From a virus (Duplodnaviria > Caudoviricetes), in IMG/VR virus record IMGVR_UViG_3300010429_001696, positions 129,755-193,754 of that record: 64,000 nucleotides of DNA. The stretch is one strand, 5' to 3'. This document shows positions 1 through 64,000 of the stretch, one piece after another. The translations under genes were made by a program, and so were the position numbers. The notes beneath the pieces are model-generated. The model ran no database searches, was not told where the DNA came from, and saw only the letters and a list, made by a program, of their open reading frames with translations. Within the stretch, counting starts at the first letter, position 1. Each line of letters opens with the position of its first letter.

Positions 1-125
1 AGAAGATGTTCTTTCATTTGTAGAAATTACTGTTAATAATGGCTCTGATATAGCTGAAGCTTTAGCCGATATGCGAATGATAGATGCCCTTCTTTCGGAA
101 TTATTAACTTAAAAACAAACATAAA

Positions 126-254
126 ATGTCAGAAATAAAACAAACAGCAGTAGAATGGTTCTACGATAAAATTAAAAGCCACTTTGAACATGATGGCGAT
201 TTATTGGAAACGCTAACATTTACAATGGCAATAACGGGCTCATACATCAAGTAA
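126..254 (+). CDS. small hypothetical protein (42 aa, MSEIKQTAVEWFY...)
   Basis: Hand-translated ORF below the track cutoff; the KQTAVEW start resembles small proteins of Bacteroidota phages (recalled, not searched). Confidence 0.5.
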   Translation: MSEIKQTAVEWFYDKIKSHFEHDGDLLETLTFTMAITGSYIK

Positions 255-581
255 CAGATGATGAATTTATGATAACAAAACTTGGTAAAGAATTCGCTAA
301 ACACGACCACGTTATAGACGAGCTGAAAGCAGCCAAAGGAGTGTATGTTTGTGGCACATGTGGTCAAAAAATGGATATTAAATGAAATTAAATTTAAAAA
401 ATATGAAAGATTTAAAAAAGAAAGAAAAGTTCAATATTTTTCTATGGAGCATCTTTGATAGAAAGAAATATCTGGAATATGATAAATTTTTGAAACTTGG
501 ATTAACAAAAAGAGCTGTATATTTTCATGTGAAAAATAGTATAAAATAAAATATTATTAACTTGTAAAAACTAAAAAAACT

Positions 582-1058
582 ATGAAAGACAAATCTAATC
601 TTATGACAGCCATATCCTTGGCTATTATTATCCTAATGACACTTCTTTTCACATCTTGCTCCAAAGAGCACGAGTGGAATTTCTCTGGTCAATGGGCTGG
701 TGGACCAGACCTATTCGATGTAAAAAATATGGTTTATACTGGATATTTTTCGGATACCACAACGGTTATGAGAACAATAAAAGGAGTAAATGATCATATT
801 GAAATTATTATGTATGGAGCACCAAACATAAAAGTTGTTGCAAATCAGATAGATAATAAACTATATTGTAGTGATTATGAAGTTGAAACCAGCGCTATTA
901 CCTCGTGTCCTAAAACAAAAATAAAATATCACAATATTATTATGGAATTAAAAAATGATTCTTTAATAGAAACAGGTGAATATTCAGTTTGCTTTGATAA
1001 TGAAGTAATTTCATATAAAAACAATTTTTATATTGCAAAATTTATAAAAAGAAACTAA
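582..1058 (+). CDS. putative lipoprotein
   Basis: Hydrophobic N-terminus ending LLFTS-C followed by SKE (lipobox-like). Confidence 0.7.
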   Translation: MKDKSNLMTAISLAIIILMTLLFTSCSKEHEWNFSGQWAGGPDLFDVKNMVYTGYFSDTTTVMRTIKGVNDHIEIIMYGAPNIKVVANQIDNKLYCSDYEVETSAITSCPKTKIKYHNIIMELKNDSLIETGEYSVCFDNEVISYKNNFYIAKFIKRN

Positions 1059-1153
1059 ATATATAGATTGGGTTGTGAAGGGAATGTTAAAGCCATTATA
1101 AGTGATAGAAAACTACCTTTACAGATAGACCCAAATATTGCAATATTAAATGA

Positions 1154-1192
1154 GAAAAAAGAGAGCGAATAATCGATCTCTTTTTTCTTTTT
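1154..1192 (+). terminator. probable intrinsic terminator
   Basis: AAAAAAAGAGAGCGA-ATAA-TCGATCTCTTTTTT imperfect hairpin plus T-run after the 582..1058 gene. Confidence 0.5.
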
Positions 1193-1212
1193 TTCATTTT
1201 TAATGATTATCT

Positions 1213-1674
1213 TTGTTGGATATGATCAATAATATTGGAACAGCAAAACTCGATGGAAAATATTATGAGTTCAATATAATCGAGCTCTTAGACTTTATAA
1301 TGGACACTGGTTACAAAACCAGATCTATGAAAGTCAGTGATTTAATAGGATATACTTTCGATGATGATTTGACGAACTCGTATGTTAAAGATGAAAATAC
1401 AAATGATGAATGGGTTTTGTTTAAAAATTTATCTCTCGAACACAAAATAGCCATTGTTGAAGAAAAAGAGAATAGAATAAATAATTCTAGTCTGGAATAT
1501 CCAATCATAGTTATATTGAATAGCGAAGGAATTTATTTTGTTGTTGATGGAAATCACAGGCTGAAAAAAGCTTCAAGACTTGGAGTGAAGGAAATAGAAA
1601 CATATTTATTAACAGAAAATGAAATTTTAAAAGCCTTTGAAAATAAAGAACTTAGAAAAATTGAAAAAAAATGA
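1213..1674 (+). CDS. ParB/Srx-like domain protein
   Basis: YPIIV...VVDGNHRLKKA motif typical of ParB N-terminal domains. Confidence 0.7.
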   Translation: MLDMINNIGTAKLDGKYYEFNIIELLDFIMDTGYKTRSMKVSDLIGYTFDDDLTNSYVKDENTNDEWVLFKNLSLEHKIAIVEEKENRINNSSLEYPIIVILNSEGIYFVVDGNHRLKKASRLGVKEIETYLLTENEILKAFENKELRKIEKK

Positions 1675-1907
1675 AAACGAAATTATTGCACAAAATAAGA
1701 AAAGATATTAGAATTACTGATTATAAATACGGATTTTATGGTTATGAAATGTATTATAATTTCAAATGGATAAGACAAGGATCATTTCATTTTTTATCAG
1801 ATATATTGAAAGAAGTTCATTATATAATGAGACATCGAATGAAAAGACATAGCTTCGCTTTAAGATCTTTGGAAAAGGCGAAGATTAAAATTCGTTTGAA
1901 ATTATAA
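1671..1907 (+). CDS. hypothetical protein
   Basis: ATGA overlap with the upstream gene. Confidence 0.6.
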   Translation: MKTKLLHKIRKDIRITDYKYGFYGYEMYYNFKWIRQGSFHFLSDILKEVHYIMRHRMKRHSFALRSLEKAKIKIRLKL

Positions 1908-1949
1908 AAAGTTCTATTTAAAAAAAATCTTAAATAGAACTTTTTTTTT
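1908..1949 (+). terminator. intrinsic terminator (possibly bidirectional)
   Basis: AAAGTTCTATTTAA...TTAAATAGAACTTT inverted repeat followed by a T-run. Confidence 0.6.
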
Positions 1950-1978
1950 AAATTTTTGATATTTTATATTTAATATAT

Positions 1979-2299
1979 ATGAAAAAAATGAAAAAAAGGT
2001 TCAACAATTTCGAAGATTATGTCAAAGAATGTAAAGATTCGAAAAAGAAAAAAGGAAAAAAAGAGATGAAAAAAATCATCGAATCAATGGAGTTCGATGA
2101 TAAGCTCTATGAAAAATGGAGCAAAAAAGTGAAGGTTAAAAAAACTGGCGAGCACTCTGAAAAAACTATTAAAGACATAAAGAAACAGATGAATAAATTA
2201 AAAGGTAAAACTCCTTTTGATAGAGAAAAATATTCAGAGCTTCTTTTTGCTTTAAGAGCCAAACAAGGCTGGAAAAAAGGCGATGGAGCTACAGAGTAA
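1979..2299 (+). CDS. basic hypothetical protein with capsid-targeting-like N-terminus
   Basis: FNNFEDYVKE motif; preceded by AATATATA. Confidence 0.65.
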   Translation: MKKMKKRFNNFEDYVKECKDSKKKKGKKEMKKIIESMEFDDKLYEKWSKKVKVKKTGEHSEKTIKDIKKQMNKLKGKTPFDREKYSELLFALRAKQGWKKGDGATE

Positions 2300-2300
2300 A

Positions 2301-3017
2301 TTAAAATTTTAAATTATTGAATTTATTTTTTATTTGAGCGTAAACATGATCATCGACGAGTAACGCATTTGAATCTGTCCAACCACAATTTTGTTCTTTT
2401 TTTAAATCATACAACTCATTTACTTTCAATAATTTAATATCATTATCGATTGGATTGAAATAAAGATCTAAAATCTCTAAAAGACTTATATTTCTTTTAT
2501 CCATATCCATTTTTATTTGTTTCATTATAGATCCTTCCTCTTCAGTAATATCATTAACATTTTTATTTTTTAAAAAGTCGCTTAGCTCGTTTATGCAATT
2601 TATTGTAACATTATAATCAAATTTTTTATGAAAATTTTTATCATAACATTGAGTTATAGCTTTTGTGAAAATTTGTGGTGTCGGATCAGAAAAAGGATAA
2701 GAATCTTTATGTGGATTAAAAATTTTTGTTAAATTCGGCATATTATTTCCGAGTAGCCCTTTGGATACAGCGACTTTTGCTCCATCATAAGGTATGACAT
2801 AAAATGTTTTGCCATAGAAATCTCCTAGCCATTTTTTAATAGTGAAATCAATTGATCTATATTTATTTGGATAACCTAATTTTTTCCAAGTTTCAGATTG
2901 ATCAATAACGTGAATCATTATATACAAATTAAATTCATATGGCAATCTAACTTCGTGTTTTGAAGATTCCACAAAATGAAAATCTCCATTTACTCCTTTC
3001 ATCCCTCTGGTCGCCAA
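2301..3017 (-). CDS. hypothetical protein
   Basis: 238-aa ORF, probably extending further 5' (true start uncertain). Confidence 0.6.
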   Translation of the reverse strand: MATRGMKGVNGDFHFVESSKHEVRLPYEFNLYIMIHVIDQSETWKKLGYPNKYRSIDFTIKKWLGDFYGKTFYVIPYDGAKVAVSKGLLGNNMPNLTKIFNPHKDSYPFSDPTPQIFTKAITQCYDKNFHKKFDYNVTINCINELSDFLKNKNVNDITEEEGSIMKQIKMDMDKRNISLLEILDLYFNPIDNDIKLLKVNELYDLKKEQNCGWTDSNALLVDDHVYAQIKNKFNNLKF

Positions 3018-3210
3018 TCAAATTCTTTACAATTTTTTTTATATAATTCAAAAAATTCATCGACATTCAATTCCTTTGTATAAAAAGAATAATCTGGTTT
3101 GTCATAAACATTGGCTTCATTTATAAATCTTTTAAATGTTTTCATATTTTAATTTTTTTTTTTTGATATTTTATATTTAATATATATAAAAAAAAATTAA
3201 AACAATTTTT

Positions 3211-5238
3211 ATGAAACTTAAAAATATCACATCGTTCAATGAATTTATTTTCGAAGCTAACGACATACCAGAAGAATTTTCAAATAAAACAAAATTTTCA
3301 GAATCTCTTGTGGGTAGAGGAATTTTCTCTTTATTGAGGTATTTAAAGCAGGGTATCGATGCTCTGAGATTAGAATATTTAAAGCAAAAACTTGAAAATG
3401 AATATTTTGCTGGTGTTTTGAGATTTTGTGCTGTTAAAGAAATAGATTTAAAAACAGGATCAACACCAACAAAAGATAGTGGTGGTGGCGGCGGCGGTGG
3501 AGCATCGACTAATATAAAATATAAATGTGAATTATTGAATGTTGATTATACAGATACATCAAATACATTACAAGATATAATAAAATATGTTGATGATTTT
3601 TTTGTCTCAGTTCCAACTGGTGTGACACCAGGTTTTTTTACTCCTGAAGAAGAAGAAGTGTTAAATGAGATGAAGCGCGACAAAACAACAGGTGATTATA
3701 AAATAAAAGTAAACGCGATTTTCAAAGATTTAAATGACACTTATGTGCCAAATGCTGAAACAGGATCAGATTTCACAACAGAAGAAGCAGCTATAAACAA
3801 ACATTTAGATGACATTAAGGCTTATCTGGATTGGATAAAAACAAATGATATTTGTCCAACTTATAAATTAACAGATAATGAAAAAGAAGTCATAAATAAA
3901 ATGAACAAATGTAATAATGTTGAAGTCAAGAAAAGATGTGATGATATAATAACAAAAATAAATGAGTCATTTTATTTTCATTATGATAAAAAAGAAAACT
4001 ATTTAATTAATGAAAAATTATCTGGTAAAATAAGTAGTCTTACCATAGAACAAATTTTAGGGGATTGTTTGGCTACAAACTCTAAAAATATTTCAAAAGT
4101 CAATTTAAGAGAATATTTAGCAAAACAAGATATCCATAAAGTTGAAGATATAGCTTGGGATGCTTTAACCACTGTGTGGTCGAAAAATGAATCATATCAA
4201 AAGGAAGCCACGTCTTACATTAATAAAGAATCCGTTGTTAATATTCAATATGCTGCTTCTAGATTTATTTATAGAATAAAAAAGACCCCAACTTATCAAG
4301 GTATAACTCCTTCTAGCGGGGGCAAGACGTTATGGGATGAAGATTCTAGTTTAAAACATGTGTGGGAGAAAAAAGTTCAAAGTGTTAGGAGTAATTGGCA
4401 ATATTTCTTTATTATGAGCGAAGTGGATCCATTTGTAATACTAAATTATCAGGATGCTCTTAGAAAAAGAGATAGTGCTCTAGATGGTTATAAAAAGGGA
4501 GTGGAGACTTTTACGAGAGATGTGGTAATTACATCAGAATATAGCTCATATGGATTAAAATTAGTAGGGGAGTGTCCAAAACCACCAAATCTTGGACAAA
4601 ACCAACAAGTGTTAGCGTCCGTGTCAATGTCCAATAAGATTTATTATTTAGTTTTTGAATTAAACGCTAATGTCGGTCAAGGCCTTACAGCATATAAATA
4701 TATTGGTAATATAAATCTCGATAAATTGAAAGATGATAAAATAACTGATCATTCTAAATTCAAAGAATATGGTTTTCAATATCCACCAAAAGCAGGAGGG
4801 AAACCAGCAACCGAGATATATAATCAAGAAATTAATAAAGATTTGGGAATAAATCATACAATAACGGAACGAACATTAAGCGGAATTTATTTTCTTGCAC
4901 CAGGTATGGATAGAATAAAAACTGGTAGTGTTAATGAAATTAGAATAGTTTTAGAATATGATCGAAATTCTACTACTGCATATGAACTCGCTAATCACCC
5001 GCCACAATTATCTGTTAAGGTGTTAAAAAATCAACGAGCAAAAGACATAACTCCAAGTAACGGGGTGTTCGATATATCATATAAGACTTTGTATAATAAT
5101 AGCACAACAACAATGATGTTTAACCATTTCGCAACTTTTGAATCTAATAATATAGATGAATTTTTTGATAAATTTACAGTATCTAAATCAAAATGGATAA
5201 TTGATGGTGATCATATGCGTTTTTACAAATTTACATAA
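3211..5238 (+). CDS. large hypothetical protein, putative head-internal protein
   Basis: 675 aa; N-terminal ITSFNEFIFE, internal INE/LINE sites, Gly-run linker. Confidence 0.75.
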   Translation: MKLKNITSFNEFIFEANDIPEEFSNKTKFSESLVGRGIFSLLRYLKQGIDALRLEYLKQKLENEYFAGVLRFCAVKEIDLKTGSTPTKDSGGGGGGGASTNIKYKCELLNVDYTDTSNTLQDIIKYVDDFFVSVPTGVTPGFFTPEEEEVLNEMKRDKTTGDYKIKVNAIFKDLNDTYVPNAETGSDFTTEEAAINKHLDDIKAYLDWIKTNDICPTYKLTDNEKEVINKMNKCNNVEVKKRCDDIITKINESFYFHYDKKENYLINEKLSGKISSLTIEQILGDCLATNSKNISKVNLREYLAKQDIHKVEDIAWDALTTVWSKNESYQKEATSYINKESVVNIQYAASRFIYRIKKTPTYQGITPSSGGKTLWDEDSSLKHVWEKKVQSVRSNWQYFFIMSEVDPFVILNYQDALRKRDSALDGYKKGVETFTRDVVITSEYSSYGLKLVGECPKPPNLGQNQQVLASVSMSNKIYYLVFELNANVGQGLTAYKYIGNINLDKLKDDKITDHSKFKEYGFQYPPKAGGKPATEIYNQEINKDLGINHTITERTLSGIYFLAPGMDRIKTGSVNEIRIVLEYDRNSTTAYELANHPPQLSVKVLKNQRAKDITPSNGVFDISYKTLYNNSTTTMMFNHFATFESNNIDEFFDKFTVSKSKWIIDGDHMRFYKFT

Positions 5239-5256
5239 AAAAAATAAATATAAAAA

Positions 5257-5931
5257 ATGATAAAATTTTCTGAATTTATAAGAATATACGAAGAGGTTAC
5301 TAATCCTCCTGCTCCACCTGCTCCACCTGCTCCGAAAATTCCTAATTATTTTAATAGATATATTAAGTTAAATGATCTAAAATCTAAGATTAGTGGTGGA
5401 GGAAGTGGTGGAGGAAGTGGCGAGGGTCAGTGTATCACAATAGAAGATATGAATGGAGTTACTTATAATTTAAATTTCTCCGGTTCATATACACATGGTT
5501 TGAATAATTATAAGATAAAGAGCAGTGATGATGCAGTAAATAAATATTTTATTCCACAATATGGATTGAAAGACGTTGACAGAGTCTTACGAATTATACC
5601 CAAATGGGAAAATGGAATGAAAAATGATCGAAATTCTAAACTTTTGACAGATTATAGTGGTCAAACGTACTCTGGTAATACAGACTATCAGTTCATAAAT
5701 CAATTTATATCAACTAATAGAAAAGTGTTGAAAAATAAAAGGATATCGGACATAAGTAGTAGTTATAAAACACATAATTGGAAAATAAAAACTCAGAATG
5801 GTTATGTTTCAGCTTCTCAAGTAAAACAGGGAGATACTATATCATTTATAAGGGTTGATAATAAAAATATTTTTACTCCGCGAGTAAAAGTGCAGTCCAT
5901 AGATTTACATGCTCCTGCTCCGACTCCATAA
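5257..5931 (+). CDS. hypothetical protein, putative head-internal protein
   Basis: MIKFSEFIRIYEE start, PPA and GGGS linkers. Confidence 0.7.
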   Translation: MIKFSEFIRIYEEVTNPPAPPAPPAPKIPNYFNRYIKLNDLKSKISGGGSGGGSGEGQCITIEDMNGVTYNLNFSGSYTHGLNNYKIKSSDDAVNKYFIPQYGLKDVDRVLRIIPKWENGMKNDRNSKLLTDYSGQTYSGNTDYQFINQFISTNRKVLKNKRISDISSSYKTHNWKIKTQNGYVSASQVKQGDTISFIRVDNKNIFTPRVKVQSIDLHAPAPTP

Positions 5932-5944
5932 AAAATTAGATGTT

Positions 5945-6376
5945 ATGATAAAATTTAGTCAGATAAATGAGAATAATAAAATTGAAAAAGTTTTTTTGGG
6001 TGGAACTTGTAATGAGTCGTCTTGGAGAGATAAATTAATAAAGAAATTAAAAATTGATTATTTTAATCCAGTTGTTGATGATTGGGATGAGAAAGCATAT
6101 AAAGAAGAGCTCAGACAAAGAGAAATATGTGATTATTTATTATATGTCATAACTCCAAGAATGACAGGTGTTTATAGTATAGCTGAAGTCGTAGATGATT
6201 CAAATAAAAATCCAGATAAAACTATTTTTTGTTTTTTGTTGAGTGATGATAATTATACTTTTGATGAAGTCCAAATGAAATCATTAAAGGCTGTTGAAAA
6301 AATGGTAAATAAAAATGGTGGAAAAACTTTTAAAAGCCTGAATGATATAGCTGATTATTTAAACGAGCAAAAATAA
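5945..6376 (+). CDS. nucleoside 2-deoxyribosyltransferase-like protein
   Basis: KVFLGGTCNESSWR...YFNPVVDDW...YSIAEVVD pattern; start moved to MIKFSQINE at 5945. Confidence 0.75.
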   Translation: MIKFSQINENNKIEKVFLGGTCNESSWRDKLIKKLKIDYFNPVVDDWDEKAYKEELRQREICDYLLYVITPRMTGVYSIAEVVDDSNKNPDKTIFCFLLSDDNYTFDEVQMKSLKAVEKMVNKNGGKTFKSLNDIADYLNEQK

Positions 6377-6387
6377 GAAACGAATGA

Positions 6388-7110
6388 ATGATTTATTTGA
6401 AACTATATGAACAATTTAATCTAGATGAAGATGATCCTTGGGGTGAGGACGCACCAAGAAAATACACATTTAGTGAGTGGTTTAGAGATAAATATGGAAA
6501 TAGAGATCTTGAAGATGAAGAATATGACGATCTTGAAGATCCGCTAACCATAAAGGTAATTAATTGTTATAATAATTCTCTGACCAGTCTTGGGGGAGTA
6601 GAGAACTTGATAAATCTTAAAGAGTTACATTGCTTTAATAATTCTCTTGTTAGTCTCGATGGAATAGAAAACTTGATAAATCTTGAATGGTTAAATTGTT
6701 CTTATAATTCTCTGACCAGTCTTGGGGGAGTAGAGAACTTGATAAATCTTAAAGGGTTATATTGTTCTAATAATTCTCTAACCAGTCTTGGGGGAGTAGA
6801 GAACTTGATAAATCTTAAAGTGTTATATTGTTCTAATAATTCTCTGACCAGTCTTGGGGGAGTAGAGAACCTGATAAACCTCAAAGAGTTATCTTGTTAT
6901 AATAATTCTCTGACCAGTCTTGGGGGAGTAGAGAACTTGATAAATCTTGAAAGGTTATCTTGTTATAATAATTCTCTGACCAGTCTTGAGGGAGTAGAGA
7001 ACCTGAGAAATCTTGAAAGGTTATCTTGTTATAATAATTCTTTTTCAGATGAATATAAAGAACACTTGAGAAATTATTGTAAAAAAAGAAATATAAGTTC
7101 GAATATATGA
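6388..7110 (+). CDS. leucine-rich repeat protein (22-aa LRRs, internalin/SDS22-like), copy 1
   Basis: About 8 LxxLxCxxNSLTSLxGVENL repeats; N-terminal LKLYEQF and DDPWGE tag. Confidence 0.9.
   Translation: MIYLKLYEQFNLDEDDPWGEDAPRKYTFSEWFRDKYGNRDLEDEEYDDLEDPLTIKVINCYNNSLTSLGGVENLINLKELHCFNNSLVSLDGIENLINLEWLNCSYNSLTSLGGVENLINLKGLYCSNNSLTSLGGVENLINLKVLYCSNNSLTSLGGVENLINLKELSCYNNSLTSLGGVENLINLERLSCYNNSLTSLEGVENLRNLERLSCYNNSFSDEYKEHLRNYCKKRNISSNI
6555..7040 (+). repeat. 66-bp tandem coding repeats (LRR units); second array about 7310-7660
   Basis: Recurrent aataattctctgaccagtcttgggggagtagagaacttgataaatctt. Confidence 0.9.
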
Positions 7111-7730
7111 ACCATTTGAAACTATATGAACAATTTAATCTAGATGAAGATGATCCTTGGGGTGAGGACGCACCAAGAAAATACACATTTAGTGAGTGGT
7201 TTAGAGATAAATATGGAAATAGAGATCTTGAAGATGAAGAAGATGACGATCTTGAAGATCTTGAAGATGAAGAATATGACGATCTTGAAGATCCGCTAAC
7301 CATAAAGGTAATTAATTGTTCTAATAATTCTCTGACCAGTCTTGAGGGAGTAGAGAACTTGATAAATCTTGAAAGGTTATCTTGTTATAATAATTCTCTG
7401 ACCAGTCTTGAGGGAGTAGAGAACCTGATAAACCTCAAAGAGTTATATTGTTATTATAATTCTCTTGTTAGTCTCGATGGAATAGAAAACTTGATAAATC
7501 TTAAAGAGTTACATTGCTTTAATAATTCTCTTGTTAGTCTCGATGGAATAGAAAACTTGATAAATCTTGAATGGTTAAATTGTTCTTATAATTCTCTGAC
7601 CAGTCTTGGGGGAGTAGAGAACTTGATAAATCTTAAAGGGTTATATTGTTCTAATAATTCTTTTTCAGATGAATATAAAAATTATTTAAGAAATTATTGT
7701 ATAGAAAAAAGTATTAAATATATTATATGA
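7107..7730 (+). CDS. leucine-rich repeat protein, copy 2
   Basis: About 6 LRRs; 5' region nearly identical to copy 1 at DNA level. Confidence 0.9.
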   Translation: MNHLKLYEQFNLDEDDPWGEDAPRKYTFSEWFRDKYGNRDLEDEEDDDLEDLEDEEYDDLEDPLTIKVINCSNNSLTSLEGVENLINLERLSCYNNSLTSLEGVENLINLKELYCYYNSLVSLDGIENLINLKELHCFNNSLVSLDGIENLINLEWLNCSYNSLTSLGGVENLINLKGLYCSNNSFSDEYKNYLRNYCIEKSIKYII

Positions 7731-8041
7731 ACCATTTGAAACTATATGAACAATTTAATAATGAAGACGATCCTTGGGGCGAGGAAAGGAAGCCATATAG
7801 AGGAGGAAAAATAGAAATCAGGGATAAAGTTATGCTCATAGATAGAAATGAGGCCAAAATTATACAACATGAAATAGGGTATTATTATTATGGTCAAACA
7901 GTTCTTGATACTGGTGATATTTTTGTGGTAAAGGGGATACATCCAGTATTGGTTCATGATAGACTTGTAAGGGGTTTAAATTTTAATAATAATTGGTCGC
8001 AGGACGTATTATATAACGAAAAAAAATTTAAAAAAATATAA
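7727..8041 (+). CDS. MNHLKLYEQF/DDPWGEE-tagged small protein
   Basis: Shares the N-terminal header of the LRR genes but has different cargo. Confidence 0.75.
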   Translation: MNHLKLYEQFNNEDDPWGEERKPYRGGKIEIRDKVMLIDRNEAKIIQHEIGYYYYGQTVLDTGDIFVVKGIHPVLVHDRLVRGLNFNNNWSQDVLYNEKKFKKI

Positions 8042-8047
8042 ATAAAA

Positions 8048-8464
8048 ATGAAACATTTAAAGAAATTTGATAATTGGATTAACGAGGAAATCATAACCGC
8101 CCAAGATTATAAAAACAAGCTTGAGTTGGATATGGAAACAGCAGAAGATGAAAAAAATATCAAAGATGAAGGAGATTTACAAAAACTTAGTAAATTGAAA
8201 ATCACAGATATACAGAGAAAAATGGAATTTTTAAATAAACAAAAAGCCGATATAAGTGGTGAGATTACAAAACTACAAAACATTCAAAGAGATATGATGC
8301 CAGACAATCCATCAGATCCAAATAATAAGGCAAATCAACAGAAATTTATTGAAGAGCAAAATCAAAAAATATTAGCCCAACAAAATAAGTTGAAGGCTTT
8401 TGATGATGAAATAAAATTATTGAAATCTGAAATAGATAGAAATAAAAAGAAGTATGGAGTTTAA
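8048..8464 (+). CDS. coiled-coil protein with capsid-targeting-like N-terminus
   Basis: MKHLKKFDNWINEE; heptad-rich. Confidence 0.7.
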   Translation: MKHLKKFDNWINEEIITAQDYKNKLELDMETAEDEKNIKDEGDLQKLSKLKITDIQRKMEFLNKQKADISGEITKLQNIQRDMMPDNPSDPNNKANQQKFIEEQNQKILAQQNKLKAFDDEIKLLKSEIDRNKKKYGV

Positions 8465-8760
8465 TTCTCCGAGAAAACCATATCAATTATTTTCTTTTGA
8501 TATGAATTAATATACATATCGTCCGTGACTCTAACAAATATTATATTCTTTTTTTCATCCTCATCTACGAATGATGATATGCCAGAAAATCTATAAAAAC
8601 AAGAATAAGCTATTTTTTTCATTTTATCTCCTTTAACCAAAACAACATTATCGTATCCATCTTCGTCCGTCCAATAGAATTCTATGCCCTTCTTTTCTAA
8701 GTAGAGTATAAGCTTTTCTACGAAAGGCTTCATTGATTCTATTTTTGCTTTATAGTCCAT
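8461..8760 (-). CDS. hypothetical protein
   Basis: ORF preceded by a TATCTTTG box. Confidence 0.65.
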   Translation of the reverse strand: MDYKAKIESMKPFVEKLILYLEKKGIEFYWTDEDGYDNVVLVKGDKMKKIAYSCFYRFSGISSFVDEDEKKNIIFVRVTDDMYINSYQKKIIDMVFSEN

Positions 8761-8768
8761 AATTGATA

Positions 8769-8776
8769 CAAAGATA
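8769..8776 (-). promoter_or_regulatory. Bacteroidota-type -7 promoter box (TAnnTTTG)
   Basis: TATCTTTG 8 nt upstream of the ATG at 8760; similar boxes on the minus strand near 23330, 24535 and 63033. Confidence 0.5.
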
Positions 8777-8810
8777 AGGCATATATATTAGAATGAAAAA
8801 TGGAATTTTA

Positions 8811-9707
8811 CTAAATTATAACTGAAAAGTTTGATATTTGTTTTTTTAAAATATCAATCAAGTAATTTTCATTTTTAGTATTTTTAAAAACAGATAAATT
8901 TATTTTTTCCATGTAAGGTTTTTTATCTATTATCAACTCATCAATAATATCGGATGCTTTCTGCAAATATTCTTTTGATATTTCGTGAAAAATAATTTCA
9001 TAATTTTGATAAAAATTTATCAATTCGTCTTTATTTTTAATTTTCTTCATGTTTAATTCATCTAAGAATATATTAGTATAATTAAACAAATCATCATAAT
9101 CAAATTTATTAATAAAATCCAAATGATTAAAATCTTTTAATTGTAGAAGAGCTTTATAAATATATGTTTTTTTATATTCTTCTATTAACTGTTGTTTGTC
9201 GTATGTTTTTAACCATCTTAACATGTCATATATCATATGATGTCTTGCTTCTTTTTCATGTTTTAAACTCAAATAAACTAAATGAATAAATTCCATATAT
9301 GGATTATTTCTAAAGTGATTTTTTAAATTGTTTATAGGACCGACATTTAAAAAACTATGAATATCATCGTCAGTTATTGCGTCATAAACATGTTTTAATT
9401 CATGGGATATAGAAGATATTAACTTATTATAATCCACTTGATTGTCTAATATAGTGATGTTTATTTCGATTTCATCTCCCAAAGAAGCTACATAAATAGC
9501 GTTACAATTTGATTCATAAGTTCCTATATTATTTTCATAGAAAAATATGTTAAGTTTAATATCATCGAAAACATCAGTTGATATCCTGAAAAAGTTATGG
9601 CCCAGATTTACTAAATTGACAATTTTTGAATAAATTATAGAAATCGTTTTCTTCAATTTATAATCAATATTTTCATTGACGAATTCGTTCCATTTTTTCA
9701 TATCCAT
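8811..9707 (-). CDS. putative zinc metalloprotease-like protein (HExxH)
   Basis: ISHELKHVYD plus downstream E-x-x-A; N-terminal KKWNEFVNE. Confidence 0.55.
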   Translation of the reverse strand: MDMKKWNEFVNENIDYKLKKTISIIYSKIVNLVNLGHNFFRISTDVFDDIKLNIFFYENNIGTYESNCNAIYVASLGDEIEINITILDNQVDYNKLISSISHELKHVYDAITDDDIHSFLNVGPINNLKNHFRNNPYMEFIHLVYLSLKHEKEARHHMIYDMLRWLKTYDKQQLIEEYKKTYIYKALLQLKDFNHLDFINKFDYDDLFNYTNIFLDELNMKKIKNKDELINFYQNYEIIFHEISKEYLQKASDIIDELIIDKKPYMEKINLSVFKNTKNENYLIDILKKQISNFSVII

Positions 9708-9743
9708 AAATATAAATATATCGCAAAAGATGAAATGTTTTAA

Positions 9744-10151
9744 TTAATCATCTTCGCCACATATCAATATTCTTTTCGGACAGTTGTCGATGATATTGTT
9801 CGAGCCGTGGTTAAATCCAGATCCAATATATTTAATTTGTTTTGTTGGCATTTCAGAAATTAAAAGTGGATACTCTGTTTGATATGCTTTGGCAACAGCA
9901 AAATTTGGATATTTTTCAATAAAATATTTTAACTCATTGAATTTTTTTTCTATCAAACTTTTTTTTGGTCTCCATCCTATGGCTGGATCACAATAATCCA
10001 ATTCGCTGATATCATAAACTCCATCTGACACATAATTTTTACTTTGAAGAACACTTCTCAGTAATTGATTGTATTCTCGAATTGATGCCCCTGGATCATC
10101 ATCAACTTGCTCGTTCAAACTAAATTGATTAAATTTGTTAATTTTTTTCAT
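9744..10151 (-). CDS. hypothetical protein with capsid-targeting-like N-terminus
   Basis: MKKINKFNQFSLNEQVDDDPG. Confidence 0.65.
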   Translation of the reverse strand: MKKINKFNQFSLNEQVDDDPGASIREYNQLLRSVLQSKNYVSDGVYDISELDYCDPAIGWRPKKSLIEKKFNELKYFIEKYPNFAVAKAYQTEYPLLISEMPTKQIKYIGSGFNHGSNNIIDNCPKRILICGEDD

Positions 10152-10190
10152 ATTTTTTGAATTATTTTTTATTTATATATTAAAAAAAAA

Positions 10191-10988
10191 TTAATTTTTT
10201 TGATAGACCTTTATTTCTTGAACAACAAGCGGGCTTAATTCACCTTCAAAATATTCTTCAACACTATTGTTTATTATAATTCTCATATCTTCGAACATTC
10301 CATCTAACACTTCCTTTCCAGTTACATATAAAACAAGATAACCATTATAATATATCTTTATGAAATCTTGTTCCCACCAAATATCATAATCTATAAATTC
10401 TTTCGTTACTTCATTAGGCATTCTATGCCAATAAGTGCCATACATTTTATGTTCGCCATCATCTCCTTTATAATGAACGTTTGTTGTTATATGACGATTT
10501 TTTTTATAATCATTTGTATATTCTGTCCAAGCTTCAACCATATCAATTTCTGGTGGCCAGTTCCAACGACCCGTGAACCAAAGAGCTGGCCATAACCATT
10601 CACCACTTGGTAATTTAGCTTTAAAATGAAATATTCCATATTTCCAAGAATTTTTTGTCATCAATAATCCGATAGCATTTGGTATAGTTGTTGATATTGC
10701 TTCAAAATATTTAGGTTTGACAGATGCCGATAAATTCATGCCTTCATATGTTTTAAAAAGTTGATCTTCATCAAACCAGACTTTTGGATCAGATGGATTA
10801 TAAGGCTGCCCCCAATCCATATGCGGAAACCAATTTAAATTATAATCCCCGCTGAAATTTTCATCAAATACTAAATTATAATCACTCGGTATATTCAAAT
10901 CATTACCTCGCTCTGTTATATTAAAACAAAGTCTATATCTGGTTTTCAGTTCCAACCATATTCTAATAAAGTAATCTTTTGGTGTCAT
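10191..10988 (-). CDS. glycoside hydrolase family 16 protein
   Basis: WPALW...WPPEIDMVE catalytic motif, YG.F...AKLP, YYNG. Confidence 0.85.
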   Translation of the reverse strand: MTPKDYFIRIWLELKTRYRLCFNITERGNDLNIPSDYNLVFDENFSGDYNLNWFPHMDWGQPYNPSDPKVWFDEDQLFKTYEGMNLSASVKPKYFEAISTTIPNAIGLLMTKNSWKYGIFHFKAKLPSGEWLWPALWFTGRWNWPPEIDMVEAWTEYTNDYKKNRHITTNVHYKGDDGEHKMYGTYWHRMPNEVTKEFIDYDIWWEQDFIKIYYNGYLVLYVTGKEVLDGMFEDMRIIINNSVEEYFEGELSPLVVQEIKVYQKN

Positions 10989-10997
10989 AGTTTTTTA

Positions 10998-12029
10998 TTA
11001 TTTTTTTATAAATTTTCCATATGTTTTTATTTCTCTAAATACTTTATTATCAACAACTATTATTTTATCTTTCAATATTTCATTTCCATCATTCTTTACA
11101 ACAAATCTTATTTCATATTTATCGCCATTATTATATTCCAATGTTTTATAATATCTAAACTCATGACTTATAACTTGATCAACAATATCATAAAATTTAT
11201 TGTTTCTGTATATAATTATAAACAATTTTCTATTATCAATTTTATTTGAAGAGCTGAACCACACTACAAACTTTTCTTCGTCATTTTCTATTGGTAGAAC
11301 AGTCGCATATTCAATTAGAGAAAATATATTTATTTTACTTCTTCTAAACAGATCTTTTTCATTTATTTGTTGAAGTAATATTTCATTTTTATAGTTCTTT
11401 AAAGAATGATAAACGAAATTTTCTAAACAATTTGTATTTGAGCCAACTTTTTTTATTTCTTCGCTGTATATTTTTTCATTTGATATATAGACAAATTTAT
11501 TTAAAAACCATTCGACATTTGTTATGAAAAATATTGTTTTATAGTGAATGCCCTCTTGCTCGGGAGTGCTCATAAAAAAGGCTTTTTTACCACTTCTATA
11601 CATTTCATCGATTTTAGAATCTATAAGTTGTATGTCTTCGGCCGAAAATATTAGATCAAAATTTGAACATATGGCTGTTTCATAACCCATTGACTTGGCG
11701 GCTATTAGACCATTATAATAATTCAAATAGACCCCCAAAGCGTGATTGAAATTATTGTCATTTTTTGTCAAATTGATTAGAGCGTAATATTCATCGCAAT
11801 CGAACCAACTTTGAGTGAAATAATCGTGTCTTATCAGTGGATTATTTTTATCATAAATCGTATAATTTGCTAAATTTTGTATGTCTTTAGAAACTGGCGT
11901 ATGCGAACACAATATAACTGGTTTATTGTTGTTTTTAAACGATTCTACGGCTTCTTTTGTGATATCCTCTATACTGCTATAATTCGGATGAGATGTCATC
12001 ACAACAACACTATTATTGTTCATAATCAA
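10998..12029 (-). CDS. glycosyltransferase-like protein
   Basis: VILCSHTPV...YDKNNP...NGL..AK.MGY pattern; function inferred. Confidence 0.45.
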   Translation of the reverse strand: MIMNNNSVVVMTSHPNYSSIEDITKEAVESFKNNNKPVILCSHTPVSKDIQNLANYTIYDKNNPLIRHDYFTQSWFDCDEYYALINLTKNDNNFNHALGVYLNYYNGLIAAKSMGYETAICSNFDLIFSAEDIQLIDSKIDEMYRSGKKAFFMSTPEQEGIHYKTIFFITNVEWFLNKFVYISNEKIYSEEIKKVGSNTNCLENFVYHSLKNYKNEILLQQINEKDLFRRSKINIFSLIEYATVLPIENDEEKFVVWFSSSNKIDNRKLFIIIYRNNKFYDIVDQVISHEFRYYKTLEYNNGDKYEIRFVVKNDGNEILKDKIIVVDNKVFREIKTYGKFIKK

Positions 12030-12098
12030 TATATCTTTTTTTGAATATTTTGTTTAAACTATCAATAATTATTAATATATAAAAATAAAAAAAATACT

Positions 12099-12536
12099 AT
12101 GGCTATATACGGTTATGATTATGATTATGATGATGGTGATGACTTCAAAAAGTTTATGAAAAAAATGAGGGAAAAAGAAGCGAAAGAAGAAGAAGATTTA
12201 AAAAAGAAAGATTTAGATGAATTTTTAGGTTTAGAACATCCTGATGAGCCTTCAAAAGAACAACCCAAAAAAGAAAAGAAACCAAAAAAAATATTCAATG
12301 TTGGCGATGTTTTAACGTTGAAAAAAACAAAACAGGGCAAATTACCAGATGAAGCTTATGATTTTTTAATGACTTATGGAAGATTTGATGTAATCGAAGT
12401 GAATGAGAATGGTAATTTATATTTGGGATTTGATAGGAACGGCGAAAAGTTCTTTTTCAATTCAAATCGTTTCGAGTTAAGAGCGCCGAACAAAGAAGAA
12501 GATAATTTCTTTGAAGATGAAATGGATGATTTTTAA
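12099..12536 (+). CDS. acidic hypothetical protein (SH3/KOW-like FNVGD module)
   Basis: ORF track; AATATATA upstream. Confidence 0.6.
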   Translation: MAIYGYDYDYDDGDDFKKFMKKMREKEAKEEEDLKKKDLDEFLGLEHPDEPSKEQPKKEKKPKKIFNVGDVLTLKKTKQGKLPDEAYDFLMTYGRFDVIEVNENGNLYLGFDRNGEKFFFNSNRFELRAPNKEEDNFFEDEMDDF

Positions 12537-12538
12537 AA

Positions 12539-12751
12539 ATGAATCAATTAATCGAACATAACGGGCACTATTATTTGTTGTCAGAAAAAAAAGTGAATGA
12601 AGCGGGTGGATATTATTATAATCCAAAGGGATTTATAATGCCAATTACAGAAAAAAACTTTAGTGTTATAACAAAGAATGGTGGTAAAAAAATAATAGCT
12701 TCTACTGACACTGGGTTGGGTCTTCCGTCAATAAAAAATTTTATAAAATAA
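12539..12751 (+). CDS. hypothetical protein
   Basis: ORF track; KIIASTD..L.LPSI ending. Confidence 0.6.
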   Translation: MNQLIEHNGHYYLLSEKKVNEAGGYYYNPKGFIMPITEKNFSVITKNGGKKIIASTDTGLGLPSIKNFIK

Positions 12752-12805
12752 CATTTTACATTTTTTTAATTTTATATATATGTAGAAAAAATATTGTCTA
12801 TTTAA

Positions 12806-13372
12806 ATGAAATTTATAAAAAAATTTGACAAACTAGATGAATCTTCTGTATATCCTTCCATTGAGGGATACTTTGATCAAATAAAAGATAAATTACCAGA
12901 TGATGCATCGGATTTTTGTTTGAGAATAAAAGAAGAATTGAGCACCGTTCCATATATTAGCTCTCCAACAAACTCTATACCAGGTTTTTACATAGATATT
13001 TATGACGTAATAATTATCGAATATTATGATAACGGGGAAACATTAAAATTTGATATTCAAAGTAGCTTTGCTGATATATCCAATTATATAACTGCTCAAG
13101 CGGAAAAAGATAAATCTCTAGTTGATGAATTAACCGTAGGGCTAGAAAATGAAGAGCAGGATGATCTTTTTGATTACTACATAGAAGAAGTTTTAGATGA
13201 ATTTGTTGAAATAATGAGAACCGCCGTAGATGATTTATGTCTGCATCCAGATTTTCATAGAGTTTTTTATTTAGATGAAGAAGAAGTGGATGAAAATATA
13301 ATTGTCAGAAGATTTAAACAAAAAATAAAAATAGGCGACTTGCCTTGGCATAAAAAGAAAGAGCAAATATGA
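12806..13372 (+). CDS. hypothetical protein with capsid-targeting-like N-terminus
   Basis: MKFIKKFDKLDES. Confidence 0.7.
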   Translation: MKFIKKFDKLDESSVYPSIEGYFDQIKDKLPDDASDFCLRIKEELSTVPYISSPTNSIPGFYIDIYDVIIIEYYDNGETLKFDIQSSFADISNYITAQAEKDKSLVDELTVGLENEEQDDLFDYYIEEVLDEFVEIMRTAVDDLCLHPDFHRVFYLDEEEVDENIIVRRFKQKIKIGDLPWHKKKEQI

Positions 13373-14580
13373 AAGAAATAGCTTTTTTTGATTTAGATGA
13401 TACTTTATGGAGAATAAAGGATGAATATATTTGGATAATAGATAAAGAAAAACCAAATAAACCACTTGTTGAGTTGGACAAAGTTGAATTCACAATGATA
13501 AAAAATAAGATGTATGTCAAGGATGATATTGCACTGAATTACAATGGACAAAAATTTTATATAAGCAAAGATCTTTTTGATATTTTAAAAAAGAAAGCCA
13601 ATACTGAAAATGTTGAAAGATTTGGTATATCCTTTATACCACTGGTTAAAAAAGAAGAATTGGATAAAAAAGAAATTGAGGTCTTTGTAAAAAATATTGA
13701 GCATTTAAGATATAACAAATTTATTGAAATAGGAGTTTTGACAGCGAGATCCAATCAAAAAACTCACGCTGATTTATTGAACAGATTGAGAATCGAACTT
13801 AAAAAAATTGGTATAGAAATAAGTAAGATATTTTTCATGGGCAACGGTCTCCGACTCGGACACGATTATTACAGCAAAGTAAAAGTTTTATTGGAGCACC
13901 TGATAGGATTTAAAATAATTGATGGTAAATTTTCAAATGAAAAACAAGATTGGTATCAAAAAGTTGATTTCTATGACGATGATGCTAATAACATTGATTA
14001 TGCGAATGATATACAAAAATATTTAAATGACGTTTTGAGAAAAACAGAAGACAACTTATTTAGAATAGTTATAAATAAAATAAAAGAGAATAAGTTGATA
14101 CTAGAAACAAATTTGATAACTGGTAATGAAATTAATCGATTCAAGAGAAAAGTTATTGTTTTAGAAGAGCCTTTGAGATTTCCAATGGTGGATAAATTTA
14201 GCTATTTGAAAAAATTTGAACAATTTAATTTTGATGATCTATCTGATGAAGAACTTTTCGGTGAAGATAAAAAATCAAAATTAATAATAGATATAAAAAA
14301 TAAAATTGAGAAATATGGTAATCTTTCGATACGGGATTTTGCAATAGACCCTTGCGTGTATAATGATGAAATAGATGTGTCTGTCATAGAACAATTATAT
14401 CCTGAAACCGTTTGGATTATGGTATATAGCGGATATGATTTTGAGGATGAAATTGATGGATATGAAACGAGTTATGAAAATTTGACGGAAGAAAATTTAA
14501 AAGAAATATTGTATTTGATAGATGAAGCAATAAAAAATGGTTATATAGACTTAGGGATTTTAAAAAATGATAATGAATAA
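13369..14580 (+). CDS. HAD-superfamily protein fused to a DLSDEELFG-tagged module
   Basis: FFDLDDTL (motif I), VLTAR (motif II), FYDD (motif IV); C-terminal ~120 aa paralogous to 14922..15317. Confidence 0.7.
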   Translation: MKEIAFFDLDDTLWRIKDEYIWIIDKEKPNKPLVELDKVEFTMIKNKMYVKDDIALNYNGQKFYISKDLFDILKKKANTENVERFGISFIPLVKKEELDKKEIEVFVKNIEHLRYNKFIEIGVLTARSNQKTHADLLNRLRIELKKIGIEISKIFFMGNGLRLGHDYYSKVKVLLEHLIGFKIIDGKFSNEKQDWYQKVDFYDDDANNIDYANDIQKYLNDVLRKTEDNLFRIVINKIKENKLILETNLITGNEINRFKRKVIVLEEPLRFPMVDKFSYLKKFEQFNFDDLSDEELFGEDKKSKLIIDIKNKIEKYGNLSIRDFAIDPCVYNDEIDVSVIEQLYPETVWIMVYSGYDFEDEIDGYETSYENLTEENLKEILYLIDEAIKNGYIDLGILKNDNE

Positions 14581-14919
14581 ATGATATTTTTAAAACTATA
14601 CGAACAATTTGATTTTGAAGATCTATCAGACGAGGAGATTTTTGGGAAAGAATCGAACAAAGGACCTTATGATGATACCTTGATATTTGGAAAGAATGGA
14701 CCTGAATTTAAAGCCGGCGATAGAGTCGTTTGTTTTTATCATTCAGATTACAATTATAATATTATAAATAAAATTGGAACCGTTGTTGAATATTATACAG
14801 ATGGGTATTATCATATTTGTTTCGATGATGATGTTAATGGTCACATGTTTTCGGTAAATAATATACCAAAAGGGCATGGATGGAATTTGAAATTTAGTAT
14901 ATTGAAAAAAATAAATTAA
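14581..14919 (+). CDS. DLSDEELFG-tagged small protein (SH3/KOW-like cargo)
   Basis: MIFLKLYEQFDFEDLSDEEIFG; paralog of 57983..58327. Confidence 0.75.
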   Translation: MIFLKLYEQFDFEDLSDEEIFGKESNKGPYDDTLIFGKNGPEFKAGDRVVCFYHSDYNYNIINKIGTVVEYYTDGYYHICFDDDVNGHMFSVNNIPKGHGWNLKFSILKKIN

Positions 14920-14921
14920 AT

Positions 14922-15317
14922 ATGAACAATTTGAAAAAATTTGAGCGATTTGATTTTGAGGATTTATCTGATGAGGATCTTTTTGGGAAAGATGAAAAAG
15001 TTAAAAAGGATTCTAAATCAGATTTAATAATCAATATAAAAAATAAAGTTGAAAAATATGGGGGAAGTCTCTCAATGGCTGATTTGGAGGCGGATTCTTC
15101 TCCTGTTTTTATTGAAAGAAGGCGAGAAATCCATCTTATAGAATATTTATATGAGGAATCCGTTGGCGTCGTGCCATATGGTGGCTATAAATATGAAGAT
15201 GTTGGAAATGAATATGACGTTGAATATGAAGAGTTGGATAAAAAAATCTTAAAAGAAATATTAAATTTATTGGATAACGCAATAGAAAGAGGTTATATAG
15301 AAGAAGATGAAATCTAA
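14922..15317 (+). CDS. DLSDEELFG-tagged small acidic protein
   Basis: MNNLKKFERFDFEDLSDEDLFG. Confidence 0.75.
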   Translation: MNNLKKFERFDFEDLSDEDLFGKDEKVKKDSKSDLIINIKNKVEKYGGSLSMADLEADSSPVFIERRREIHLIEYLYEESVGVVPYGGYKYEDVGNEYDVEYEELDKKILKEILNLLDNAIERGYIEEDEI

Positions 15318-15525
15318 AAAAAAAAATAAAATGAAAATGAAAATGAAAAGAATAAACGAGCAAGAAACTCCTGATTTCACAACATATGATGAAAAAGGAT
15401 TAGCCAAGGCCTTCATAAAGTTAGAAGATAAAGTTAAAAAAATGAATGACAAAATTGATCAATTGAGCACTGATATGGCTTTAATGATGAAGATAACAAA
15501 GAAGAAAAATAAATATAAAAAATAA
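15307..15525 (+). CDS. hypothetical protein
   Basis: ORF track; true start probably the later MKRINEQ. Confidence 0.55.
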   Translation: MKSKKKNKMKMKMKRINEQETPDFTTYDEKGLAKAFIKLEDKVKKMNDKIDQLSTDMALMMKITKKKNKYKK

Positions 15526-15535
15526 TAAAAATAGA

Positions 15536-15928
15536 ATGGCACTTAGAAAATATGATGAATTTAAAAATTTCATAGAATTCAATTCATTGGATAAGATTTT
15601 ACAAATCTTGAAAGAATACTTACCAGAAAATCTGAAATATATTAGAATATATCAAGATAGAGTTGGATATCAGCAATATGATTTGCATTTAGACTATTAT
15701 GATGATAGATGGAGAAAAATAAGGCTAGGCACATTACCAATAGATTTTGCTCTTGAAATTAGTGAAAGGGGGGATTTTGAAGTATATGACGATTATATAG
15801 AAGATTGTATATTGAATACGTTAACTGGATTTAATCGTTTAAAAGATGTCAATTGGAAAGATATTACTGGCGAATTTTATGAAAAGATAAGACCAGAAAC
15901 CGAATACTTTTATAAAGTAAAAAATTAA
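15536..15928 (+). CDS. hypothetical protein
   Basis: ORF track; MALRKYDEF start. Confidence 0.65.
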   Translation: MALRKYDEFKNFIEFNSLDKILQILKEYLPENLKYIRIYQDRVGYQQYDLHLDYYDDRWRKIRLGTLPIDFALEISERGDFEVYDDYIEDCILNTLTGFNRLKDVNWKDITGEFYEKIRPETEYFYKVKN

Positions 15929-15973
15929 ACATTCGCTGGTTTTTTCTTTATATAAAAGAAAAATTCAATTTCG

Positions 15974-16222
15974 ATGAAAAAAAGTAGTAGTGGCGACATA
16001 AATTATGAGCTTGAATATCTGCGCTCTGAAAACGAAAAATTAAAAAGACAGTTAGATAAAATAAACACAAAAACATCAAAATCGTTTGAGAATGATATAG
16101 CTCAACTTTTACAAATTTCTATGAAAATGAAAGCGTTGCTCGAAGCATGCAGGGCCCAATCTTTGCCACTAGAACTTGGAAGACAAATTGATAAAGTTAT
16201 AGCCGAGATTGAAAATTATTAA
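15974..16222 (+). CDS. coiled-coil hypothetical protein
   Basis: ORF track. Confidence 0.6.
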   Translation: MKKSSSGDINYELEYLRSENEKLKRQLDKINTKTSKSFENDIAQLLQISMKMKALLEACRAQSLPLELGRQIDKVIAEIENY

Positions 16223-16238
16223 AAAATAAAAATAAAAA

Positions 16239-16598
16239 ATGAGTAAATTGTTTAACGACTTGATGAAAATCTACGATGATAACTCATCAGAAATAAAATC
16301 GAATAAAAAATTATTGGAAAAGAATTTGTCGAAAAAAGACTATTCTGTTGTGGATTCAATTAACACTAGAACAAAATGTTGTGAAGAATTTGATTTAAAA
16401 TTGAAGCACATTTTAAAAGAACATTTTAAAACTGATATAGAAACATCCGTACCAGAACTTGAAAAAGAATATCAAAAACAATGTGAATATAGTAAAGGGG
16501 CTTGGGATATGTATGGTAGTGAATTGGCTGGAGATTTTAATTCAGGTGAAATAAAAGCTTTAAAAAAATTGAATTTATATAAAGGACTTTTAAAATGA
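16239..16598 (+). CDS. hypothetical protein
   Basis: ORF track. Confidence 0.6.
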   Translation: MSKLFNDLMKIYDDNSSEIKSNKKLLEKNLSKKDYSVVDSINTRTKCCEEFDLKLKHILKEHFKTDIETSVPELEKEYQKQCEYSKGAWDMYGSELAGDFNSGEIKALKKLNLYKGLLK

Positions 16599-16954
16599 AA
16601 AAAGTAAAAAAATATAACAAATTATTAAAGGATGGATACTTAATGAAAAGGTATGATGATTATAAGAATCCTGAAAATGATTCAAAGAGAAAACATGATG
16701 ATGAGTTAACGAATGAAGAATTTTCAAAAATTGATTGGACTAAATTTAAAATAGTAGTTCCAACTTTAAAGGACAAAAAGGAGCTAGAGGAAGCGATTCA
16801 TTATTTACATAATCAAAGAATAGATACAGATTATATTGTCGTCAATCAATTAGTTCATAGATATTTAGGATTAGAAGAAGGTTATGAAAATAATATTATT
16901 GTTGATGGAGAATTATTTGATCAGTTACCAGAATACAGAAAAATAACGAACTAA
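16595..16954 (+). CDS. hypothetical protein
   Basis: ORF track; ATGA overlap. Confidence 0.6.
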   Translation: MKKVKKYNKLLKDGYLMKRYDDYKNPENDSKRKHDDELTNEEFSKIDWTKFKIVVPTLKDKKELEEAIHYLHNQRIDTDYIVVNQLVHRYLGLEEGYENNIIVDGELFDQLPEYRKITN

Positions 16955-17009
16955 AAAAATCTTTTAAAATGAAGAATATTGATGAAAAGATAAAAGAAAA
17001 AATGAAATT

Positions 17010-17294
17010 ATGGAAATTATAAAAAATAATAAAAGATATTTTTATAGTATGCCAACATTTAAAGATGTTGATTATTCATATATAGCCGATATTTTATCAG
17101 ATCTTGATATAGAGAGATGTAGAATAAATATAAAGTTTTGTTGGATATTTTCTAAAAACAAAATACTTACAAAGTTGAAACATAAATTTAAAAATAAAGA
17201 AATATCATATGATGGCGTGGATATTTATGATAATACTCACATGTATACTATAAAATTGGTAAAAGATGACGAATTTGAAAAAATAAATTTATAA
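17010..17294 (+). CDS. hypothetical protein
   Basis: ORF track. Confidence 0.55.
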   Translation: MEIIKNNKRYFYSMPTFKDVDYSYIADILSDLDIERCRINIKFCWIFSKNKILTKLKHKFKNKEISYDGVDIYDNTHMYTIKLVKDDEFEKINL

Positions 17295-17298
17295 ATAA

Positions 17299-18261
17299 AT
17301 GGCTAAACTATACTTTAGATACTCAACCATGAACGCTGGTAAATCAATTGATTTGCTGAAAGTTTCGCACAACTACGAAGAAACTGGATTAAAGACCGTT
17401 TGTTTAACGTCGGCAAAAGATAATCGTTATGGCGTTGGTAAAATAACATCTAGAATTGGTATATCAAAAGATGCAATAGCGGTTGATGACGACACAAATA
17501 TTTATGAAATTGTAGATAAAATGGAAGAGATGCCAGCATGTATTTTGGTAGATGAATCACAATTTTTAACCAAGAAACAGGTTTTTGAATTAGCCGATAT
17601 TGTTGATAAATTGGAGATACCTGTTGTTTGCTATGGGCTGAGATCAGATTTTCAAATGGAAGGATTTCCAGCATCTATAACTCTTATGTCAATAGCTGAT
17701 TCAATAGAAGAGCTAAAAACGATTTGTTATGAATGTGGTGAGAAGAAAGCTATTGTTAATGCTCGTTATATGAAAAATGATTTTAAATATAAAAAAGATA
17801 TTGTAGAAAATGGTGATCAAATTATGGTTGGTGGAAATGATAGTTATATGCCGTTATGTAGAAAATGCTTTAAATTTCTTGTCGAAAAAAGTAAAAAATT
17901 AAACTCAAAAGATGAGGAGATTATACCAACTGGCTCATATTGTTATATACCAATAAGTTATGATAATAATAACAATGCTTTAAATATAGAGCTTTGCCCC
18001 TATTATGATTACAGAATATTTAAAGATGGCGAAGGAGAAATTCATTTGCCTTATTGTCATTATTTAGAAGCTGGCTCGATACCAAAAGATGGTAGTTGGG
18101 AAAATAATGAATTTGAAAGATTAAAGAAATTATTAAAAATTGTAGATGATGAGGAGTTGTGGGAGCTGTTTCCAGTTGATCTGCTTTTTGACCAATGTAA
18201 AGAGTGCGGCATAAATGATGAAGATGACGATGATATAGATGAATATGCAAAATTAAATTAA
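17299..18261 (+). CDS. tdk: thymidine kinase (TK1-type) with a Cys-rich C-terminal extension
   Basis: MAKLYFRYSTMNAGKS, ILVDESQF, VCYGLRSDF, ELKTIC, YMPLCRKCF. Confidence 0.95.
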   Translation: MAKLYFRYSTMNAGKSIDLLKVSHNYEETGLKTVCLTSAKDNRYGVGKITSRIGISKDAIAVDDDTNIYEIVDKMEEMPACILVDESQFLTKKQVFELADIVDKLEIPVVCYGLRSDFQMEGFPASITLMSIADSIEELKTICYECGEKKAIVNARYMKNDFKYKKDIVENGDQIMVGGNDSYMPLCRKCFKFLVEKSKKLNSKDEEIIPTGSYCYIPISYDNNNNALNIELCPYYDYRIFKDGEGEIHLPYCHYLEAGSIPKDGSWENNEFERLKKLLKIVDDEELWELFPVDLLFDQCKECGINDEDDDDIDEYAKLN

Positions 18262-18450
18262 GAAAAGATTTGAGAACTAGATATAAATTCATTAAAAAAC
18301 AATTATGGATATCTATATGCTCGATGCATAGAGAATATGAAAAAGATTGTAATCTCTGTAATCACGGACATTGGGAATATTATTATATTGTTCCCGAGAA
18401 TATGGATAATTTGGACAAACAGAAGAATGAAATATAAGTTTATTCAATAA

Positions 18451-18600
18451 ATGAACTACCACTACACTAAAAGATGTGGTGGTTTCTGGAACACGAATGT
18501 TCCTTTTTTTTAAGCGCTTCAAAGCTTGTGCCGGACAAGTCCGGTCTTATTTTTGCTCCACGCTCGTAATCGGCAGTTCCAGCCGATCGGTCTTAAAAAA
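18451..18600 (-). ncRNA. TnpB omegaRNA/reRNA-like scaffold
   Basis: CGGCTGGAACTGCCG...GCGTGGAGC...AATAAGACC...GCTTTGAAGCGC...GAAACCACCACATCTTTTAGTGTAGTGGTAGTTCA resembles tnpB 3'-end RNAs (recalled pattern). Confidence 0.55.
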
Positions 18601-18882
18601 ACCAATAATGTTGTTTGTTGTTTTCGCATTGGCACATCCTGTTTTTCAAGGGGAGGCATAGCGGCATCGTACAAGACGATGTTAAAATTAAGTCATTAAT
18701 GCTTGGTTTTCGCTGACTACTTTTATGATTTTACCTGGATCAAGTTTTTGATCCAGAACCATATATCATCACGTCAAAGAACTTTAAACTATTTCTAGTT
18801 AAATGTATATATTAAATAATTTGAGTCATTTTTTGTCAAATTCATCAACTAAACTAAAGATTTAGTGGTTTTCTTTGACAGG
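18451..18882 (-). mobile_element. non-autonomous IS200/IS605-type element lacking tnpA/tnpB
   Basis: Related subterminal hairpins at both ends (ACCACTAAATCTTTAGTTTAGTTG; ACCACCACATCTTTTAGTGTAGTGGT) ending GTAGTTCAT; GC-rich, no long ORF. Confidence 0.7.
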
Positions 18883-18911
18883 TAATTATAAAAAAATAAA
18901 GAAAAATAGAA

Positions 18912-19964
18912 ATGAATAAAGATTCAAAAATTTTTGTAGCTGGTCATAGTGGTATGGTTGGCTCGGCAATTCTAAGAAAGTTAAAAAAAGAAGGATATGA
19001 AAACATAATAACTCGCACACATGAAGAGCTGGATTTGTCAAATCAAAATGCGACTCTGGAATTTTTTATGAAAAATAGACCTGAATATGTTTTTGTTGCG
19101 GCAGCCAAGGTCGGTGGTATATATGCCAATAACACATATAGAGCAGAGTTCATATATAATAATTTAATCATAGAATGCAATGTTATACATTCAGCTTATT
19201 TGAGCGGTGTTAAGAAAATACTCTATTTAGGTAGTAGCTGCATTTATCCTCGTGAATGTCCTCAACCAATAAAAGAAGAATATTTATTAACTAGCGAGCT
19301 AGAAAAAACAAATGAGCCATATGCTGTTGCGAAAATAGCTGGTATAAAATTATGTGAAAGTTATTATAAACAATATGGTTGTGATTATATTTCTGTGATG
19401 CCAACCAACCTCTTCGGAAATAACGATAATTACAATCTGGAAACATCTCACGTGCTGCCAGCGATGATAAGAAAAATTCATCTAGCAAAACTATATCACA
19501 ACAATGATTGTGAGAATTTAATGAAAGATTTGAAAATGAAAAAGGAAGATGTAGTAGAATTTCTTAACAAACATGGTATATTTGAAGATGGAAAAGACAC
19601 TTATTTAAAATTGTGGGGAAGCGGCTCACCATATAGAGAATTTATGCATGTCGATGACGCGGCCGATGCCTGCCTTTTTGTTATGAATGATGTTAATAGT
19701 AAAGACATATATGATAGTGGAATATCGCAAATAAATATAGGAACTGGCAAAGACCAGACATTAGAGGAAATAGCTTATATTATTAAAGATATTGTTGGTT
19801 ATGAAGGAAAAATAGTATGGGACACAACAAAACCAGATGGAACACCAAAGAAACAACTTGATGTCAGTTTGATTAATTCTTTGGGGTGGAGATATAAGAT
19901 ACCACTGGAAGATGGCATAGAAATGACGTATAAAAATTATTTGGAAACTTACGCTAAAAAATGA
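18912..19964 (+). CDS. fcl: GDP-L-fucose synthase
   Basis: GHSGMVGSA, AAKVGGI, LGSSCIYP, YAVAK, SHVLPA, REFMHVDD, KPDGTPKK. Confidence 0.97.
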   Translation: MNKDSKIFVAGHSGMVGSAILRKLKKEGYENIITRTHEELDLSNQNATLEFFMKNRPEYVFVAAAKVGGIYANNTYRAEFIYNNLIIECNVIHSAYLSGVKKILYLGSSCIYPRECPQPIKEEYLLTSELEKTNEPYAVAKIAGIKLCESYYKQYGCDYISVMPTNLFGNNDNYNLETSHVLPAMIRKIHLAKLYHNNDCENLMKDLKMKKEDVVEFLNKHGIFEDGKDTYLKLWGSGSPYREFMHVDDAADACLFVMNDVNSKDIYDSGISQINIGTGKDQTLEEIAYIIKDIVGYEGKIVWDTTKPDGTPKKQLDVSLINSLGWRYKIPLEDGIEMTYKNYLETYAKK

Positions 19965-20136
19965 AAATTTTTAAGAAAATAAAAAGTTGGCTCAGCCTCC
20001 CAAAGAAATATAAGAAAAAAGAAAATTTGGATGAAACCAATCCGAATATAAATCCTTTTTCTTATAAAGGCACTATGTTTTTTGAGAAACAGAGTAAAAA
20101 ATTAATTAGATGAATAAAAAATTGAAATAAAATATT

Positions 20137-20811
20137 TTACAATATTTTAAAATAATAAGTATTGTTTATGTGAAGAATCTCATAATTTTTAAAAGAATCT
20201 TCAATTGATTTTTTATAGAAATTTATCTTCTTTTTATTTTCTGTTTCATCTATTATTAGAACAACCGGTTTACTCATTTTTTCTATTTCTTTAGATAGAA
20301 TATATGATATAGCATTGAATATCTTTATAATATCTCCTTTATTTGTTTCTCTTTCGAAAATGTTTCTTAACTCTGAAAATCGAACATCATTATTTCGTAT
20401 AAATCTATCCAAATAGATGATATATTTTCTATATTGCTCTTCTGTCGTAAATGCCACATTATACATTTTATAATTTTTTAACTCTGGGACATTATCAAAA
20501 ATTGTCTCTAATAAAAGAACATAATCTGTGTTATTAATGGTAAAATGATATTCGAAATCAGTCAAATTTTTATATCTTGGCGATTCTATAGGATTAACAA
20601 AATAAGAAATATATTTTGGATTAAATTTTATCTCATTCACTAGATTTTCAAATTCGCTATATCTCGGTATTGAATGTTTGAATTTTCCATCTGGATGATA
20701 ATTAATAGCGTCGCCTAACTCCTTAACTATTTCGTCATAAGTTTTGCGTTCTTTTATTAACTGACGATATTTATCATTCACTTCTTTTGTCCAAAATTGA
20801 TTAAATTTCAT
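20137..20811 (-). CDS. hypothetical protein
   Basis: ORF track; internal YSEFENLVNE. Confidence 0.65.
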   Translation of the reverse strand: MKFNQFWTKEVNDKYRQLIKERKTYDEIVKELGDAINYHPDGKFKHSIPRYSEFENLVNEIKFNPKYISYFVNPIESPRYKNLTDFEYHFTINNTDYVLLLETIFDNVPELKNYKMYNVAFTTEEQYRKYIIYLDRFIRNNDVRFSELRNIFERETNKGDIIKIFNAISYILSKEIEKMSKPVVLIIDETENKKKINFYKKSIEDSFKNYEILHINNTYYFKIL

Positions 20812-21019
20812 AATCTTATATATTCAAAAATTTAAATATAGTTTTTTATATATATTTTCATATATGAATAAACTAGATAGAATTTATGTGAATCTTCGCC
20901 AAACATCTTTATATCTTTTCGAGATTCTATTAATACATCATTAATAAATCCAAAGAATTCTTTTGGCGCTCCAACATTAAATTTTTCTTTACATTTGTTT
21001 CAAAATCAGTCATTTAAAA

Positions 21020-21262
21020 TTAAAAAACAGGCACTTCTATCTCAGGTCCTATTCTTTCAATTTCATCCATATATATACCATTACTTGAAGAATCTCCCAT
21101 ACCGCCAGGTAAGAAGCATTCGTCACCTTCCTCATACGAGGAAAATGAATCTGGTCCTTCATAATAACAAGGTGTTGGTCTATCATATCCTTTAATTAAA
21201 ATCCAATACCATCCACTTTTTTGTGGTATTTTTTTGTCGTTTTTAAATTTTTTAATTTTCAT
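21020..21262 (-). CDS. hypothetical protein
   Basis: MKIKKF start; P..SGWYW...IGPEIEVP. Confidence 0.65.
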   Translation of the reverse strand: MKIKKFKNDKKIPQKSGWYWILIKGYDRPTPCYYEGPDSFSSYEEGDECFLPGGMGDSSSNGIYMDEIERIGPEIEVPVF

Positions 21263-21562
21263 ATCGTTTTAATTTAATCATTTATTTAAATTTTTCTTTA
21301 CATTCGTCTATTATTTCTATAATCTTCATATCTTTATATTTTTCCATTATTTCTATTATATCATCACAATAAACATATATAACTGATTGTTTAAATTTTT
21401 CATTGTTTTCTAAATAAGAATTCAAAAATTCTTTAGCGTCCATTTATTTTTTTTTAATTTTTTAATTTATATGAAAAAAAAATAAGAGTTTTGTTTTATT
21501 TTATGTGACGAAAAAAATAATAAGAATTGACTTAAATATTTTTATATATACAATAAAAAACA

Positions 21563-21790
21563 TTAGATGGTTCATTTTATTTAGCTAAAATAAATATCCT
21601 AGATATGAATTTACAAATAAATCGATTCAAATAATGAATATGTTTAGTGATTGCTTAAAATATTATAATATTGAACATAAAATTAGAACAAGAAAAAATG
21701 GTGTTATGGACATATTCATCCAATCAAGAAAAAAGGTAAATTTTTTATATTCAATTTTGAATGAAAAATATAAAATGAAAAGATGGAAAT
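21563..21790 (+). pseudogene. LAGLIDADG-like endonuclease remnant
   Basis: LDGSFYLAK, frameshift, then KYPRYEFTNKSIQIMNMFSDCL...; no proper start. Confidence 0.5.
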
Positions 21791-21794
21791 TTTG

Positions 21795-21881
21795 TGCCGA
21801 AGACGGGAGTCGAACCCGTATGCTCACCTGAGCACGGCTTTTTAAGAGCCGCATGTATACCACAAATTCCATCACTTCGGC
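21795..21881 (-). tRNA. trnL: tRNA-Leu (anticodon TAA)
   Basis: GCCGAAG/CTTCGGC acceptor, CGGCT-CTTAAAA-AGCCG anticodon arm, long variable arm, GGTTCGACTCC; no encoded CCA. Confidence 0.95.
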
Positions 21882-21932
21882 ATTTAATTTTTTTCAAAGA
21901 ACTTCTTTTATATAATAGAAAATATTAATAGT

Positions 21933-22127
21933 TTATATATTTTTGAAATAACGACATAATTTAAAGACATCTCCTTCTTTAAAATCATATCTTTTTCTTG
22001 TATCACAAGCAACATCCCCAACCATACCATAATATCCAAAACATTTTTCTATTTCATGTTTAGAAAGCGAGCAATTGTCGTTTATGCCGTTCAATCTTTC
22101 ATCCAATGTGTGTTTTTTATTATCCAT
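21933..22127 (-). CDS. small hypothetical protein inside the tRNA cluster
   Basis: 64-aa ORF on the tRNA strand. Confidence 0.5.
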   Translation of the reverse strand: MDNKKHTLDERLNGINDNCSLSKHEIEKCFGYYGMVGDVACDTRKRYDFKEGDVFKLCRYFKNI

Positions 22128-22155
22128 TTTTAATTGTTTTATTATTTTTCATTTG

Positions 22156-22239
22156 TGCCCTTGATAGGATTCGAACCTACATATTCTTGCGAACGCGACA
22201 TCCTAAGTGTCGTATGTCTCCCAGTTTCATCACAAGGGC
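22156..22239 (-). tRNA. trnL: tRNA-Leu (anticodon TAG)
   Basis: GCCCTTG/CAAGGGC acceptor, CGACA-CTTAGGA-TGTCG, long variable arm, GGTTCGAATCC. Confidence 0.95.
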
Positions 22240-22247
22240 GATTTTTG

Positions 22248-22332
22248 TGCCGAAAAAAGGACTCGAACCTTCATGCCCTTCAAGAGCGCATCATTTTGAG
22301 TGATGTTTGTCTACCAATTCCAACATTTCGGC
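22248..22332 (-). tRNA. trnL: tRNA-Leu (anticodon CAA)
   Basis: GCCGAAA/TTTCGGC acceptor, CATCA-CTCAAAA-TGATG, long variable arm, GGTTCGAGTCC. Confidence 0.95.
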
Positions 22333-22940
22333 TTATTTTTTATTCATTTTTAATTTTTTTATAACAGAATAAATAGTATTACTATTTATCTTTAACATTC
22401 TTGATATTTCAATAGATTTTAATCCTTTATTATATAAATCCTTTACCGCTTCGTAATCAATTCTATATTCCTTATTTATATTTAACTCTTTAATTATTTC
22501 TGATATTGTGCTTTTTGAACAATTAAAAAATGTAGATATTTCTTTTTGATTCATACCATTTTCATACATTTTTTTGACTTCGTTTCTATTAATTTTTTGA
22601 GATAATCTTTTTAAATTATTGGATTTCAAAATTATTTCTTCTTTATTTTTTTCAAAAAAATCTAAATCGGAATGTTCTTCAGTATGGCAATTGTTACATA
22701 ATATTATACATTTATCTAGCTCTTCCATTATATAGTCTTTAATTATATCTGTATTTGAATTTCTACATCCACCTATTCCTTTAATTTTATCTCTAATATG
22801 ATGAAATGATAAAGAATCATTAGATTTATTATAACCACATTTTTCACAAGATTGACTATTTTTATATTTTAAAAATAATTTTTTAGATTCTTTATAAATA
22901 GTTTCTTCTTTTGAAGAATGAATCTCACTATGGAATGATT
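22333..22940 (-). pseudogene. 5'-truncated HNH homing endonuclease with C-terminal HTH repeats
   Basis: Frame stays open upstream of the tracked ATG: HSEIH...CEKCGYNK..DSLSFHH...ELDKCIILCNNCHTEEH; no start codon before the tRNA-Leu(GAG) gene. Confidence 0.7.
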
Positions 22941-22945
22941 CGATG

Positions 22946-23020
22946 TGTCCTAGGTGGTATTCGAAACCACACCTGTATACCCCCTCAAGATATCGCCTCT
23001 ACCAATTGGGCTACTAGGAC
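22946..23020 (-). tRNA. trnL: tRNA-Leu (anticodon GAG) with a short variable region
   Basis: GTCCTAG/CTAGGAC acceptor, Leu-like D arm GCCCAATTGGTAGAGGC, ATATC-TTGAGGG-GGTAT, 6-nt variable loop, GTGGT-TTCGAAT-ACCAC, discriminator A. Confidence 0.85.
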
Positions 23021-23022
23021 TT

Positions 23023-23092
23023 TGCCGAAATAAGATAAGTTTACTATCGCAAATTTTCTTTTCTGAGCATTTGATTCATTTCACCATCCGGT
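23023..23092 (-). pseudogene. decayed tRNA-Leu (CAG) remnant
   Basis: 5' ACCGGATGGTGAAATG, central CTCAGAA, 3' TTTCGGCA; stems and T loop lost. Confidence 0.45.
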
Positions 23093-23101
23093 ATTAAAAT
23101 A

Positions 23102-23113
23102 TTTCAAAGAACA
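23102..23113 (-). promoter_or_regulatory. boxA-like motif
   Basis: TGTTCTTTGAAA just after the attenuator terminator; AAGTTCTTTGAAAA recurs at about 21891-21904 before tRNA-Leu(TAA). Confidence 0.5.
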
Positions 23114-23116
23114 AAT

Positions 23117-23149
23117 AAAAAACCCAGTCTTTTTTGAGACCGGGTTTTT
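23117..23149 (-). terminator. attenuator terminator upstream of the tRNA-Leu cluster
   Basis: AAAAACCCGGTCT-CAAAAA-AGACTGGGTTTTTT hairpin plus U-tract. Confidence 0.85.
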
Positions 23150-23171
23150 CGAAAAATATAAAATAAACACG

Positions 23172-23264
23172 TTATTTCATTAAGCATAAAAACCTGGTCC
23201 CATAGTTTCCTAACAATAGGCCTAAAACAGACAGGAGAAGGATATTTACGTTAATGTTTTTCAT
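23172..23264 (-). CDS. leucine-rich leader peptide MKNINVNILLLSVLGLLLGNYGTRFLCLMK
   Basis: 30-aa ORF with 9 Leu; codons CTT CTC CTG..TTA.CTA TTG TTA; contains antiterminator strand GGGACCAGGTTTTT (23201-23188). Confidence 0.85.
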   Translation of the reverse strand: MKNINVNILLLSVLGLLLGNYGTRFLCLMK

Positions 23265-23326
23265 TGTTTATTTATATATTGTATAATAAATATGGTTTTT
23301 TTCCATTTTTAGTTTCAATTATACGA

Positions 23327-23334
23327 CAAAATTA
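23327..23334 (-). promoter_or_regulatory. candidate promoter of the leader/tRNA operon (TAATTTTG); TATAAATA also present just upstream of the leader ATG
   Basis: Match to TAnnTTTG about 60 nt upstream of 23264. Confidence 0.45.
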
Positions 23335-23413
23335 TAAAAAAGTTTTAAATAAAAAAAATATTTTAATCATATTTAGCGATTATTTTATTAAATGATGGCG
23401 CCAAATATCCAAA

Positions 23414-23701
23414 TTATTCAACGATTTTTATAAAAAGTGTGTCCTTATCATTTTTTATTTTAAATGGTAAAGTTTCATTATTATAATTAAGAAAATTAGA
23501 TTTTTTTGAAAATCTAAAATTCTGTTTGGTTTTAGAATAATCTCCGTTTTTTTCAAAAATCGATTTTCCATTTGTGGCAAAATACATCTTTTTATCAAAA
23601 AAATCCATGAATTGATAAAAAGTCAATCCTGTACCAATGAAAGGCACATCAATTAATTCGTAAATTCTACCATTCGTTACACATCTATAAAATTCTTTCA
23701 T
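23414..23701 (-). CDS. hypothetical protein
   Basis: ORF track. Confidence 0.55.
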   Translation of the reverse strand: MKEFYRCVTNGRIYELIDVPFIGTGLTFYQFMDFFDKKMYFATNGKSIFEKNGDYSKTKQNFRFSKKSNFLNYNNETLPFKIKNDKDTLFIKIVE

Positions 23702-23783
23702 ATCTTTTTTTATTATCTTAACAAAAAATTACAAAAAAGTTTTAAATTTTAATCATATTTAGCGATTATATCCATCTTCAAGT

Positions 23784-23957
23784 TTATTCGCATAGGTCCT
23801 TTTCAGATATTGTTTTCACAGCTATTGTATTATGTTCATTATCAAAAAGTTCGACTTCGAACACACCATTACCATGATCGAAAACAATAGTGCCTTTCGT
23901 GCCACATTTTATTTCATCAACATCATTTTTCAAAACTATAGTATCAAGCTCTTTCAT
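23784..23957 (-). CDS. DUF4926-like small protein (57 aa)
   Basis: Hand translation MKELDTIVLKND...GTKGTIV...FEVELFD; overlaps the stop of the upstream gene. Confidence 0.6.
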   Translation of the reverse strand: MKELDTIVLKNDVDEIKCGTKGTIVFDHGNGVFEVELFDNEHNTIAVKTISEKDLCE

Positions 23958-24382
23958 ATCATTTTAAAACTTTTTTTTTCATTTACAGGCCACAAATATT
24001 TTCCATCATTAAATCCTTTATCATTAAAAAATATTGACGAGTAAAAATCTTCATTTTTTTCTATTAATCTTGCTCGCATTGCTCTGTGGAAATCTTCATT
24101 ACCTAACCACCAAGGCATTACTATTTCTCCTTGTATATCGATTAGTTTCATATTATTTTTATATCCACGATTTATCCACTCTTTAACCATATGATTATAA
24201 TAATCTTTGAGCGCGTTCTCATAACCAATCCACATAAGCACGGCTGGATGGTTTTTCCAACCGCTTCCATTTTTTATCGTGTTGAGAATTTGATATGCTT
24301 CAACTCTTTGCTTGCCGAGTCTTCGATAATCTAAAGCCATTGCTGATTGTTTAAAATCTGGATATGGGAGAAATGTTTGCAT
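23954..24382 (-). CDS. pyrimidine-dimer DNA glycosylase-like protein (MSMEG_6728 family)
   Basis: MQTFLPYPDF..SA..LD.RRLGKQRVEA.QI...GW.NHPAV.MW. Confidence 0.85.
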   Translation of the reverse strand: MQTFLPYPDFKQSAMALDYRRLGKQRVEAYQILNTIKNGSGWKNHPAVLMWIGYENALKDYYNHMVKEWINRGYKNNMKLIDIQGEIVMPWWLGNEDFHRAMRARLIEKNEDFYSSIFFNDKGFNDGKYLWPVNEKKSFKMI

Positions 24383-24753
24383 GAAAATATTTTAAAAATA
24401 TCCTAACCATTCTTCAAATGATGGTATTCTAGGTAAAGGATGCATATAGTGGATGTATCCATCAAAATCTAAAGCTCCTTCTCCGAATTTTATTTCAACT
24501 TCATCAAAACTCATACACCTTCATTTGTTAAGCAAATTTAAAAAGATTTTTTTAATAAAAAAAATAATATATATGAAATATGAAAAATATAAAATTATAC
24601 GAACAATTGTTCATTCATCATTTTTAAATGTTTCATTGTCTTTTTTTTATTTTTTTTTTGAAAATATACTATTATATATTGATTTTTTTATATTGATTTT
24701 TTTATAAACATTTTTTTATTAATTTTATATATCTTTTAAAAATTATTATCTAT

Positions 24754-25899
24754 ATGGGTTATAAATATATCAAAAATAAACTGCCTTTATCCGGATTTTA
24801 TATTTCTTTCTTTGGCAGCACAATGAACGAGCGTAAAGGTATATACGGAATATCACATCTTATGGAGCATTTACTTTGTAAAGGGCTGGATCCTTATATG
24901 AATTCTTTAGAGCAAGACGGAATAAGTTGGAACGCATACACAAGCAGTCGTGAGATACTTTTTTATATGACAGGTCTCGAAAAAAATGTTAAAAAATGGA
25001 GAAAATTGTTTTATGAAAAAATATCCAATTTTGGTGTGACAGAAGAACAATTCTTGAATGAGAAAAAAATAGTCATTGAAGAATATAAAGATTCTTTTAA
25101 TGATCAGGTGGCTTGGCACTTTGATAATCTTTTTAGAAAACTCTATAATAAATATGATTCCATCGGTCTATTGGAAGATTTGGAAAACTTAACATTTGAA
25201 GATTGTAAAAATTTCTTCGAGTTACAATACTCGAAACCAAATTATATTGTAGATATTTCAAAAAGAAAGGATGAAGATCTAAGTAAATATTTTGAAAGTT
25301 TAGAATATAGCAACAATATGTATGAAAATGAAATTGTTGAGTTTAAACTCAATGAAGATTTTATATACCAAAAAGGAAATGATTATAAAGATAAATCATC
25401 GATTTTGATTTTATTGAAAAATGTTATAGATGGAGACAATGCTTATGTAGATTTTATATCACATATGTTGAGCGGTGGATTGAAATCTCCTCTTTATCAA
25501 GAAGTTAGAGAAAAAAGAGGACTTGTTTATTATATATGGTCTTATCAGAAAGACATAACAAACAGATCTAGCGTTGCTTTGATTCAAACAGAAACATCAA
25601 AAGAAAACTCAAAAGAAGTTGTGGATGTTATATTGAGCATAATAAACAATCCTAAAAGATATATGACAAAGAAAAGATTTAACATTGTCAAAAAATATTA
25701 TAAAATTTATTATGAAAAAGAAAATATTATGTTGCACAATAACGGGCATAAATTTGTGACACCAGAAAATTTTTTGTTAGAGAAGATTTTAAAGGATATA
25801 ACTTATGAAAAAGTTATGGAAGTGTATAATAAATATTTTAAAGATTTTTATGTATCAATAGATTCTGAGGAATTTAAAAATGAACTACTACGACACTAA
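24754..25899 (+). CDS. M16 family zinc peptidase
   Basis: GISHLMEH (HxxEH), NAYTS, SPLYQEVREKRGLVY. Confidence 0.92.
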   Translation: MGYKYIKNKLPLSGFYISFFGSTMNERKGIYGISHLMEHLLCKGLDPYMNSLEQDGISWNAYTSSREILFYMTGLEKNVKKWRKLFYEKISNFGVTEEQFLNEKKIVIEEYKDSFNDQVAWHFDNLFRKLYNKYDSIGLLEDLENLTFEDCKNFFELQYSKPNYIVDISKRKDEDLSKYFESLEYSNNMYENEIVEFKLNEDFIYQKGNDYKDKSSILILLKNVIDGDNAYVDFISHMLSGGLKSPLYQEVREKRGLVYYIWSYQKDITNRSSVALIQTETSKENSKEVVDVILSIINNPKRYMTKKRFNIVKKYYKIYYEKENIMLHNNGHKFVTPENFLLEKILKDITYEKVMEVYNKYFKDFYVSIDSEEFKNELLRH

Positions 25900-26058
25900 A
25901 GATGTCGTAGTTTCGTTAAAAAGATTATACTTTTTAATAACACTTGAGAAATCAAGAGGCTCGTTCATAGAAGCAAAATGATTTTCAAATTTTGGCGATA
26001 CTAAAACGAAAACAAAAACAAAAAAAAAATTATAATACCATCTATTGATGAGTGGTTA
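25880..26058 (-). mobile_element. second, shorter IS200/IS605 end remnant
   Basis: GAAACTACGACATCTTTAGTGTCGTAGTAGTTCAT hairpin, homologous to the right end at 18451-18487. Confidence 0.6.
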
Positions 26059-26065
26059 AAAAATA

Positions 26066-26794
26066 TTGAATAAAATGAGAATTTTAGATCGTCAAAATAT
26101 GACAAGACTTATGAAAGAAGTCTGTGATAAACTGGATAAAAATGAAATAAAAAACGAAATACCATTTGTTTATAAAAACAAGAATGAGTTTGATCATATC
26201 AAAATGTTGGTGCCATTAAATATAGATGCTTCCGTGCTCGGCGGAATTTTAGATAGCACTGAATATCAAGATAGTAGTAAATTCATAGATTTTTATTATA
26301 AGGGGTTTCGTTTTATCTTCATTCGAACAGATGAAGATGAATTTTTTCAATCTTTCTTTTATTATAGTTGGGATATTCTATCAACTCTTATGAATGTTAT
26401 TCTAAATCAATTTGGTATGAATTTAACTCCATCTGGACTTCGCTTTGTAGCAGAAGGAAAAAACATATTTTTGACAAATAATATGAAATATGTCATAGAA
26501 TTTTTAGATATGAATTTTGATATTTATAAAAAAGGTTTTTATGATTTTTATAGCGAAGTTTCTTATATAATAACATCTCCATATTATGATAATAAAATAT
26601 TTCAAGATTATGAAATAAACAGCGATAACTTTCTTTATTTTGATATTAAACCACAACTCGATGAAGCCAAAAAAATATTATATCCGTTCAAGGCTTCTTA
26701 TAATTTTAGTGAAATGGATGATTTTCTAATGAAAGTTGATTTGATGTTTGAAGGATCAAATTTTCTTTTGAATATGATGAAAGAAATGAAATAA
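26066..26794 (+). CDS. degenerate Pol-beta-like nucleotidyltransferase-fold protein
   Basis: NKNEFDHIKMLV in place of K..FGDID.LV; function weakly inferred. Confidence 0.4.
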   Translation: MNKMRILDRQNMTRLMKEVCDKLDKNEIKNEIPFVYKNKNEFDHIKMLVPLNIDASVLGGILDSTEYQDSSKFIDFYYKGFRFIFIRTDEDEFFQSFFYYSWDILSTLMNVILNQFGMNLTPSGLRFVAEGKNIFLTNNMKYVIEFLDMNFDIYKKGFYDFYSEVSYIITSPYYDNKIFQDYEINSDNFLYFDIKPQLDEAKKILYPFKASYNFSEMDDFLMKVDLMFEGSNFLLNMMKEMK

Positions 26795-26851
26795 TAATTT
26801 TTCTATTTTCAAAAAAGAATATATAGAAAAAGTGAAATATGCTTTTTTTAT

Positions 26852-28657
26852 ATGAAACAATTTAAAATTAACGAGGGAATAGAAAAAACTGGAAAATTTA
26901 TCAAAAAAGATTTTTTTGAATTTGGTGATATTGTTAAGCATAAAGAATATCCAGAATATGGTTTTGGTACTGTAATAAACAATGATGTTATTGTAAGAAT
27001 AAAATTTGATAATAAAGATGAAGCATGGACCACTAGTCAAGGTTATGCTCATCTTTATTTATTTTTAAAAAGAGATGACAAGAAGGATGCTGAATTTGTT
27101 CCTATTGTATATTTTGTAAAGAATAAACTAGAGTTTTATCATCTTATGAAATATCTTGATGCCAGAGGATATAGATGCACTATTGGAAAACTGACATCGT
27201 TGATTTATGATCCAGATTATCAAGTTGTTCATATAAGAAAACCGTTTTTTGTAGCATTCTCTACTTTGGAGCAATTCGAGTATCATAAAGTCGAAACATA
27301 TAAAAATAATTTTATAAAAAAAGAATTACCCTTTGAAATAAAAAAAATAGACATCGAAGACGATCCCTGGGAAGAAGAAACTCCGACATATAGAGAAAAA
27401 TTAGATGAAGCAATAAAACCGAAAACATTTGAGATGTCTGGCCCGCCACCCCATTCTATGTGGAGAACAAAAGCAGATTTTGTTGCTGATATGGAAAAAA
27501 TTGGATATACTCATACGACATTGAACAAAGAGACCAGTATGTTAATAACTGATGTGGCTGGCACGTTGAAATGTGAAAAAGCTAGAAAATATGGCATACC
27601 AATATATAGTTACGAGCAAGCTTATAAAATGTTTTCAAAGAAAATGAGAAAACGATTAAATCTTGAAGATGATCCTTGGAGCGAAGAAGATTGGGGATGG
27701 GAAGAAGTAAATGAAGGCATAGAAGATCATATAAATTTCTTAGAAGATAAGGGAGTCCTTTTTAAAACAGAAAAAGATTATGTAGAGTTTTTAAAGAAAA
27801 TGGAAGATCTTGGCTATGTTTGGTATATTACTAAAGATAAGCCTACAAGTAGAAACTATTTTGGTTCCAATAACAATATAATTGGAATAAAACAAAATAA
27901 AGGATTGTCTAATGGTGTATATGGCTGTGGTATAATACCATATGAATATTTGAAACATTTAGAAAAACTTAAGAAGAAGCAAAATCTCAGTGATGATCCT
28001 TGGAATGAAGAAGATTGGGGATGGGAAGAAATAAGGGAATCTGATTCGAGTGAAAACATAACAATTGTTAAATTTAATTCCAGGAGTAAATATAAGTTGG
28101 CTCTATCGCATTTAGAGAATAATGGATATCTTTGGAGAAGTGGTCATAAGCCAACAGAATTTGTGTATTGGGGGGGAAGAAATGAAGGATTACGAATAAA
28201 TCATGACACCAAAATAATAACTGCTTCTAGACGTGGCATGGGAAAAATCTTTTCTGATATGAACGATCTAATTAATAGCAAGATAAAAAGAAAACAAAAC
28301 TTAAAAGATGATCCATGGGACGAAGAAAATTGGGGGTGGGAAGAAATAAAAGAAAATAACGAATTCAATACAAAATTTAGTGAAGGGGATAGAGTTAGAA
28401 TTAGAGATGATTCATCGTTTAAATTTCAAGCTTATGAGCTTGGAGGAAATGGACTTGGGTATATAAAATCAATAGCTAACAGCGACTATAATGGTCTAAA
28501 TTATAGAGTGGAATGGGATAATGGACATTACAACGCGTACGGCGTTAATGATCTAGAGATATTTAATGATGAAAAAAAGATGAAGAAAATAAGAAAACCT
28601 GATATAGATCCATGGCAAGAAGAAGATTGGGGATGGGAGGAAATAAATAAAACTTAA
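26852..28657 (+). CDS. modular protein with five DPW-tagged modules including a BRCT domain
   Basis: BRCT-like FEMSGPPP...LITD...KCEKARKYGIPIYSY; linkers DDPWxEEDWGWEE-[VI]xE. Confidence 0.8.
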   Translation: MKQFKINEGIEKTGKFIKKDFFEFGDIVKHKEYPEYGFGTVINNDVIVRIKFDNKDEAWTTSQGYAHLYLFLKRDDKKDAEFVPIVYFVKNKLEFYHLMKYLDARGYRCTIGKLTSLIYDPDYQVVHIRKPFFVAFSTLEQFEYHKVETYKNNFIKKELPFEIKKIDIEDDPWEEETPTYREKLDEAIKPKTFEMSGPPPHSMWRTKADFVADMEKIGYTHTTLNKETSMLITDVAGTLKCEKARKYGIPIYSYEQAYKMFSKKMRKRLNLEDDPWSEEDWGWEEVNEGIEDHINFLEDKGVLFKTEKDYVEFLKKMEDLGYVWYITKDKPTSRNYFGSNNNIIGIKQNKGLSNGVYGCGIIPYEYLKHLEKLKKKQNLSDDPWNEEDWGWEEIRESDSSENITIVKFNSRSKYKLALSHLENNGYLWRSGHKPTEFVYWGGRNEGLRINHDTKIITASRRGMGKIFSDMNDLINSKIKRKQNLKDDPWDEENWGWEEIKENNEFNTKFSEGDRVRIRDDSSFKFQAYELGGNGLGYIKSIANSDYNGLNYRVEWDNGHYNAYGVNDLEIFNDEKKMKKIRKPDIDPWQEEDWGWEEINKT

Positions 28658-28675
28658 AACATAATTCAAAAATAG

Positions 28676-29131
28676 ATGTCAGATAAAATTGATAATTATT
28701 TTGATAAATATAAAAATTATTATGAAAGTAAAACAATTATATACGCAAAAGGTATTGCTAAAAATATAGATAGATCAGAAATATTAAAGAATATGTTGGA
28801 TAATAACAATATAGATATATTAACTTTCATCAATGAAATATCTTATTTATCCGATTTCAAATTAAAAAATTATGGCGATGAAAAATTAGCAATAGACGAG
28901 ATGCAAAGCGTTTTAGATTATATCGCCTTTTCTAATGAAATAGAAAAACAAATGTTGCTTGGTAATATAGAATTTTCTTCCATTGGTGAAGATGGAATAC
29001 TGTTTTATAAAGCGAATTCATATGCCATAGAATATTTCTATGAAGAGCTAGGCATAGAATTACCCGAAGATGAATTCAGTATAGATTTATCGAATGATGA
29101 TAATGAAGATTTTAATGCCCAATTAAATTAA
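28676..29131 (+). CDS. hypothetical protein
   Basis: ORF track. Confidence 0.65.
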   Translation: MSDKIDNYFDKYKNYYESKTIIYAKGIAKNIDRSEILKNMLDNNNIDILTFINEISYLSDFKLKNYGDEKLAIDEMQSVLDYIAFSNEIEKQMLLGNIEFSSIGEDGILFYKANSYAIEYFYEELGIELPEDEFSIDLSNDDNEDFNAQLN

Positions 29132-29164
29132 AACTTTTTATATTTTTTTTATATAATCCATATT

Positions 29165-29395
29165 ATGAACGGAAAAGTATGCGCTGTTTATCGAGATATA
29201 ATAAAAGAAAATACTTATAGATTTTCTTGGCAAACAGATAAGGAATATTTCGGTGAAATAACTTGTTTTTATGAAAATGGAAAATGGATAATAGATTCAG
29301 AATATATGGGGTTAGAATTTATAAACGAAGTTTTAAATTTTTGGTTTAGACAAGAAAAAAATAATGACAAAGAAAATGGAAATGACAAAGAATGA
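29165..29395 (+). CDS. hypothetical protein
   Basis: ORF track. Confidence 0.55.
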   Translation: MNGKVCAVYRDIIKENTYRFSWQTDKEYFGEITCFYENGKWIIDSEYMGLEFINEVLNFWFRQEKNNDKENGNDKE

Positions 29396-29720
29396 TTTTA
29401 TAGAAAAAGTTTTCGATTATGAAAAAGAAAACGATTGGAAATTTAAGGGCGATAAACCTTGTTTGATTGATTGTCACGCTTTATGGTGTCGGCCGTGTTT
29501 AGCGATGACCCCCATTTTAGAAGAATTATCTGATGAATATAAAGGTAAAGTTGACATTTATAAAGTTGATGTTGATGAAGAAAATGAAATAGCCGCTTTA
29601 TTTAACGTGCAAAGTATACCAACATTTATATTTATTCCAAAAAACAGCGAACCAATAGTGACACAGGGCGCTTTACCGAAATCAGCTTTGAGAAAGATTA
29701 TAGAAGAACATCTATTATAA
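29364..29720 (+). CDS. trxA: thioredoxin
   Basis: WCRPC active site, IYKVDVDEE, VQSIPT; KVFDYEK..WKFKGDKP N-terminus of Bacteroidota style. Confidence 0.92.
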   Translation: MTKKMEMTKNDFIEKVFDYEKENDWKFKGDKPCLIDCHALWCRPCLAMTPILEELSDEYKGKVDIYKVDVDEENEIAALFNVQSIPTFIFIPKNSEPIVTQGALPKSALRKIIEEHLL

Positions 29721-30458
29721 GTTATTCTTTTTCATTTCTATTTCCAAAATGAACTCTCTTTCTATTTTGTTAGATATCAATTTATCTACATTAATTTTAT
29801 TGCCAATTTCCCTATTAATATTAATATTTTTTATATAATTTTCTAAATTTTTTTTTCCGTAGAATTCCATTTTTTCATTTTTTGTTATTAAATGATATAT
29901 TTTAAAACTAAATTTATTTATAAGTCCTTTATTCCATGGCACTTGGGAATTTTTAAGACCTTTATTCCAGGGTTTTTTTCCTTTTAAAGATTCTGATACT
30001 TTTTTTATTCTTTCTGCGCTATATTTTTTTCCTAAACCAGCTATTCTTCTTTTTTCTTTTTCTTCATTGGATCTATTTCCATATATCTCTTCGTATGTTT
30101 TTCCTTTTCTTTTTTTCAACATCAACTGGACCGATTTATGTACCCCAGCATTATGCAATCTTTTAGATTCATCGCTCGCTAATGTTCCGGCGCCGCCCCT
30201 CCCCCCATCAGACATATTGTAGAATTCCTTTGATTCTACAGCGTTAAAATATTCTATCCAATATTTTTCTCTTTCAAATAAATATTTTTCATTATCGCTT
30301 TCTTCTATTATTTCTTTGATAAAATTATTTTTGCCGTATTTTTTTAAAGCTAATTTTATAGATTTCCCAGAACCATAATAGTTTTTATTGTTGATTGTAT
30401 CAACTCCAATATATTTTTTACCGTTAATTTTATTTGTTGTTAAGTACACCACGCCCAT
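29715..30458 (-). CDS. free-standing GIY-YIG homing endonuclease with NUMOD3-like repeats
   Basis: VVYLTTNKINGKKYIG, YYGSG, REKYWI, FYNM, PWNKG repeats. Confidence 0.9.
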   Translation of the reverse strand: MGVVYLTTNKINGKKYIGVDTINNKNYYGSGKSIKLALKKYGKNNFIKEIIEESDNEKYLFEREKYWIEYFNAVESKEFYNMSDGGRGGAGTLASDESKRLHNAGVHKSVQLMLKKRKGKTYEEIYGNRSNEEKEKRRIAGLGKKYSAERIKKVSESLKGKKPWNKGLKNSQVPWNKGLINKFSFKIYHLITKNEKMEFYGKKNLENYIKNININREIGNKINVDKLISNKIEREFILEIEMKKNNL

Positions 30459-30470
30459 ATTAATATATTT

Positions 30471-30626
30471 TTAATTTTTTTCATCTTTAATTTTTTTATC
30501 TTTAATTATTAAATTTGTAATATATCTAGATATGGAAGCATATTCAATTTCTGAATATTTTTTAATATGTGCATATAAATCGTTATGGAGCCTAAAACTT
30601 ATCATTTTTCTTTTTATTTTTGTCAT
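30471..30626 (-). CDS. ribbon-helix-helix-like protein (51 aa)
   Basis: Hand translation MTKIKRKMISFRLHNDLYAHIKKYSEIEYASISRYITNLIIKD... Confidence 0.6.
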   Translation of the reverse strand: MTKIKRKMISFRLHNDLYAHIKKYSEIEYASISRYITNLIIKDKKIKDEKN

Positions 30627-30890
30627 AAATTGTATTATTTTGTATTACAATATATATAAAACAAAAAATATGATATTTTTCCATTTATTAAATAAATTAA
30701 TATTTTATTTAAACCTTGATCAAATTTTATAATAAAAAGAAACTACAAAGACATTGATGGTAGTATTTTAAAACTAATACCAAATCCTACAGTTAAAAAG
30801 ATGTGGAGTTAGCTCTAAATTGTGAAAAAAAATCAAACATAGAGGAACAATTTAATTTTATTTAAAAAACAAAACAAAAAACTAAATCTT

Positions 30891-31300
30891 ATGAAAAAAC
30901 TACTTTTAATTTTAGCCGTCGCGCTATTCTCAGCGGCATCTCTTTTTGCTCAAAAAATGAGTGATACAGAATTCTCATCTGTTATGAAAGAAGCTATATC
31001 TACTTTTAACAGCAAACTACCGGTTGTTATAGATAGTGAAACCAGAGCCGATAATGTCATGTTTTACGAACTTTGATATATAATTATACTTTATATAATA
31101 AGTATAAATCTGATATAAATAATTGGGAAACATTAAAAAATAATCTTTATACAACTCTTTTGAACAAAATAAAAACTAATCCTGATATAGCATTTTTCCG
31201 AGATAACGATGTCATATTTAACTATAATTATTATGATAAGACTGGTATATTTCTTTTCGGTATAAAAATATATCCGGTTGATTATAAATCATACTATTAA
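30891..31300 (+). pseudogene. frameshifted secreted protein, paralog of 53045..53458
   Basis: ORFs 30891..31076 and 31073..31300 align end to end with 53045..53458; break at ...VMFYEL*/LIYNYTL. Confidence 0.75.
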
Positions 31301-31308
31301 AAAAAAAA

Positions 31309-31343
31309 TAAAAGAGTATCTAAAAAAAATAGATACTCTTTTT
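31309..31343. terminator. bidirectional intrinsic terminator
   Basis: AAAAGAGTATCTA-AAAAAAA-TAGATACTCTTTT perfect inverted repeat. Confidence 0.7.
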
Positions 31344-31400
31344 ACCACGTACATACCCTCAGGCCCGCGTGAATATCATTATATATCAATTCTAAAAATC

Positions 31401-31431
31401 AAAAAAAAGCGATTATTGAAAAACAATCGCT
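31401..31431 (-). terminator. terminator downstream of the 3524-aa gene
   Basis: AGCGATTGTTTTTCAATAATCGCT followed by a T-run on the minus strand. Confidence 0.65.
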
Positions 31432-31468
31432 CTTACCACGCTTGAGAGGGCTTTCGCCCTCCCCAGTA

Positions 31469-34400
31469 TTATAATAAATATATATTTTTATCTCTATTAT
31501 ATATATTATTTATATCGTACAAATTTTTGTAAATGTATATTTTTCCAAAATCTATTCCACTATTTCTAGACACTAATCCTGAAATTTTGCCACCTCTTAT
31601 TAAATATTGTTTTGCTTTTATTGGACTATAACTCACACAGTTTAAATTATCAAAATCGAATTTTGTTGAATTTATATACCTTTCTATTTCCGAATAGTTG
31701 GAAACAGTTTCGCCACTATTATTTATAAAATTTGGTCCAGCTGCCACCAAACCACTTTTTCTTTTTGTTTGTGAATAAGTTATACTGGAGAACACTTCAC
31801 CATGATAATAAAATTTCTTTTTTGGCTCGTTGGTTATCAACCTATTATCTGAAACAGATATATTTACTTGATTTTCATCTATATACATTTTAAAGTTGTA
31901 GAACCCATAGTTTCCAAAATTATGATCTTCACTGTTTATCACTAAAGTAACCATATACCACTTATTCAGTTCATATGAATAATCTGTATACAGAGAAAAG
32001 GAATTGTCTGACCCGTTCTCTAGCCATCCATAATCGCTTGTAGAATTAAAAGATATTGAAGTCACAAAAGAAAATGGTTCATAAAGAGTTTTATATGTTG
32101 GGTAATTATTATAAATATAATATGGAGCCATCGCACCGAAATTTATCATGGTGTCGTGATTGTTTGAATTATTTTTATACCCAGTTCCGTCAACTGCATA
32201 TCTCAAACTGGTTAAAAACGTGGTTTTTCTTCTTATCGGTAAAGATTTATTTGTTTTTGTTGGAAAACGATTTATTTTTGTCCAAAAAGAAATTATATAA
32301 TCACCATTATTTTTTATAGACACGAAATCAAATAAATTCCCATCCTCTTTTTTTATTAATGTTGTTTGTAAATCATTGAACCAGTCTGTGCTATAATTCA
32401 TGCCTTTAGCTATACCATATGTTGTGTCAGTTTGTCCTGAATCTACCTCAATATCATATGAATATGTTCCACCACTATCATTGGGCGTAAATTCCAATAA
32501 AGTGTTTATAGAAGTATATAAATCTTTGGATTCATCATAAACATTTTTCACATTTAAATGATCATAAACATATAGTTTACCAAAATCGATTCCAGTGTTT
32601 TTAAACACGAAATCATATCTAGGACCAGATGCATACAAATTTTTCTTAACTCTTATCGGGGCGAAACTTATACTATTAACATTATTTAAATGAAAAAATT
32701 TATGAAAATTAAATCTCAATGTATTTGTATTTGATATCTCTTCACCGTATTTGTTAATAAAATTGGGTCCGGCAGCTATTTCCCCGGCAGATCTTCTAGA
32801 TTTTTTCCCGTGAGCATTAGGACTATTTGTGATAACATAACTTCTATGATGAGCTATATTGACTTGTTGATTGTTTACGAACATTCTTAAATCATAATCT
32901 CCACCGTCACTATTAAAAACACCCGAAGCTGGATTTATAGACATTGTTATAAAATACCAATTGTTCAAATTATATGAATAATCTGTATATATCGAAAGAG
33001 TATCTCTATTTCTAAAATTATCATCTAAACTACCGTAAATGTGATGATTATAAGTTAAAGTGCAAGTGAAAGAAAAGGGTTCGTAAATAAATTTATATGT
33101 TGGATCATTGTTATAAATATAATATGGAGCCATTACCCCAAAAGATATTATTCCTTCATGTTTACAATCAAAATTTTGATATCCGTTATTGTCATAACAA
33201 TATTTCAAATCCAATAATGCTGTTCTTTTTCTTCTAATTAATCCAGAAAGAACTTCTGTTCTTGGTTTTTCTATAGAGAATCTATTTAATTTTACCCAAA
33301 ATGACACAGTATATCGATTTTTGTTTTCTGATTGAAATTCAAATATATTTCCGTCTTCTTTTTTAATAAATATCGTTGGTTCATAATTAAAATCTCGCTT
33401 TCCTACATCGAATAGATGATCATTATCATATTCATTGTTTATTCCACTGGATATTCCATAAGTTGTGTCTTGTTGATTGAAAACAACATCATAATCACCC
33501 GTTGAGTAATTTGGCATATATTCAAATAGATATCCAGCAGTGTCATCATACAATAGCGGATGTGAACTTATTGGCTTATTTAAAACTAATTTACTATCAT
33601 ATAGAATTAATCTACCTTTTAAACTAAACATCCATCCGCTATTATTGCCGAGATCTGTTGAAGTTGGCCCGGCATACCAAACGCTTGATGGTTGTGCAAC
33701 AGAATCGATTATGGATAGATATTGTCCGTAAACAACAGGCTTATTTACAATCGGACCAGTATAATTAAAGGTGCTTGTATATCCACTTTCTATGGTACCT
33801 ATTGTTATACCAGATTCAATTGTACCAACAGCTGAAAAATTATTAAAATTAATCGTTAAACCAGATGATGTTTTTATAGATTTACCTGGATCGACAAGTA
33901 AATAATTTATATAATATGTTGTTGCTGGAATATCAGATTTTATTTCATAATCTCCTGTTATACTACCAGTTAGCCATATATTACAATTTGCGTCATTTGA
34001 AAATGGTTGTATTTGTATATTAGAAGATCCAGTTTCATCGATTTTAAAAGTTGTTCCATCACACCAAGATGTTGTGTCATAAGAGTTATTTCCACCAATA
34101 TATAAAGCCGGAGAATATTCACCAGTTATTTCTATTTCTTGACTGTATATTGTAACTTTAGCATCAGAGTAAACTTGAAAACTTTCACATTCAGTGTTAC
34201 CATATATTGTATAATCGCCATATAAGAAAGATACTATACCCAGCAACGAATTTTCCAAACTAGCTGTAGATGAATCTCTACAAACAAGTTTAATAATATT
34301 TGTTCTTTGCTCAAATTCAAACATTGGAGATAAATATAAATTTCCTTTAATATTTATTGGTATGTCACCATTATCCGATACGAATAAAAATTTATTTATG

Positions 34401-37400
34401 TCATAACAATCGAAATCGTTACAATATATTTTGTCTCCAATGTCAAAATTTATATATCCTTCTAAAGCTGATGTGAATGATTCATCTATAATCACGTTAT
34501 CTTGAGCCAGAGGCATTCTTCCGTTTCCGCCACTTCCACCACTACCCAAAAACCACACACTTTCATCGCTCCAATTTATTGTGTCTCCACTGGAATATAA
34601 ATATTGGTCTTGCGGTGTGGTGAATGTTATACCAGAATTACCGCCCCAATCACCCGAGCCGCCTATGATTGATGATAGATCCCAATCAAAGGATCCATCA
34701 CCAACAATATCCCTAAAATCTACATTGTATGCTAAAACATCCGATGCGAAAAGACTTCTTTGAACATCAAATTCATCTGACGTTATGAGCAATCTATAAT
34801 TAGTTGAATTTGTTCCACTTAGGATTAAAGTTTCATTAATAATTTGGTCATCATATAATTGTAATTTATAATTTATGTTGCTATCATTCGAAATTTCTAA
34901 ATCATTAAATATGTTGTTATCGTATATATATGCTCCATTAATAAATTTAACATTATAAAAAGTGTTATCATAACCTTTAAATATGGAATTGAAATCAGAT
35001 ATATTTATTTGACTTGTGCCGGCACTTAGTTGAACACCATAATCATCTATATAGGAACCTAAATTTAAAGTAGATGTTGATAAATCTAGATATTTTAATG
35101 TTGAGCCGGTTGTATAATATTTACCTGTTGTTGTTATTGTTTTACCACTTGTTAACCAATTTCCAGATTCATGATATATATCTGAAGAACCCAAATTTAA
35201 ATCATCTAAATTAACCCAATTGTTGTCCCCGTCAAAATATAATCGATTGACATTTAAAATAGAACCATTTGTGATTATATAGGAATCTATTACACTTTTT
35301 AGATATAGATATCCAGTTTCAGAAAAATTCCATGTAATGCCAGAATATAATGCTATATCTTTATAAATATTTAAAGTGTGTCCGGTGTTACTTATTGTAA
35401 CTGATTGGGTGACACCTGTCCATAACATATCATAACAGTTGGCATCAACGTTTATATCTATTGAGCTTGGTGATGAAAAACTATATTCGTTGAAAAATAC
35501 TTTATCAGATGACAATGGTAGTGTTGCCCCACTGGCTCCACCAATAGAATAAGACCAATGTGACGTGTCGCCCCAATATCCAGAATCTCCCACCCAATAT
35601 TTTAAATTCGATGCATTAAATGTCCATCCAGTGTTATTACCACCATCTATACTATTGTAACCAGCGTTTGTATTTGGTGAAACTATAGAGTCTTGTATCG
35701 TGCAATAATCTAAGAACCAATTATCTGTCCTTATTAATGAATGAGTTGATCCAGTTGTGGTAGAACCTATAGTTATCGTATTTCCTGAATAACCGATGGC
35801 ATTAAAATATTTAGATGTTTGAACGGATCCGCTATTGAATCTAACCTTACGTCCTGGATCTATTAATATTTCATCAAATGTATTGTTCCCGTAAATATCA
35901 AAATTTCCTGTATGGGAGCCAGATAACCAAAGTTTATGGTAAGTTTTTCCACCAATGAATATTGATATTGCGTTAGAACCAGATGATGGATTGAATTTTA
36001 TAATAGAATTTTCTGGGTATAAATTAACACCGCTTGTGATATATAATGGTATAGATGTATTATATTTTATTTCTAATGTACCGTTTCCCATATATAGAGT
36101 CATCCCAGATGAAGCCATCTGAAATAAATTACATGTCACATCATAATCATTTAAATCTATCCAACCTATAGATGAATCACAATTAAATTGACCACAAGTG
36201 ACGTTTGACAACAAATAATAATGCCCTCTTTTAAATATGAGTTGTTGTGGATAATTTATATTATAAGTATTAACATATGAAATGGATTCTTTTGATTGGG
36301 AATATAAATACGTGAAATATCCAGTGTCTAACCCCCATGATATCAATGATGACCAAATAATATCACCATAAATTTCATTGAAGTTTGATCTCTTTAATAT
36401 AGTATTATTTGTTAAACTATTCATATTTAATGATCTTCCCATTCTCTGACAATCTAATGTTAATGTCGTTGTTTGATTAAAACTATTTTCGTCAAAAATC
36501 GCATCATCTTGTGGTAGAGGCACTCTGCCAGTAGTAACTCCGCTCGTATTTAAAAACCAATTTGATACATTAGACCAACTTGCTGTGGAACCAGTTGCAT
36601 AAAAATATTGAGTTTGACCAGATGTAAATATTATATTAGAATTGCCGCCACAGTCACCAGACCCGCCTGATATTGATGATAAATCCCATAAAGTTGTTCC
36701 TGAACCTTTAATATCACGAAAATCAACATTTGATGCATTAATAAGATTGTTACAGTAAATAGTTTTTTCTGTTCCAATAGTGTTTGAACGAACAATGAGT
36801 CTATAATTTGAGCTATTATATCCAGATAATGTTAATGTATCAACATAAAAATCACTCACCATGATCAACGAAGATCCAACAGATGAATATCCATTATATA
36901 TTAGATTAGATATAGTAGATCCTTGCATGTCTATTCCATCTATATCATTTACACTAGCATAACTTGTAATGAAATTGACTATTATATTATTGAATGTGAA
37001 TGATTTACCAAGGACGATACAATAGTTGACGAAACTATATGACAATTTATTTATAGTTATTGTGGATGTACCCGCATCTAAAAACGCATTTGCCCCGATT
37101 CTTAGAGAGTTCATATATAAATTACTATCACCAAGATATAATTGACCATAACCAGTTGCTGCGTTTATATCACTATAATTGATAAAATATATATTTTTAT
37201 CATTTGTATACCAACTTCCGTTGCTAATTAATAGAGATGTATTGTTATACCAATCATCAGTATTAACTAATGTAAAACCTGATATATCCATATATAATCT
37301 ATTAAAAGCTGTTGTTACTCCGCTAGTTCTTAAAAATTGATGATAGTTTGATTTTAAATATAGATATCCTGTTGAAGTGAATGACGTAGTGAGTCCAGTG

Positions 37401-40400
37401 GCTAAAGTCATACTACCATAAACATTAAAAGCATAGGCAGAGTTACTTAATATGACATTTTGATTTATTCCTTCAAAATCTATAGCACCACAATCAAAAT
37501 TATTATTTATTGTAACAGTACTACCTGTTGAAAAAGAATTTTCATCAAAGAAGATATCATTTGAAGATGTTGGAACAGAAAACACTTCTTTTATACTAAC
37601 ATCATCTAAATAATCATCCGCCGCGATCAACGTATATAATTCAAAATAATAGGTATAGTTATTGTCTGGGATATAATAATAAGGATTTGTGTTTAGGTGT
37701 ACTATCACATCTCCCCCTGGAGATGGAGTGAATATAGTATATCCAGAATTATTTGTGTGATATATAGCATAAGTCTTGCCGGACACAAAACTCATTGGAG
37801 TTGTTGAATATAAATATTTGGTTCCACCAGTTGAACTAAAATGTAATCTATAATTTATGTTATCCCAATCTAGAACATCATAGTTTCCAGCCCAACCAGT
37901 AATACCGGAGTCAAAACTTCCATTTATTATCATTTCGTCACCATAAGAATACCCGCTCAATCCACCTGATGTTGCCGACCAATGTGAAGCATCTGTAATA
38001 TTGCCCGAGTCTCCCACCCAATATCTTGGTACATTGAAAGTCCACCCACTATTTCCTCCACTATCTGTGGATGCCCTAGCGAATAAATTATTAGCAACCG
38101 AATATGATATATCTGTATATTTAACATCAGCATACCCACTTGAAGTCTTTGATAATGTGAAAGTTGAACCTGTAACAGTAGATGTTATTGTTATACCGCT
38201 TGATGAAGTGCCTTTTGAAATGAGTGCATCAAATGTGGTTGTTGTTCCATTTGTGAATTTAACTTTACGACCTGGATTTATAATCAATTCATTAACCGTT
38301 AGTGAATTGATGGTGCTATAATAACCAGTGCATTCACCAGCGAACCACATTTTATTTAGAATTAATCCGCTTTTATTATTACATATTATAGGACTGGATG
38401 AACTATTACAGTTAAATTTAACTGTTGAACCTTCAGCATATATTTTAGAATCATATCCAGCATATGTTGAAAGAGGCTGTCCAGAACCATTTAAATTTAT
38501 CGTACCATTACCAAGATAAACGGTACCATATACACGAAGTCCTCCCACGTTAATTAAATTAAAATCGTTGAAATCAAAAGTCCCTGTAACTATTTGAAAA
38601 GCTGCATCAGCCCCAACATATGACAGTTGAATATCACTTTGATTCGTGTACACGCCATTAACACAATTTACTAGTAAATAACATAAAGGTCTGTTATATG
38701 TATTTAGTGCATAATCACCTCTACCAAATAGGCATATAGTATATGAACCAGAGTATGATATATTGTTACCTAAAATAAAATTACCATAGCTCTCAGTTGT
38801 TATAGTGCTAAAAGCTGTTGTTATTGATTGGCTCACATTTGACATATCAAGAGATTTGCCAATTCTTTCACAGTTAAAACTTAAAGTACATCCAGTTGTA
38901 AATGAATTTTCATCAAATATGACATTATCCTGAGGTAATGGAACTCTACCTGGTGTTACTCCACTACTATTTAAAAACCATTTGGATGAATCAGACCATA
39001 AAGTCGAAGAGGATCCAGTATGATAATAATATTGAGTTTGACCAGATGTGAATGTTATACCTGAATTACCATAACAGTCTCCAGAACCGCCTTCTATATT
39101 TGACAAATCGAATATAGTTTCACCAGATAAATATATGTCACGAAAGTCAATGTTGGATGCTTCAACAGATGGCGTTGTAATTTTATATTGTGTTCCAAGT
39201 GTATATGAATATAAAAGAGATCTATAATTTGTCGAATTAGAACCACTTAAAATTAATTTATTGTTGACTATTTGATTACCAGATATATATATGTCATTAT
39301 ATATTGTTGGTGAACCACTAATTGTTAAATTGTTAAATATATTATTACCTATCATGGCTCCGCTAGGATAACCAGTTCCAGTATAATATATAAGATCATA
39401 ATAAGTTTTATTACCCCCAATAAATCCAGCGTTTGTTGTTATTATTAATGTTGATGTACCAGCGTTTAATGTTCCAGTACAAGACCATCCTGCTGTAGTA
39501 ATTGTCGATGTACCCAAATTCGTAATTCCGTCTCCTTGTGTCCAAAATCTATTCCAGTTAATATTATGATTGTTTGTGTTGAATGTTCCTGGTCCAACAT
39601 TACCAATACCAGATGTCCAATCATCTCTTAAATTATATGTACCACCACCAGCAAAATAGAATCTATTCCAATATGAAGAATTTCCATTTGTTATGATATC
39701 CACGAAATTCGATGACATAAAATAGAGATAACCTGTTGACGAAAATGACGCTGTTAATTTATCATTTAATATGAAGTTACCATAAACATTTAAATTATAA
39801 GCAGAATTTGTCAATGTAACTGGTTGAGTTATACCGCTCCAATTCATATCATAACAATTAGCTGTTGTACTTATTGTTATAGTACTTCCGGTTGAAAAAC
39901 TATTTGAATCGAAATAAACTGAATCCCCAGACGTTGGTATTGTTGCACCACTCACACCACCAGATGTATATGACCAATGTCCTGCATCATTCCAGTTTCC
40001 AGAATCCCCAACCCAATATCTAACATTAGACTCACCAAAAGTCCACCCTGTGTTATTGCCACCATCTGTGCTATATAAACCAGCATTTTGTGAAGGAGAG
40101 ACTATAGAATCGCTTATTGTCGCATATTCTACTGCCCAATTATTAGTCACACCACTCAACGTATGAGTTAAACCAGATGTGACCGAGCCTATTGTTATAC
40201 CAGAAGAAGCTGTTCCTACAGCGTTTAGATATTTTATAGATGATGTTGTGCCCCCAGTAAATCTAACTTTTCTTCCAGGATCTATCTTTATTTCATTGAT
40301 GATATTTCCATCTTCCATATCGAAATATCCTGTATGATTTCCAGAGAACCAGATATTATTTAATTTGTATCCGCTGGCATACCCCATAGATAAAATATAA

Positions 40401-42043
40401 TTCGATGAAGTGGATGTAGGTTCAAATTTTATAGTAGAGTTACCCTCATTAAAAAGCATATAAGCCCCACAATAAAAATCCCTTTGAACTTTTATTGTGC
40501 CAGACCTAGCATAAATTTGCCCATTTTGACAATAGCTGACAGAGAAAGAAAGACAACTCAAATTATAATTATTGAAGTCTATGTTGTATAAAGAATCATT
40601 ACCACCTGCTCCAAAACCACCCAGTAATGTTGTGTCACTTAAAAACACAAATCCACCATAACTTAGATAGATAGAATAATGAGTTTTATTGTATGTGTTA
40701 ATATTAGCTGTTGATCTATTATAGAAATAATACACATAATTACCACTTGGAGTAATATTATCTCCAAGTATGTAATCGCCAAAACAAGTTGCATTATTTA
40801 CTGTTGTTGCCGTAATCGGAAAGGTTACACCAGACATATTGAGATTTCTTCCTAGACAACCACAATTTATTGTTAAAGTGCATCCAGTTATAAAAGAATT
40901 TTCATCAAAAATAACATCATCTTGTGGAAGAGGAACTCTTCCTGGTATGACTCCATTAGTGTTCAGGTACCAGTTGTATGAATCTGACCACAAAGCTGTT
41001 GTGCCCGTCGTATAAAAGTATTGAGTTTGACCAGATGTGAATGTTATACCAGAATTATTGTATTGATCGCCAGCTCCACCTGGTATATTTGATAGATCAA
41101 ATATAGTTTCACCAGATAAATAAATATCTCGAAAATCTACATTAGCAGAATCAACATTATTTGTTGTAATTTTATACTGTGTTCCAAGAGATGATGAATA
41201 AATTAACAATCTATTCGTAGTTGAATTATATCCTTTTATTGTAAGTGTGTCATAAATTGTTATATTTGGAAAACCGTATTCTCCTATACTTAATCCTCCA
41301 CTTGATGTAGTAGTTTTATTGATCGTGACGTTATTGAAAGTACAATTTCCCCAAATTGAATAATTGTTAGCTATAACATTATAATAATTAGCAGATGATA
41401 AATAACTACCTCCTCCAGAACCACCTGTTGTTTCTATGGTTGAAGTGCCTGGTATAATTGTCCATCCGCCATGACCATATATCGCGCCTACTAAAATATA
41501 AGAAGAACCGAATGATAAAGTTCTGGTTCCGGTAATACCTAATGTACTTATAGTCCCAAGTGTAATATTTTTACTATTTGTATTCCAAGTGCCATTTACT
41601 GGCAATAATGTTGTTGAGTTTGATGTCCAATTGTCTTGATTTACCCATGTTCCGCCTGAATTATCCATGTATATTCTATTCCAGTAAGATGTGTTTCCAC
41701 TACTAGTTATCCACTGCATGTCACTAGCTTTTAAATATAAGTATCCAGTACTAGCGAAACTCGTACTTAATTTTTCTGATAAGAATAACGATCCATATAC
41801 ATTTAGATTGTAAGACGAATTAACCAGGTTAACGCTCTGATTTATACCTGTCCAGATAAAATCATTACAATTGGCTTCAGAGTTTATTGTTACAGTAGAA
41901 GTCCCTGTAAAACTCAAATTATTAAAATAGACTGAATCGCCCGATGTCGGCACAGTTGCTCCACTGACACCGCCAGATGTCTCACTCCAATGACTAGAAT
42001 CGTTCCAGTTGCCGCTATCATTTATCCAATATCTATTACTCAT
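31469..42043 (-). CDS. giant repetitive beta-rich protein, putative tail fibre/virion adhesin
   Basis: 3524 aa; four large units each starting [RK]YW.xDSGxW/I, repeated GRVPLPQDD..FDENSF; two C-terminal LamG-like modules (SFWxK, NxWY). Confidence 0.75.
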   Translation of the reverse strand: MSNRYWINDSGNWNDSSHWSETSGGVSGATVPTSGDSVYFNNLSFTGTSTVTINSEANCNDFIWTGINQSVNLVNSSYNLNVYGSLFLSEKLSTSFASTGYLYLKASDMQWITSSGNTSYWNRIYMDNSGGTWVNQDNWTSNSTTLLPVNGTWNTNSKNITLGTISTLGITGTRTLSFGSSYILVGAIYGHGGWTIIPGTSTIETTGGSGGGSYLSSANYYNVIANNYSIWGNCTFNNVTINKTTTSSGGLSIGEYGFPNITIYDTLTIKGYNSTTNRLLIYSSSLGTQYKITTNNVDSANVDFRDIYLSGETIFDLSNIPGGAGDQYNNSGITFTSGQTQYFYTTGTTALWSDSYNWYLNTNGVIPGRVPLPQDDVIFDENSFITGCTLTINCGCLGRNLNMSGVTFPITATTVNNATCFGDYILGDNITPSGNYVYYFYNRSTANINTYNKTHYSIYLSYGGFVFLSDTTLLGGFGAGGNDSLYNIDFNNYNLSCLSFSVSYCQNGQIYARSGTIKVQRDFYCGAYMLFNEGNSTIKFEPTSTSSNYILSMGYASGYKLNNIWFSGNHTGYFDMEDGNIINEIKIDPGRKVRFTGGTTSSIKYLNAVGTASSGITIGSVTSGLTHTLSGVTNNWAVEYATISDSIVSPSQNAGLYSTDGGNNTGWTFGESNVRYWVGDSGNWNDAGHWSYTSGGVSGATIPTSGDSVYFDSNSFSTGSTITISTTANCYDMNWSGITQPVTLTNSAYNLNVYGNFILNDKLTASFSSTGYLYFMSSNFVDIITNGNSSYWNRFYFAGGGTYNLRDDWTSGIGNVGPGTFNTNNHNINWNRFWTQGDGITNLGTSTITTAGWSCTGTLNAGTSTLIITTNAGFIGGNKTYYDLIYYTGTGYPSGAMIGNNIFNNLTISGSPTIYNDIYISGNQIVNNKLILSGSNSTNYRSLLYSYTLGTQYKITTPSVEASNIDFRDIYLSGETIFDLSNIEGGSGDCYGNSGITFTSGQTQYYYHTGSSSTLWSDSSKWFLNSSGVTPGRVPLPQDNVIFDENSFTTGCTLSFNCERIGKSLDMSNVSQSITTAFSTITTESYGNFILGNNISYSGSYTICLFGRGDYALNTYNRPLCYLLVNCVNGVYTNQSDIQLSYVGADAAFQIVTGTFDFNDFNLINVGGLRVYGTVYLGNGTINLNGSGQPLSTYAGYDSKIYAEGSTVKFNCNSSSSPIICNNKSGLILNKMWFAGECTGYYSTINSLTVNELIINPGRKVKFTNGTTTTFDALISKGTSSSGITITSTVTGSTFTLSKTSSGYADVKYTDISYSVANNLFARASTDSGGNSGWTFNVPRYWVGDSGNITDASHWSATSGGLSGYSYGDEMIINGSFDSGITGWAGNYDVLDWDNINYRLHFSSTGGTKYLYSTTPMSFVSGKTYAIYHTNNSGYTIFTPSPGGDVIVHLNTNPYYYIPDNNYTYYFELYTLIAADDYLDDVSIKEVFSVPTSSNDIFFDENSFSTGSTVTINNNFDCGAIDFEGINQNVILSNSAYAFNVYGSMTLATGLTTSFTSTGYLYLKSNYHQFLRTSGVTTAFNRLYMDISGFTLVNTDDWYNNTSLLISNGSWYTNDKNIYFINYSDINAATGYGQLYLGDSNLYMNSLRIGANAFLDAGTSTITINKLSYSFVNYCIVLGKSFTFNNIIVNFITSYASVNDIDGIDMQGSTISNLIYNGYSSVGSSLIMVSDFYVDTLTLSGYNSSNYRLIVRSNTIGTEKTIYCNNLINASNVDFRDIKGSGTTLWDLSSISGGSGDCGGNSNIIFTSGQTQYFYATGSTASWSNVSNWFLNTSGVTTGRVPLPQDDAIFDENSFNQTTTLTLDCQRMGRSLNMNSLTNNTILKRSNFNEIYGDIIWSSLISWGLDTGYFTYLYSQSKESISYVNTYNINYPQQLIFKRGHYYLLSNVTCGQFNCDSSIGWIDLNDYDVTCNLFQMASSGMTLYMGNGTLEIKYNTSIPLYITSGVNLYPENSIIKFNPSSGSNAISIFIGGKTYHKLWLSGSHTGNFDIYGNNTFDEILIDPGRKVRFNSGSVQTSKYFNAIGYSGNTITIGSTTTGSTHSLIRTDNWFLDYCTIQDSIVSPNTNAGYNSIDGGNNTGWTFNASNLKYWVGDSGYWGDTSHWSYSIGGASGATLPLSSDKVFFNEYSFSSPSSIDINVDANCYDMLWTGVTQSVTISNTGHTLNIYKDIALYSGITWNFSETGYLYLKSVIDSYIITNGSILNVNRLYFDGDNNWVNLDDLNLGSSDIYHESGNWLTSGKTITTTGKYYTTGSTLKYLDLSTSTLNLGSYIDDYGVQLSAGTSQINISDFNSIFKGYDNTFYNVKFINGAYIYDNNIFNDLEISNDSNINYKLQLYDDQIINETLILSGTNSTNYRLLITSDEFDVQRSLFASDVLAYNVDFRDIVGDGSFDWDLSSIIGGSGDWGGNSGITFTTPQDQYLYSSGDTINWSDESVWFLGSGGSGGNGRMPLAQDNVIIDESFTSALEGYINFDIGDKIYCNDFDCYDINKFLFVSDNGDIPINIKGNLYLSPMFEFEQRTNIIKLVCRDSSTASLENSLLGIVSFLYGDYTIYGNTECESFQVYSDAKVTIYSQEIEITGEYSPALYIGGNNSYDTTSWCDGTTFKIDETGSSNIQIQPFSNDANCNIWLTGSITGDYEIKSDIPATTYYINYLLVDPGKSIKTSSGLTINFNNFSAVGTIESGITIGTIESGYTSTFNYTGPIVNKPVVYGQYLSIIDSVAQPSSVWYAGPTSTDLGNNSGWMFSLKGRLILYDSKLVLNKPISSHPLLYDDTAGYLFEYMPNYSTGDYDVVFNQQDTTYGISSGINNEYDNDHLFDVGKRDFNYEPTIFIKKEDGNIFEFQSENKNRYTVSFWVKLNRFSIEKPRTEVLSGLIRRKRTALLDLKYCYDNNGYQNFDCKHEGIISFGVMAPYYIYNNDPTYKFIYEPFSFTCTLTYNHHIYGSLDDNFRNRDTLSIYTDYSYNLNNWYFITMSINPASGVFNSDGGDYDLRMFVNNQQVNIAHHRSYVITNSPNAHGKKSRRSAGEIAAGPNFINKYGEEISNTNTLRFNFHKFFHLNNVNSISFAPIRVKKNLYASGPRYDFVFKNTGIDFGKLYVYDHLNVKNVYDESKDLYTSINTLLEFTPNDSGGTYSYDIEVDSGQTDTTYGIAKGMNYSTDWFNDLQTTLIKKEDGNLFDFVSIKNNGDYIISFWTKINRFPTKTNKSLPIRRKTTFLTSLRYAVDGTGYKNNSNNHDTMINFGAMAPYYIYNNYPTYKTLYEPFSFVTSISFNSTSDYGWLENGSDNSFSLYTDYSYELNKWYMVTLVINSEDHNFGNYGFYNFKMYIDENQVNISVSDNRLITNEPKKKFYYHGEVFSSITYSQTKRKSGLVAAGPNFINNSGETVSNYSEIERYINSTKFDFDNLNCVSYSPIKAKQYLIRGGKISGLVSRNSGIDFGKIYIYKNLYDINNIYNRDKNIYLL

Positions 42044-42051
42044 TCAAAATT

Positions 42052-42420
42052 TTACATTCTACTATTGTCATAAAATCCCAATTCCTCGCCAAAACATAAT
42101 GTGCTCGTATTTGTATCATAAACAACAAAATATAAGCTTTTATTTTCACCGTTTTCATCAGGCATCAATCTCCATTTCATTGGATCATCACTATTATCAA
42201 CATTATTTTTTACTCTATCTATTATCTCACCCATAGATAATTTTTTCATATCATCGCCCGTGAATAAACTATTCATTTCATATTTTGAATCTAAGTCTTC
42301 GAGCAAATGATTGGGGTCGGGCTCATAATTCTCCATAACTTTAACTGAAAAGTCAATATTGTCCAAATCAATGACATCGTTTTGTAAACAATAATAATAA
42401 TCTTTGTAAATTGTTGTCAT
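42052..42420 (-). CDS. small structural/fibre-associated protein (putative)
   Basis: Co-oriented directly upstream of the giant gene; IDLDNIDFSVKVM..Y.PD..H. Confidence 0.5.
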   Translation of the reverse strand: MTTIYKDYYYCLQNDVIDLDNIDFSVKVMENYEPDPNHLLEDLDSKYEMNSLFTGDDMKKLSMGEIIDRVKNNVDNSDDPMKWRLMPDENGENKSLYFVVYDTNTSTLCFGEELGFYDNSRM

Positions 42421-42496
42421 ATATTTTTCATTTCTTTTTTTAAAAAAACTTGAATAAATTTTTTAATATATATATATTAAAAAAAATAGGGTCCTT

Positions 42497-43711
42497 GTGA
42501 TGATTAATGATTATCCAAATTTTGTGATGAATGAAAATTTAAAAAAAGATCTCAAAAAACTTTTAACAAACATAAAATCTTATTTCAAAGATTATGATGA
42601 TATTGAAGTTTTGAAAAATAAACTTATAAAGTTTTTAAATAACTATAAACAGAAAGTTATATCTGGCGAGATAAAAAAAATAGATGATAATTTTATTAAA
42701 GAGCTCGCAACAGAAATCGATAAAGAAACCATTGAAGCTTTAAATATAGATGTTTTTTTTAGAGGTATAAATAATATGCTTTTAAAGAAAAAAGATAAAA
42801 AAATAGATAAATATTTTGATGATTATATAGATACTATACCAAAAAGAGTGGAAACATTGTATAACTCGGAGCAAGATATTGATATAACTGATGTTGATAC
42901 AGAAGATATTTATTATGATCCATATTTGGGGGATAAAGAATTCGCCGAGTGGAAAAAGGCTGTTTCAAAAGCTCCAAGATTTCGTGTTAAAAGAAAAAGA
43001 TTTGAAATAGAAAAAATTAGTTTACAAGTCGAACTATTGAAACTAAGAGATTGGTTACAAGAAAATAATAAAAAAGTGATTGTACTATGTGAGGGTCGGG
43101 ACGCTGCGGGAAAGGGATCTTTTATTAGGACTGTCACAGAAAATTTACAACCACAGTCTTTCAGAATAAATACCTTTGGTATACCAACTGAACACGAAAA
43201 AGAGCATTGGTTTGAAAGATATGAAAAAGTTCTTCCAACCGCAACACAACAGTTTGCTTTTTATGATCGTAGTTGGTACAATCGTGCTGTTACCGAGCCA
43301 GTTATGGGATATTGTACTCAAGAACAATACGAGCAATTTATGAAAGATGTTCTTCCATTTGAATATAAATTAATTGATAGTGGATATTATTTATTTAAAT
43401 TTTGGTTCTCAATAACAAAAGAGACTCAGCACATAAGATTTGAATTGAGGAAAACAAGTCCAGTAAAATATTGGAAATTTTCACCAAATGATGCTCTTTC
43501 TATGAATAAATGGGATGCTTACACAGCTTATAAAGAAGAAATGTTTTACAAGACATCTACTGAAAAATCTCCTTGGGTAGCTGTCGATTCTAACGAAAAA
43601 AGATTATCAAAATTAAATGCTTTAAGATATATGCTTCGTCAAATACCATACGAAAATAAAAAAGAAGAAATATTGGATGTTTATCCAGAGATAGTTTTTC
43701 CAATTATATAA
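42497..43711 (+). CDS. ppk2: polyphosphate kinase 2 with ~170-aa N-terminal extension
   Basis: EGRDAAGKGS (Walker A), YDRSWYNRAVTEPVMG, KFWFSIT, WKFSPND, SPW. Confidence 0.95.
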   Translation: MMINDYPNFVMNENLKKDLKKLLTNIKSYFKDYDDIEVLKNKLIKFLNNYKQKVISGEIKKIDDNFIKELATEIDKETIEALNIDVFFRGINNMLLKKKDKKIDKYFDDYIDTIPKRVETLYNSEQDIDITDVDTEDIYYDPYLGDKEFAEWKKAVSKAPRFRVKRKRFEIEKISLQVELLKLRDWLQENNKKVIVLCEGRDAAGKGSFIRTVTENLQPQSFRINTFGIPTEHEKEHWFERYEKVLPTATQQFAFYDRSWYNRAVTEPVMGYCTQEQYEQFMKDVLPFEYKLIDSGYYLFKFWFSITKETQHIRFELRKTSPVKYWKFSPNDALSMNKWDAYTAYKEEMFYKTSTEKSPWVAVDSNEKRLSKLNALRYMLRQIPYENKKEEILDVYPEIVFPII

Positions 43712-43722
43712 AAAAATAGAGA

Positions 43723-44205
43723 ATGATAAAAAGGTTTAAAATTTTTGAACAACAACGAGAAGAAGATTTAGATGATCCTTGGGGAGAAGAAAAGAAAGTA
43801 TCATTATTACCTGATTATTGGATAATTCATATTGAAGATGTGGAAGATATATTGGATGGTTTCGAAAACTTATTTGTCAATTCACTTCATTTACATTTCT
43901 ATACTGTTAATGATTATTGTGATGATGACAATTATAACGTTATAATATCTGACGCAAATTTAAATGGTGTTCAAATTGAAAAAATTTGCAAAAATGATGG
44001 CAAATATGATGAGACAGATTATGTTTTTATAAAATGTGAAGATTTTAATGATATGATAGGCCTTTTTAATGATGCCATAGAACATTATGGGTTTCACTTA
44101 TATGAGGACATAGATGTGAATGGTGCGAAATTTATCGTTTCAAAAGAACCTTTGAGCGAAGAAGCTATATTACAAATATTAGATTATGAAGATGAAAATT
44201 ACTAA
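43723..44205 (+). CDS. DDPWGEE-tagged acidic protein
   Basis: MIKRFKIFEQ...LDDPWGEE. Confidence 0.7.
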   Translation: MIKRFKIFEQQREEDLDDPWGEEKKVSLLPDYWIIHIEDVEDILDGFENLFVNSLHLHFYTVNDYCDDDNYNVIISDANLNGVQIEKICKNDGKYDETDYVFIKCEDFNDMIGLFNDAIEHYGFHLYEDIDVNGAKFIVSKEPLSEEAILQILDYEDENY

Positions 44206-44246
44206 TTCCAAATATCACATATATTTTCCTTTTTGAATTTTATCTC

Positions 44247-44711
44247 TTAACCCAAAAAAACTATTGTGTTTCTTATTCTAGCAGCATTTTCATAATCCTC
44301 AGCCAAAACATATTTATTCATTTTTTCTTTTAAATAGCCTAGTTGTATTCCAACTATCTCAGGATCTTCATATTTATAGTTTTCCAAAAGATCTTCAAAT
44401 ATTCTTTGGAAATTTTTATACTCTTTTATCATCAGATCATAAAAGTTATTATTCACCATTTCACTTAAAAAATTATTAAATTCCTCCTCAATACTTCTAG
44501 TTTTATCATATATTTGATAAGCATCTATCATTAATAGATCGATTGGATGAATTCTTGTATCTAACTGAGTCTTACTTAATTCATAAGTTTGAGCTTGTTC
44601 TAATAAATTCTGATATTTAAAATTTGTGTCATTACCACTAGTCATAAATGTCCACATCTTAACCCAATATAATAAAGTTAAAAAATCATCTATGTCTACA
44701 CAACTTTTCAT
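44247..44711 (-). CDS. protein with C-terminal UvrB/UvrC (UVR) motif
   Basis: KMNKYVLAEDYENAARIRN. Confidence 0.7.
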   Translation of the reverse strand: MKSCVDIDDFLTLLYWVKMWTFMTSGNDTNFKYQNLLEQAQTYELSKTQLDTRIHPIDLLMIDAYQIYDKTRSIEEEFNNFLSEMVNNNFYDLMIKEYKNFQRIFEDLLENYKYEDPEIVGIQLGYLKEKMNKYVLAEDYENAARIRNTIVFLG

Positions 44712-44944
44712 ATTATTTTTATATTAAAAAATATATGGAGTTTAAAAGAATTACATTGCATTAATGAATAATTTCTAAGGATTCGTCATGCCTTGCAAAT
44801 ATCCTGAAACATATGCCATTATAACTGATGGAGTTTCATGCCCACTTGTATGAAAAACGACTCTCCCTCTTATTGAAATTTCACCATAAAGCCCATTATA
44901 TTTGACAGAAAATGTTGGAGATATTTTTTTTTATTTTTTTTTTA

Positions 44945-46096
44945 CTATAAGACTCCAAGTACATTGGTTGATTTCACATAAAACGTGTCGAAATATGGGT
45001 GATCTGCTGGTACACTATTTTTTAAAGTCACTGTAGTAGATTTAATTTTTCTTCTATCGTCGCCGTTATAAGTAAGCCAACCGTTTTTTAAAGCGAAGTT
45101 TTTCATAATTTGAGTTTTCGCCCCATTTATAGAATATATTCTATCCATATAAATCCTTCCATCATCTAAATTCCAAACAAGAGCCCTGGCAACCAATTCA
45201 TCATTTTCTATTAAAACCGCTAACGCTATTTTATCTGGATTATTGCCATATGTCCTTTGTATTCTAGATCGAAGACCTTTATACCTCATACAGGAATTAT
45301 TTAAAGAACCGCCTCCACTTTTATATCTACTTTCGTCATACCAATAAGCTATTTCTTCTCCTTTAACTATTTTGACTTTTTTTTCTTTTAATAACTCATC
45401 CATTCTAGCTCTATATAAATCAACCAATTTTTCAATATCAGCTTCAGAATAATCTTTATTTAATTTCCTAAGAACTCTACCGACCCTAGATGATTGGCGA
45501 TACCTTTCTTTATCTTCAGCTTTTACTCTTCTCGCTGGAATAAATGTAACATAAGTTGTAGGGTCTTCTTTTTGTATATCTATTGATGTTATGTCTAAAT
45601 ATTTTTCCTTCACTTCAAACTTAATCGACTTTAAAACTGATTTAAAAATTTGACTTGCTGTATATGGAATGAGTTCACCGGATTCTACTCTTTTTTTAAT
45701 ATCGAGATAGTCGCTCGTTAAAATTTCAACAAAATTTAGTTGTCCTGGCACTAATGATATCTCTTTTACCTTTTCGATTTCTACTCTATGATCATATCGC
45801 TGCCAATAATACGGTAGCATTTTTTTCAAATCTGGCGAAGACTCAACATATCCCCTTTGATACACTATTTTTTTTATTTCTACTGGCTCATCAAGTTCGA
45901 CTTTTATTTCTTTTTGAGAATAATAACTGCTATTATCCACTAAAATTTTTTTGACTACACCAGTTTTACCCTTTAATTTCGTTAAACAGTCCAGTATAGA
46001 TACATTGGCAGTGAAAATGATTTTATCACCTACTTTAATATCAGCTATCTTAATTTCTTCATTTATAAAATCGAAATTGCTATAATTCAACAACAT
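44945..46096 (-). CDS. conserved phage protein, GGSLNNSCM family, paralog 3
   Basis: GGSLNNSCMRY...ARALVW...YMDRIY...PYFDT. Confidence 0.8.
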   Translation of the reverse strand: MLLNYSNFDFINEEIKIADIKVGDKIIFTANVSILDCLTKLKGKTGVVKKILVDNSSYYSQKEIKVELDEPVEIKKIVYQRGYVESSPDLKKMLPYYWQRYDHRVEIEKVKEISLVPGQLNFVEILTSDYLDIKKRVESGELIPYTASQIFKSVLKSIKFEVKEKYLDITSIDIQKEDPTTYVTFIPARRVKAEDKERYRQSSRVGRVLRKLNKDYSEADIEKLVDLYRARMDELLKEKKVKIVKGEEIAYWYDESRYKSGGGSLNNSCMRYKGLRSRIQRTYGNNPDKIALAVLIENDELVARALVWNLDDGRIYMDRIYSINGAKTQIMKNFALKNGWLTYNGDDRRKIKSTTVTLKNSVPADHPYFDTFYVKSTNVLGVL

Positions 46097-46117
46097 TTAA
46101 AAATTTTATTTTTTTTT

Positions 46118-47647
46118 TTAATACTCATCCCTATTATTTGATAGTACCACAGACGTTTCTTTATAATCTTTATAATAAAATGTGTCTAAATAGGGGAAGT
46201 TTAATTTCTCACCTTTTTTTATTGGGGATAATGTTACTTGAATTTTTCCGCTAACACCTTCACTTCTAACAATCATACCATTTTGATGAGCAAATTTTAT
46301 AAACTTCAATTCATCTGGATATCTAACAGTATAAACTCTATCCATATAAACTCTTCCGTCATCCAAATTCCAAACCAAAGCTCTCCCTACAATTTTATCA
46401 CCTTTACTATTTTTCATTATAGCGAGGCCTATTTTATCTGGAAATCTATCATATACATCCTTTATGAGGTATTGAGATCCACTACCACACATACAAGAGC
46501 TATTTAACGAACCACCACCGCTTTCATATCGAGTATTTAGGTACCAATATGAAATATCTTTGCCTCTTACGATCTCAATATTAACTGGTTTTTTCATTTC
46601 TTCTATTTCAGCCCTAAATTTATTTGAAAAATCTTCAATGTCTTTTTCTGTTAAAAATGAATTCAATTTTCTTAGAACTCGACCCACCCTTGTTCTCTGT
46701 CTATATTTTTCTTTATCAGCGGCTTTATGCCTTCTAGCTGGTATAAATGTTAAATAAGCTGGATCCTCATCTAGATCGATATCAGTTATGTCGAAATATG
46801 CTCCATACATAGAATATTCACTTCTTATAGAAAATCTTATAGCATTAATAATATAATTTACAGCTGTCGAAGATCTATATTGAGCTATTTCACCAGATTT
46901 TAATTCTTTATCAAATGAAAAATAATTTGAATATGTTTTAGCGTACGCTTTTACTTGTTCTGGTTTCAGTTCAAAATTTAATTTAGCTAAAACCTCTTCT
47001 ATCGTACCACGTTCAACATTATCATTTGGAGATTTTGGATCATATTTATCAGAAGGAACATAAGTTATATATTTTTCTGGTTCTTCTTTATCCTCATTCA
47101 GCTCTGTTATTTCAAAATATTGATGACCGTCTTTAGAAAGAGGATCTTTTAAGCCAACAACTCTGAAACCAATTCTATCTAATGTGTTTTTTAATTTCGA
47201 GCTAGATTTAAACTTTAAAAGTTTGCCGTCTCTTATGTCTTTAATATCTTTTTTATATTTTTTAAAGGCTTCGATAACACTTTCTATTTCAGACTTTTTA
47301 TAATATTCTTTTGTAAAAAGTTTTCTCAAAACACTTTCGCCATCTTCAAATATTCTATATCTTTTTAAAATTTTCTCGCTAGGTATCAATAAATTTGCTG
47401 GCATATAAGAAAGATTTTCTATGTTCTCGGGGTCGTTATCAAAACGAGAAAACTCTAAAAACATTTTCTTGTTCCAAGGAGTTTCTATTTGCAATCTATA
47501 ATTTCTTATCAAATTGTTTATAACTTCACGAGCGCCATTTCTTACTTGACACGCCACTATTTCATTTTTTTCAATTCTCTCTTTTTCTTCTTCTTCCTTA
47601 CTCTCTTTTAGAGATGTTGAGAAATTCTTAAAATCTTTTATCGACAT
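46118..47647 (-). CDS. conserved phage protein, GGSLNxSCM family, paralog 2
   Basis: GGSLNSSCM...GRALVW...YMDRVY...PYLDT. Confidence 0.8.
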   Translation of the reverse strand: MSIKDFKNFSTSLKESKEEEEKERIEKNEIVACQVRNGAREVINNLIRNYRLQIETPWNKKMFLEFSRFDNDPENIENLSYMPANLLIPSEKILKRYRIFEDGESVLRKLFTKEYYKKSEIESVIEAFKKYKKDIKDIRDGKLLKFKSSSKLKNTLDRIGFRVVGLKDPLSKDGHQYFEITELNEDKEEPEKYITYVPSDKYDPKSPNDNVERGTIEEVLAKLNFELKPEQVKAYAKTYSNYFSFDKELKSGEIAQYRSSTAVNYIINAIRFSIRSEYSMYGAYFDITDIDLDEDPAYLTFIPARRHKAADKEKYRQRTRVGRVLRKLNSFLTEKDIEDFSNKFRAEIEEMKKPVNIEIVRGKDISYWYLNTRYESGGGSLNSSCMCGSGSQYLIKDVYDRFPDKIGLAIMKNSKGDKIVGRALVWNLDDGRVYMDRVYTVRYPDELKFIKFAHQNGMIVRSEGVSGKIQVTLSPIKKGEKLNFPYLDTFYYKDYKETSVVLSNNRDEY

Positions 47648-47713
47648 ATTTTTCTAATATTTTTTACAAATTTAAACATTTTAATTATATATAAATTAAA
47701 AAATTTTATTTTT

Positions 47714-49792
47714 TTAATAGTTGGTTAAAACGTATTTTTTATATTCTTTTCTTTTCGAAAAAGAGTCTAGATATGGAAAATTTATATCAGAATTATCTTC
47801 ATTTGGAAGAGTTACTGTTAATTTTTTTTTCGTTTCATCTCTTATCAACATTTTATTGTCTTTAGCAAACTCTGTAAACTTATATACATCATGACTTTTT
47901 ACAGTATATATTCTATCCATATATAACTCACCACTATCTGTTTTCCAAACAACAGCTCTACCTTTTAATTTTTCCCCATCTTTTGTCAATAATATGGCGA
48001 GTGATATTTTATCAGGATATCTATCATATATCTTCACTCTTGGTTGTGTTTCTTTATATCTCATACACGAATTATTTAACGAGCCACCTTCTTTTAAATA
48101 TCTGTCTTGTAGATACCAATAAGATATATCGCTGCCATTAACTAGTTTTATATCAGCTGGTTCTAATAGATCATCCACTCGTGATTTGAATTTTTCACTA
48201 AATTTTTCAATTTCAGCTTCAGTATATCTTATACTTAATTTTCTCATCACTCTACCAGCTTTGGATGATTGACGATATCTTTCTTTGTTTTCATCATAAC
48301 TTCTACGAGCAGGTATAAAAGTAATATTACTACTATTTGTTCTATCTATATCTAGATCGGTTATATCAAAATATGTAAAAATTCTTTCATCATTCAATAC
48401 ACCACTGCTTTTACTGATCAAAAAATTTAAACCATTGAAAATGTCTCTTATAGTAGTCGAGCATTTATATAGTGCTAACATTTTTTTGTCCAATTTATCA
48501 TAGAAATCAAAAGCATATTTATATCCCTTTATCAAATCGGTTAAACCTTCAGAAAAATATGTTTTTGAATTAAATTTTTCTTCCGTAATTGTTGTATCAT
48601 CTATTATTAATAATTTAAAAACATTTTCCAATGTATCTGTTTCTCTATATGTTTCAGAGTTTCTAAGTTTAGCATATTTAGCTGACACATATGATAATTT
48701 GTTTGGATCGTTTTCAACAGTTTTTACATTTGTTATTTTTCGATAATTTTTTCTAATAAAATTACATTTAGTGAAATCTGATCCAATTTTTGCAAACGCT
48801 TTTGAACAAATTGTGTTTCCGAATATCATTTTTTCAAAATTTCTATCAAAATGACATTCTACATACTCATTGGATGCAATTTTTTCTAACATTTTTATGT
48901 GTTTTGAATAATCTTCTATTGTCTTTTTTCTAACTCTTTCAGGTGTATAATATAAGATTTTATTAATAACATCTTCATAATTTTCAGATATTCTATTTTT
49001 TTCTTTTACTACGGTTGGAGCGTTGGCATAAATGACATTAATATATGTTAATTTATTCACATCTTTTTCATCTAAATCAAAATTAGTTTGTTCGATTTTA
49101 TATGAGGCATCTATTTGAAAATATGTAATATATCTCAATCTTTCACTAATAATTGGTTGCCTCCTGTTTGGATTCTGATCTTGTGATGTTGCCCAATAAT
49201 AATATCTTCTTAATACATTTTGTTTATCATAATTTTCATCAAGAATTCCATCAAAAAATTCTTCAATTCTATACTCTCTTCGATATTTTTCTTTTTCTAT
49301 TTCTGTAAAATATTTGTCATATGGTATAGCTGTTATTTTCATTGGATCAGTGGAGGATTTATCAATGGAGGTAAAAGGAAGAAATTTATTGACAATTTTT
49401 AAATCCAACTTATATAAAATAAAAGCTAAGTTGCGGTCAGCCACAAATATAGATTCATTAGCCAACATACACTTTCCAATTTTATTTTCTAAAATATCAT
49501 TCAAAAATTTTGTATCACTTCCAACTTTATCGACATTTTTTAATTGTCTGCTATTTAATGTGATATCGATTCCACGTTTTAACATAAGTATTCCCAACTC
49601 TTGACATCTCGTTATGGGATCATCTTTTATTTTACGTGTCACTATTCCTTTTTCATTACGAAAATTATGATAACCGCCACTGAATCTTCCATTCAATTTC
49701 AGAATGTCACCTGGATTGATCCCGTCTATTTTTGCTTCATTTAAAATAAATCCTTTATATTTTAACAAACTATTATTTGGCATATTAAACAT
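47714..49792 (-). CDS. conserved phage protein, GGSLNNSCM family, paralog 1
   Basis: GGSLNNSCMRY...GRAVVW...YMDRIY...PYLDS. Confidence 0.8.
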   Translation of the reverse strand: MFNMPNNSLLKYKGFILNEAKIDGINPGDILKLNGRFSGGYHNFRNEKGIVTRKIKDDPITRCQELGILMLKRGIDITLNSRQLKNVDKVGSDTKFLNDILENKIGKCMLANESIFVADRNLAFILYKLDLKIVNKFLPFTSIDKSSTDPMKITAIPYDKYFTEIEKEKYRREYRIEEFFDGILDENYDKQNVLRRYYYWATSQDQNPNRRQPIISERLRYITYFQIDASYKIEQTNFDLDEKDVNKLTYINVIYANAPTVVKEKNRISENYEDVINKILYYTPERVRKKTIEDYSKHIKMLEKIASNEYVECHFDRNFEKMIFGNTICSKAFAKIGSDFTKCNFIRKNYRKITNVKTVENDPNKLSYVSAKYAKLRNSETYRETDTLENVFKLLIIDDTTITEEKFNSKTYFSEGLTDLIKGYKYAFDFYDKLDKKMLALYKCSTTIRDIFNGLNFLISKSSGVLNDERIFTYFDITDLDIDRTNSSNITFIPARRSYDENKERYRQSSKAGRVMRKLSIRYTEAEIEKFSEKFKSRVDDLLEPADIKLVNGSDISYWYLQDRYLKEGGSLNNSCMRYKETQPRVKIYDRYPDKISLAILLTKDGEKLKGRAVVWKTDSGELYMDRIYTVKSHDVYKFTEFAKDNKMLIRDETKKKLTVTLPNEDNSDINFPYLDSFSKRKEYKKYVLTNY

Positions 49793-49832
49793 TATATATT
49801 TTTAACTATATATAAAATAAAAAAATTAAAAA

Positions 49833-50837
49833 ATGAATTATAATGAAGATCTTTATAAAATCTTAGAGTTAGATAAAAATGCTACAGAAGAAAGTATTAA
49901 AAAAAATTATAGAAAACTTTCAAAAAAGCATCATCCAGACATCAATAAATCAGGTGAGGACGAAGAATTTAAAAAAATATCATCCGCCTATGAAGTCCTT
50001 TCAGACAAGAATAAAAAGTCAGAATATGATAGAATGTCTCCTTATGGAAAAGATTATAATCCAGCAAATAGTTTTTTTGGTGGCGGGATGGGCGGTTTTG
50101 GTTCGGTTTTCGGATTCGATCCATTTGGTGGAGGAGGAGATCCATTTGATTTTATGAACAGGGTATTTAATAGAAGAGATGAATTTATAGAAAACCTTGA
50201 TATTCAATTAAATATAAATGTAACTCTAAAAGAAATCTACAATAATGAAAATATTAAAATAGTATATGATCATCAAGTTCAATGTGACGAATGCGGTTTT
50301 ACAGGATTTGATCAAAATAGTGAATCGTATAGTTGTGATGTGTGTGATGGAAAGGGAACGGATGGATTTACAAAATGTAAATATTGTGGAGGAACAGGTA
50401 AAATCCACACTGGAACTTGTAAAAAATGTAATGGGGATAAAGTGATATTCAAAAGAGAAGAATTTGCTCTGACTAGCTCGTTTAGAATAAATAGTAGCTC
50501 AGTAAAATATTTTAGATCTATGGGTCATCAATCCAGATATTATTCTACTAAGGTCGGAACTCTGATAATTAATATAAATTTTTTGGATGATAATAGATAT
50601 GTGAGAAGAGGAAGTGATTTAATTCATAAACTGGATCTCCATTTTCAACGAGCCATAGATGGATATATTTTTGATTACGAGCATCTTGATGGAAAAAAAT
50701 ATTCTGTTTCCATACCGCCGAAAACAAAAGATGGTGATTTATTAAAAATGAGAGAGAAGGGGTTAATGATTAGCGAAAAGCAAAGAGGCGACTTGATTTT
50801 TAACATAAATATAATTATAGACTACGATTTGTTCTAA
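49833..50837 (+). CDS. dnaJ: DnaJ (class A-like) co-chaperone
   Basis: J domain with HPD, G/F-rich linker, four CxxCxGxG repeats, C-terminal domain. Confidence 0.93.
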   Translation: MNYNEDLYKILELDKNATEESIKKNYRKLSKKHHPDINKSGEDEEFKKISSAYEVLSDKNKKSEYDRMSPYGKDYNPANSFFGGGMGGFGSVFGFDPFGGGGDPFDFMNRVFNRRDEFIENLDIQLNINVTLKEIYNNENIKIVYDHQVQCDECGFTGFDQNSESYSCDVCDGKGTDGFTKCKYCGGTGKIHTGTCKKCNGDKVIFKREEFALTSSFRINSSSVKYFRSMGHQSRYYSTKVGTLIININFLDDNRYVRRGSDLIHKLDLHFQRAIDGYIFDYEHLDGKKYSVSIPPKTKDGDLLKMREKGLMISEKQRGDLIFNINIIIDYDLF

Positions 50838-50889
50838 AAATGAATAAAAAATAATAATATATAAGAATAAAAAAAATAATTATATAACT

Positions 50890-51729
50890 ATGGGCAATAT
50901 TATTAAAGATTATAAAAGATTTGTCAATGAATCAGTTGATTCTTCAATAAAATCAATTACAGACATACCAGAAGAAGTTTTTATGACAGCTAAAAAAATT
51001 GCTGCGGACTATTATGATAAAACCAGAAAACCAGTTTTTGAATTTTCGCCAGAAAAAGGATTGTTGATGAAATTTGGCGTGACAGATAAAGACTTTAGAT
51101 TTGCTGAAGAAGGAACTTTGGAATTGGATTTGAATACTGCAGCAAAAAGAAAAAGAGATTATAATGTCACTTTGATCTATGATGACAAAATAACGGAAAC
51201 AGAAGAGGTTCAATATATTGTCAAATTTGAACCGAATACGGAGCCTTACATAGAAGTCGATGGTGAAGATGAAGATAATGATTTTGTCGATGAATATGAA
51301 TTGAATAAAGATCCAGAAGAGAATTTCGATGATGAAGATATTGATAAAAATATCAATAGGAGGATCAAGCAAGATGTTCAATTTATAGATAATGATGATG
51401 ATGATGATGATGATTTTTTGGATGAAGAATTCAATCCTCTGAAAAAAGAAGATTGGAAAAAAGCTGGAAAAACCATAAGAAAAGGAGTTGGAATTCTAAC
51501 AAAAGAAGAAGCCGTTGAAAAGGGAAGAGAAATTGTGATGAATCATGTAAATAGAAAAAAGAAATATTTAGATTTATTGGAAGAAGATCCTGAGGCCGCT
51601 GAAAAATATCTTGAATTTTTTGGTCATAATCCAAATGGTATACCCGAGTGGAATAGTGAAAAAGAAGAGTGGATCGATAGAGCATTCTATTCATCAAATG
51701 TTGGTGGAAGTTGGGGTGGCGAATACTAA
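50890..51729 (+). CDS. acidic protein with capsid-targeting-like N-terminus
   Basis: IIKDYKRFVNES; poly-Asp linker followed by LDEE. Confidence 0.7.
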   Translation: MGNIIKDYKRFVNESVDSSIKSITDIPEEVFMTAKKIAADYYDKTRKPVFEFSPEKGLLMKFGVTDKDFRFAEEGTLELDLNTAAKRKRDYNVTLIYDDKITETEEVQYIVKFEPNTEPYIEVDGEDEDNDFVDEYELNKDPEENFDDEDIDKNINRRIKQDVQFIDNDDDDDDDFLDEEFNPLKKEDWKKAGKTIRKGVGILTKEEAVEKGREIVMNHVNRKKKYLDLLEEDPEAAEKYLEFFGHNPNGIPEWNSEKEEWIDRAFYSSNVGGSWGGEY

Positions 51730-51749
51730 ACTTGTGAAAATTATACAAA

Positions 51750-52055
51750 ATGATTGACGTAAGAGTTGGACACAATATTTTAATCTTACCGAGATTACAA
51801 TATTATATTGAAAAGAGAGATTGGGATGATATGTCCAGTCTTATTGGAAATATTTATACCATTAATAGAATAGAAAAAGCTTCAAATTGGGAAAAAGATG
51901 GTGAGGGCGGGGATATAATATATTGGTTTCGTGATCATAATGAATTAAGTTGGTTTGTCTATAGAGATTGTTTTGAAATCACGACAAGAAAAAGAAAAAG
52001 AAAATTAAATTTAGAAGAAGATCCTTGGGGTGAAGAAAACTGGGGATGGGAATAA
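51750..52055 (+). CDS. small protein ending in the EEDPWGEENWGWE tag, copy 1
   Basis: ORF track. Confidence 0.75.
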   Translation: MIDVRVGHNILILPRLQYYIEKRDWDDMSSLIGNIYTINRIEKASNWEKDGEGGDIIYWFRDHNELSWFVYRDCFEITTRKRKRKLNLEEDPWGEENWGWE

Positions 52056-52432
52056 AATTTTTTGAATTATGGATAGTTATGAAGATATAAAAGAAGGCGA
52101 TGAAGTTTTAATTCTACCGAGATTGGAATATTATATTGATAAAAGAGAGTGGCCTCGTATAATGAAAGATCTCATTGGAAATATTTATGTGATCAAAGAA
52201 ATAGGCTTCGATGAGAGAAATATCACAGATAGTGAAGGAGGATTTGTCATATATTGGATCAAAGATTTTGGAGAACGTTGGTATGTTTATAGAGATTGTA
52301 TAGAACATATAACTAGAAAAAGAAAATTAAATTTAGAGGAAGATCCTTGGGGTGAAGAAAACTGGGGATGGGAATAAAATTTTTTGAATTATGAATAGTT
52401 ATGAAGATATAAAAAAAGGCGATGAAGTTTTG
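51994..52432 (+). repeat. ~115-bp direct repeat (about 51994-52109 and 52316-52431)
   Basis: agaaaaagaaaattaaatttaga...ggaataaaattttttgaattatg..tagttatgaagatataaaa..aggcgatgaagtttt occurs twice; the second begins a truncated third gene. Confidence 0.85.
52069..52377 (+). CDS. small protein ending in the EEDPWGEENWGWE tag, copy 2
   Basis: Paralog of 51750..52055. Confidence 0.75.
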   Translation: MDSYEDIKEGDEVLILPRLEYYIDKREWPRIMKDLIGNIYVIKEIGFDERNITDSEGGFVIYWIKDFGERWYVYRDCIEHITRKRKLNLEEDPWGEENWGWE

Positions 52433-52622
52433 TTCTATGTTGTTTTGTGTCAATGTATAAAAATGGGGCATCATTTTTTATTTGTCGCAAAAGAAATGGG
52501 TTTTTTAAATCATATTTAAAACATTTATCTTTGTAAATATCAATAAAATCTTTTTCTGATAATTCTTTTGTATATTTTTCATATTCTGTTTGTTCTTTTA
52601 AATATTCATTAAAATTTTTCAT
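52389..52622 (-). pseudogene. probably 3'-truncated gene with capsid-targeting-like N-terminus
   Basis: MKNFNEYLKEQ; its end runs into the truncated repeat copy on the other strand. Confidence 0.5.
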
Positions 52623-52640
52623 AATAATATATATTTAAAA

Positions 52641-53042
52641 TCACATATCAAATTTTTGAGAATTTTTCATCTCTTTTTCTAAATCATCCTTGAAATAAAC
52701 TTTTAGATATTCTATATCAAAATTATCTAAATCATATCTTTGACGAACCAGATCATAATTTTTTTCTTTTTCGGTTGTCTTATTGGTGGATGATTTTTTT
52801 CTATCTTTCGCATCCCAATACCATTTCGGTATAGAATAAGTGTCTTTAAAAAATTCGAACCACAAGTCGATGGCTGACGCTTTATCTATCGACTTGTGAT
52901 TAAAATTATTAGCAAAATCTGGAAATCCTTTTCCCAGTTTTCTATTAATAATGAAGAAAGCATCAATTTTATCTTGATCTCTAACTTCATTATATAGATT
53001 TTTTTTAACAAAAATTCTATTTACAATTTCAATAAAATCCAT
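52641..53042 (-). CDS. putative clamp-loader small subunit (T4 gp62-like)
   Basis: AFFIINRKLG...FANNFN pattern reminiscent of gp62; not searched. Confidence 0.4.
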   Translation of the reverse strand: MDFIEIVNRIFVKKNLYNEVRDQDKIDAFFIINRKLGKGFPDFANNFNHKSIDKASAIDLWFEFFKDTYSIPKWYWDAKDRKKSSTNKTTEKEKNYDLVRQRYDLDNFDIEYLKVYFKDDLEKEMKNSQKFDM

Positions 53043-53044
53043 TT

Positions 53045-53458
53045 TTAATAATAAGATTTATAATCAAAAGGATAAATTTTTACATTAAAAATAAAAACTC
53101 CTTCTTTATCATAATAGTTATATACAAAAATAACATCATTGTCTCTAAAAAGAGCTAAATCAGGTGAAGTTTTTATTTTATTTAATAGTTTTTCGGAAAA
53201 TGGCACTTTTACAAGATCCCAATTACTTATGTCTGATTTTTTTCTATTGACAAGAGTGTAATTATAAGTCAATGTCTTTAAAGGGACAAAAAGAACATTA
53301 TCTGCCCTGGTCTCATTATCGACAACCATAGGTAAGTTGGTGTTTATAATAGATATGGACTCTTTCATTAGACTTGAAAAGTCATTATCGTTCATTTTTT
53401 GTGAAAAGCCCAAAAAAGAAACAAAAATAAAGGCTAAAAGTAAAAATATTTTTTTCAT
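53045..53458 (-). CDS. secreted protein with Sec signal peptide
   Basis: MKKIFLLLAFIFVSFLGFSQ signal with Gln at +1 (Bacteroidota-like). Confidence 0.75.
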   Translation of the reverse strand: MKKIFLLLAFIFVSFLGFSQKMNDNDFSSLMKESISIINTNLPMVVDNETRADNVLFVPLKTLTYNYTLVNRKKSDISNWDLVKVPFSEKLLNKIKTSPDLALFRDNDVIFVYNYYDKEGVFIFNVKIYPFDYKSYY

Positions 53459-53537
53459 AGAGTTTGATTTTACAAATTATAACTTAGAAATCAAAAATTG
53501 TTTGAACTTATTTAGAATTTATTTATATAATGGTTAT

Positions 53538-54392
53538 ATGATAGATATTTACAAACAATTTATAAAAACAAAACTAGTCAAAAAAGATATCAATTTTTTC
53601 TTCGGAGTCATTAAGGAATTGGTAATGAATGATTTATATCCAAAATATTTAATAAGCCGCCGACTAAACAAATCATATAAAATTGTTAATTATCTGTGTG
53701 GTTTCAATGAAACTTGTCTTTGTTTCTATGAAGATATTTTAAATATAAATTTTTCAGTTGATAACAATCAAAAAAGCTACATACAAATTGTAGAAATGTC
53801 TTATGATAATTTTAAAATGAAAATTGCTCTCGATATAAACATTTTTTTAAAAACGGATGAAAGAAAAAATAGACTCATATATGCTGATAATAAATTTCTA
53901 CATAGCTTACAAAAAACAATATACTTAATAAAAGAAGAGCATAAAAAAAGAATATTTGAAGATGAAATTTTGTATGATGAAATTTTACAAGATAATTTGA
54001 AAAATATAAAAAAATCTGAAAATTTAAATGATATAATTTATATAATAAAAAAATCAACAGATCCATTTTTTAGAGAAAATCTTTCCAAGCTAGATCCAAT
54101 AATTTCAGGAATAAAAACAAAAACTTTAGATATTATATTTTTTATTATACATAGAATGCGATATTATAAAAATTATAAAAAACACATAAAACCAGCTAGA
54201 ATAGAGAAAATCTTATTCACAGATGAAGAAGCAGTAGAAATAGCTGGTATATTAAATCATCAACTTACGGAAGAAAAAAATAAATTCTTGGAAGATGTTG
54301 TTGAACATTACAATCAAAGAATGTTCAAATCATCAATGGAAATAGATGGCCATATAACAAAAACATTTCACAAAATAAAAGAGAAAAATTAA
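53538..54392 (+). CDS. hypothetical protein
   Basis: Start moved to the in-frame ATG at 53538 to avoid overlap with 53045..53458. Confidence 0.6.
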   Translation: MIDIYKQFIKTKLVKKDINFFFGVIKELVMNDLYPKYLISRRLNKSYKIVNYLCGFNETCLCFYEDILNINFSVDNNQKSYIQIVEMSYDNFKMKIALDINIFLKTDERKNRLIYADNKFLHSLQKTIYLIKEEHKKRIFEDEILYDEILQDNLKNIKKSENLNDIIYIIKKSTDPFFRENLSKLDPIISGIKTKTLDIIFFIIHRMRYYKNYKKHIKPARIEKILFTDEEAVEIAGILNHQLTEEKNKFLEDVVEHYNQRMFKSSMEIDGHITKTFHKIKEKN

Positions 54393-54421
54393 TATATAGA
54401 AAAAGAAAATAATTTATTCTT

Positions 54422-56932
54422 GTGGATTATCTATTATCTAAAAAATTTGATGGAACCTTTACAATTAATTTCATTGGTGTCGAAACTCTAACACCAGAAG
54501 ATCCAGTTATGAAACTCCGATTGGCATCACCAATAGTGGGAGTTAAAAAAATTACTGGATACGAACAAATTATAAATGGAGTGATCGACGCATCCCAGTA
54601 TGTTGTTGTTAAATTTAAATGGCAAAATCGATATGATATAGAAATACCTTGTGGAGATTGTTGGAGTGATCTTTTACCCATATCTGCTTTAACTGGTATA
54701 ACAACCATACCGACCGAGCCTTTTGATTTAGAATTATATTTTTATAGAGTTGATGAAAAAGTTGATAGTCTTCTACCAACCCCGATATATGTTGGGAACG
54801 ATGCGACAAGCGTCGCCGTTAAAATAAGTGGAGAATATGAGTTTAATTGGACAGATGGTCCGTTTATTTTAACAAATGAGCTGAGCGATCAAGGGGGCGT
54901 AATCTTATCTCCATCAGATATTTATAAAATTTTCAACATAACAGATTATACTATCTTATCGGATGATAATGATAATTTATTGATTTATTGGCGAGTAACA
55001 CAAGATAATGGAAGAACATATTCTAAATGGGAGCCGCTGACAAAAGAAAATATATCCACTTATCGTTTCAATCAACTTCGTTTTGCTAAAATGCAATATT
55101 TAATAAAATTGATTAATCCTGTATATACACCGATTAATGTTTATGATGTAATTTTGAGTGGCGAGTTTCAAAATATATCAGCCAATTCAATGAAAACAAA
55201 TTTTTATGGTATAAGAGCGGATTGTGTCACAGGACTTTTAAATCCGAACAATACTGGTGTGACGAGCGGTGTAACTACTTGTGCTAGAAACATAGACACA
55301 GGACTACAATCTTATTCACAGGGTAATGGTGTGTTTGCTCCAGCTATGACAAATTACGAGTTGGATATGAATTTTTGGACACAAGGACTTAGTTGCTATT
55401 CTTCTGGACAACCTTCTAATAGTTTGACTAGCTCGGCTATCGCAGCGAGCACCAATTCAACCAGTGGAAATGGTGCATCTTGGAATCCATATGATATAAA
55501 TAAAATAGCTGGCTTTGCCAACACATTAGCTAATCAATTAAATGAAATATTTGCTTGGGAAGTTGATTATCACTTGACTGATCCAGATGAAAATGGCACA
55601 GATTTCATTCTACATGAATATCAGCTATTTAATATAGTGGATGTTAAAAAATTGAAAGTGTTAGTGCCAGATAATAAATTTCCAGATAACACAGTGAAAA
55701 TGAATGCTTTCAGTTTAGAATTATTTGACACATTTGAAATACATATATTAAAAGATGAATTCAAAAGAAAATTTGGAATAGATCGTCGCCCAGCTGAAAA
55801 TGATGTTTTGTTTTTCTGTGTTATAAATCGTTTGTTCTATGTAAAACATGCTCAAATTTATAGAGATATAATGAATGCTGGTTTTTATTATAAAGTTATT
55901 CTCGAAAAATACGAACAAAAAGCCAATATACGAAATCTTTCAGAAGAGTCGAAACAAATGCTTGATATACTTACGAATAACACCACAATGCAAGAATTAT
56001 TCGGAGAAGAAGTTAAAAATGAAGAAGAAAAGATCGCTAATATCGAACAATTTAAACCTTTCACATTTGATCCAATGCGTTATGTGATAAGCAATGATGT
56101 CATTAGAGTACAACAAGATATATTGAACTATGATATAAATTTTTCAAAAACTCATTATGATTTCAAAGACACTGTTGGAAAAACAGCAATTTTTTACAAA
56201 AAGACAGATAATACGCTTGGTCTTTCAGACAATAGAACTTTCATATTTTGGATAAATTTTAATAACGCGTGGGATTCTAATGTTAGACCAACAAGAAACT
56301 CTTGGAAACATTACAACATAGATTCTACTTTAAATTATTGGTTTTTGAACAATTTTGACACAGATACGAATAAGGGATACAGGGTGTGGTATCATAATAA
56401 GAATTTAAACATCCAAATAAATGATAAATTTTATAGTATATCGAACTTGAATTTATTGACAAACATTTGGTACGGAGTAGTAATTATTATGGATCAAAGA
56501 CAAAAAACTATGGATCTAAAAGTATATCAAAGAGATAATGACTATGATATAGTTATGATGCATACTACAACTCAACATATTGTCAGAGTTGATTGGCTTG
56601 ACACGGCCAGTTATACTCAATACATATCGGCTGGATATAAACCAGTGGATAACGAAGAAAAAAAATCATCTACTACGATTTTCAAGACAGTTAAAGAAAA
56701 TTATTATGAAAATATTGAAAATCAATCATTTGAGCACGAGGTAGATTTAACAATTACTGGCTCGAATATAAAGATGACAAACATAAGAATAATGATTGAT
56801 TCGGTGCCTGTTGATGAAATAAATAACTTATTGAATCAATGGATAATAAGAGATTCACAGAGAGTCCTATTGGCCGACAATGCTGACAAAAATATTTATA
56901 CAGATAATTTTGTAAATAAAAATTGGATATAA
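54422..56932 (+). CDS. virion structural protein (neck/head-completion-like domain plus LamG-like C-terminus)
   Basis: 836 aa; D.ILHEY.L...FEIHI.K..F...FG...RP.E.D.LFF pattern like T4 gp14-type neck proteins; inferred. Confidence 0.55.
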   Translation: MDYLLSKKFDGTFTINFIGVETLTPEDPVMKLRLASPIVGVKKITGYEQIINGVIDASQYVVVKFKWQNRYDIEIPCGDCWSDLLPISALTGITTIPTEPFDLELYFYRVDEKVDSLLPTPIYVGNDATSVAVKISGEYEFNWTDGPFILTNELSDQGGVILSPSDIYKIFNITDYTILSDDNDNLLIYWRVTQDNGRTYSKWEPLTKENISTYRFNQLRFAKMQYLIKLINPVYTPINVYDVILSGEFQNISANSMKTNFYGIRADCVTGLLNPNNTGVTSGVTTCARNIDTGLQSYSQGNGVFAPAMTNYELDMNFWTQGLSCYSSGQPSNSLTSSAIAASTNSTSGNGASWNPYDINKIAGFANTLANQLNEIFAWEVDYHLTDPDENGTDFILHEYQLFNIVDVKKLKVLVPDNKFPDNTVKMNAFSLELFDTFEIHILKDEFKRKFGIDRRPAENDVLFFCVINRLFYVKHAQIYRDIMNAGFYYKVILEKYEQKANIRNLSEESKQMLDILTNNTTMQELFGEEVKNEEEKIANIEQFKPFTFDPMRYVISNDVIRVQQDILNYDINFSKTHYDFKDTVGKTAIFYKKTDNTLGLSDNRTFIFWINFNNAWDSNVRPTRNSWKHYNIDSTLNYWFLNNFDTDTNKGYRVWYHNKNLNIQINDKFYSISNLNLLTNIWYGVVIIMDQRQKTMDLKVYQRDNDYDIVMMHTTTQHIVRVDWLDTASYTQYISAGYKPVDNEEKKSSTTIFKTVKENYYENIENQSFEHEVDLTITGSNIKMTNIRIMIDSVPVDEINNLLNQWIIRDSQRVLLADNADKNIYTDNFVNKNWI

Positions 56933-56934
56933 TA

Positions 56935-57264
56935 ATGAAACATATAAAATTATATGAACAATTTGACTTTGAAGACTTTTCTGATGAAGAACTTTTTGGA
57001 AAAGAGACGTTTAAACTCATTTTCAGTGGTCGTAGATTTTATATAGTAGAAAAAATTGAAAATAATATAGTTTTTTTATATAAAGGTTATAAATGGATAT
57101 CTGATGAAAATTTAAAAAAATATTGTTTATTTTGTTTAGAAGAATTGGGAGAAAATGATGAAATAGCAATTTTTATCGGACATAATAATACGAATTACCA
57201 GAAATATTGGGATATTTATACAAAAGATACATTACCAAAAGAAATAAAATATGAATTGAATTGA
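56935..57264 (+). CDS. DLSDEELFG-tagged small protein
   Basis: MKHIKLYEQFDFEDFSDEELFG; start moved to the ATG at 56935. Confidence 0.75.
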   Translation: MKHIKLYEQFDFEDFSDEELFGKETFKLIFSGRRFYIVEKIENNIVFLYKGYKWISDENLKKYCLFCLEELGENDEIAIFIGHNNTNYQKYWDIYTKDTLPKEIKYELN

Positions 57265-57665
57265 AACATATAAAACTATACGAACAATTTCATTTTGAAA
57301 ACATTTTAAATAGAGATGGTTTTCAATTTATATCGCATTCAACTAAAGAAGATTGGGGTGAATCTATTTTAATAATGGAAAAAGAGGGAAAAGCTTTTGG
57401 TCGAATCTATTGGTATAATGATGATGATACTACAGTTTATCTTGATTGGCTCAGTGTAGATAAAGATGCCAGAAAAGGAGGATTAGGGACAATATTACAA
57501 AAAATAAGAGAAGATATTGGTAAAGAATTGGGCGCCAAGTTCGCCTGTTTGTGGGTAAAAAAGGATAGTTGGATGCATGATTGGTATGAAAGAAGAGGAT
57601 ACAAAGATTATATGAATTATAAAGAAGATAAAAATTATATATGGATGCAAAAAACAATTGAATAG
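57261..57665 (+). CDS. GNAT acetyltransferase with capsid-targeting-like N-terminus
   Basis: LSVDKDARKGGLGT (acetyl-CoA motif A), WYERRGY; MKHIKLYEQF header (TTG start). Confidence 0.85.
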   Translation: MKHIKLYEQFHFENILNRDGFQFISHSTKEDWGESILIMEKEGKAFGRIYWYNDDDTTVYLDWLSVDKDARKGGLGTILQKIREDIGKELGAKFACLWVKKDSWMHDWYERRGYKDYMNYKEDKNYIWMQKTIE

Positions 57666-57986
57666 ATGAAGCACATAAAAATATATGAGCAATATGATTT
57701 TGAGGATCTATCGGATGAGGAGCTTTTTGGAAAAGTTTCCTTTAAATTGATCAAGTTAAAAAATGATATATATTTTATATTAGAAAAAATTGAAAATGGA
57801 TATCTTTTTTTATATAATGGATATGAATGGAAAAAAGAAGAATTATATGAAGAGCCCAGCGTTAATATTGAAGATTTGAGTGATGATGATATAATAACAA
57901 CTCATGAAGAAATTAATGGAAATGGATTTTGGATGCGCTGGAATAAATACACGTTGCCAGAAGAAATAAAAGATAAGTTGAAATGA
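57666..57986 (+). CDS. DLSDEELFG-tagged small protein
   Basis: Paralog of 56935..57264. Confidence 0.75.
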   Translation: MKHIKIYEQYDFEDLSDEELFGKVSFKLIKLKNDIYFILEKIENGYLFLYNGYEWKKEELYEEPSVNIEDLSDDDIITTHEEINGNGFWMRWNKYTLPEEIKDKLK

Positions 57987-58327
57987 AACATATAAAATTA
58001 TATGAACAATTTGATTTTGAGGATCTATCGGATGAAGAACTTTTCGGAATAGATAGTAATAAAGGACCTTATGATGATATTTTGATATACGGCGATAGTG
58101 GGCCTAGTTTTAAATGTGGGGATAGAGTTAAAGTAATTAATAATGATGAATTTTATTATGAAGGAAAAAAAGGTGACATTGGTACAGTGATCACATATAG
58201 TGATGGATCTTATTTAGTTTGCTTAGATGATTTTACTGCTGGACATAAAGGAGATCGTGATACAGATTATGAGGACACGGGTGGTGGTTTGTTCCAGAAG
58301 ATCTTGAAAAATATGAAAAAAAAATGA
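57983..58327 (+). CDS. DLSDEELFG-tagged small protein (SH3/KOW-like cargo)
   Basis: Paralog of 14581..14919; possible frameshift near 58270. Confidence 0.7.
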   Translation: MKHIKLYEQFDFEDLSDEELFGIDSNKGPYDDILIYGDSGPSFKCGDRVKVINNDEFYYEGKKGDIGTVITYSDGSYLVCLDDFTAGHKGDRDTDYEDTGGGLFQKILKNMKKK

Positions 58328-58638
58328 AACACATAAAAATATACGAACAATTTAATCTTGATGACTTTTCAGATGAAGAGCTTTTCGGAAATGATGACAA
58401 TTATTTTCCAAAAGAAAATATAGAGAAATATTATTATGATTATAAAGAATTATTCAATCACACAAAATATGATGAAGAATACGGATATACAAATTATGAA
58501 TTATGGACTGAAGTTGGGCAATTGACTCTCAAATATAATCTCACAAGAGACGATGTCAAATGGATACTTGATAATAAAAACACGAGATTTGATAGTGATA
58601 AATTTCTAGAAGATACATATCTTCATTGGGACGATTAA
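58324..58638 (+). CDS. DLSDEELFG-tagged small acidic protein
   Basis: MKHIKIYEQFNLDDFSDEELFG. Confidence 0.75.
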   Translation: MKHIKIYEQFNLDDFSDEELFGNDDNYFPKENIEKYYYDYKELFNHTKYDEEYGYTNYELWTEVGQLTLKYNLTRDDVKWILDNKNTRFDSDKFLEDTYLHWDD

Positions 58639-58963
58639 TTTTAATTAAAAAAAGTTAAAACAGGACTAAAACATTTTAATATATAATAATAAGTTTTTTG
58701 GTTATTGGTAGTTTCGAGTTTAAAGACTTTGGAAATGTTTTTAAAAAAAGCATTAAAGAAATTATCAAAACATAAATAAAAAATAAAAAGAAAAAGTGAG
58801 AAAAGTACCACTCAATAAATTACGCTTTCATTTATTTCCTCAATTTTTATTTGTTTTGACTCGAATATTTCCAATATATCAGAAATCGATATAATTTGGA
58901 ATTTGTTTATTTTTTGGCGCGCGAAAAGTAAGCATTTCACAAATAAAAAATAAAAATTATATT

Positions 58964-59827
58964 ATGGCACACTATCGAATGAGTGAAAGATTTCCATCTG
59001 CTGTTATTACAAGCGGTGGAAACGAAAAGAAAATCTACAATGGTGGTTTTATCTATTTAAATGATGGAGAAAACTTCGAGATCCGATTTTTCAATCCGAC
59101 CCAGTTTAAACTTGGAGTTGAGATAATTTTTAACGGATATAAAAAAGGAGATGGTTATTTGGTTCTAAATCCTGGACAAGATGTCACGCTGGATCGTTTC
59201 TTGGACGAGCAACGTAAAATGGTGTTTGAGACATATACCATCGATGGAAATAATCAAGCTGCGGTTGAGGCGGCAGCCAATAACGGATTAATACAATTTA
59301 ATTTCTATAGAGAATCATATTTTAGATATGGCTCAAATACTGGATATGGTACTAGTGGATATAGTGGTAATAGCGGCACTCGCGGTTTTGCTGGAACCGG
59401 TGGCGGTTTTGCTGGAACCGGTGGATTACCAAGATTTAAATCTAGCAATACAAATAGTCGTACATATTCTGATAACAACATTACATATTTTGATGCTGAC
59501 TTTGAACAGGGCACTACGTCTTATACATCAAGTTTCACAACAACAATTGATTATGCTCCAGATACTATGTATAGAACATCAACATCCAATAGCAATCCAG
59601 TAGAAACTGGAAGAGTTGAAGCAGGTGATGTATCCAATCAAACATTGGAAAATGTGTCTGTTCAATTTGAGACATCCCCAATGCATAGAATTAGTTATAA
59701 GTTGTTACCATACTCAGCTAAACCAATGGAGGTCACTGAAATAAGACAATATTGCCCGAACTGCGGATACAGAATTCGTAATAATAGTTGGAAATATTGT
59801 CCAAAATGCTCACAAAAAATTGAGTAA
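58964..59827 (+). CDS. conserved hypothetical protein with C-terminal zinc ribbon
   Basis: YCPNCG...YCPKC; Gly/Ser/Thr linker with a 21-bp duplication. Confidence 0.8.
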   Translation: MAHYRMSERFPSAVITSGGNEKKIYNGGFIYLNDGENFEIRFFNPTQFKLGVEIIFNGYKKGDGYLVLNPGQDVTLDRFLDEQRKMVFETYTIDGNNQAAVEAAANNGLIQFNFYRESYFRYGSNTGYGTSGYSGNSGTRGFAGTGGGFAGTGGLPRFKSSNTNSRTYSDNNITYFDADFEQGTTSYTSSFTTTIDYAPDTMYRTSTSNSNPVETGRVEAGDVSNQTLENVSVQFETSPMHRISYKLLPYSAKPMEVTEIRQYCPNCGYRIRNNSWKYCPKCSQKIE

Positions 59828-59845
59828 AAAATAATTTATAAAAAC

Positions 59846-60466
59846 ATGAAAAAGAATATAGATATAATTTGTATAATAGATAAATCTGGTTCTATGAGCC
59901 CCATAAAGAATGACGCCATAGGGGGATTTAATAGTTTTCTTGAAGATCAGAAAAAAGCTGAATATCAAGCTTTTATGACAATTGTTTTATTTGATACTCG
60001 ATTTAAAAAAATATCTGATGAGATTGCTGTACAAAAAATAGAGCCTTTAAATGGAACCACTTATAGTCCTGGTGGCAATACCGCTCTATATGATGCTATC
60101 GGACAAGAGATCGATAACTATTTAGATTATTTAGCATCTTTACCAAAAGAAGAAAGAAGCGAAAAAGCTCTTTTTGTGATATTAACAGATGGGGAAGAAA
60201 ATTCCTCCAAAATCTATCATAAAGAATTGATAAAGAATATGATAGAAGATGTGAGAGAAAATATCGGAATAGAATTTATTTATTTGGGTGCAAATCAAGA
60301 CTCGTTTTTGGCAGCGACAAATATAGGAATATCCGGTAATAATTCTTTCAATTATGCTGCAACTGGGGATGGAATAAAACTAGCCTACTCTAAGATATCC
60401 GAGGCAACAGCATATTATTCAACAACAGAAGCCAAAGAAGATTTGTTTCAACAAGAAAAGAAATAA
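59846..60466 (+). CDS. vWA domain protein
   Basis: IDKSGSM (MIDAS), TALYDAIG, ILTDGEENSS. Confidence 0.9.
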   Translation: MKKNIDIICIIDKSGSMSPIKNDAIGGFNSFLEDQKKAEYQAFMTIVLFDTRFKKISDEIAVQKIEPLNGTTYSPGGNTALYDAIGQEIDNYLDYLASLPKEERSEKALFVILTDGEENSSKIYHKELIKNMIEDVRENIGIEFIYLGANQDSFLAATNIGISGNNSFNYAATGDGIKLAYSKISEATAYYSTTEAKEDLFQQEKK

Positions 60467-60486
60467 TTTTTAAATTATTTTTGTTA

Positions 60487-60520
60487 AAAAAACCAGATTT
60501 AAAAAATCTGGTTTTTTTAT
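60487..60520 (+). terminator. intrinsic terminator
   Basis: AAAAAACCAGATTT-AAA-AAATCTGGTTTTTTT. Confidence 0.7.
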
Positions 60521-60556
60521 TTAAATATATAACTATAATAAAAAAATGTATTCAAC

Positions 60557-61009
60557 ATGATAATAAAGTTTGAAAATTATTTGAATGAAAACATATTTAT
60601 AAAAAATAAATATAAGAAACTTTATGATAAACTTTATGATTATATAGAGAACGGTCGTATAAGAATGATACCGAATATTTATTCAAATTTATATAGATTC
60701 AAAATTGAAAAAAATGCTGTATCAGTCGAGGATGATCCATTTGGTGAAGAAGGGGGGAGAAAAATCACTGTTGAAGTGTCAATAAAAAAACAAGTTGACA
60801 TGGATATATTAAGATTGTATGAATATATTTTAGCAATAGATGGGAATGAAGTTGATATGCCAAGTTATTATGTCAAAAAATTATATGATTTATTGGATGA
60901 TAGAGAAGAAGAAAATAGAGAAGAAGAAGAAAGGAAAAAGGAAGAACTGGAAATAAAACGTCAAAAAGAACGAGAAGATAAAATTAGAAATATAGAAGAA
61001 ATATTGTAA
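60557..61009 (+). CDS. protein with capsid-targeting-like N-terminus and DDPFGEE tag
   Basis: MIIKFENYLNEN; EDDPFGEE. Confidence 0.7.
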   Translation: MIIKFENYLNENIFIKNKYKKLYDKLYDYIENGRIRMIPNIYSNLYRFKIEKNAVSVEDDPFGEEGGRKITVEVSIKKQVDMDILRLYEYILAIDGNEVDMPSYYVKKLYDLLDDREEENREEEERKKEELEIKRQKEREDKIRNIEEIL

Positions 61010-61013
61010 AATT

Positions 61014-61874
61014 ATGTTAATCAAATTTGAAGATTATTTAGGTGAAAGTATATTCAATAAAAAATATCAAAAATTATTTGATAATTTATATAATTATATT
61101 AAAAAAAACATACAACTTATAGATGTTGAAACGACAAAAGATTATCCATACAACACTTATGCTTTCAACATTGTGAGATCTATTAAACCTGATTCAGATG
61201 ATCCATTTGGAGAAGATTCTGAATCCAAAAAAATTAGAATAAGATTATCAAGAGGTTACGCTTCATTTACATTGGTGATCAATAAAGATATAATTGATAT
61301 GCCATCCAATGATATTAGAAAATTATACAATTTGATAGATAATAGAGCTTCAATAATAAGAAAAAATATAGAAAAAGGAAAAGAAAGGGAAAAAGAGGAA
61401 AGAATTAAAAATCTTGATAGTTTTTTTGAAAAAAAAATGTCGAAAAAAGATTATTTAGACGAGTCTCTGTTCAAATCCAATAAATTATATAGCGAATTGT
61501 ATAAAAATTTATATAACTATATTCTCAAAAACTATTCTAAATTGAATGTCATAAAAGATAGAAATAATGAATACGAAATCAATCTAATAAAAACAGATCT
61601 TATGGATGAAGATGAATTCGGTGAAGATTCATCAACGACAATTTTGAAAATAAAAATCGAAAAAAATCGTGATTTTTCTTCATGGTTTAAAGATTATTGG
61701 TATGCATTATATATCAATGGAGATAGAATAGATATGGAATATCGATATCTCATTAAATTGTATAATTTAATAGATAAAATAGAAAAGTCAAAAGAAAAAG
61801 AAGAGTTCAAACATTCTGAAAAAGAAAAAGATGAAAAGTTGACGAGTGTTATTGATATTTTAAAAAATAAATAA
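61014..61874 (+). CDS. two-module paralog of 60557..61009
   Basis: Two repeats (YLGESIF / YLDESLF) with DDPFGED and EDEFGED. Confidence 0.7.
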   Translation: MLIKFEDYLGESIFNKKYQKLFDNLYNYIKKNIQLIDVETTKDYPYNTYAFNIVRSIKPDSDDPFGEDSESKKIRIRLSRGYASFTLVINKDIIDMPSNDIRKLYNLIDNRASIIRKNIEKGKEREKEERIKNLDSFFEKKMSKKDYLDESLFKSNKLYSELYKNLYNYILKNYSKLNVIKDRNNEYEINLIKTDLMDEDEFGEDSSTTILKIKIEKNRDFSSWFKDYWYALYINGDRIDMEYRYLIKLYNLIDKIEKSKEKEEFKHSEKEKDEKLTSVIDILKNK

Positions 61875-61879
61875 AAAAT

Positions 61880-62095
61880 ATGAAAATTAAAAAATTTGAT
61901 GAGCAATTTTTATGGGATGCTGGTAATATGAAAGCTCTAAAATCATATATAGATAAAGATGATAATAAATTATATCAAATAAAAGTAAATGAGCCTTTTG
62001 AAATAAAAACAAAGGATTCAGAAACTTATTACAAATTAAAGTTCATATTGAACTCATATAAAATATCTTTCGAAGATTCTATAACGAATCTATAA
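61880..62095 (+). CDS. small protein with capsid-targeting-like N-terminus
   Basis: MKIKKFDEQF. Confidence 0.6.
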   Translation: MKIKKFDEQFLWDAGNMKALKSYIDKDDNKLYQIKVNEPFEIKTKDSETYYKLKFILNSYKISFEDSITNL

Positions 62096-62112
62096 TTCAA
62101 AAAACACAAAAA

Positions 62113-62358
62113 ATGATGGAGAATAAAAAATTCACAGATGATGAATTTGAAAAACTTTTAGATAAAAGAAATAAAACTCTTCATATGATAATGGAATCAT
62201 ATAATGAAAGAACAAAAGATTACGATTTATCTTTTTATAATCTTGATATAATTGAAAATGAAATATATAACCATTTAAAAACAAAGGATGATGAGTTTAT
62301 AAATAAAATAATAGAAAAAAATGATTGGATAAAAAGAAAGAGGATAGAAGAATTATAG
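62113..62358 (+). CDS. hypothetical protein
   Basis: ORF track. Confidence 0.55.
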   Translation: MMENKKFTDDEFEKLLDKRNKTLHMIMESYNERTKDYDLSFYNLDIIENEIYNHLKTKDDEFINKIIEKNDWIKRKRIEEL

Positions 62359-63030
62359 TTTCAACTTTTTAGCTACATCCATAACACCTTTGACATCTCC
62401 TTCACAATATTTCATGATAGATTCTTTGTCTTTTCTGTTCCAATAATAATCATAAATCTTTTTTCCATCCAGTGTAGACTTGGGATTTTCTATGCCGAGA
62501 GCATAAGTAACTTCTTCGAGCGAGGCACCGAGATTTGAACCATTTTTCCATATATCATAAATATCTGTGACAAGTATTTCCCAAGGCTTTAATCCATTGA
62601 AATTCAATGATAAAGGTATGTCTATATTATATTTATACATCTTTCTTACAATCCAAGGTATATCGAAACTTTTTATTCTAAATCCGCATATTCTTTTATT
62701 TGTTTTGCTAACTCTATCAAAGACTCCCTTTATCTTTTGAATCAATTTTTCTTCATCATCATCAATAACACTTCTTATTTGTATAACTCCTTCTGTATCA
62801 TACACACCAAAAGACATACAAATTATTTTTCCAAACTCTGGCAAAAGCGGAGCATTTTCTATATAGAAATTTTCAATGTTGGCAGACGGATCCGTCAATC
62901 TTTTCGTAAAAATATTTCTACCTTCGGCATTCATATCCATAAAATTAGGATATTCTGATGTCGTTTCAATATCAAAATAAAAAAGGTCTTTATACATTTT
63001 TATACTACTTGGCATATTAATTAATATCAC
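62353..63030 (-). CDS. PolB-type 3'-5' exonuclease domain protein (DEDDy)
   Basis: YFDIET, GKIICMS, SFDIPWI, YCEGDV. Confidence 0.85.
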   Translation of the reverse strand: MILINMPSSIKMYKDLFYFDIETTSEYPNFMDMNAEGRNIFTKRLTDPSANIENFYIENAPLLPEFGKIICMSFGVYDTEGVIQIRSVIDDDEEKLIQKIKGVFDRVSKTNKRICGFRIKSFDIPWIVRKMYKYNIDIPLSLNFNGLKPWEILVTDIYDIWKNGSNLGASLEEVTYALGIENPKSTLDGKKIYDYYWNRKDKESIMKYCEGDVKGVMDVAKKLKL

Positions 63031-63103
63031 AAATATAGTAAATTGTTTTTAATTAAAAAAGTTGATTTGAAAAAAATAATATATAAGAAAAAAAACGTGT
63101 TCT

Positions 63104-63472
63104 ATGTTCAAAAAGAAAAAAAATCTGTTAATAGTTGAAGATGACTTTGATACAGTAAAAATGTTAAAGAAAATGTTAAAAAAGTTTAATTTAAACATCT
63201 ATGTGAGCGATACTGGAGAAAACGCTCTTGATGTTATGAAAAATAAAAAAATAGATATTGTTTTAATGGACTATAAACTGCCTTATAAAAATGGTATATT
63301 ATTGACAAAAGAAATAAGAAAAATAAATGGGGATATTCCAATAATTTTGGAAACTGGTGAATCAAAACTTTTTGGCAATATGGATACTGTAAAAGGATTT
63401 CAGTTCGATGATATAATTGAAAAGCCATTGACAATGGATAAAGTGACGGATGTAGTAAAAGAATATATTTAA
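63104..63472 (+). CDS. stand-alone response-regulator receiver domain (CheY-like)
   Basis: LIVEDD, VLMDYKLP..NG, PIILETG, EKP. Confidence 0.9.
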   Translation: MFKKKKNLLIVEDDFDTVKMLKKMLKKFNLNIYVSDTGENALDVMKNKKIDIVLMDYKLPYKNGILLTKEIRKINGDIPIILETGESKLFGNMDTVKGFQFDDIIEKPLTMDKVTDVVKEYI

Positions 63473-63473
63473 A

Positions 63474-63803
63474 ATGAAACACTTGAAATTATATGAGCAG
63501 CTTGATTTTGAGGATCTATCGGACGAAGAACTTTTTGGTGATGAGAAAGATTTATTTCTAGGTAAAAATGGAAATACACTATATGTTTTATATGATCCAG
63601 AATGCAAATCTGGAAGATTTAATAGATATTTGATGTATCGTGACCGATCAGATTATTATCCTTCGTATCCAAGAACTATTTTTACTCTGAATGTTTTGCC
63701 AGAAGAAAATTCTAAGATTGGATATTCATCTTATCAAGGTGGTATTCATTACACAACATGGAAAAATTTGGATCCAGAAATAAAGAAAAGAATAAAATTA
63801 TGA
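63474..63803 (+). CDS. DLSDEELFG-tagged small protein
   Basis: MKHLKLYEQLDFEDLSDEELFG. Confidence 0.75.
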   Translation: MKHLKLYEQLDFEDLSDEELFGDEKDLFLGKNGNTLYVLYDPECKSGRFNRYLMYRDRSDYYPSYPRTIFTLNVLPEENSKIGYSSYQGGIHYTTWKNLDPEIKKRIKL

Positions 63804-63900
63804 AACATATAAAATTATACGAGCAATATGATTTTGAAGATCTGTCAGACGAGGAGTTATTCGGTAAACAAGAAAAAGATTTATTTTTAGGTGAAAATGG
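63800..63900 (+). CDS. partial DLSDEELFG-tagged protein running into low-complexity end
   Basis: MKHIKLYEQYDFEDLSDEELFGKQEKDLFLGENG then a poly-G run. Confidence 0.6.
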
Positions 63901-64000
63901 GGGGGGGGGGGGATTTTTATTTTTTTGTTTTTTTTAATATTTTTTTTGTTGTTTTTTTATTTGTTTTTATGGATGGGGTGGGAAAAAAAAAAAACCAAAA
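63899..64000. other. low-complexity terminal sequence, probable sequencing/assembly artefact
   Basis: Poly-G followed by T/G and A homopolymers interrupting a coding frame. Confidence 0.7.

What the first reader, a model, noticed from the sequence alone, without database searches (positions are those of the whole stretch)
21795..23334. Leader-peptide attenuator using all six Leu codons controls a phage tRNA-Leu operon
Seen in sequence (minus strand): a candidate promoter, then an unannotated 30-aa ORF (23264-23172, MKNINVNILLLSVLGLLLGNYGTRFLCLMK). Codons 9-18 are CTT CTC CTG TCT GTT TTA GGC CTA TTG TTA, so every Leu codon appears within ten codons, including GC-richer ones in a very AT-rich genome. 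The ORF's GGGACCAGGTTTTT (23201-23188) can pair at 13 of 14 positions with AAAAACCCGGTCTC (23149-23136), which is the 5' arm of a strong terminator (23149-23117), so the two structures are mutually exclusive. CCTGTC...GTTT in the Leu run can pair with AAAC...GGGACCAGG as a protector helix. Downstream lie only tRNA-Leu genes. Established: this is the layout of trp/leu/his attenuators, which normally control amino-acid biosynthesis genes; phage tRNAs can replace host tRNAs cut by anticodon nucleases. Inference: the phage senses loss or uncharging of any Leu isoacceptor by ribosome stalling and responds by transcribing its own tRNA-Leu set. I do not know of a described attenuator controlling tRNA genes in a phage.
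Basis: partly seen in the sequence, partly recalled or inferred. Interest (0 to 1): 0.95.

Follow-up and report, generated by a model that had tools for sequence, protein, structure and literature searches.

The report
Leucine-codon leader switch gating phage tRNAs
A 30-codon mini-gene that uses all six leucine codons sits between a promoter and a strong, switchable transcription stop signal in front of this phage's four leucine tRNA genes. The same design, with matching codons, precedes every other tRNA cluster in this phage and its relatives, so the phage probably makes a tRNA set only when ribosomes read those codons slowly.

Summary
The interpretation, a leader-peptide transcription attenuator controlling tRNA genes, is strongly supported by comparison but not by experiment.

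- **The unit.** On the minus strand lie a promoter box, a 30-aa leader ORF (9 Leu, all six Leu codons), a segment that can pair either with the Leu-codon run or with the terminator's 5' arm, a 14-bp/U6 terminator, a boxA-like GTTCTTTGAAA, then four tRNAs with Leu anticodons.
- **Same genome.** The 194-kb phage genome has two more units with the same promoter and 5'UTR. Their leaders match their own tRNAs (Glu/Ile-AUA; Tyr/Ile/Asp/Asn/Cys/Gln/Met).
- **Relative.** A 735-kb relative (terminase 68% identical) has five such units, including a Leu unit that also has all six Leu codons.
- **Other contigs.** Two more Leu leaders and about ten other units turned up in IMG/VR contigs.
- **Statistics.** Leader codons match their own tRNA set (Fisher P about 1e-15; 0 of 100,000 permutations). 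The antiterminator pairing is kept through changed sequences.

I found no published description. This scan has noted the same design before on other phage DNA. No RNA or functional data exist.

The parts
23327..23334 (-). Promoter -7 box TAATTTTG (Bacteroidota type TAnnTTTG), preceded by AAACTTTTT
   Evidence: Conserved in all three units of the genome and before two ordinary genes. The relative's units have TAAATTTG or TATCTTTG in this place. Promoter function is inferred.
23265..23326 (-). Conserved 5' UTR (TCGTATAATTGAAAC ... GGAAAAAAAC ... ATACAATATATAAATAAAC) ending at the leader ATG
   Evidence: About 85 nt are nearly identical among the three units. A related motif (GAAAAAAMNGAC..TTTTT..AATATATA, which the two other units of this genome and the relative's units match; this Leu unit reads CCAT where they have NGAC) also heads 57 long, structural-looking ORFs in IMG/VR contigs. 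It is therefore a general expression and translation-start signal.
23172..23264 (-). Leader ORF, 30 codons plus stop: MKNINVNILLLSVLGLLLGNYGTRFLCLMK
   Evidence: 9 Leu of 29 codons, P = 2.2e-4. No Pfam family.
23211..23240 (-). Sensing run, codons 9-18, holding all six Leu codons. Its first part (23241-23231) is region 1, which pairs with region 2.
   Evidence: Sequence. Helix nt 24-34 with nt 62-72 in the MFE folds.
23188..23201 (-). Region 2 (GGGACCAGGUUUUU): pairs either with region 1 or with the terminator's 5' arm (antiterminator)
   Evidence: Duplex -15.0 to -16.6 kcal/mol; 5 of 2000 shuffles as good. Its terminator's upstream complementarity ranks 3rd of 11 terminators in the genome, after the two other units.
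23117..23150 (-). Intrinsic terminator: 5' arm 23150-23137, loop 23136-23131, 3' arm plus U-run 23130-23117
   Evidence: -18.2 kcal/mol.
23102..23112 (-). GTTCTTTGAAA, boxA-like motif just after the terminator
   Evidence: 8 of 9 exact copies in the genome lie in the tRNA clusters on the tRNA strand. The same place in the relative's units holds GTTCTTTAACA or GTTCTTTGAAA. Its role is inferred.
23021..23101 (-). About 80-nt spacer of unknown role between boxA-like motif and first tRNA
   Evidence: No Rfam match. No TAnnTTTG box.
22945..23020 (-). tRNA with anticodon GAG (reads CUC/CUU); atypical 76 nt, short variable arm
   Evidence: ARAGORN. Not matched by the Rfam tRNA model at E <= 1. Homologous short tRNAs with Leu anticodons exist in LR756501.
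22333..22929 (-). HNH homing-endonuclease-like ORF inside the operon. Its start is uncertain; the first ATG is at 22728.
   Evidence: PHROG HNH families, with homology starting upstream of the first ATG.
22247..22332 (-). tRNA-Leu(CAA)
22155..22239 (-). tRNA-Leu(TAG)
21933..22127 (-). 64-aa ORF of unknown function inside the operon
   Evidence: Called as a gene in other assemblies.
21892..21902 (-). Second GTTCTTTGAAA (boxA-like), 10 nt before the last tRNA
21794..21881 (-). tRNA-Leu(TAA)

Best explanation
This is a ribosome-mediated (leader-peptide) transcription attenuator that gates a phage tRNA-Leu operon.

**Proposed mechanism.** Transcription starts at the TAATTTTG promoter, and the 30-codon leader is translated while RNA polymerase moves on.
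- If all Leu codons are decoded quickly, the ribosome runs over region 2 to the stop codon. Region 2 is then covered, or is recaptured by the Leu-codon segment (region 1). The 14-bp terminator forms and transcription ends at about 23117.
- If any charged tRNA-Leu isoacceptor is scarce, the ribosome stalls in codons 9-18. This occupies region 1 and leaves region 2 free to pair with the terminator's 5' arm as it emerges. The terminator cannot form.
- Polymerase then reads on past a boxA-like element into the four tRNAs, which together read all six Leu codons. As these tRNAs accumulate and are charged, the leader is read faster and the switch closes. This gives homeostatic feedback on decoding capacity.

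**Shown here:** the sequence elements, their alternative pairings, the codon bias, and their recurrence and co-variation in paralogous and homologous units.

**Inferred:** translation of the leader, conditional termination, the direction of regulation, co-transcription of the tRNAs from this promoter, and the boxA role.
For: 1. **Anatomy** is confirmed.

2. **Paralogues in the same genome** share about 85 nt of promoter and 5'UTR but have different leaders.
 - MMKNFNIYEEIENSPT (ATA, GAA, GAG, ATA, GAA) precedes tRNA-Glu(CTC), Glu(TTC) and Ile(TAT).
 - MKTMCNYMNIYDDQMKILIG precedes Tyr, Ile, Asp, Asn, Cys, Gln and Met tRNAs.
 - All tRNA genes of the genome lie behind one of the three units.

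3. **The relative LR756501** (TerL 68% identical) has five units whose leaders list the amino acids of their own clusters. Examples:
 - TPAPAVAFRRGTGTGTGT before Arg/Thr/Val/Ala/Gly/Pro tRNAs.
 - SKHSKHFSSSSKWF before Trp/His/Phe/Lys/Ser tRNAs.
 - Its Leu leader has all six Leu codons.

4. **Statistics.**
 - Own Leu unit P = 2.2e-4. Fisher over 8 units 1e-15. In 7 of 8 units each leader scores best on its own set or on the homologous set in the other phage.
 - For 19 unique leader/tRNA-set pairs, 42% of leader codons are read by the unit's own tRNAs against 17% by other units' tRNAs, with 0 of 100,000 permutations as good.

5. **Leu homologues** L266 (all six codons) and L242 (five of six) keep the rare CTC and CTG, while individual codons change position.

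6. **The antiterminator helix co-varies.**
 - Across units the pairs are GGGACCAGG/CCCGGTCTC, GATTGGG/CCCAATC, TTCGGGGTT/AACCCCGAA, GGGTGTGGGT/ACCCACACCC, GGTTCGGA/TCCGAAC and AATTGACTGG/CCAGTCAAT.
 - TGATTGGG:CCCAATCA changes to GGATTGGG:CCCAATCC, and the new G-C pair is absent from the terminator itself.
 - Among 11 strong terminators in the genome, only the three unit terminators have significant upstream complementarity (z -3.1 to -4.3, the rest -0.35 to +1.0).

7. **Translation signal.** A closely related 5'UTR motif, found in the other units, precedes long ORFs in many contigs, so it is a real translation-start context. Of 103 motif-associated ORFs, tRNAs follow only the short ones: 14 of 22 short ORFs against 0 long ones.

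8. **No internal promoter seen before the first tRNA.** No TAnnTTTG box lies between the terminator and the first tRNA. Where the relative drives tRNAs directly (suppressor tRNAs), such a box sits right upstream.
Against: - There is no RNA or functional evidence. The one attempt to lay public reads failed.
- The leader has no Shine-Dalgarno sequence. This is expected for a Bacteroidota host but leaves translation unproven.
- At equilibrium the terminator (-18.2) beats the antiterminator (-15.0 to -16.6) in every masked fold. The switch must therefore be kinetic, as in trp, and this cannot be tested in silico.
- With the ribosome at the stop codon (nt 91), region 2 (nt 64-77) is mostly behind the ribosome rather than under it. 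Closure therefore relies on region 1:2 re-pairing or on steric blocking.
- Two further Leu codons (26 and 28) lie inside or after region 2 and cannot act as sensors.
- A TAATTTTG box inside the HNH ORF (22634) could drive the last three tRNAs independently.
- GTTCTTTGAAA could be a promoter or processing signal rather than boxA.
- The units compared are homologous, so the counts are not fully independent.
Confidence: 0.8

Rival explanations
1. An ordinary small-protein gene (a hydrophobic, Leu-rich peptide) ends at its own terminator. The tRNAs are transcribed from separate signals downstream, and the leucine bias only reflects hydrophobicity.
For: The peptide has a hydrophobic stretch, ILLLSVLGLLLG. 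A TAnnTTTG box exists inside the HNH ORF. GTTCTTTGAAA precedes several tRNAs and might be a promoter element.
Against: - The paralogous and homologous units encode unrelated, non-hydrophobic peptides (EEIE; YNDYCIND; TGTGTGT; SKHSKHF), each matching its own tRNAs.
- Leu homologues contain Asp and Asn inside the 'hydrophobic' stretch.
- Hydrophobicity does not explain the use of rare CTC and CTG and of all six codons.
- Hydrophobicity does not explain the co-varying complementarity to the terminator arm.
- The peptide has no Pfam family.
Confidence: 0.05
2. The leader is translated and senses decoding, but the output is not intrinsic-terminator readthrough. It could be Rho access, RNA processing or stability of the precursor, or release of the terminated ~200-nt leader RNA as a trans-acting small RNA.
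For: The leader region folds strongly (z = -5.3). Terminated attenuator RNAs act in trans in Sinorhizobium (rnTrpL; PMC6614838, abstract only). The boxA-like motif hints at Nus-type control of Rho.
Against: Every unit has a canonical hairpin plus U-run, and a strand that competes for its 5' arm. That is the specific signature of intrinsic-terminator attenuation, and nothing here calls for another output.
Confidence: 0.1
3. Chance: a short ORF and a terminator happen to precede a tRNA cluster in an AT-rich genome.
For: Short ORFs are common in AT-rich DNA, and A/U runs pair easily.
Against: Combined P is about 1e-15 over eight units, and 0 of 100,000 permutations do as well. Shuffle tests of the pairing and a genome-wide control on terminators agree. 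The design is conserved in phages whose terminases differ by about 30%.
Confidence: 0.01

Closest known systems
Leader-peptide attenuators of amino-acid biosynthesis operons (E. coli/Salmonella trpL, leuL, hisL, pheL; multivalent thrL and ilvL). Recalled from textbook knowledge.
   Same: - Short translated leader enriched in the regulatory codons.
- Regions 1:2, 2:3 and 3:4 with mutually exclusive helices.
- Intrinsic terminator.
- Sensing codons placed 8-15 nt before region 2.
- Mixed-codon leaders for mixed operons, as in ilv and thr.
   Different: - The regulated genes are tRNAs, not biosynthetic enzymes, so the output feeds back directly on the sensed quantity (decoding capacity) rather than on amino-acid supply.
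- The Leu leader samples all six synonymous codons, one or more per isoacceptor, instead of repeating one codon.
- It is phage-encoded and present in several copies per genome, one per tRNA cluster.
- No Shine-Dalgarno sequence.
pheST (pheM leader) and other attenuators or T-box leaders that control aminoacyl-tRNA synthetase genes. Recalled from own knowledge.
   Same: A translation-apparatus gene is regulated by the charging or availability of the cognate tRNA through a terminator/antiterminator switch.
   Different: - pheM controls a synthetase, not tRNA genes.
- T-box leaders bind uncharged tRNA directly, without translation. No T-box (or any Rfam family other than tRNA) matched here.
rrn and lambda-nut boxA / Nus-factor processive antitermination. 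E. coli rrn boxA is recalled as GCTCTTTAACAA. GTTCTTTGAAAACT is used as a mycoplasma detection PCR primer (PMC3019172); that it lies in the conserved 16S-23S spacer is from memory.
   Same: GTTCTTTGAAA / GTTCTTTAACA motifs sit just after the attenuator terminator and between tRNAs. rrn operons have boxA after the promoter and in the spacer.
   Different: Resemblance only. Binding of NusB/NusE was not tested, the host boxA is unknown, and the motif could be a processing or promoter signal.
Codon-matched leader units before tRNA clusters noted earlier in this scan on other phages (phiCbK-like Caulobacter phages, flavobacterial-type and marine Bacteroidota phages). These are AI notes.
   Same: Promoter, short ORF made of the codons read by the tRNAs downstream, then a terminator.
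   Different: - Different phage lineage: Mahaphage-related, from anaerobic digester and wastewater samples.
- This is a single-amino-acid (Leu-only) unit with full synonymous-codon coverage.
- Those notes were not re-tested here.

Membership tests
Leader-peptide (ribosome-mediated) transcription attenuator | Short ORF with a start codon in the 5' leader, in a context that supports translation | tested here: met
   30-codon ORF at 23264-23172. A closely related 5'UTR motif, found in the other units, heads long ORFs in many related contigs. Translation itself was not shown.
Leader-peptide (ribosome-mediated) transcription attenuator | Enrichment of the regulatory codons in the leader | tested here: met
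   9 Leu of 29 codons (P = 2.2e-4). All six Leu codons (P = 0.029 given 9 Leu). The same holds in three homologues.
Leader-peptide (ribosome-mediated) transcription attenuator | Intrinsic terminator between the leader and the regulated genes | tested here: met
   14-bp stem, 6-nt loop, U6, -18.2 kcal/mol at 23150-23117.
Leader-peptide (ribosome-mediated) transcription attenuator | Antiterminator helix mutually exclusive with the terminator, supported by co-variation | tested here: met
   Region 2 with the 5' arm gives -15.0 to -16.6 kcal/mol; 5 of 2000 shuffles do as well. At least six different sequence pairs keep the pairing across units. The complementarity is specific to unit terminators.
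Leader-peptide (ribosome-mediated) transcription attenuator | Anti-antiterminator (region 1:2) helix that includes the regulatory codons | tested here: inconclusive
   It is present in the MFE of this unit (nt 24-34 with nt 62-72). A weaker ACCU:GGGU version exists in the LR756501 Leu unit. Conservation was not tested statistically.
Leader-peptide (ribosome-mediated) transcription attenuator | Conditional readthrough that depends on translation of the regulatory codons | not testable with these tools
   Needs reporter, Term-seq or in-vitro assays. The read-laying attempt failed.
Leader-peptide (ribosome-mediated) transcription attenuator | Regulated genes are amino-acid biosynthesis or transport genes (the classical scope) | tested here: not met
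   Downstream are four tRNAs, an HNH endonuclease and a 64-aa ORF. This is the departure from the known family.
T-box riboswitch | Match to the T-box leader model (specifier loop, T-box sequence) | tested here: not met
   An Rfam scan of 20000-25000 at E <= 1 found only tRNAs.
boxA / Nus antitermination site | boxA consensus bound by NusB-NusE, located after the promoter of a stable-RNA operon | tested here: inconclusive
   GTTCTTTGAAA is concentrated in the tRNA clusters on the sense strand and conserved in place in relatives. The likeness to boxA is from memory, and binding is untested.

The most novel reading that the evidence does not exclude
Huge phages of the Mahaphage-related lineage, and by the scan's earlier notes other phage groups too, run a codon-resolved homeostat for their own tRNA supply. 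Each tRNA operon sits behind a leader mini-gene that lists the codons its tRNAs read, so transcription of a tRNA set is switched on only when ribosomes stall on those codons. For leucine, the leader checks every isoacceptor by carrying all six synonymous codons. This would be a previously undescribed class of target (tRNA genes) and of logic (direct feedback on decoding capacity, per isoacceptor) for ribosome-mediated attenuation. It may let the phage replace host tRNAs that are lost or cleaved during infection.
Probability: 0.72. Interest if true: 0.92.

Novelty: new variant of a known kind. Interest (0 to 1): 0.88.

Why it matters
- **Regulation of phage tRNA genes.** Why phages carry tRNAs, and how their expression is set, is an open question. 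Control of tRNA genes by leader-peptide attenuation is, as far as my searches reach, undescribed. The paper describing the 735-kb relative does not mention it in the passages I read (PMC7162821).
- **Meaning if real.** Phages would measure decoding speed codon by codon and top up exactly the tRNAs that are short. This bears on host tRNA depletion or cleavage as a defence, on codon-usage mismatch, and on how far huge phages are independent of host translation.
- **Practical use.**
 - The leaders are a sequence-readable annotation of which tRNAs a phage treats as one regulatory unit.
 - They give a natural, compact sensor design for isoacceptor-specific tRNA availability.
 - The multi-copy, co-varying units make the hypothesis directly testable with simple reporter or in-vitro assays.

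Tried and rejected
- **Searches for close relatives.**
 - Two exact-pattern scans of IMG/VR for the promoter/5'UTR of this genome found nothing.
 - A scan for the tRNA-Leu(TAG) pattern found nothing.
 - The search for related loci with a 509-aa window protein found no relative.
 - Five IMG/VR contigs with terminases 69-71% identical carry no tRNAs, being 4-21% fragments.
 - The scan's own index had no look-alike of this stretch.
- **Natural variation.** Contigs encoding the identical upstream protein were 100% identical over the unit, so they give no co-variation data.
- **RNA evidence.** No expression data were obtained, and small-share runs are not used as evidence of habitat.
- **Non-specific pattern.** AATATATA..ATGAAWAACATT was largely non-specific (116 hits, many in giant-virus bins). 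Only L242, L266 and L233 were informative.
- **boxA.** A text search for GTTCTTTGAAA gave only primer listings. The NusB/NusE structure paper did not contain the strings I searched. The boxA reading therefore stays a resemblance.
- **Equilibrium folding with ribosome masks.** It cannot show switching, because the terminator always wins thermodynamically in this unit.
- **Ideas considered and dropped.**
 - A conserved hairpin in the 5'UTR: ATGG/CCAT pairs only in the Leu unit.
 - A sigma-70 reading of TATAAT: it is not conserved in the relative.
 - The long hairpin as a mobile inverted repeat: there are no other copies in the genome.
Full report
**1. What is there**

On the minus strand, the window reads in this order:
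- a promoter-like box TAATTTTG (23334-23327);
- a 62-nt 5'UTR;
- a 30-codon ORF (23264-23172, MKNINVNILLLSVLGLLLGNYGTRFLCLMK);
- a 21-nt gap;
- a perfect 14-bp/6-nt-loop/U6 terminator (23150-23117);
- the motif GTTCTTTGAAA (23112-23102);
- an ~80-nt spacer;
- four tRNAs with anticodons GAG, CAA, TAG and TAA, interspersed with an HNH endonuclease ORF and a 64-aa ORF.

The four anticodons together read all six. The sequence is identical in four assemblies from other samples.

The window is the last 64 kb of a 193,754-bp IMG/VR phage record with 28.6% G+C.

**2. Is it more than chance?**

Leu makes up 7.7% of codons in long ORFs of this genome. Nine Leu in 29 codons has P = 2.2e-4. CTC and CTG are 4-5% of Leu codons each, so seeing all six among nine has P = 0.029.

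The strand GGGACCAGGUUUUU (leader nt 64-77) pairs with the terminator's 5' arm at -15.0 to -16.6 kcal/mol. Only 5 of 2000 dinucleotide shuffles of the upstream RNA do as well.

In the unconstrained fold the same strand pairs instead with nt 24-34, which are the Leu codons CUU CUC CUG. The three helices of a classical attenuator (1:2, 2:3, 3:4) are therefore all present.

**3. Paralogues in the same genome (outside the window)**

A search of the whole genome with the unit found two more copies of its first ~85 nt, covering promoter and 5'UTR. Each is followed by a different short ORF, a strand complementary to a terminator arm, a terminator, and tRNAs.

| Unit position (genome) | Leader | Region 2 : terminator arm | tRNAs downstream |
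|---|---|---|---|
| ~17.8 kb | MMKNFNIYEEIENSPT (ATA .. GAA GAG ATA GAA) | TTGATTGGG : CCCAATCAA | Glu(CTC), Glu(TTC), Ile(TAT) |
| ~16.0 kb | MKTMCNYMNIYDDQMKILIG | GATTGGGT : ACCCAATC | Tyr, Ile, Asp, Asn, Cys, Gln, Met |

All tRNA genes of the genome lie behind one of the three units.

Of 11 strong terminator-like hairpins in the genome, the three unit terminators are the only ones with significant upstream complementarity. Their z-scores are -4.3, -3.7 and -3.1, while the others range from -0.35 to +1.0.

**4. Relatives**

The large terminase is 68% identical to that of LR756501, the 735-kb 'huge phage' of the Mahaphage clade. That phage is predicted to infect Bacteroidetes (PMC7162821).

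Its 66 tRNAs lie in clusters sorted by amino acid. I found five units:

| Unit | Leader (or its core) | tRNAs downstream |
|---|---|---|
| A | MNFRIINMIQEQMQQIQNLIGGTISY | Met, Gln(TTG), Gln(CTG), Ile(TAT), Glu |
| B | MKNMVRKYNDYCINDKLKMLIG | Ile, Tyr, Cys, Asp, Asn |
| C | MNNILHINLLNSLCLLGIKLIG (CTA CTT CTG TTA CTC TTG TTG) | five Leu tRNAs |
| D | ..SKHSKHFSSSSKWFTTF.. | Trp, His, Phe, Lys, Ser |
| F | ..TPAPAVAFRRGTGTGTGTCVPAGCG.. | Arg, Thr, Val, Ala, Gly, Pro |

Leader content follows tRNA content where the clusters are arranged differently. This genome's mixed unit has gained Gln and Met tRNAs, and it has Q and extra M in its leader. The relative's unit B lacks Gln tRNAs and has no Q in its leader.

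Fisher's combined P over the eight units is about 1e-15. In the leader-versus-set matrix, 7 of 8 leaders score best on their own set or on the homologous set in the other phage.

**5. Wider sampling**

A motif shared by the 5'UTRs (GAAAAAAMNGAC..TTTTT..AATATATA) hit more than 116 IMG/VR stretches.
- Most hits precede long ORFs that recur across contigs, so the UTR is a general expression and translation-start signal.
- Of 103 motif-associated ORFs, 22 are short. Of these, 14 have two or more tRNAs downstream. None of the long ORFs has.
- For 19 unique leader/tRNA-set pairs, 42% of leader codons are read by the unit's own tRNAs against 17% by other units' tRNAs. None of 100,000 permutations reached the observed value. 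Homology among units inflates this somewhat.
- Ten of twelve unique units have a strong terminator 25-35 nt after the stop, and a region 2 inside the 3' part of the leader. The sequences differ from unit to unit but stay complementary.

A second scan gave two further Leu units and one Asp/Gln unit:
- L266 (IMGVR_UViG_3300025858_000494): MNNILHTNLLNLLDLLGYNWIG, with all six Leu codons.
- L242 (IMGVR_UViG_3300042261_000762): five of six Leu codons.
- L233: an Asp/Gln unit.

Between the LR756501 leader and L266, CTT moves from position 9 to position 12 while the full codon set is kept. The change TGATTGGG to GGATTGGG in region 2 is matched by CCCAATCA to CCCAATCC in the arm, although the terminator's own 3' arm does not use that pair. 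The antiterminator helix is therefore under selection of its own.

**6. Mechanism**

The layout fits the trp-type model.
- The last sensing codon (18) ends at nt 54 and region 2 starts at nt 63-64. A ribosome stalled on codons 9-18 therefore occupies or separates region 1 and leaves region 2 free.
- When decoding is fast, the ribosome passes over region 2 to the stop at nt 91. Region 1:2 can re-form behind it, and the terminator forms.
- The terminator is more stable than the antiterminator in all equilibrium folds, as in trp, so the decision must be kinetic.
- In the other two units of this genome, and in several relatives, the stop codon lies inside region 2. In this unit and many IMG/VR units, region 2 lies 9-40 nt before the stop.

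The boxA-like motif placed after the terminator would make sense as the loading site for a termination-resistant complex for the long, structured operon. This is a resemblance only.

Host: the -7 box TAnnTTTG, the lack of Shine-Dalgarno sequences and the relative's predicted host all point to Bacteroidota. The DNA occurs in anaerobic-digester, wastewater and sludge runs (the two full holders may be the source samples).

**7. What is not shown**

Translation of the leader, conditional termination, the transcription start, co-transcription of the tRNAs, and any link to anticodon nucleases are not shown. An internal TAATTTTG at 22634 could feed the last three tRNAs. The GAG tRNA is atypical.

**8. 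Known or new**

Four literature searches found no description of attenuation of tRNA genes, in phages or elsewhere. The closest known systems are the amino-acid operon attenuators, the pheST leader and T-box leaders.

This scan has already noted and followed up the same design on other phage DNA: phiCbK-like and flavobacterial or marine Bacteroidota phages (AI notes not re-tested here). Other first readers noted the two sister units of this genome.

I rate it a new variant of a known kind, of high interest. Confidence in the attenuator reading is 0.8.

Noticed in passing
window 22945-23020 (-); L028 401-475 and 480-553 (-): These are tRNAs with Leu anticodons but a short (class I-like) variable arm, a 3-bp D stem and A73. 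The window's GAG tRNA (76 nt) is called by ARAGORN but not by Rfam. LR756501 has two such tRNAs (TAG, TAA) that Rfam does accept, alongside normal long-arm tRNA-Leu. Which amino acid they accept is unknown.
   Followed up: partly
window 22333-22998 (-): HNH homing-endonuclease-like frame between the first and second tRNA. Its HNH homology begins about 60 codons upstream of the first ATG (22728), and the open frame runs back into the tRNA. It either has a non-canonical start or is decaying.
   Followed up: partly
window 23102-23112 and 21892-21902 (-); genome C1 13544-17662 (-): 8 of the 9 exact GTTCTTTGAAA copies in the genome lie in the tRNA clusters, always on the tRNA strand, after the attenuator terminators and between tRNAs. 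The motif is boxA-like. Relatives have GTTCTTTAACA or GTTCTTTGACA in the same places.
   Followed up: partly
window 23021-23101 (-); L033 about 2900-3150 (-): Unassigned structured spacers lie between the terminator/boxA and the first tRNA. In LR756501 the corresponding stretch has a T-arm-like GTTGGTTCGAATCCAAC. They may be tRNA-like or other small RNAs at the head of the operons. No Rfam match.
   Followed up: no
L033 2111-2411 (-) = genome C1 14610-14910: Two tRNA halves are separated by an insert of about 200 nt in the anticodon loop (after CTGT, resuming CAC, which gives anticodon GTC if spliced). This looks like an intron-containing tRNA. Rfam reported no intron family at E <= 0.1.
   Followed up: no
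L033 403-474 (-) = genome C1 12901-12973: tRNA with an 8-nt anticodon loop. ARAGORN reports a four-base anticodon CTTG. Its identity is unclear (Lys-CTT or Pro-TGG reading).
   Followed up: no
L027 2560-2931 (-) (LR756501): A ribosomal protein bL12 (L7/L12) gene (Pfam 2.6e-19) sits inside the relative's Tyr/Asn/Asp/Cys/Ile tRNA operon, between the boxA-like motif and the first tRNA. It would therefore be under the same leader control.
   Followed up: partly
L032 2086-2239 (+) (LR756501): Two suppressor-type tRNAs (anticodon CTA) have a plain TATATTTG box about 20 nt upstream and no leader ORF or terminator. This is a useful contrast to the gated clusters, and a hint that the relative reads TAG as sense.
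   Followed up: no
L040, L043, L046, L044 and about 50 other IMG/VR loci: The 5'UTR motif GAAAAAAMNGAC..TTTTT..AATATATA precedes a few recurring long ORFs (about 610, 427, 780 and 1400 aa) in many huge-phage contigs. It is probably the expression signal of abundant structural genes. None had PHROG or Pfam hits among the window's large proteins that I tested.
   Followed up: no
window 42497-43711 (+), 49833-50837 (+), 18912-19964 (+), 24754-25899 (+): Auxiliary genes in the window:
- polyphosphate kinase 2;
- a DnaJ-type chaperone;
- an NAD-dependent epimerase-like protein (my reading of its sequence, not tested);
- an M16 peptidase-like protein, which is the only stretch with nucleotide-level similarity (66%) to LR756501.
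   Followed up: no

Follow-up and report, generated by a model that had tools for sequence, protein, structure and literature searches.

A two-part header on swappable phage genes, a candidate tag for capsid loading and clipping

Introduction

Why would a phage begin a series of small, tightly packed genes with one and the same 22-residue peptide and let the remainder of each protein differ? The question is raised by the window analysed here, the last 64 kb of a viral contig of 193,754 bp and 28% GC, in which an initial annotation had described such a header in front of variable cargo. We suggest, with a probability of roughly 0.55, that the header is a two-part tag that would direct proteins into the capsid and mark them for clipping, and that it is carried by swappable cargo genes. 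The principle itself is not new: T4 uses it, as do giant phages with head paralog families (PMC3012670, PMC5694885). What appears to be undescribed is the 22-residue two-part form, the scale of its use in this clade and the fact that unrelated phages, too, have the acidic L-F-G tag behind a glutamate site; our search for publications on the header motifs in a phage context found none.

Results and Discussion

Header copies and gene arrays

The nine header copies, in three arrays, from which the initial annotation started are all in place (9/9), at 14197, 14581, 14922, 56935, 57666, 57983, 58324, 63474 and 63800, the first of them internal to a longer ORF (13369-14580). A degenerate 28-nt header pattern matched 9 times in the window and 0 times in 100 shuffles. 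With a profile built from the copies, the whole contig was found to hold 15 full headers (E 7e-12 or better) and 7 half headers, in which the first 10-13 residues are kept and the rest diverges. About 10 additional copies lie upstream of the window. The half headers inside the window stand on a GNAT gene (57261-57665), two LRR genes (6388 and 7107) and a small gene (7727), and in the last three the first 10 residues of the header are followed by an acidic second half of the DDPWGE type. Decayed short copies occur at window position 24580 and at genome positions 73263, 74253 and 104468 (numbers preceded by "genome" are those of the contig, all others those of the window). The header set on this contig is larger than first reported.

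Within the arrays, neighbouring genes either adjoin directly or overlap by 4 nt (ATGA, or TTGA at 57261), and the stand-alone header copies in the contig all begin at an initiator codon. A looser form of the leader lies within the first 14 residues of 40 of the 245 contig genes, against 2.5 expected from internal windows. The window features are as follows, with the evidence for each in brackets.

6388..7110, + strand: LRR protein, header first half and DDPWGE-type second half (Pfam LRR_4, 8e-30)
7107..7730, + strand: second LRR gene, PWG-type header (header profile, BLASTP)
7727..8041, + strand: PWG-type header, SH3-like cargo, homology breakpoint within the header (alignment)
13369..14580, + strand: 403-aa fusion of a 276-residue N-terminal part, an internal header (14197-14262) and a family D cargo (header profile, BLASTP)
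14581..14919, + strand: header gene, cargo superfamily A (BLASTP)
14922..15317, + strand: header gene, cargo family D (BLASTP)
24580..24627, + strand: decayed header of 15 codons closed by a stop, ahead of an M16 peptidase gene (pattern and profile)
54422..56932, + strand: neck-protein homologue, 836 aa (tblastn, 60% identity to LR756501)
56935..57264, + strand: header gene, cargo superfamily B/C, header at 56935-57000 (header profile, cargo alignment)
57261..57665, + strand: GNAT acetyltransferase with half header (first 13 residues), TTG start and TTGA overlap (Pfam Acetyltransf_1, 3e-8; PHROG acetyltransferase, 1e-6; header HMM, E 2e-5)
57666..57986, + strand: header gene, cargo superfamily B/C, header at 57666-57731 (header profile, cargo alignment, AlphaFold)
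57983..58327, + strand: header gene, SH3-like "GD[KR]V" cargo of superfamily A, header at 57983-58048 (alignment; weak PHROG 5785 match)
58324..58638, + strand: header gene, orphan cargo, header at 58324-58389 (header profile)
63474..63803, + strand: header gene, cargo superfamily B/C (cargo alignment)
63800..63898, + strand: header gene ended by poly-G/T/A low-complexity junk at the contig end (sequence)

The GNAT half header, the three PWG-type genes, the decayed copy at 24580 and the roughly 10 upstream copies had been absent from the initial annotation. In the 13369 fusion, the N-terminal 276 residues have a D-x-D-x-T-type motif, seen by eye, and gave no family match.

Selection acts on the header as a peptide

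Over the 105 pairs of the 15 full headers, pS was 0.70 and pN 0.10. Header pairs share 52-55 of 66 bases (about 80%), regardless of whether they belong to a common array or cargo family. Selection holds the header as protein and not as DNA. The initial annotation had regarded the ~65-bp header as conserved at the DNA level, but the resemblance between the copies is a consequence of coding constraint, since synonymous sites are saturated and pN is low.

Among 23 copies from four contigs, Glu8, Asp14, Ser16, Phe21 and Gly22 are invariant; position 7 is Tyr in at least 90% (Phe in two copies) and position 10 is Phe or Tyr, with Leu in one copy. The acidic second half, with four of these invariant residues (D14, S16, F21 and G22), is the most conserved part of the header and therefore not a mere spacer. 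The proposal that it is a motif in its own right is supported: besides being the best conserved piece, it can be exchanged for a DDPWGE-type sequence, and it recurs before internal modules in unrelated phages (below).

Part of this second half, L-S-x-x-E-L, is also found in the double-glycine leader consensus, L-S-x-x-E-L-x-x-I-x-G-G. The header might then be a secretion or maturation leader of that type, or a leader removed outside the capsid by a phage peptidase of the M16 or Lon kind, and the contig does encode a Lon-type protease as well as an M16 peptidase whose gene is closely preceded by a decayed header. We regard this as highly improbable: the header has only the L-S-x-x-E-L portion, with no Gly-Gly at the right spacing, Peptidase_C39 has no match on the contig, and the cargos, at 80-220 residues, are folded domains rather than peptides. 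A supposed pair of M16 peptidases near another array was rejected; one of the two genes encodes an M28 peptidase and the other has no assignment.

Cargo families and predicted structure

The initial annotation had described the cargos as several unrelated families that recur between arrays. Recurrence is confirmed by both of the pairs it named, the cargos of 14581 and 57983 (50% identity, E 7e-16, BLASTP) and those of 56935 and 57666 (39% identity, E 5e-10, BLASTP). "Unrelated" is right in part, in that GNAT, LRR, the two beta-domain superfamilies and the orphans do not align with each other, but several cargos do align within one or the other superfamily. Superfamily B/C, of about 85 residues, includes 56935, 57666, 63474, genome 37701, genome 105105 and five proteins from a relative. 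Superfamily A, which is SH3-like and has a G-D-[KR]-V strand, includes 14581, 57983, 7727, genome 72968 and three more copies outside the window. Family D consists of the cargo behind the internal header at 14197, in the 13369 ORF, and that of 14922; the other cargos are LRR proteins, one GNAT and many singletons. Judged by alignment, the cargos are neither a single paralog family nor a collection of wholly unrelated proteins. Most of them are acidic.

AlphaFold models were made for one member of each superfamily. In both, residues 1-23 have pLDDT below 50 and the remainder is predicted to form small beta domains, at a low overall confidence (mean pLDDT 63.5 for 57666, a beta-rich cargo of superfamily B/C, and 52.3 for the superfamily A member). 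In the models, then, the header is a disordered segment apart from the fold of the cargo. A fold search with the B/C model (VIA-align) returned only MBT/SH3-like barrels at Z below 4, too weak for a fold to be named. Searches of Pfam and PHROGs gave only weak, non-significant matches for B/C, for D and for the orphan 58324, and weak PHROG matches for family A; the ESM Atlas had no usable match for 58324 or 14922.

Distribution and variation among relatives

The header is rare. Among 1.84 billion representative proteins, a 30-column header profile had 43 matches at E below 0.001, of which 37 begin within the first six residues, and among 50,697 deposited phage records the header protein 57983 had no match. 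Three related viral fragments contain 17, 13 and 6 header matches, and a 1.7-kb metagenome contig is another four-gene header array. Array contents vary among our contig, the related fragments and the metagenome contig, and in relatives additional unrelated proteins, 80-200 residues long, begin with part 1 of the header (residues 1-10) alone. One 298-residue ORF (L004 9634-10530) consists of three header plus SH3-like units, the internal headers of which have lost their first residues and kept [IL]-K-E-Q-F and the acidic part. In a tblastx synteny scan, the signal was drowned out by LRR repeats. Orthologous arrays were compared only with the phage LR756501 (below), since searches of the three related fragments turned up no neck gene and no full capsid gene.

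These observations bear on the plainest explanation of the locus, that of an ordinary family of tandemly duplicated small genes in which the N-terminus has remained best conserved, the C-terminal parts have diverged and no addressing function exists. Many cargos do fall into two alignable superfamilies, and the arrays resemble tandem duplication with decay. We nonetheless consider such a history quite unlikely to account for the header. The same header stands on GNAT and LRR domains of independent origin; part 1 occurs alone on unrelated proteins in relatives, part 2 (residues 11-22) is exchangeable, and the header is modelled outside the cargo fold. Moreover, pN is 0.10 over the 22 codons, while the cargos cannot be aligned between families. 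The initial annotation had said that full-length alignment of the cargos and arrays invariant among relatives would speak for a simple paralog family; we found several cargo types that do not align and arrays that differ in content, so that its description of a constant header on variable cargo stands.

Phage lineage and head-gene context

The contig terminase is of the T4 gp17 type. Its nearest relative is that of a 735-kb uncultured phage, LR756501 (68% identity), followed by those of other huge uncultured phages at about 40% identity and then of Tenacibaculum phage PTm1 and Sphingomonas phage PAU. Pfam Peptidase_S77, S78, Portal_T4, Gp23 and Terminase_6C matched nothing above threshold on the contig, and its 194 kb yielded neither a prohead protease nor a portal nor a full capsid gene; the contig is therefore probably a fragment, despite a completeness estimate of 92%. 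In LR756501, the closest relative with a complete genome, the head genes are recognisable and stand in the T4 order of portal (PHROG 213, 2e-66), protease-scaffold and capsid (gp23-type; Pfam Gp23, 83 bits). The head maturation protease is a protein of 807 residues (PHROG 207, 5e-27) fused to a scaffold that has nine to fifteen Y-I-A-E-type repeats. By sequence, this head module fits a protease that cuts after hydrophobic-x-Glu, like T4 gp21. Neither the protease region of LR756501 nor the neck-like protein had a match in sequence searches of the PDB.

The array at 56935 begins 2 nt past the stop codon of an 836-aa homologue of a neck protein. By tblastn, 160-190 residues of this homologue align at 27% identity with the neck proteins annotated in Tenacibaculum phages PTm1 and PTm5; it also matches the neck protein of Chryseobacterium phage MA9V-2, with 16% coverage, and gp88 of Sphingomonas phage PAU, which is encoded beside the PAU terminase gene. 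After the neck homologue of LR756501 stand six abutting small genes with T4-like leaders, one of which reads M-I-K-T-F-D-E-F-I-N-E. Genes of the LR756501 array carry acidic D-P-Y-G-E-E motifs at N-terminal, internal and C-terminal positions. The 22-residue header itself is absent from LR756501.

Comparison with the T4 capsid-targeting sequence

The capsid-targeting sequence (CTS) of T4 is MKTYQEFIAE (PMC8442874), in which residues 4 and 7 target the protein and residues 8 and 10 direct its processing (PMC9026906). In sequence pattern, the header resembles the CTS of IPI-III and Alt in being a short N-terminal leader that has two aromatics three residues apart and a putative glutamate cut site. 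It aligns with the CTS as K-x-Y-x-x-F, shifted three residues further from the start. L/I-x-E is present at residues 6-8 in 13 of 15 copies, with Lys at P3 in the other two and Glu8 invariant, but the site shares residues with the aromatic pair rather than coming after it, and at the T4-equivalent position P3 is Asp. The cut-site register thus differs from that of T4.

The genetic arrangement is similar as well. T-even internal-protein loci are polymorphic, with a constant leader on diverse mature proteins (Mullaney and Black 1996; Repoila et al. 1994, as cited in PMC3012670 and PMC9026906); the header genes, too, have a constant leader and diverse products that differ between related phages. 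A T4 lineage and enzyme cargos are common to both systems, GNAT and LRR being parallels to Alt. There are also differences. The T4 CTS has 10 residues, whereas the header has 22, including the extra and strongly conserved acidic L-F-G part. T4 internal proteins are basic, whereas header cargos are mostly acidic. T4 tags a handful of proteins, whereas the contig has about 20 strict and 40 loose copies in 194 kb. Unlike the CTS, the header also occurs internally in fused ORFs.

Among giant phages, phiKZ, 201phi2-1 and SPN3US have many head proteins, with tandem paralog families of up to 20 members, that are processed after glutamate by a gp21-related protease (PMC5694885, PMC9026906). Those phages belong to another lineage, and their propeptides often exceed 100 residues and have S/A-x-E motifs without a shared header sequence.

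An acidic L-F-G tag in unrelated phages

Weak but repeated matches led to proteins of unrelated phages of about 45% GC, which begin with a T4-like leader followed by S-D-x-E-L-F-G and in which the acidic L-F-G tag is repeated before each module. The modules of the window are separate small genes, each with a tag of its own, whereas those of the ~45% GC phages are joined in large multi-module proteins. In these proteins and two viral loci, a hydrophobic-x-Glu precedes all 25 acidic-LF[GA] tags at a distance of no more than 13 residues, where shuffling would give 8.0. At one ~45% GC locus, the gene for a head maturation protease (PHROG 94, 2e-47) is followed by five consecutive tagged genes for proteins of about 430-730 residues; since these come directly after the protease, part 2 is tied to head genes independently of the present phage. 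The protease there is of the ClpP type and not of the gp21 type.

We weighed whether the header could be an uncleaved docking peptide with no capsid role, bound in the infected cell by a hub, which might be the phage sliding clamp, a factory for replication or assembly, or the SH3-like domains of many of the cargos themselves. Several observations agree with docking: part 2 is the best conserved piece, the models show the header as disordered, the related P-W-G and P-Y-G motifs can stand at either end of a protein or inside it, and the L004 ORF repeats the motif in tandem with SH3-like units. In addition, the L-F-G ending resembles the LDFLF[GD] in which the T4 gp45 sliding-clamp binding peptides of gp43 and ligase end (PMC6212786), a short acidic-hydrophobic peptide that is likewise from a T4-type phage. 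However, the clamp motif needs four hydrophobic contacts, L, F, L and F (PMC6212786), and in the header's S-D-E-E-L-F-G the first two of these positions are acidic. The clamp peptide is also C-terminal or in a loop, whereas the header is N-terminal or ahead of modules. Docking leaves unexplained the strict N-terminal position of part 1 and its match to the T4 CTS, the constant hydrophobic-x-Glu before every tag in other phages, and the tagged genes directly after a head protease gene. We consider it unlikely.

A working model and its implications

On the capsid-tag reading, part 1 would be this lineage's version of the T4 CTS, and during prohead assembly it would attach to the scaffolding core. 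A glutamate-cutting prohead protease of the T4 type would then remove it, most probably after the invariant Glu8 of L-Y-E. Part 2, acidic with an L-F-G end or with the acidic P-W-G substitute, would be a second, separately conserved linear motif that either stays on the mature protein or guides a contact with the protease or scaffold. The cargos, small beta-barrel domains, the GNAT acetyltransferase, LRR proteins and orphans, would ride in the capsid and enter the host with the DNA, as do T4 internal proteins and Alt. In its favour are the T4-type lineage, the match to the CTS, the N-terminal position of the header, its modelled disorder, the selection on the peptide, the head-gene context, the tags of the ~45% GC phages and the enzyme cargos. 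Header anatomy, peptide selection, modularity, lineage, gene context and breakpoints are seen in the sequences; the packaging of the cargos in the head, the site of the cut and the delivery into the host are the parts of this model that we infer.

Several points count against it. The protease type is inferred from LR756501, which itself has no 22-residue header. Some 16% of genes are tagged, which implies an unusually large packaged proteome. The cut-site register is unlike that of T4, the cargos are mostly acidic, and the phages that share part 2 use a ClpP-type protease. The AlphaFold models (mean pLDDT 52-64) are of low confidence.

A bolder version, which we hold tentatively and think rather doubtful, is that an acidic motif with an aromatic-Gly end (L-F-G, P-W-G or P-Y-G), placed a few residues past a hydrophobic-x-Glu, is an undescribed portable label meaning "cut here and load". 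Unrelated large phages whose head proteases differ would have it in common; it would work at either terminus of a protein or between modules, and in this phage clade it would send tens of different proteins into the capsid, on this contig the products of about one gene in six.

If the tag reading is true, one could read from sequence which proteins are carried in the capsid and brought into the host by a clade of huge uncultured Bacteroidota phages, information that normally calls for virion proteomics of a cultured phage. It would also extend the capsid-targeting principle of T4 to phages far from T4 and add a second conserved motif to it. Like the T4 CTS before it, the tag could also be tried as a means of packaging foreign proteins.

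Exchange of cassettes at the header

The initial annotation had further proposed that the header acts as a recombination handle for cargo shuffling. Two exchanges bounded by the header were seen. The headers at genome 37701 and genome 38027 are identical over 66 of 66 nt; their flanks are unrelated, and their cargos belong to different families. In the second case, the 60 nt before the ATG agree at 59 positions between genome 105105 (minus strand) and window 7727, which also have in common, at lower identity, the 3' part of an LRR gene. They share the first 20 nt of the header (27 of the first 30), and identity then collapses; past the breakpoint, one copy has an L-F-G half and a B-type cargo and the other a P-W-G half and an SH3-like cargo. 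These junctions indicate that the header has served as a crossover site, and as part of the model we suggest that the arrays, which would be co-transcribed, gain, lose and swap cassettes, with the header sometimes the point of crossover.

The same two exchanges could be taken to mean that the header is mainly a DNA homology arm and its peptide incidental, which we think has very little chance of being right. With pS at 0.70 the synonymous sites are saturated, whereas the amino acid sequence is maintained (pN 0.10), and typical header pairs, at about 80% of bases, have identical patches too short and interrupted to persist as a substrate for recombination. The handle proposed earlier thus stands as something that has happened but not as the cause of conservation; because pS is 0.70 and pN 0.10, crossover is a by-product of the conservation of the header and not its reason. 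On the capsid-tag reading, the header would be a protein address that doubles as a crossover point for the exchange of cargo genes.

Polymorphic toxins such as CdiA-CT and Rhs also have a constant junction motif, variable C-terminal modules, arrays and recombination at the junction. Unlike these, the header arrays have no large delivery protein and no recognised toxin domains, and in toxin cassettes each variable module is followed by an immunity gene of its own, whereas the header genes adjoin or overlap one another and leave no ORFs in between. What the arrays have in common with orphan toxin cassettes is a constant motif joined to variable modules, with recombination at the junction.

Codon usage and the P-W-G motif

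Taken over all copies, the header uses codons seldom found elsewhere in the genome, such as TAC, GAG, TCG and the CTN leucines. The header amino acids would predict a GC3 of 0.23; the observed value is 0.30, and the cargos have 0.20. The alternative acidic second half, the P-W-G motif, occurs 13 times in the contig: six times at the N-terminus of a protein, three times at the C-terminus and four times internally. Its use at C-termini is seen in twin genes of 101 and 102 residues, which have the acidic tail E-E-D-P-W-G-E-E-N-W in common:

Window 51750-52055, first twin gene, C-terminal tail
Window 52069-52377, second twin gene, C-terminal tail

Capsid-like and scaffold-like proteins

The P-W-G motif is also present in a 236-residue ORF elsewhere in the contig (L011:14820-15530, genome 114820-115530), which is similar to the last third of the gp23-type capsid protein in LR756501, the closest complete relative (25% identity, E 5e-8). 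The ORF could encode a decoration protein or a fragment derived from a capsid gene. A 99-residue protein on the related viral fragment G002 (L033:1417-1716) starts with a T4-like leader, K-F-D-N-F-I-F-E, followed by a segment that shares 58% identity with the capsid protein of LR756501 at residues 69-108, near the N-terminus of the latter. The tail that comes next is rich in lysine, and the 99-residue product may represent an internal protein of the basic type. In LR756501 itself (L028:7914-10337), a scaffold-like region fused to the head maturation protease carries nine to fifteen [YF]-x-E-Y-[IV]-[AG]-E repeats, each a potential T4-type cleavage site.

Candidate promoter and contig end

The motif T-A-A-T-A-T-A-T-A-A lies 11-14 or 27-32 nt upstream of the start codon in 32 of the 245 genes, among them the terminase gene and the genes that open several header arrays. 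The motif is a candidate phage promoter, which would leave only a very short leader. Sites include:

Window 58677-58686, motif
Genome 37685, motif
Genome 72952, motif
Upstream region of genome 92251-94527, motif

Poly-G, poly-T and poly-A runs occupy the contig end (window 63899-64000) and truncate the last header gene; they look like an artefact of assembly or sequencing.

Internal and decayed headers

In the fusion ORF, the 276-residue part before the internal header (window 13369-14196) contains F-D-L-D-D-T-L, a motif typical of HAD-family phosphatases; no Pfam match was found for this part. An in-frame ATG at window 14185 could provide a separate start for the header unit alone. A 15-codon decayed header was also observed at window 24580, 126 nt 5' of an M16 (insulinase-type) peptidase gene (header and gene together, window 24580-25899).
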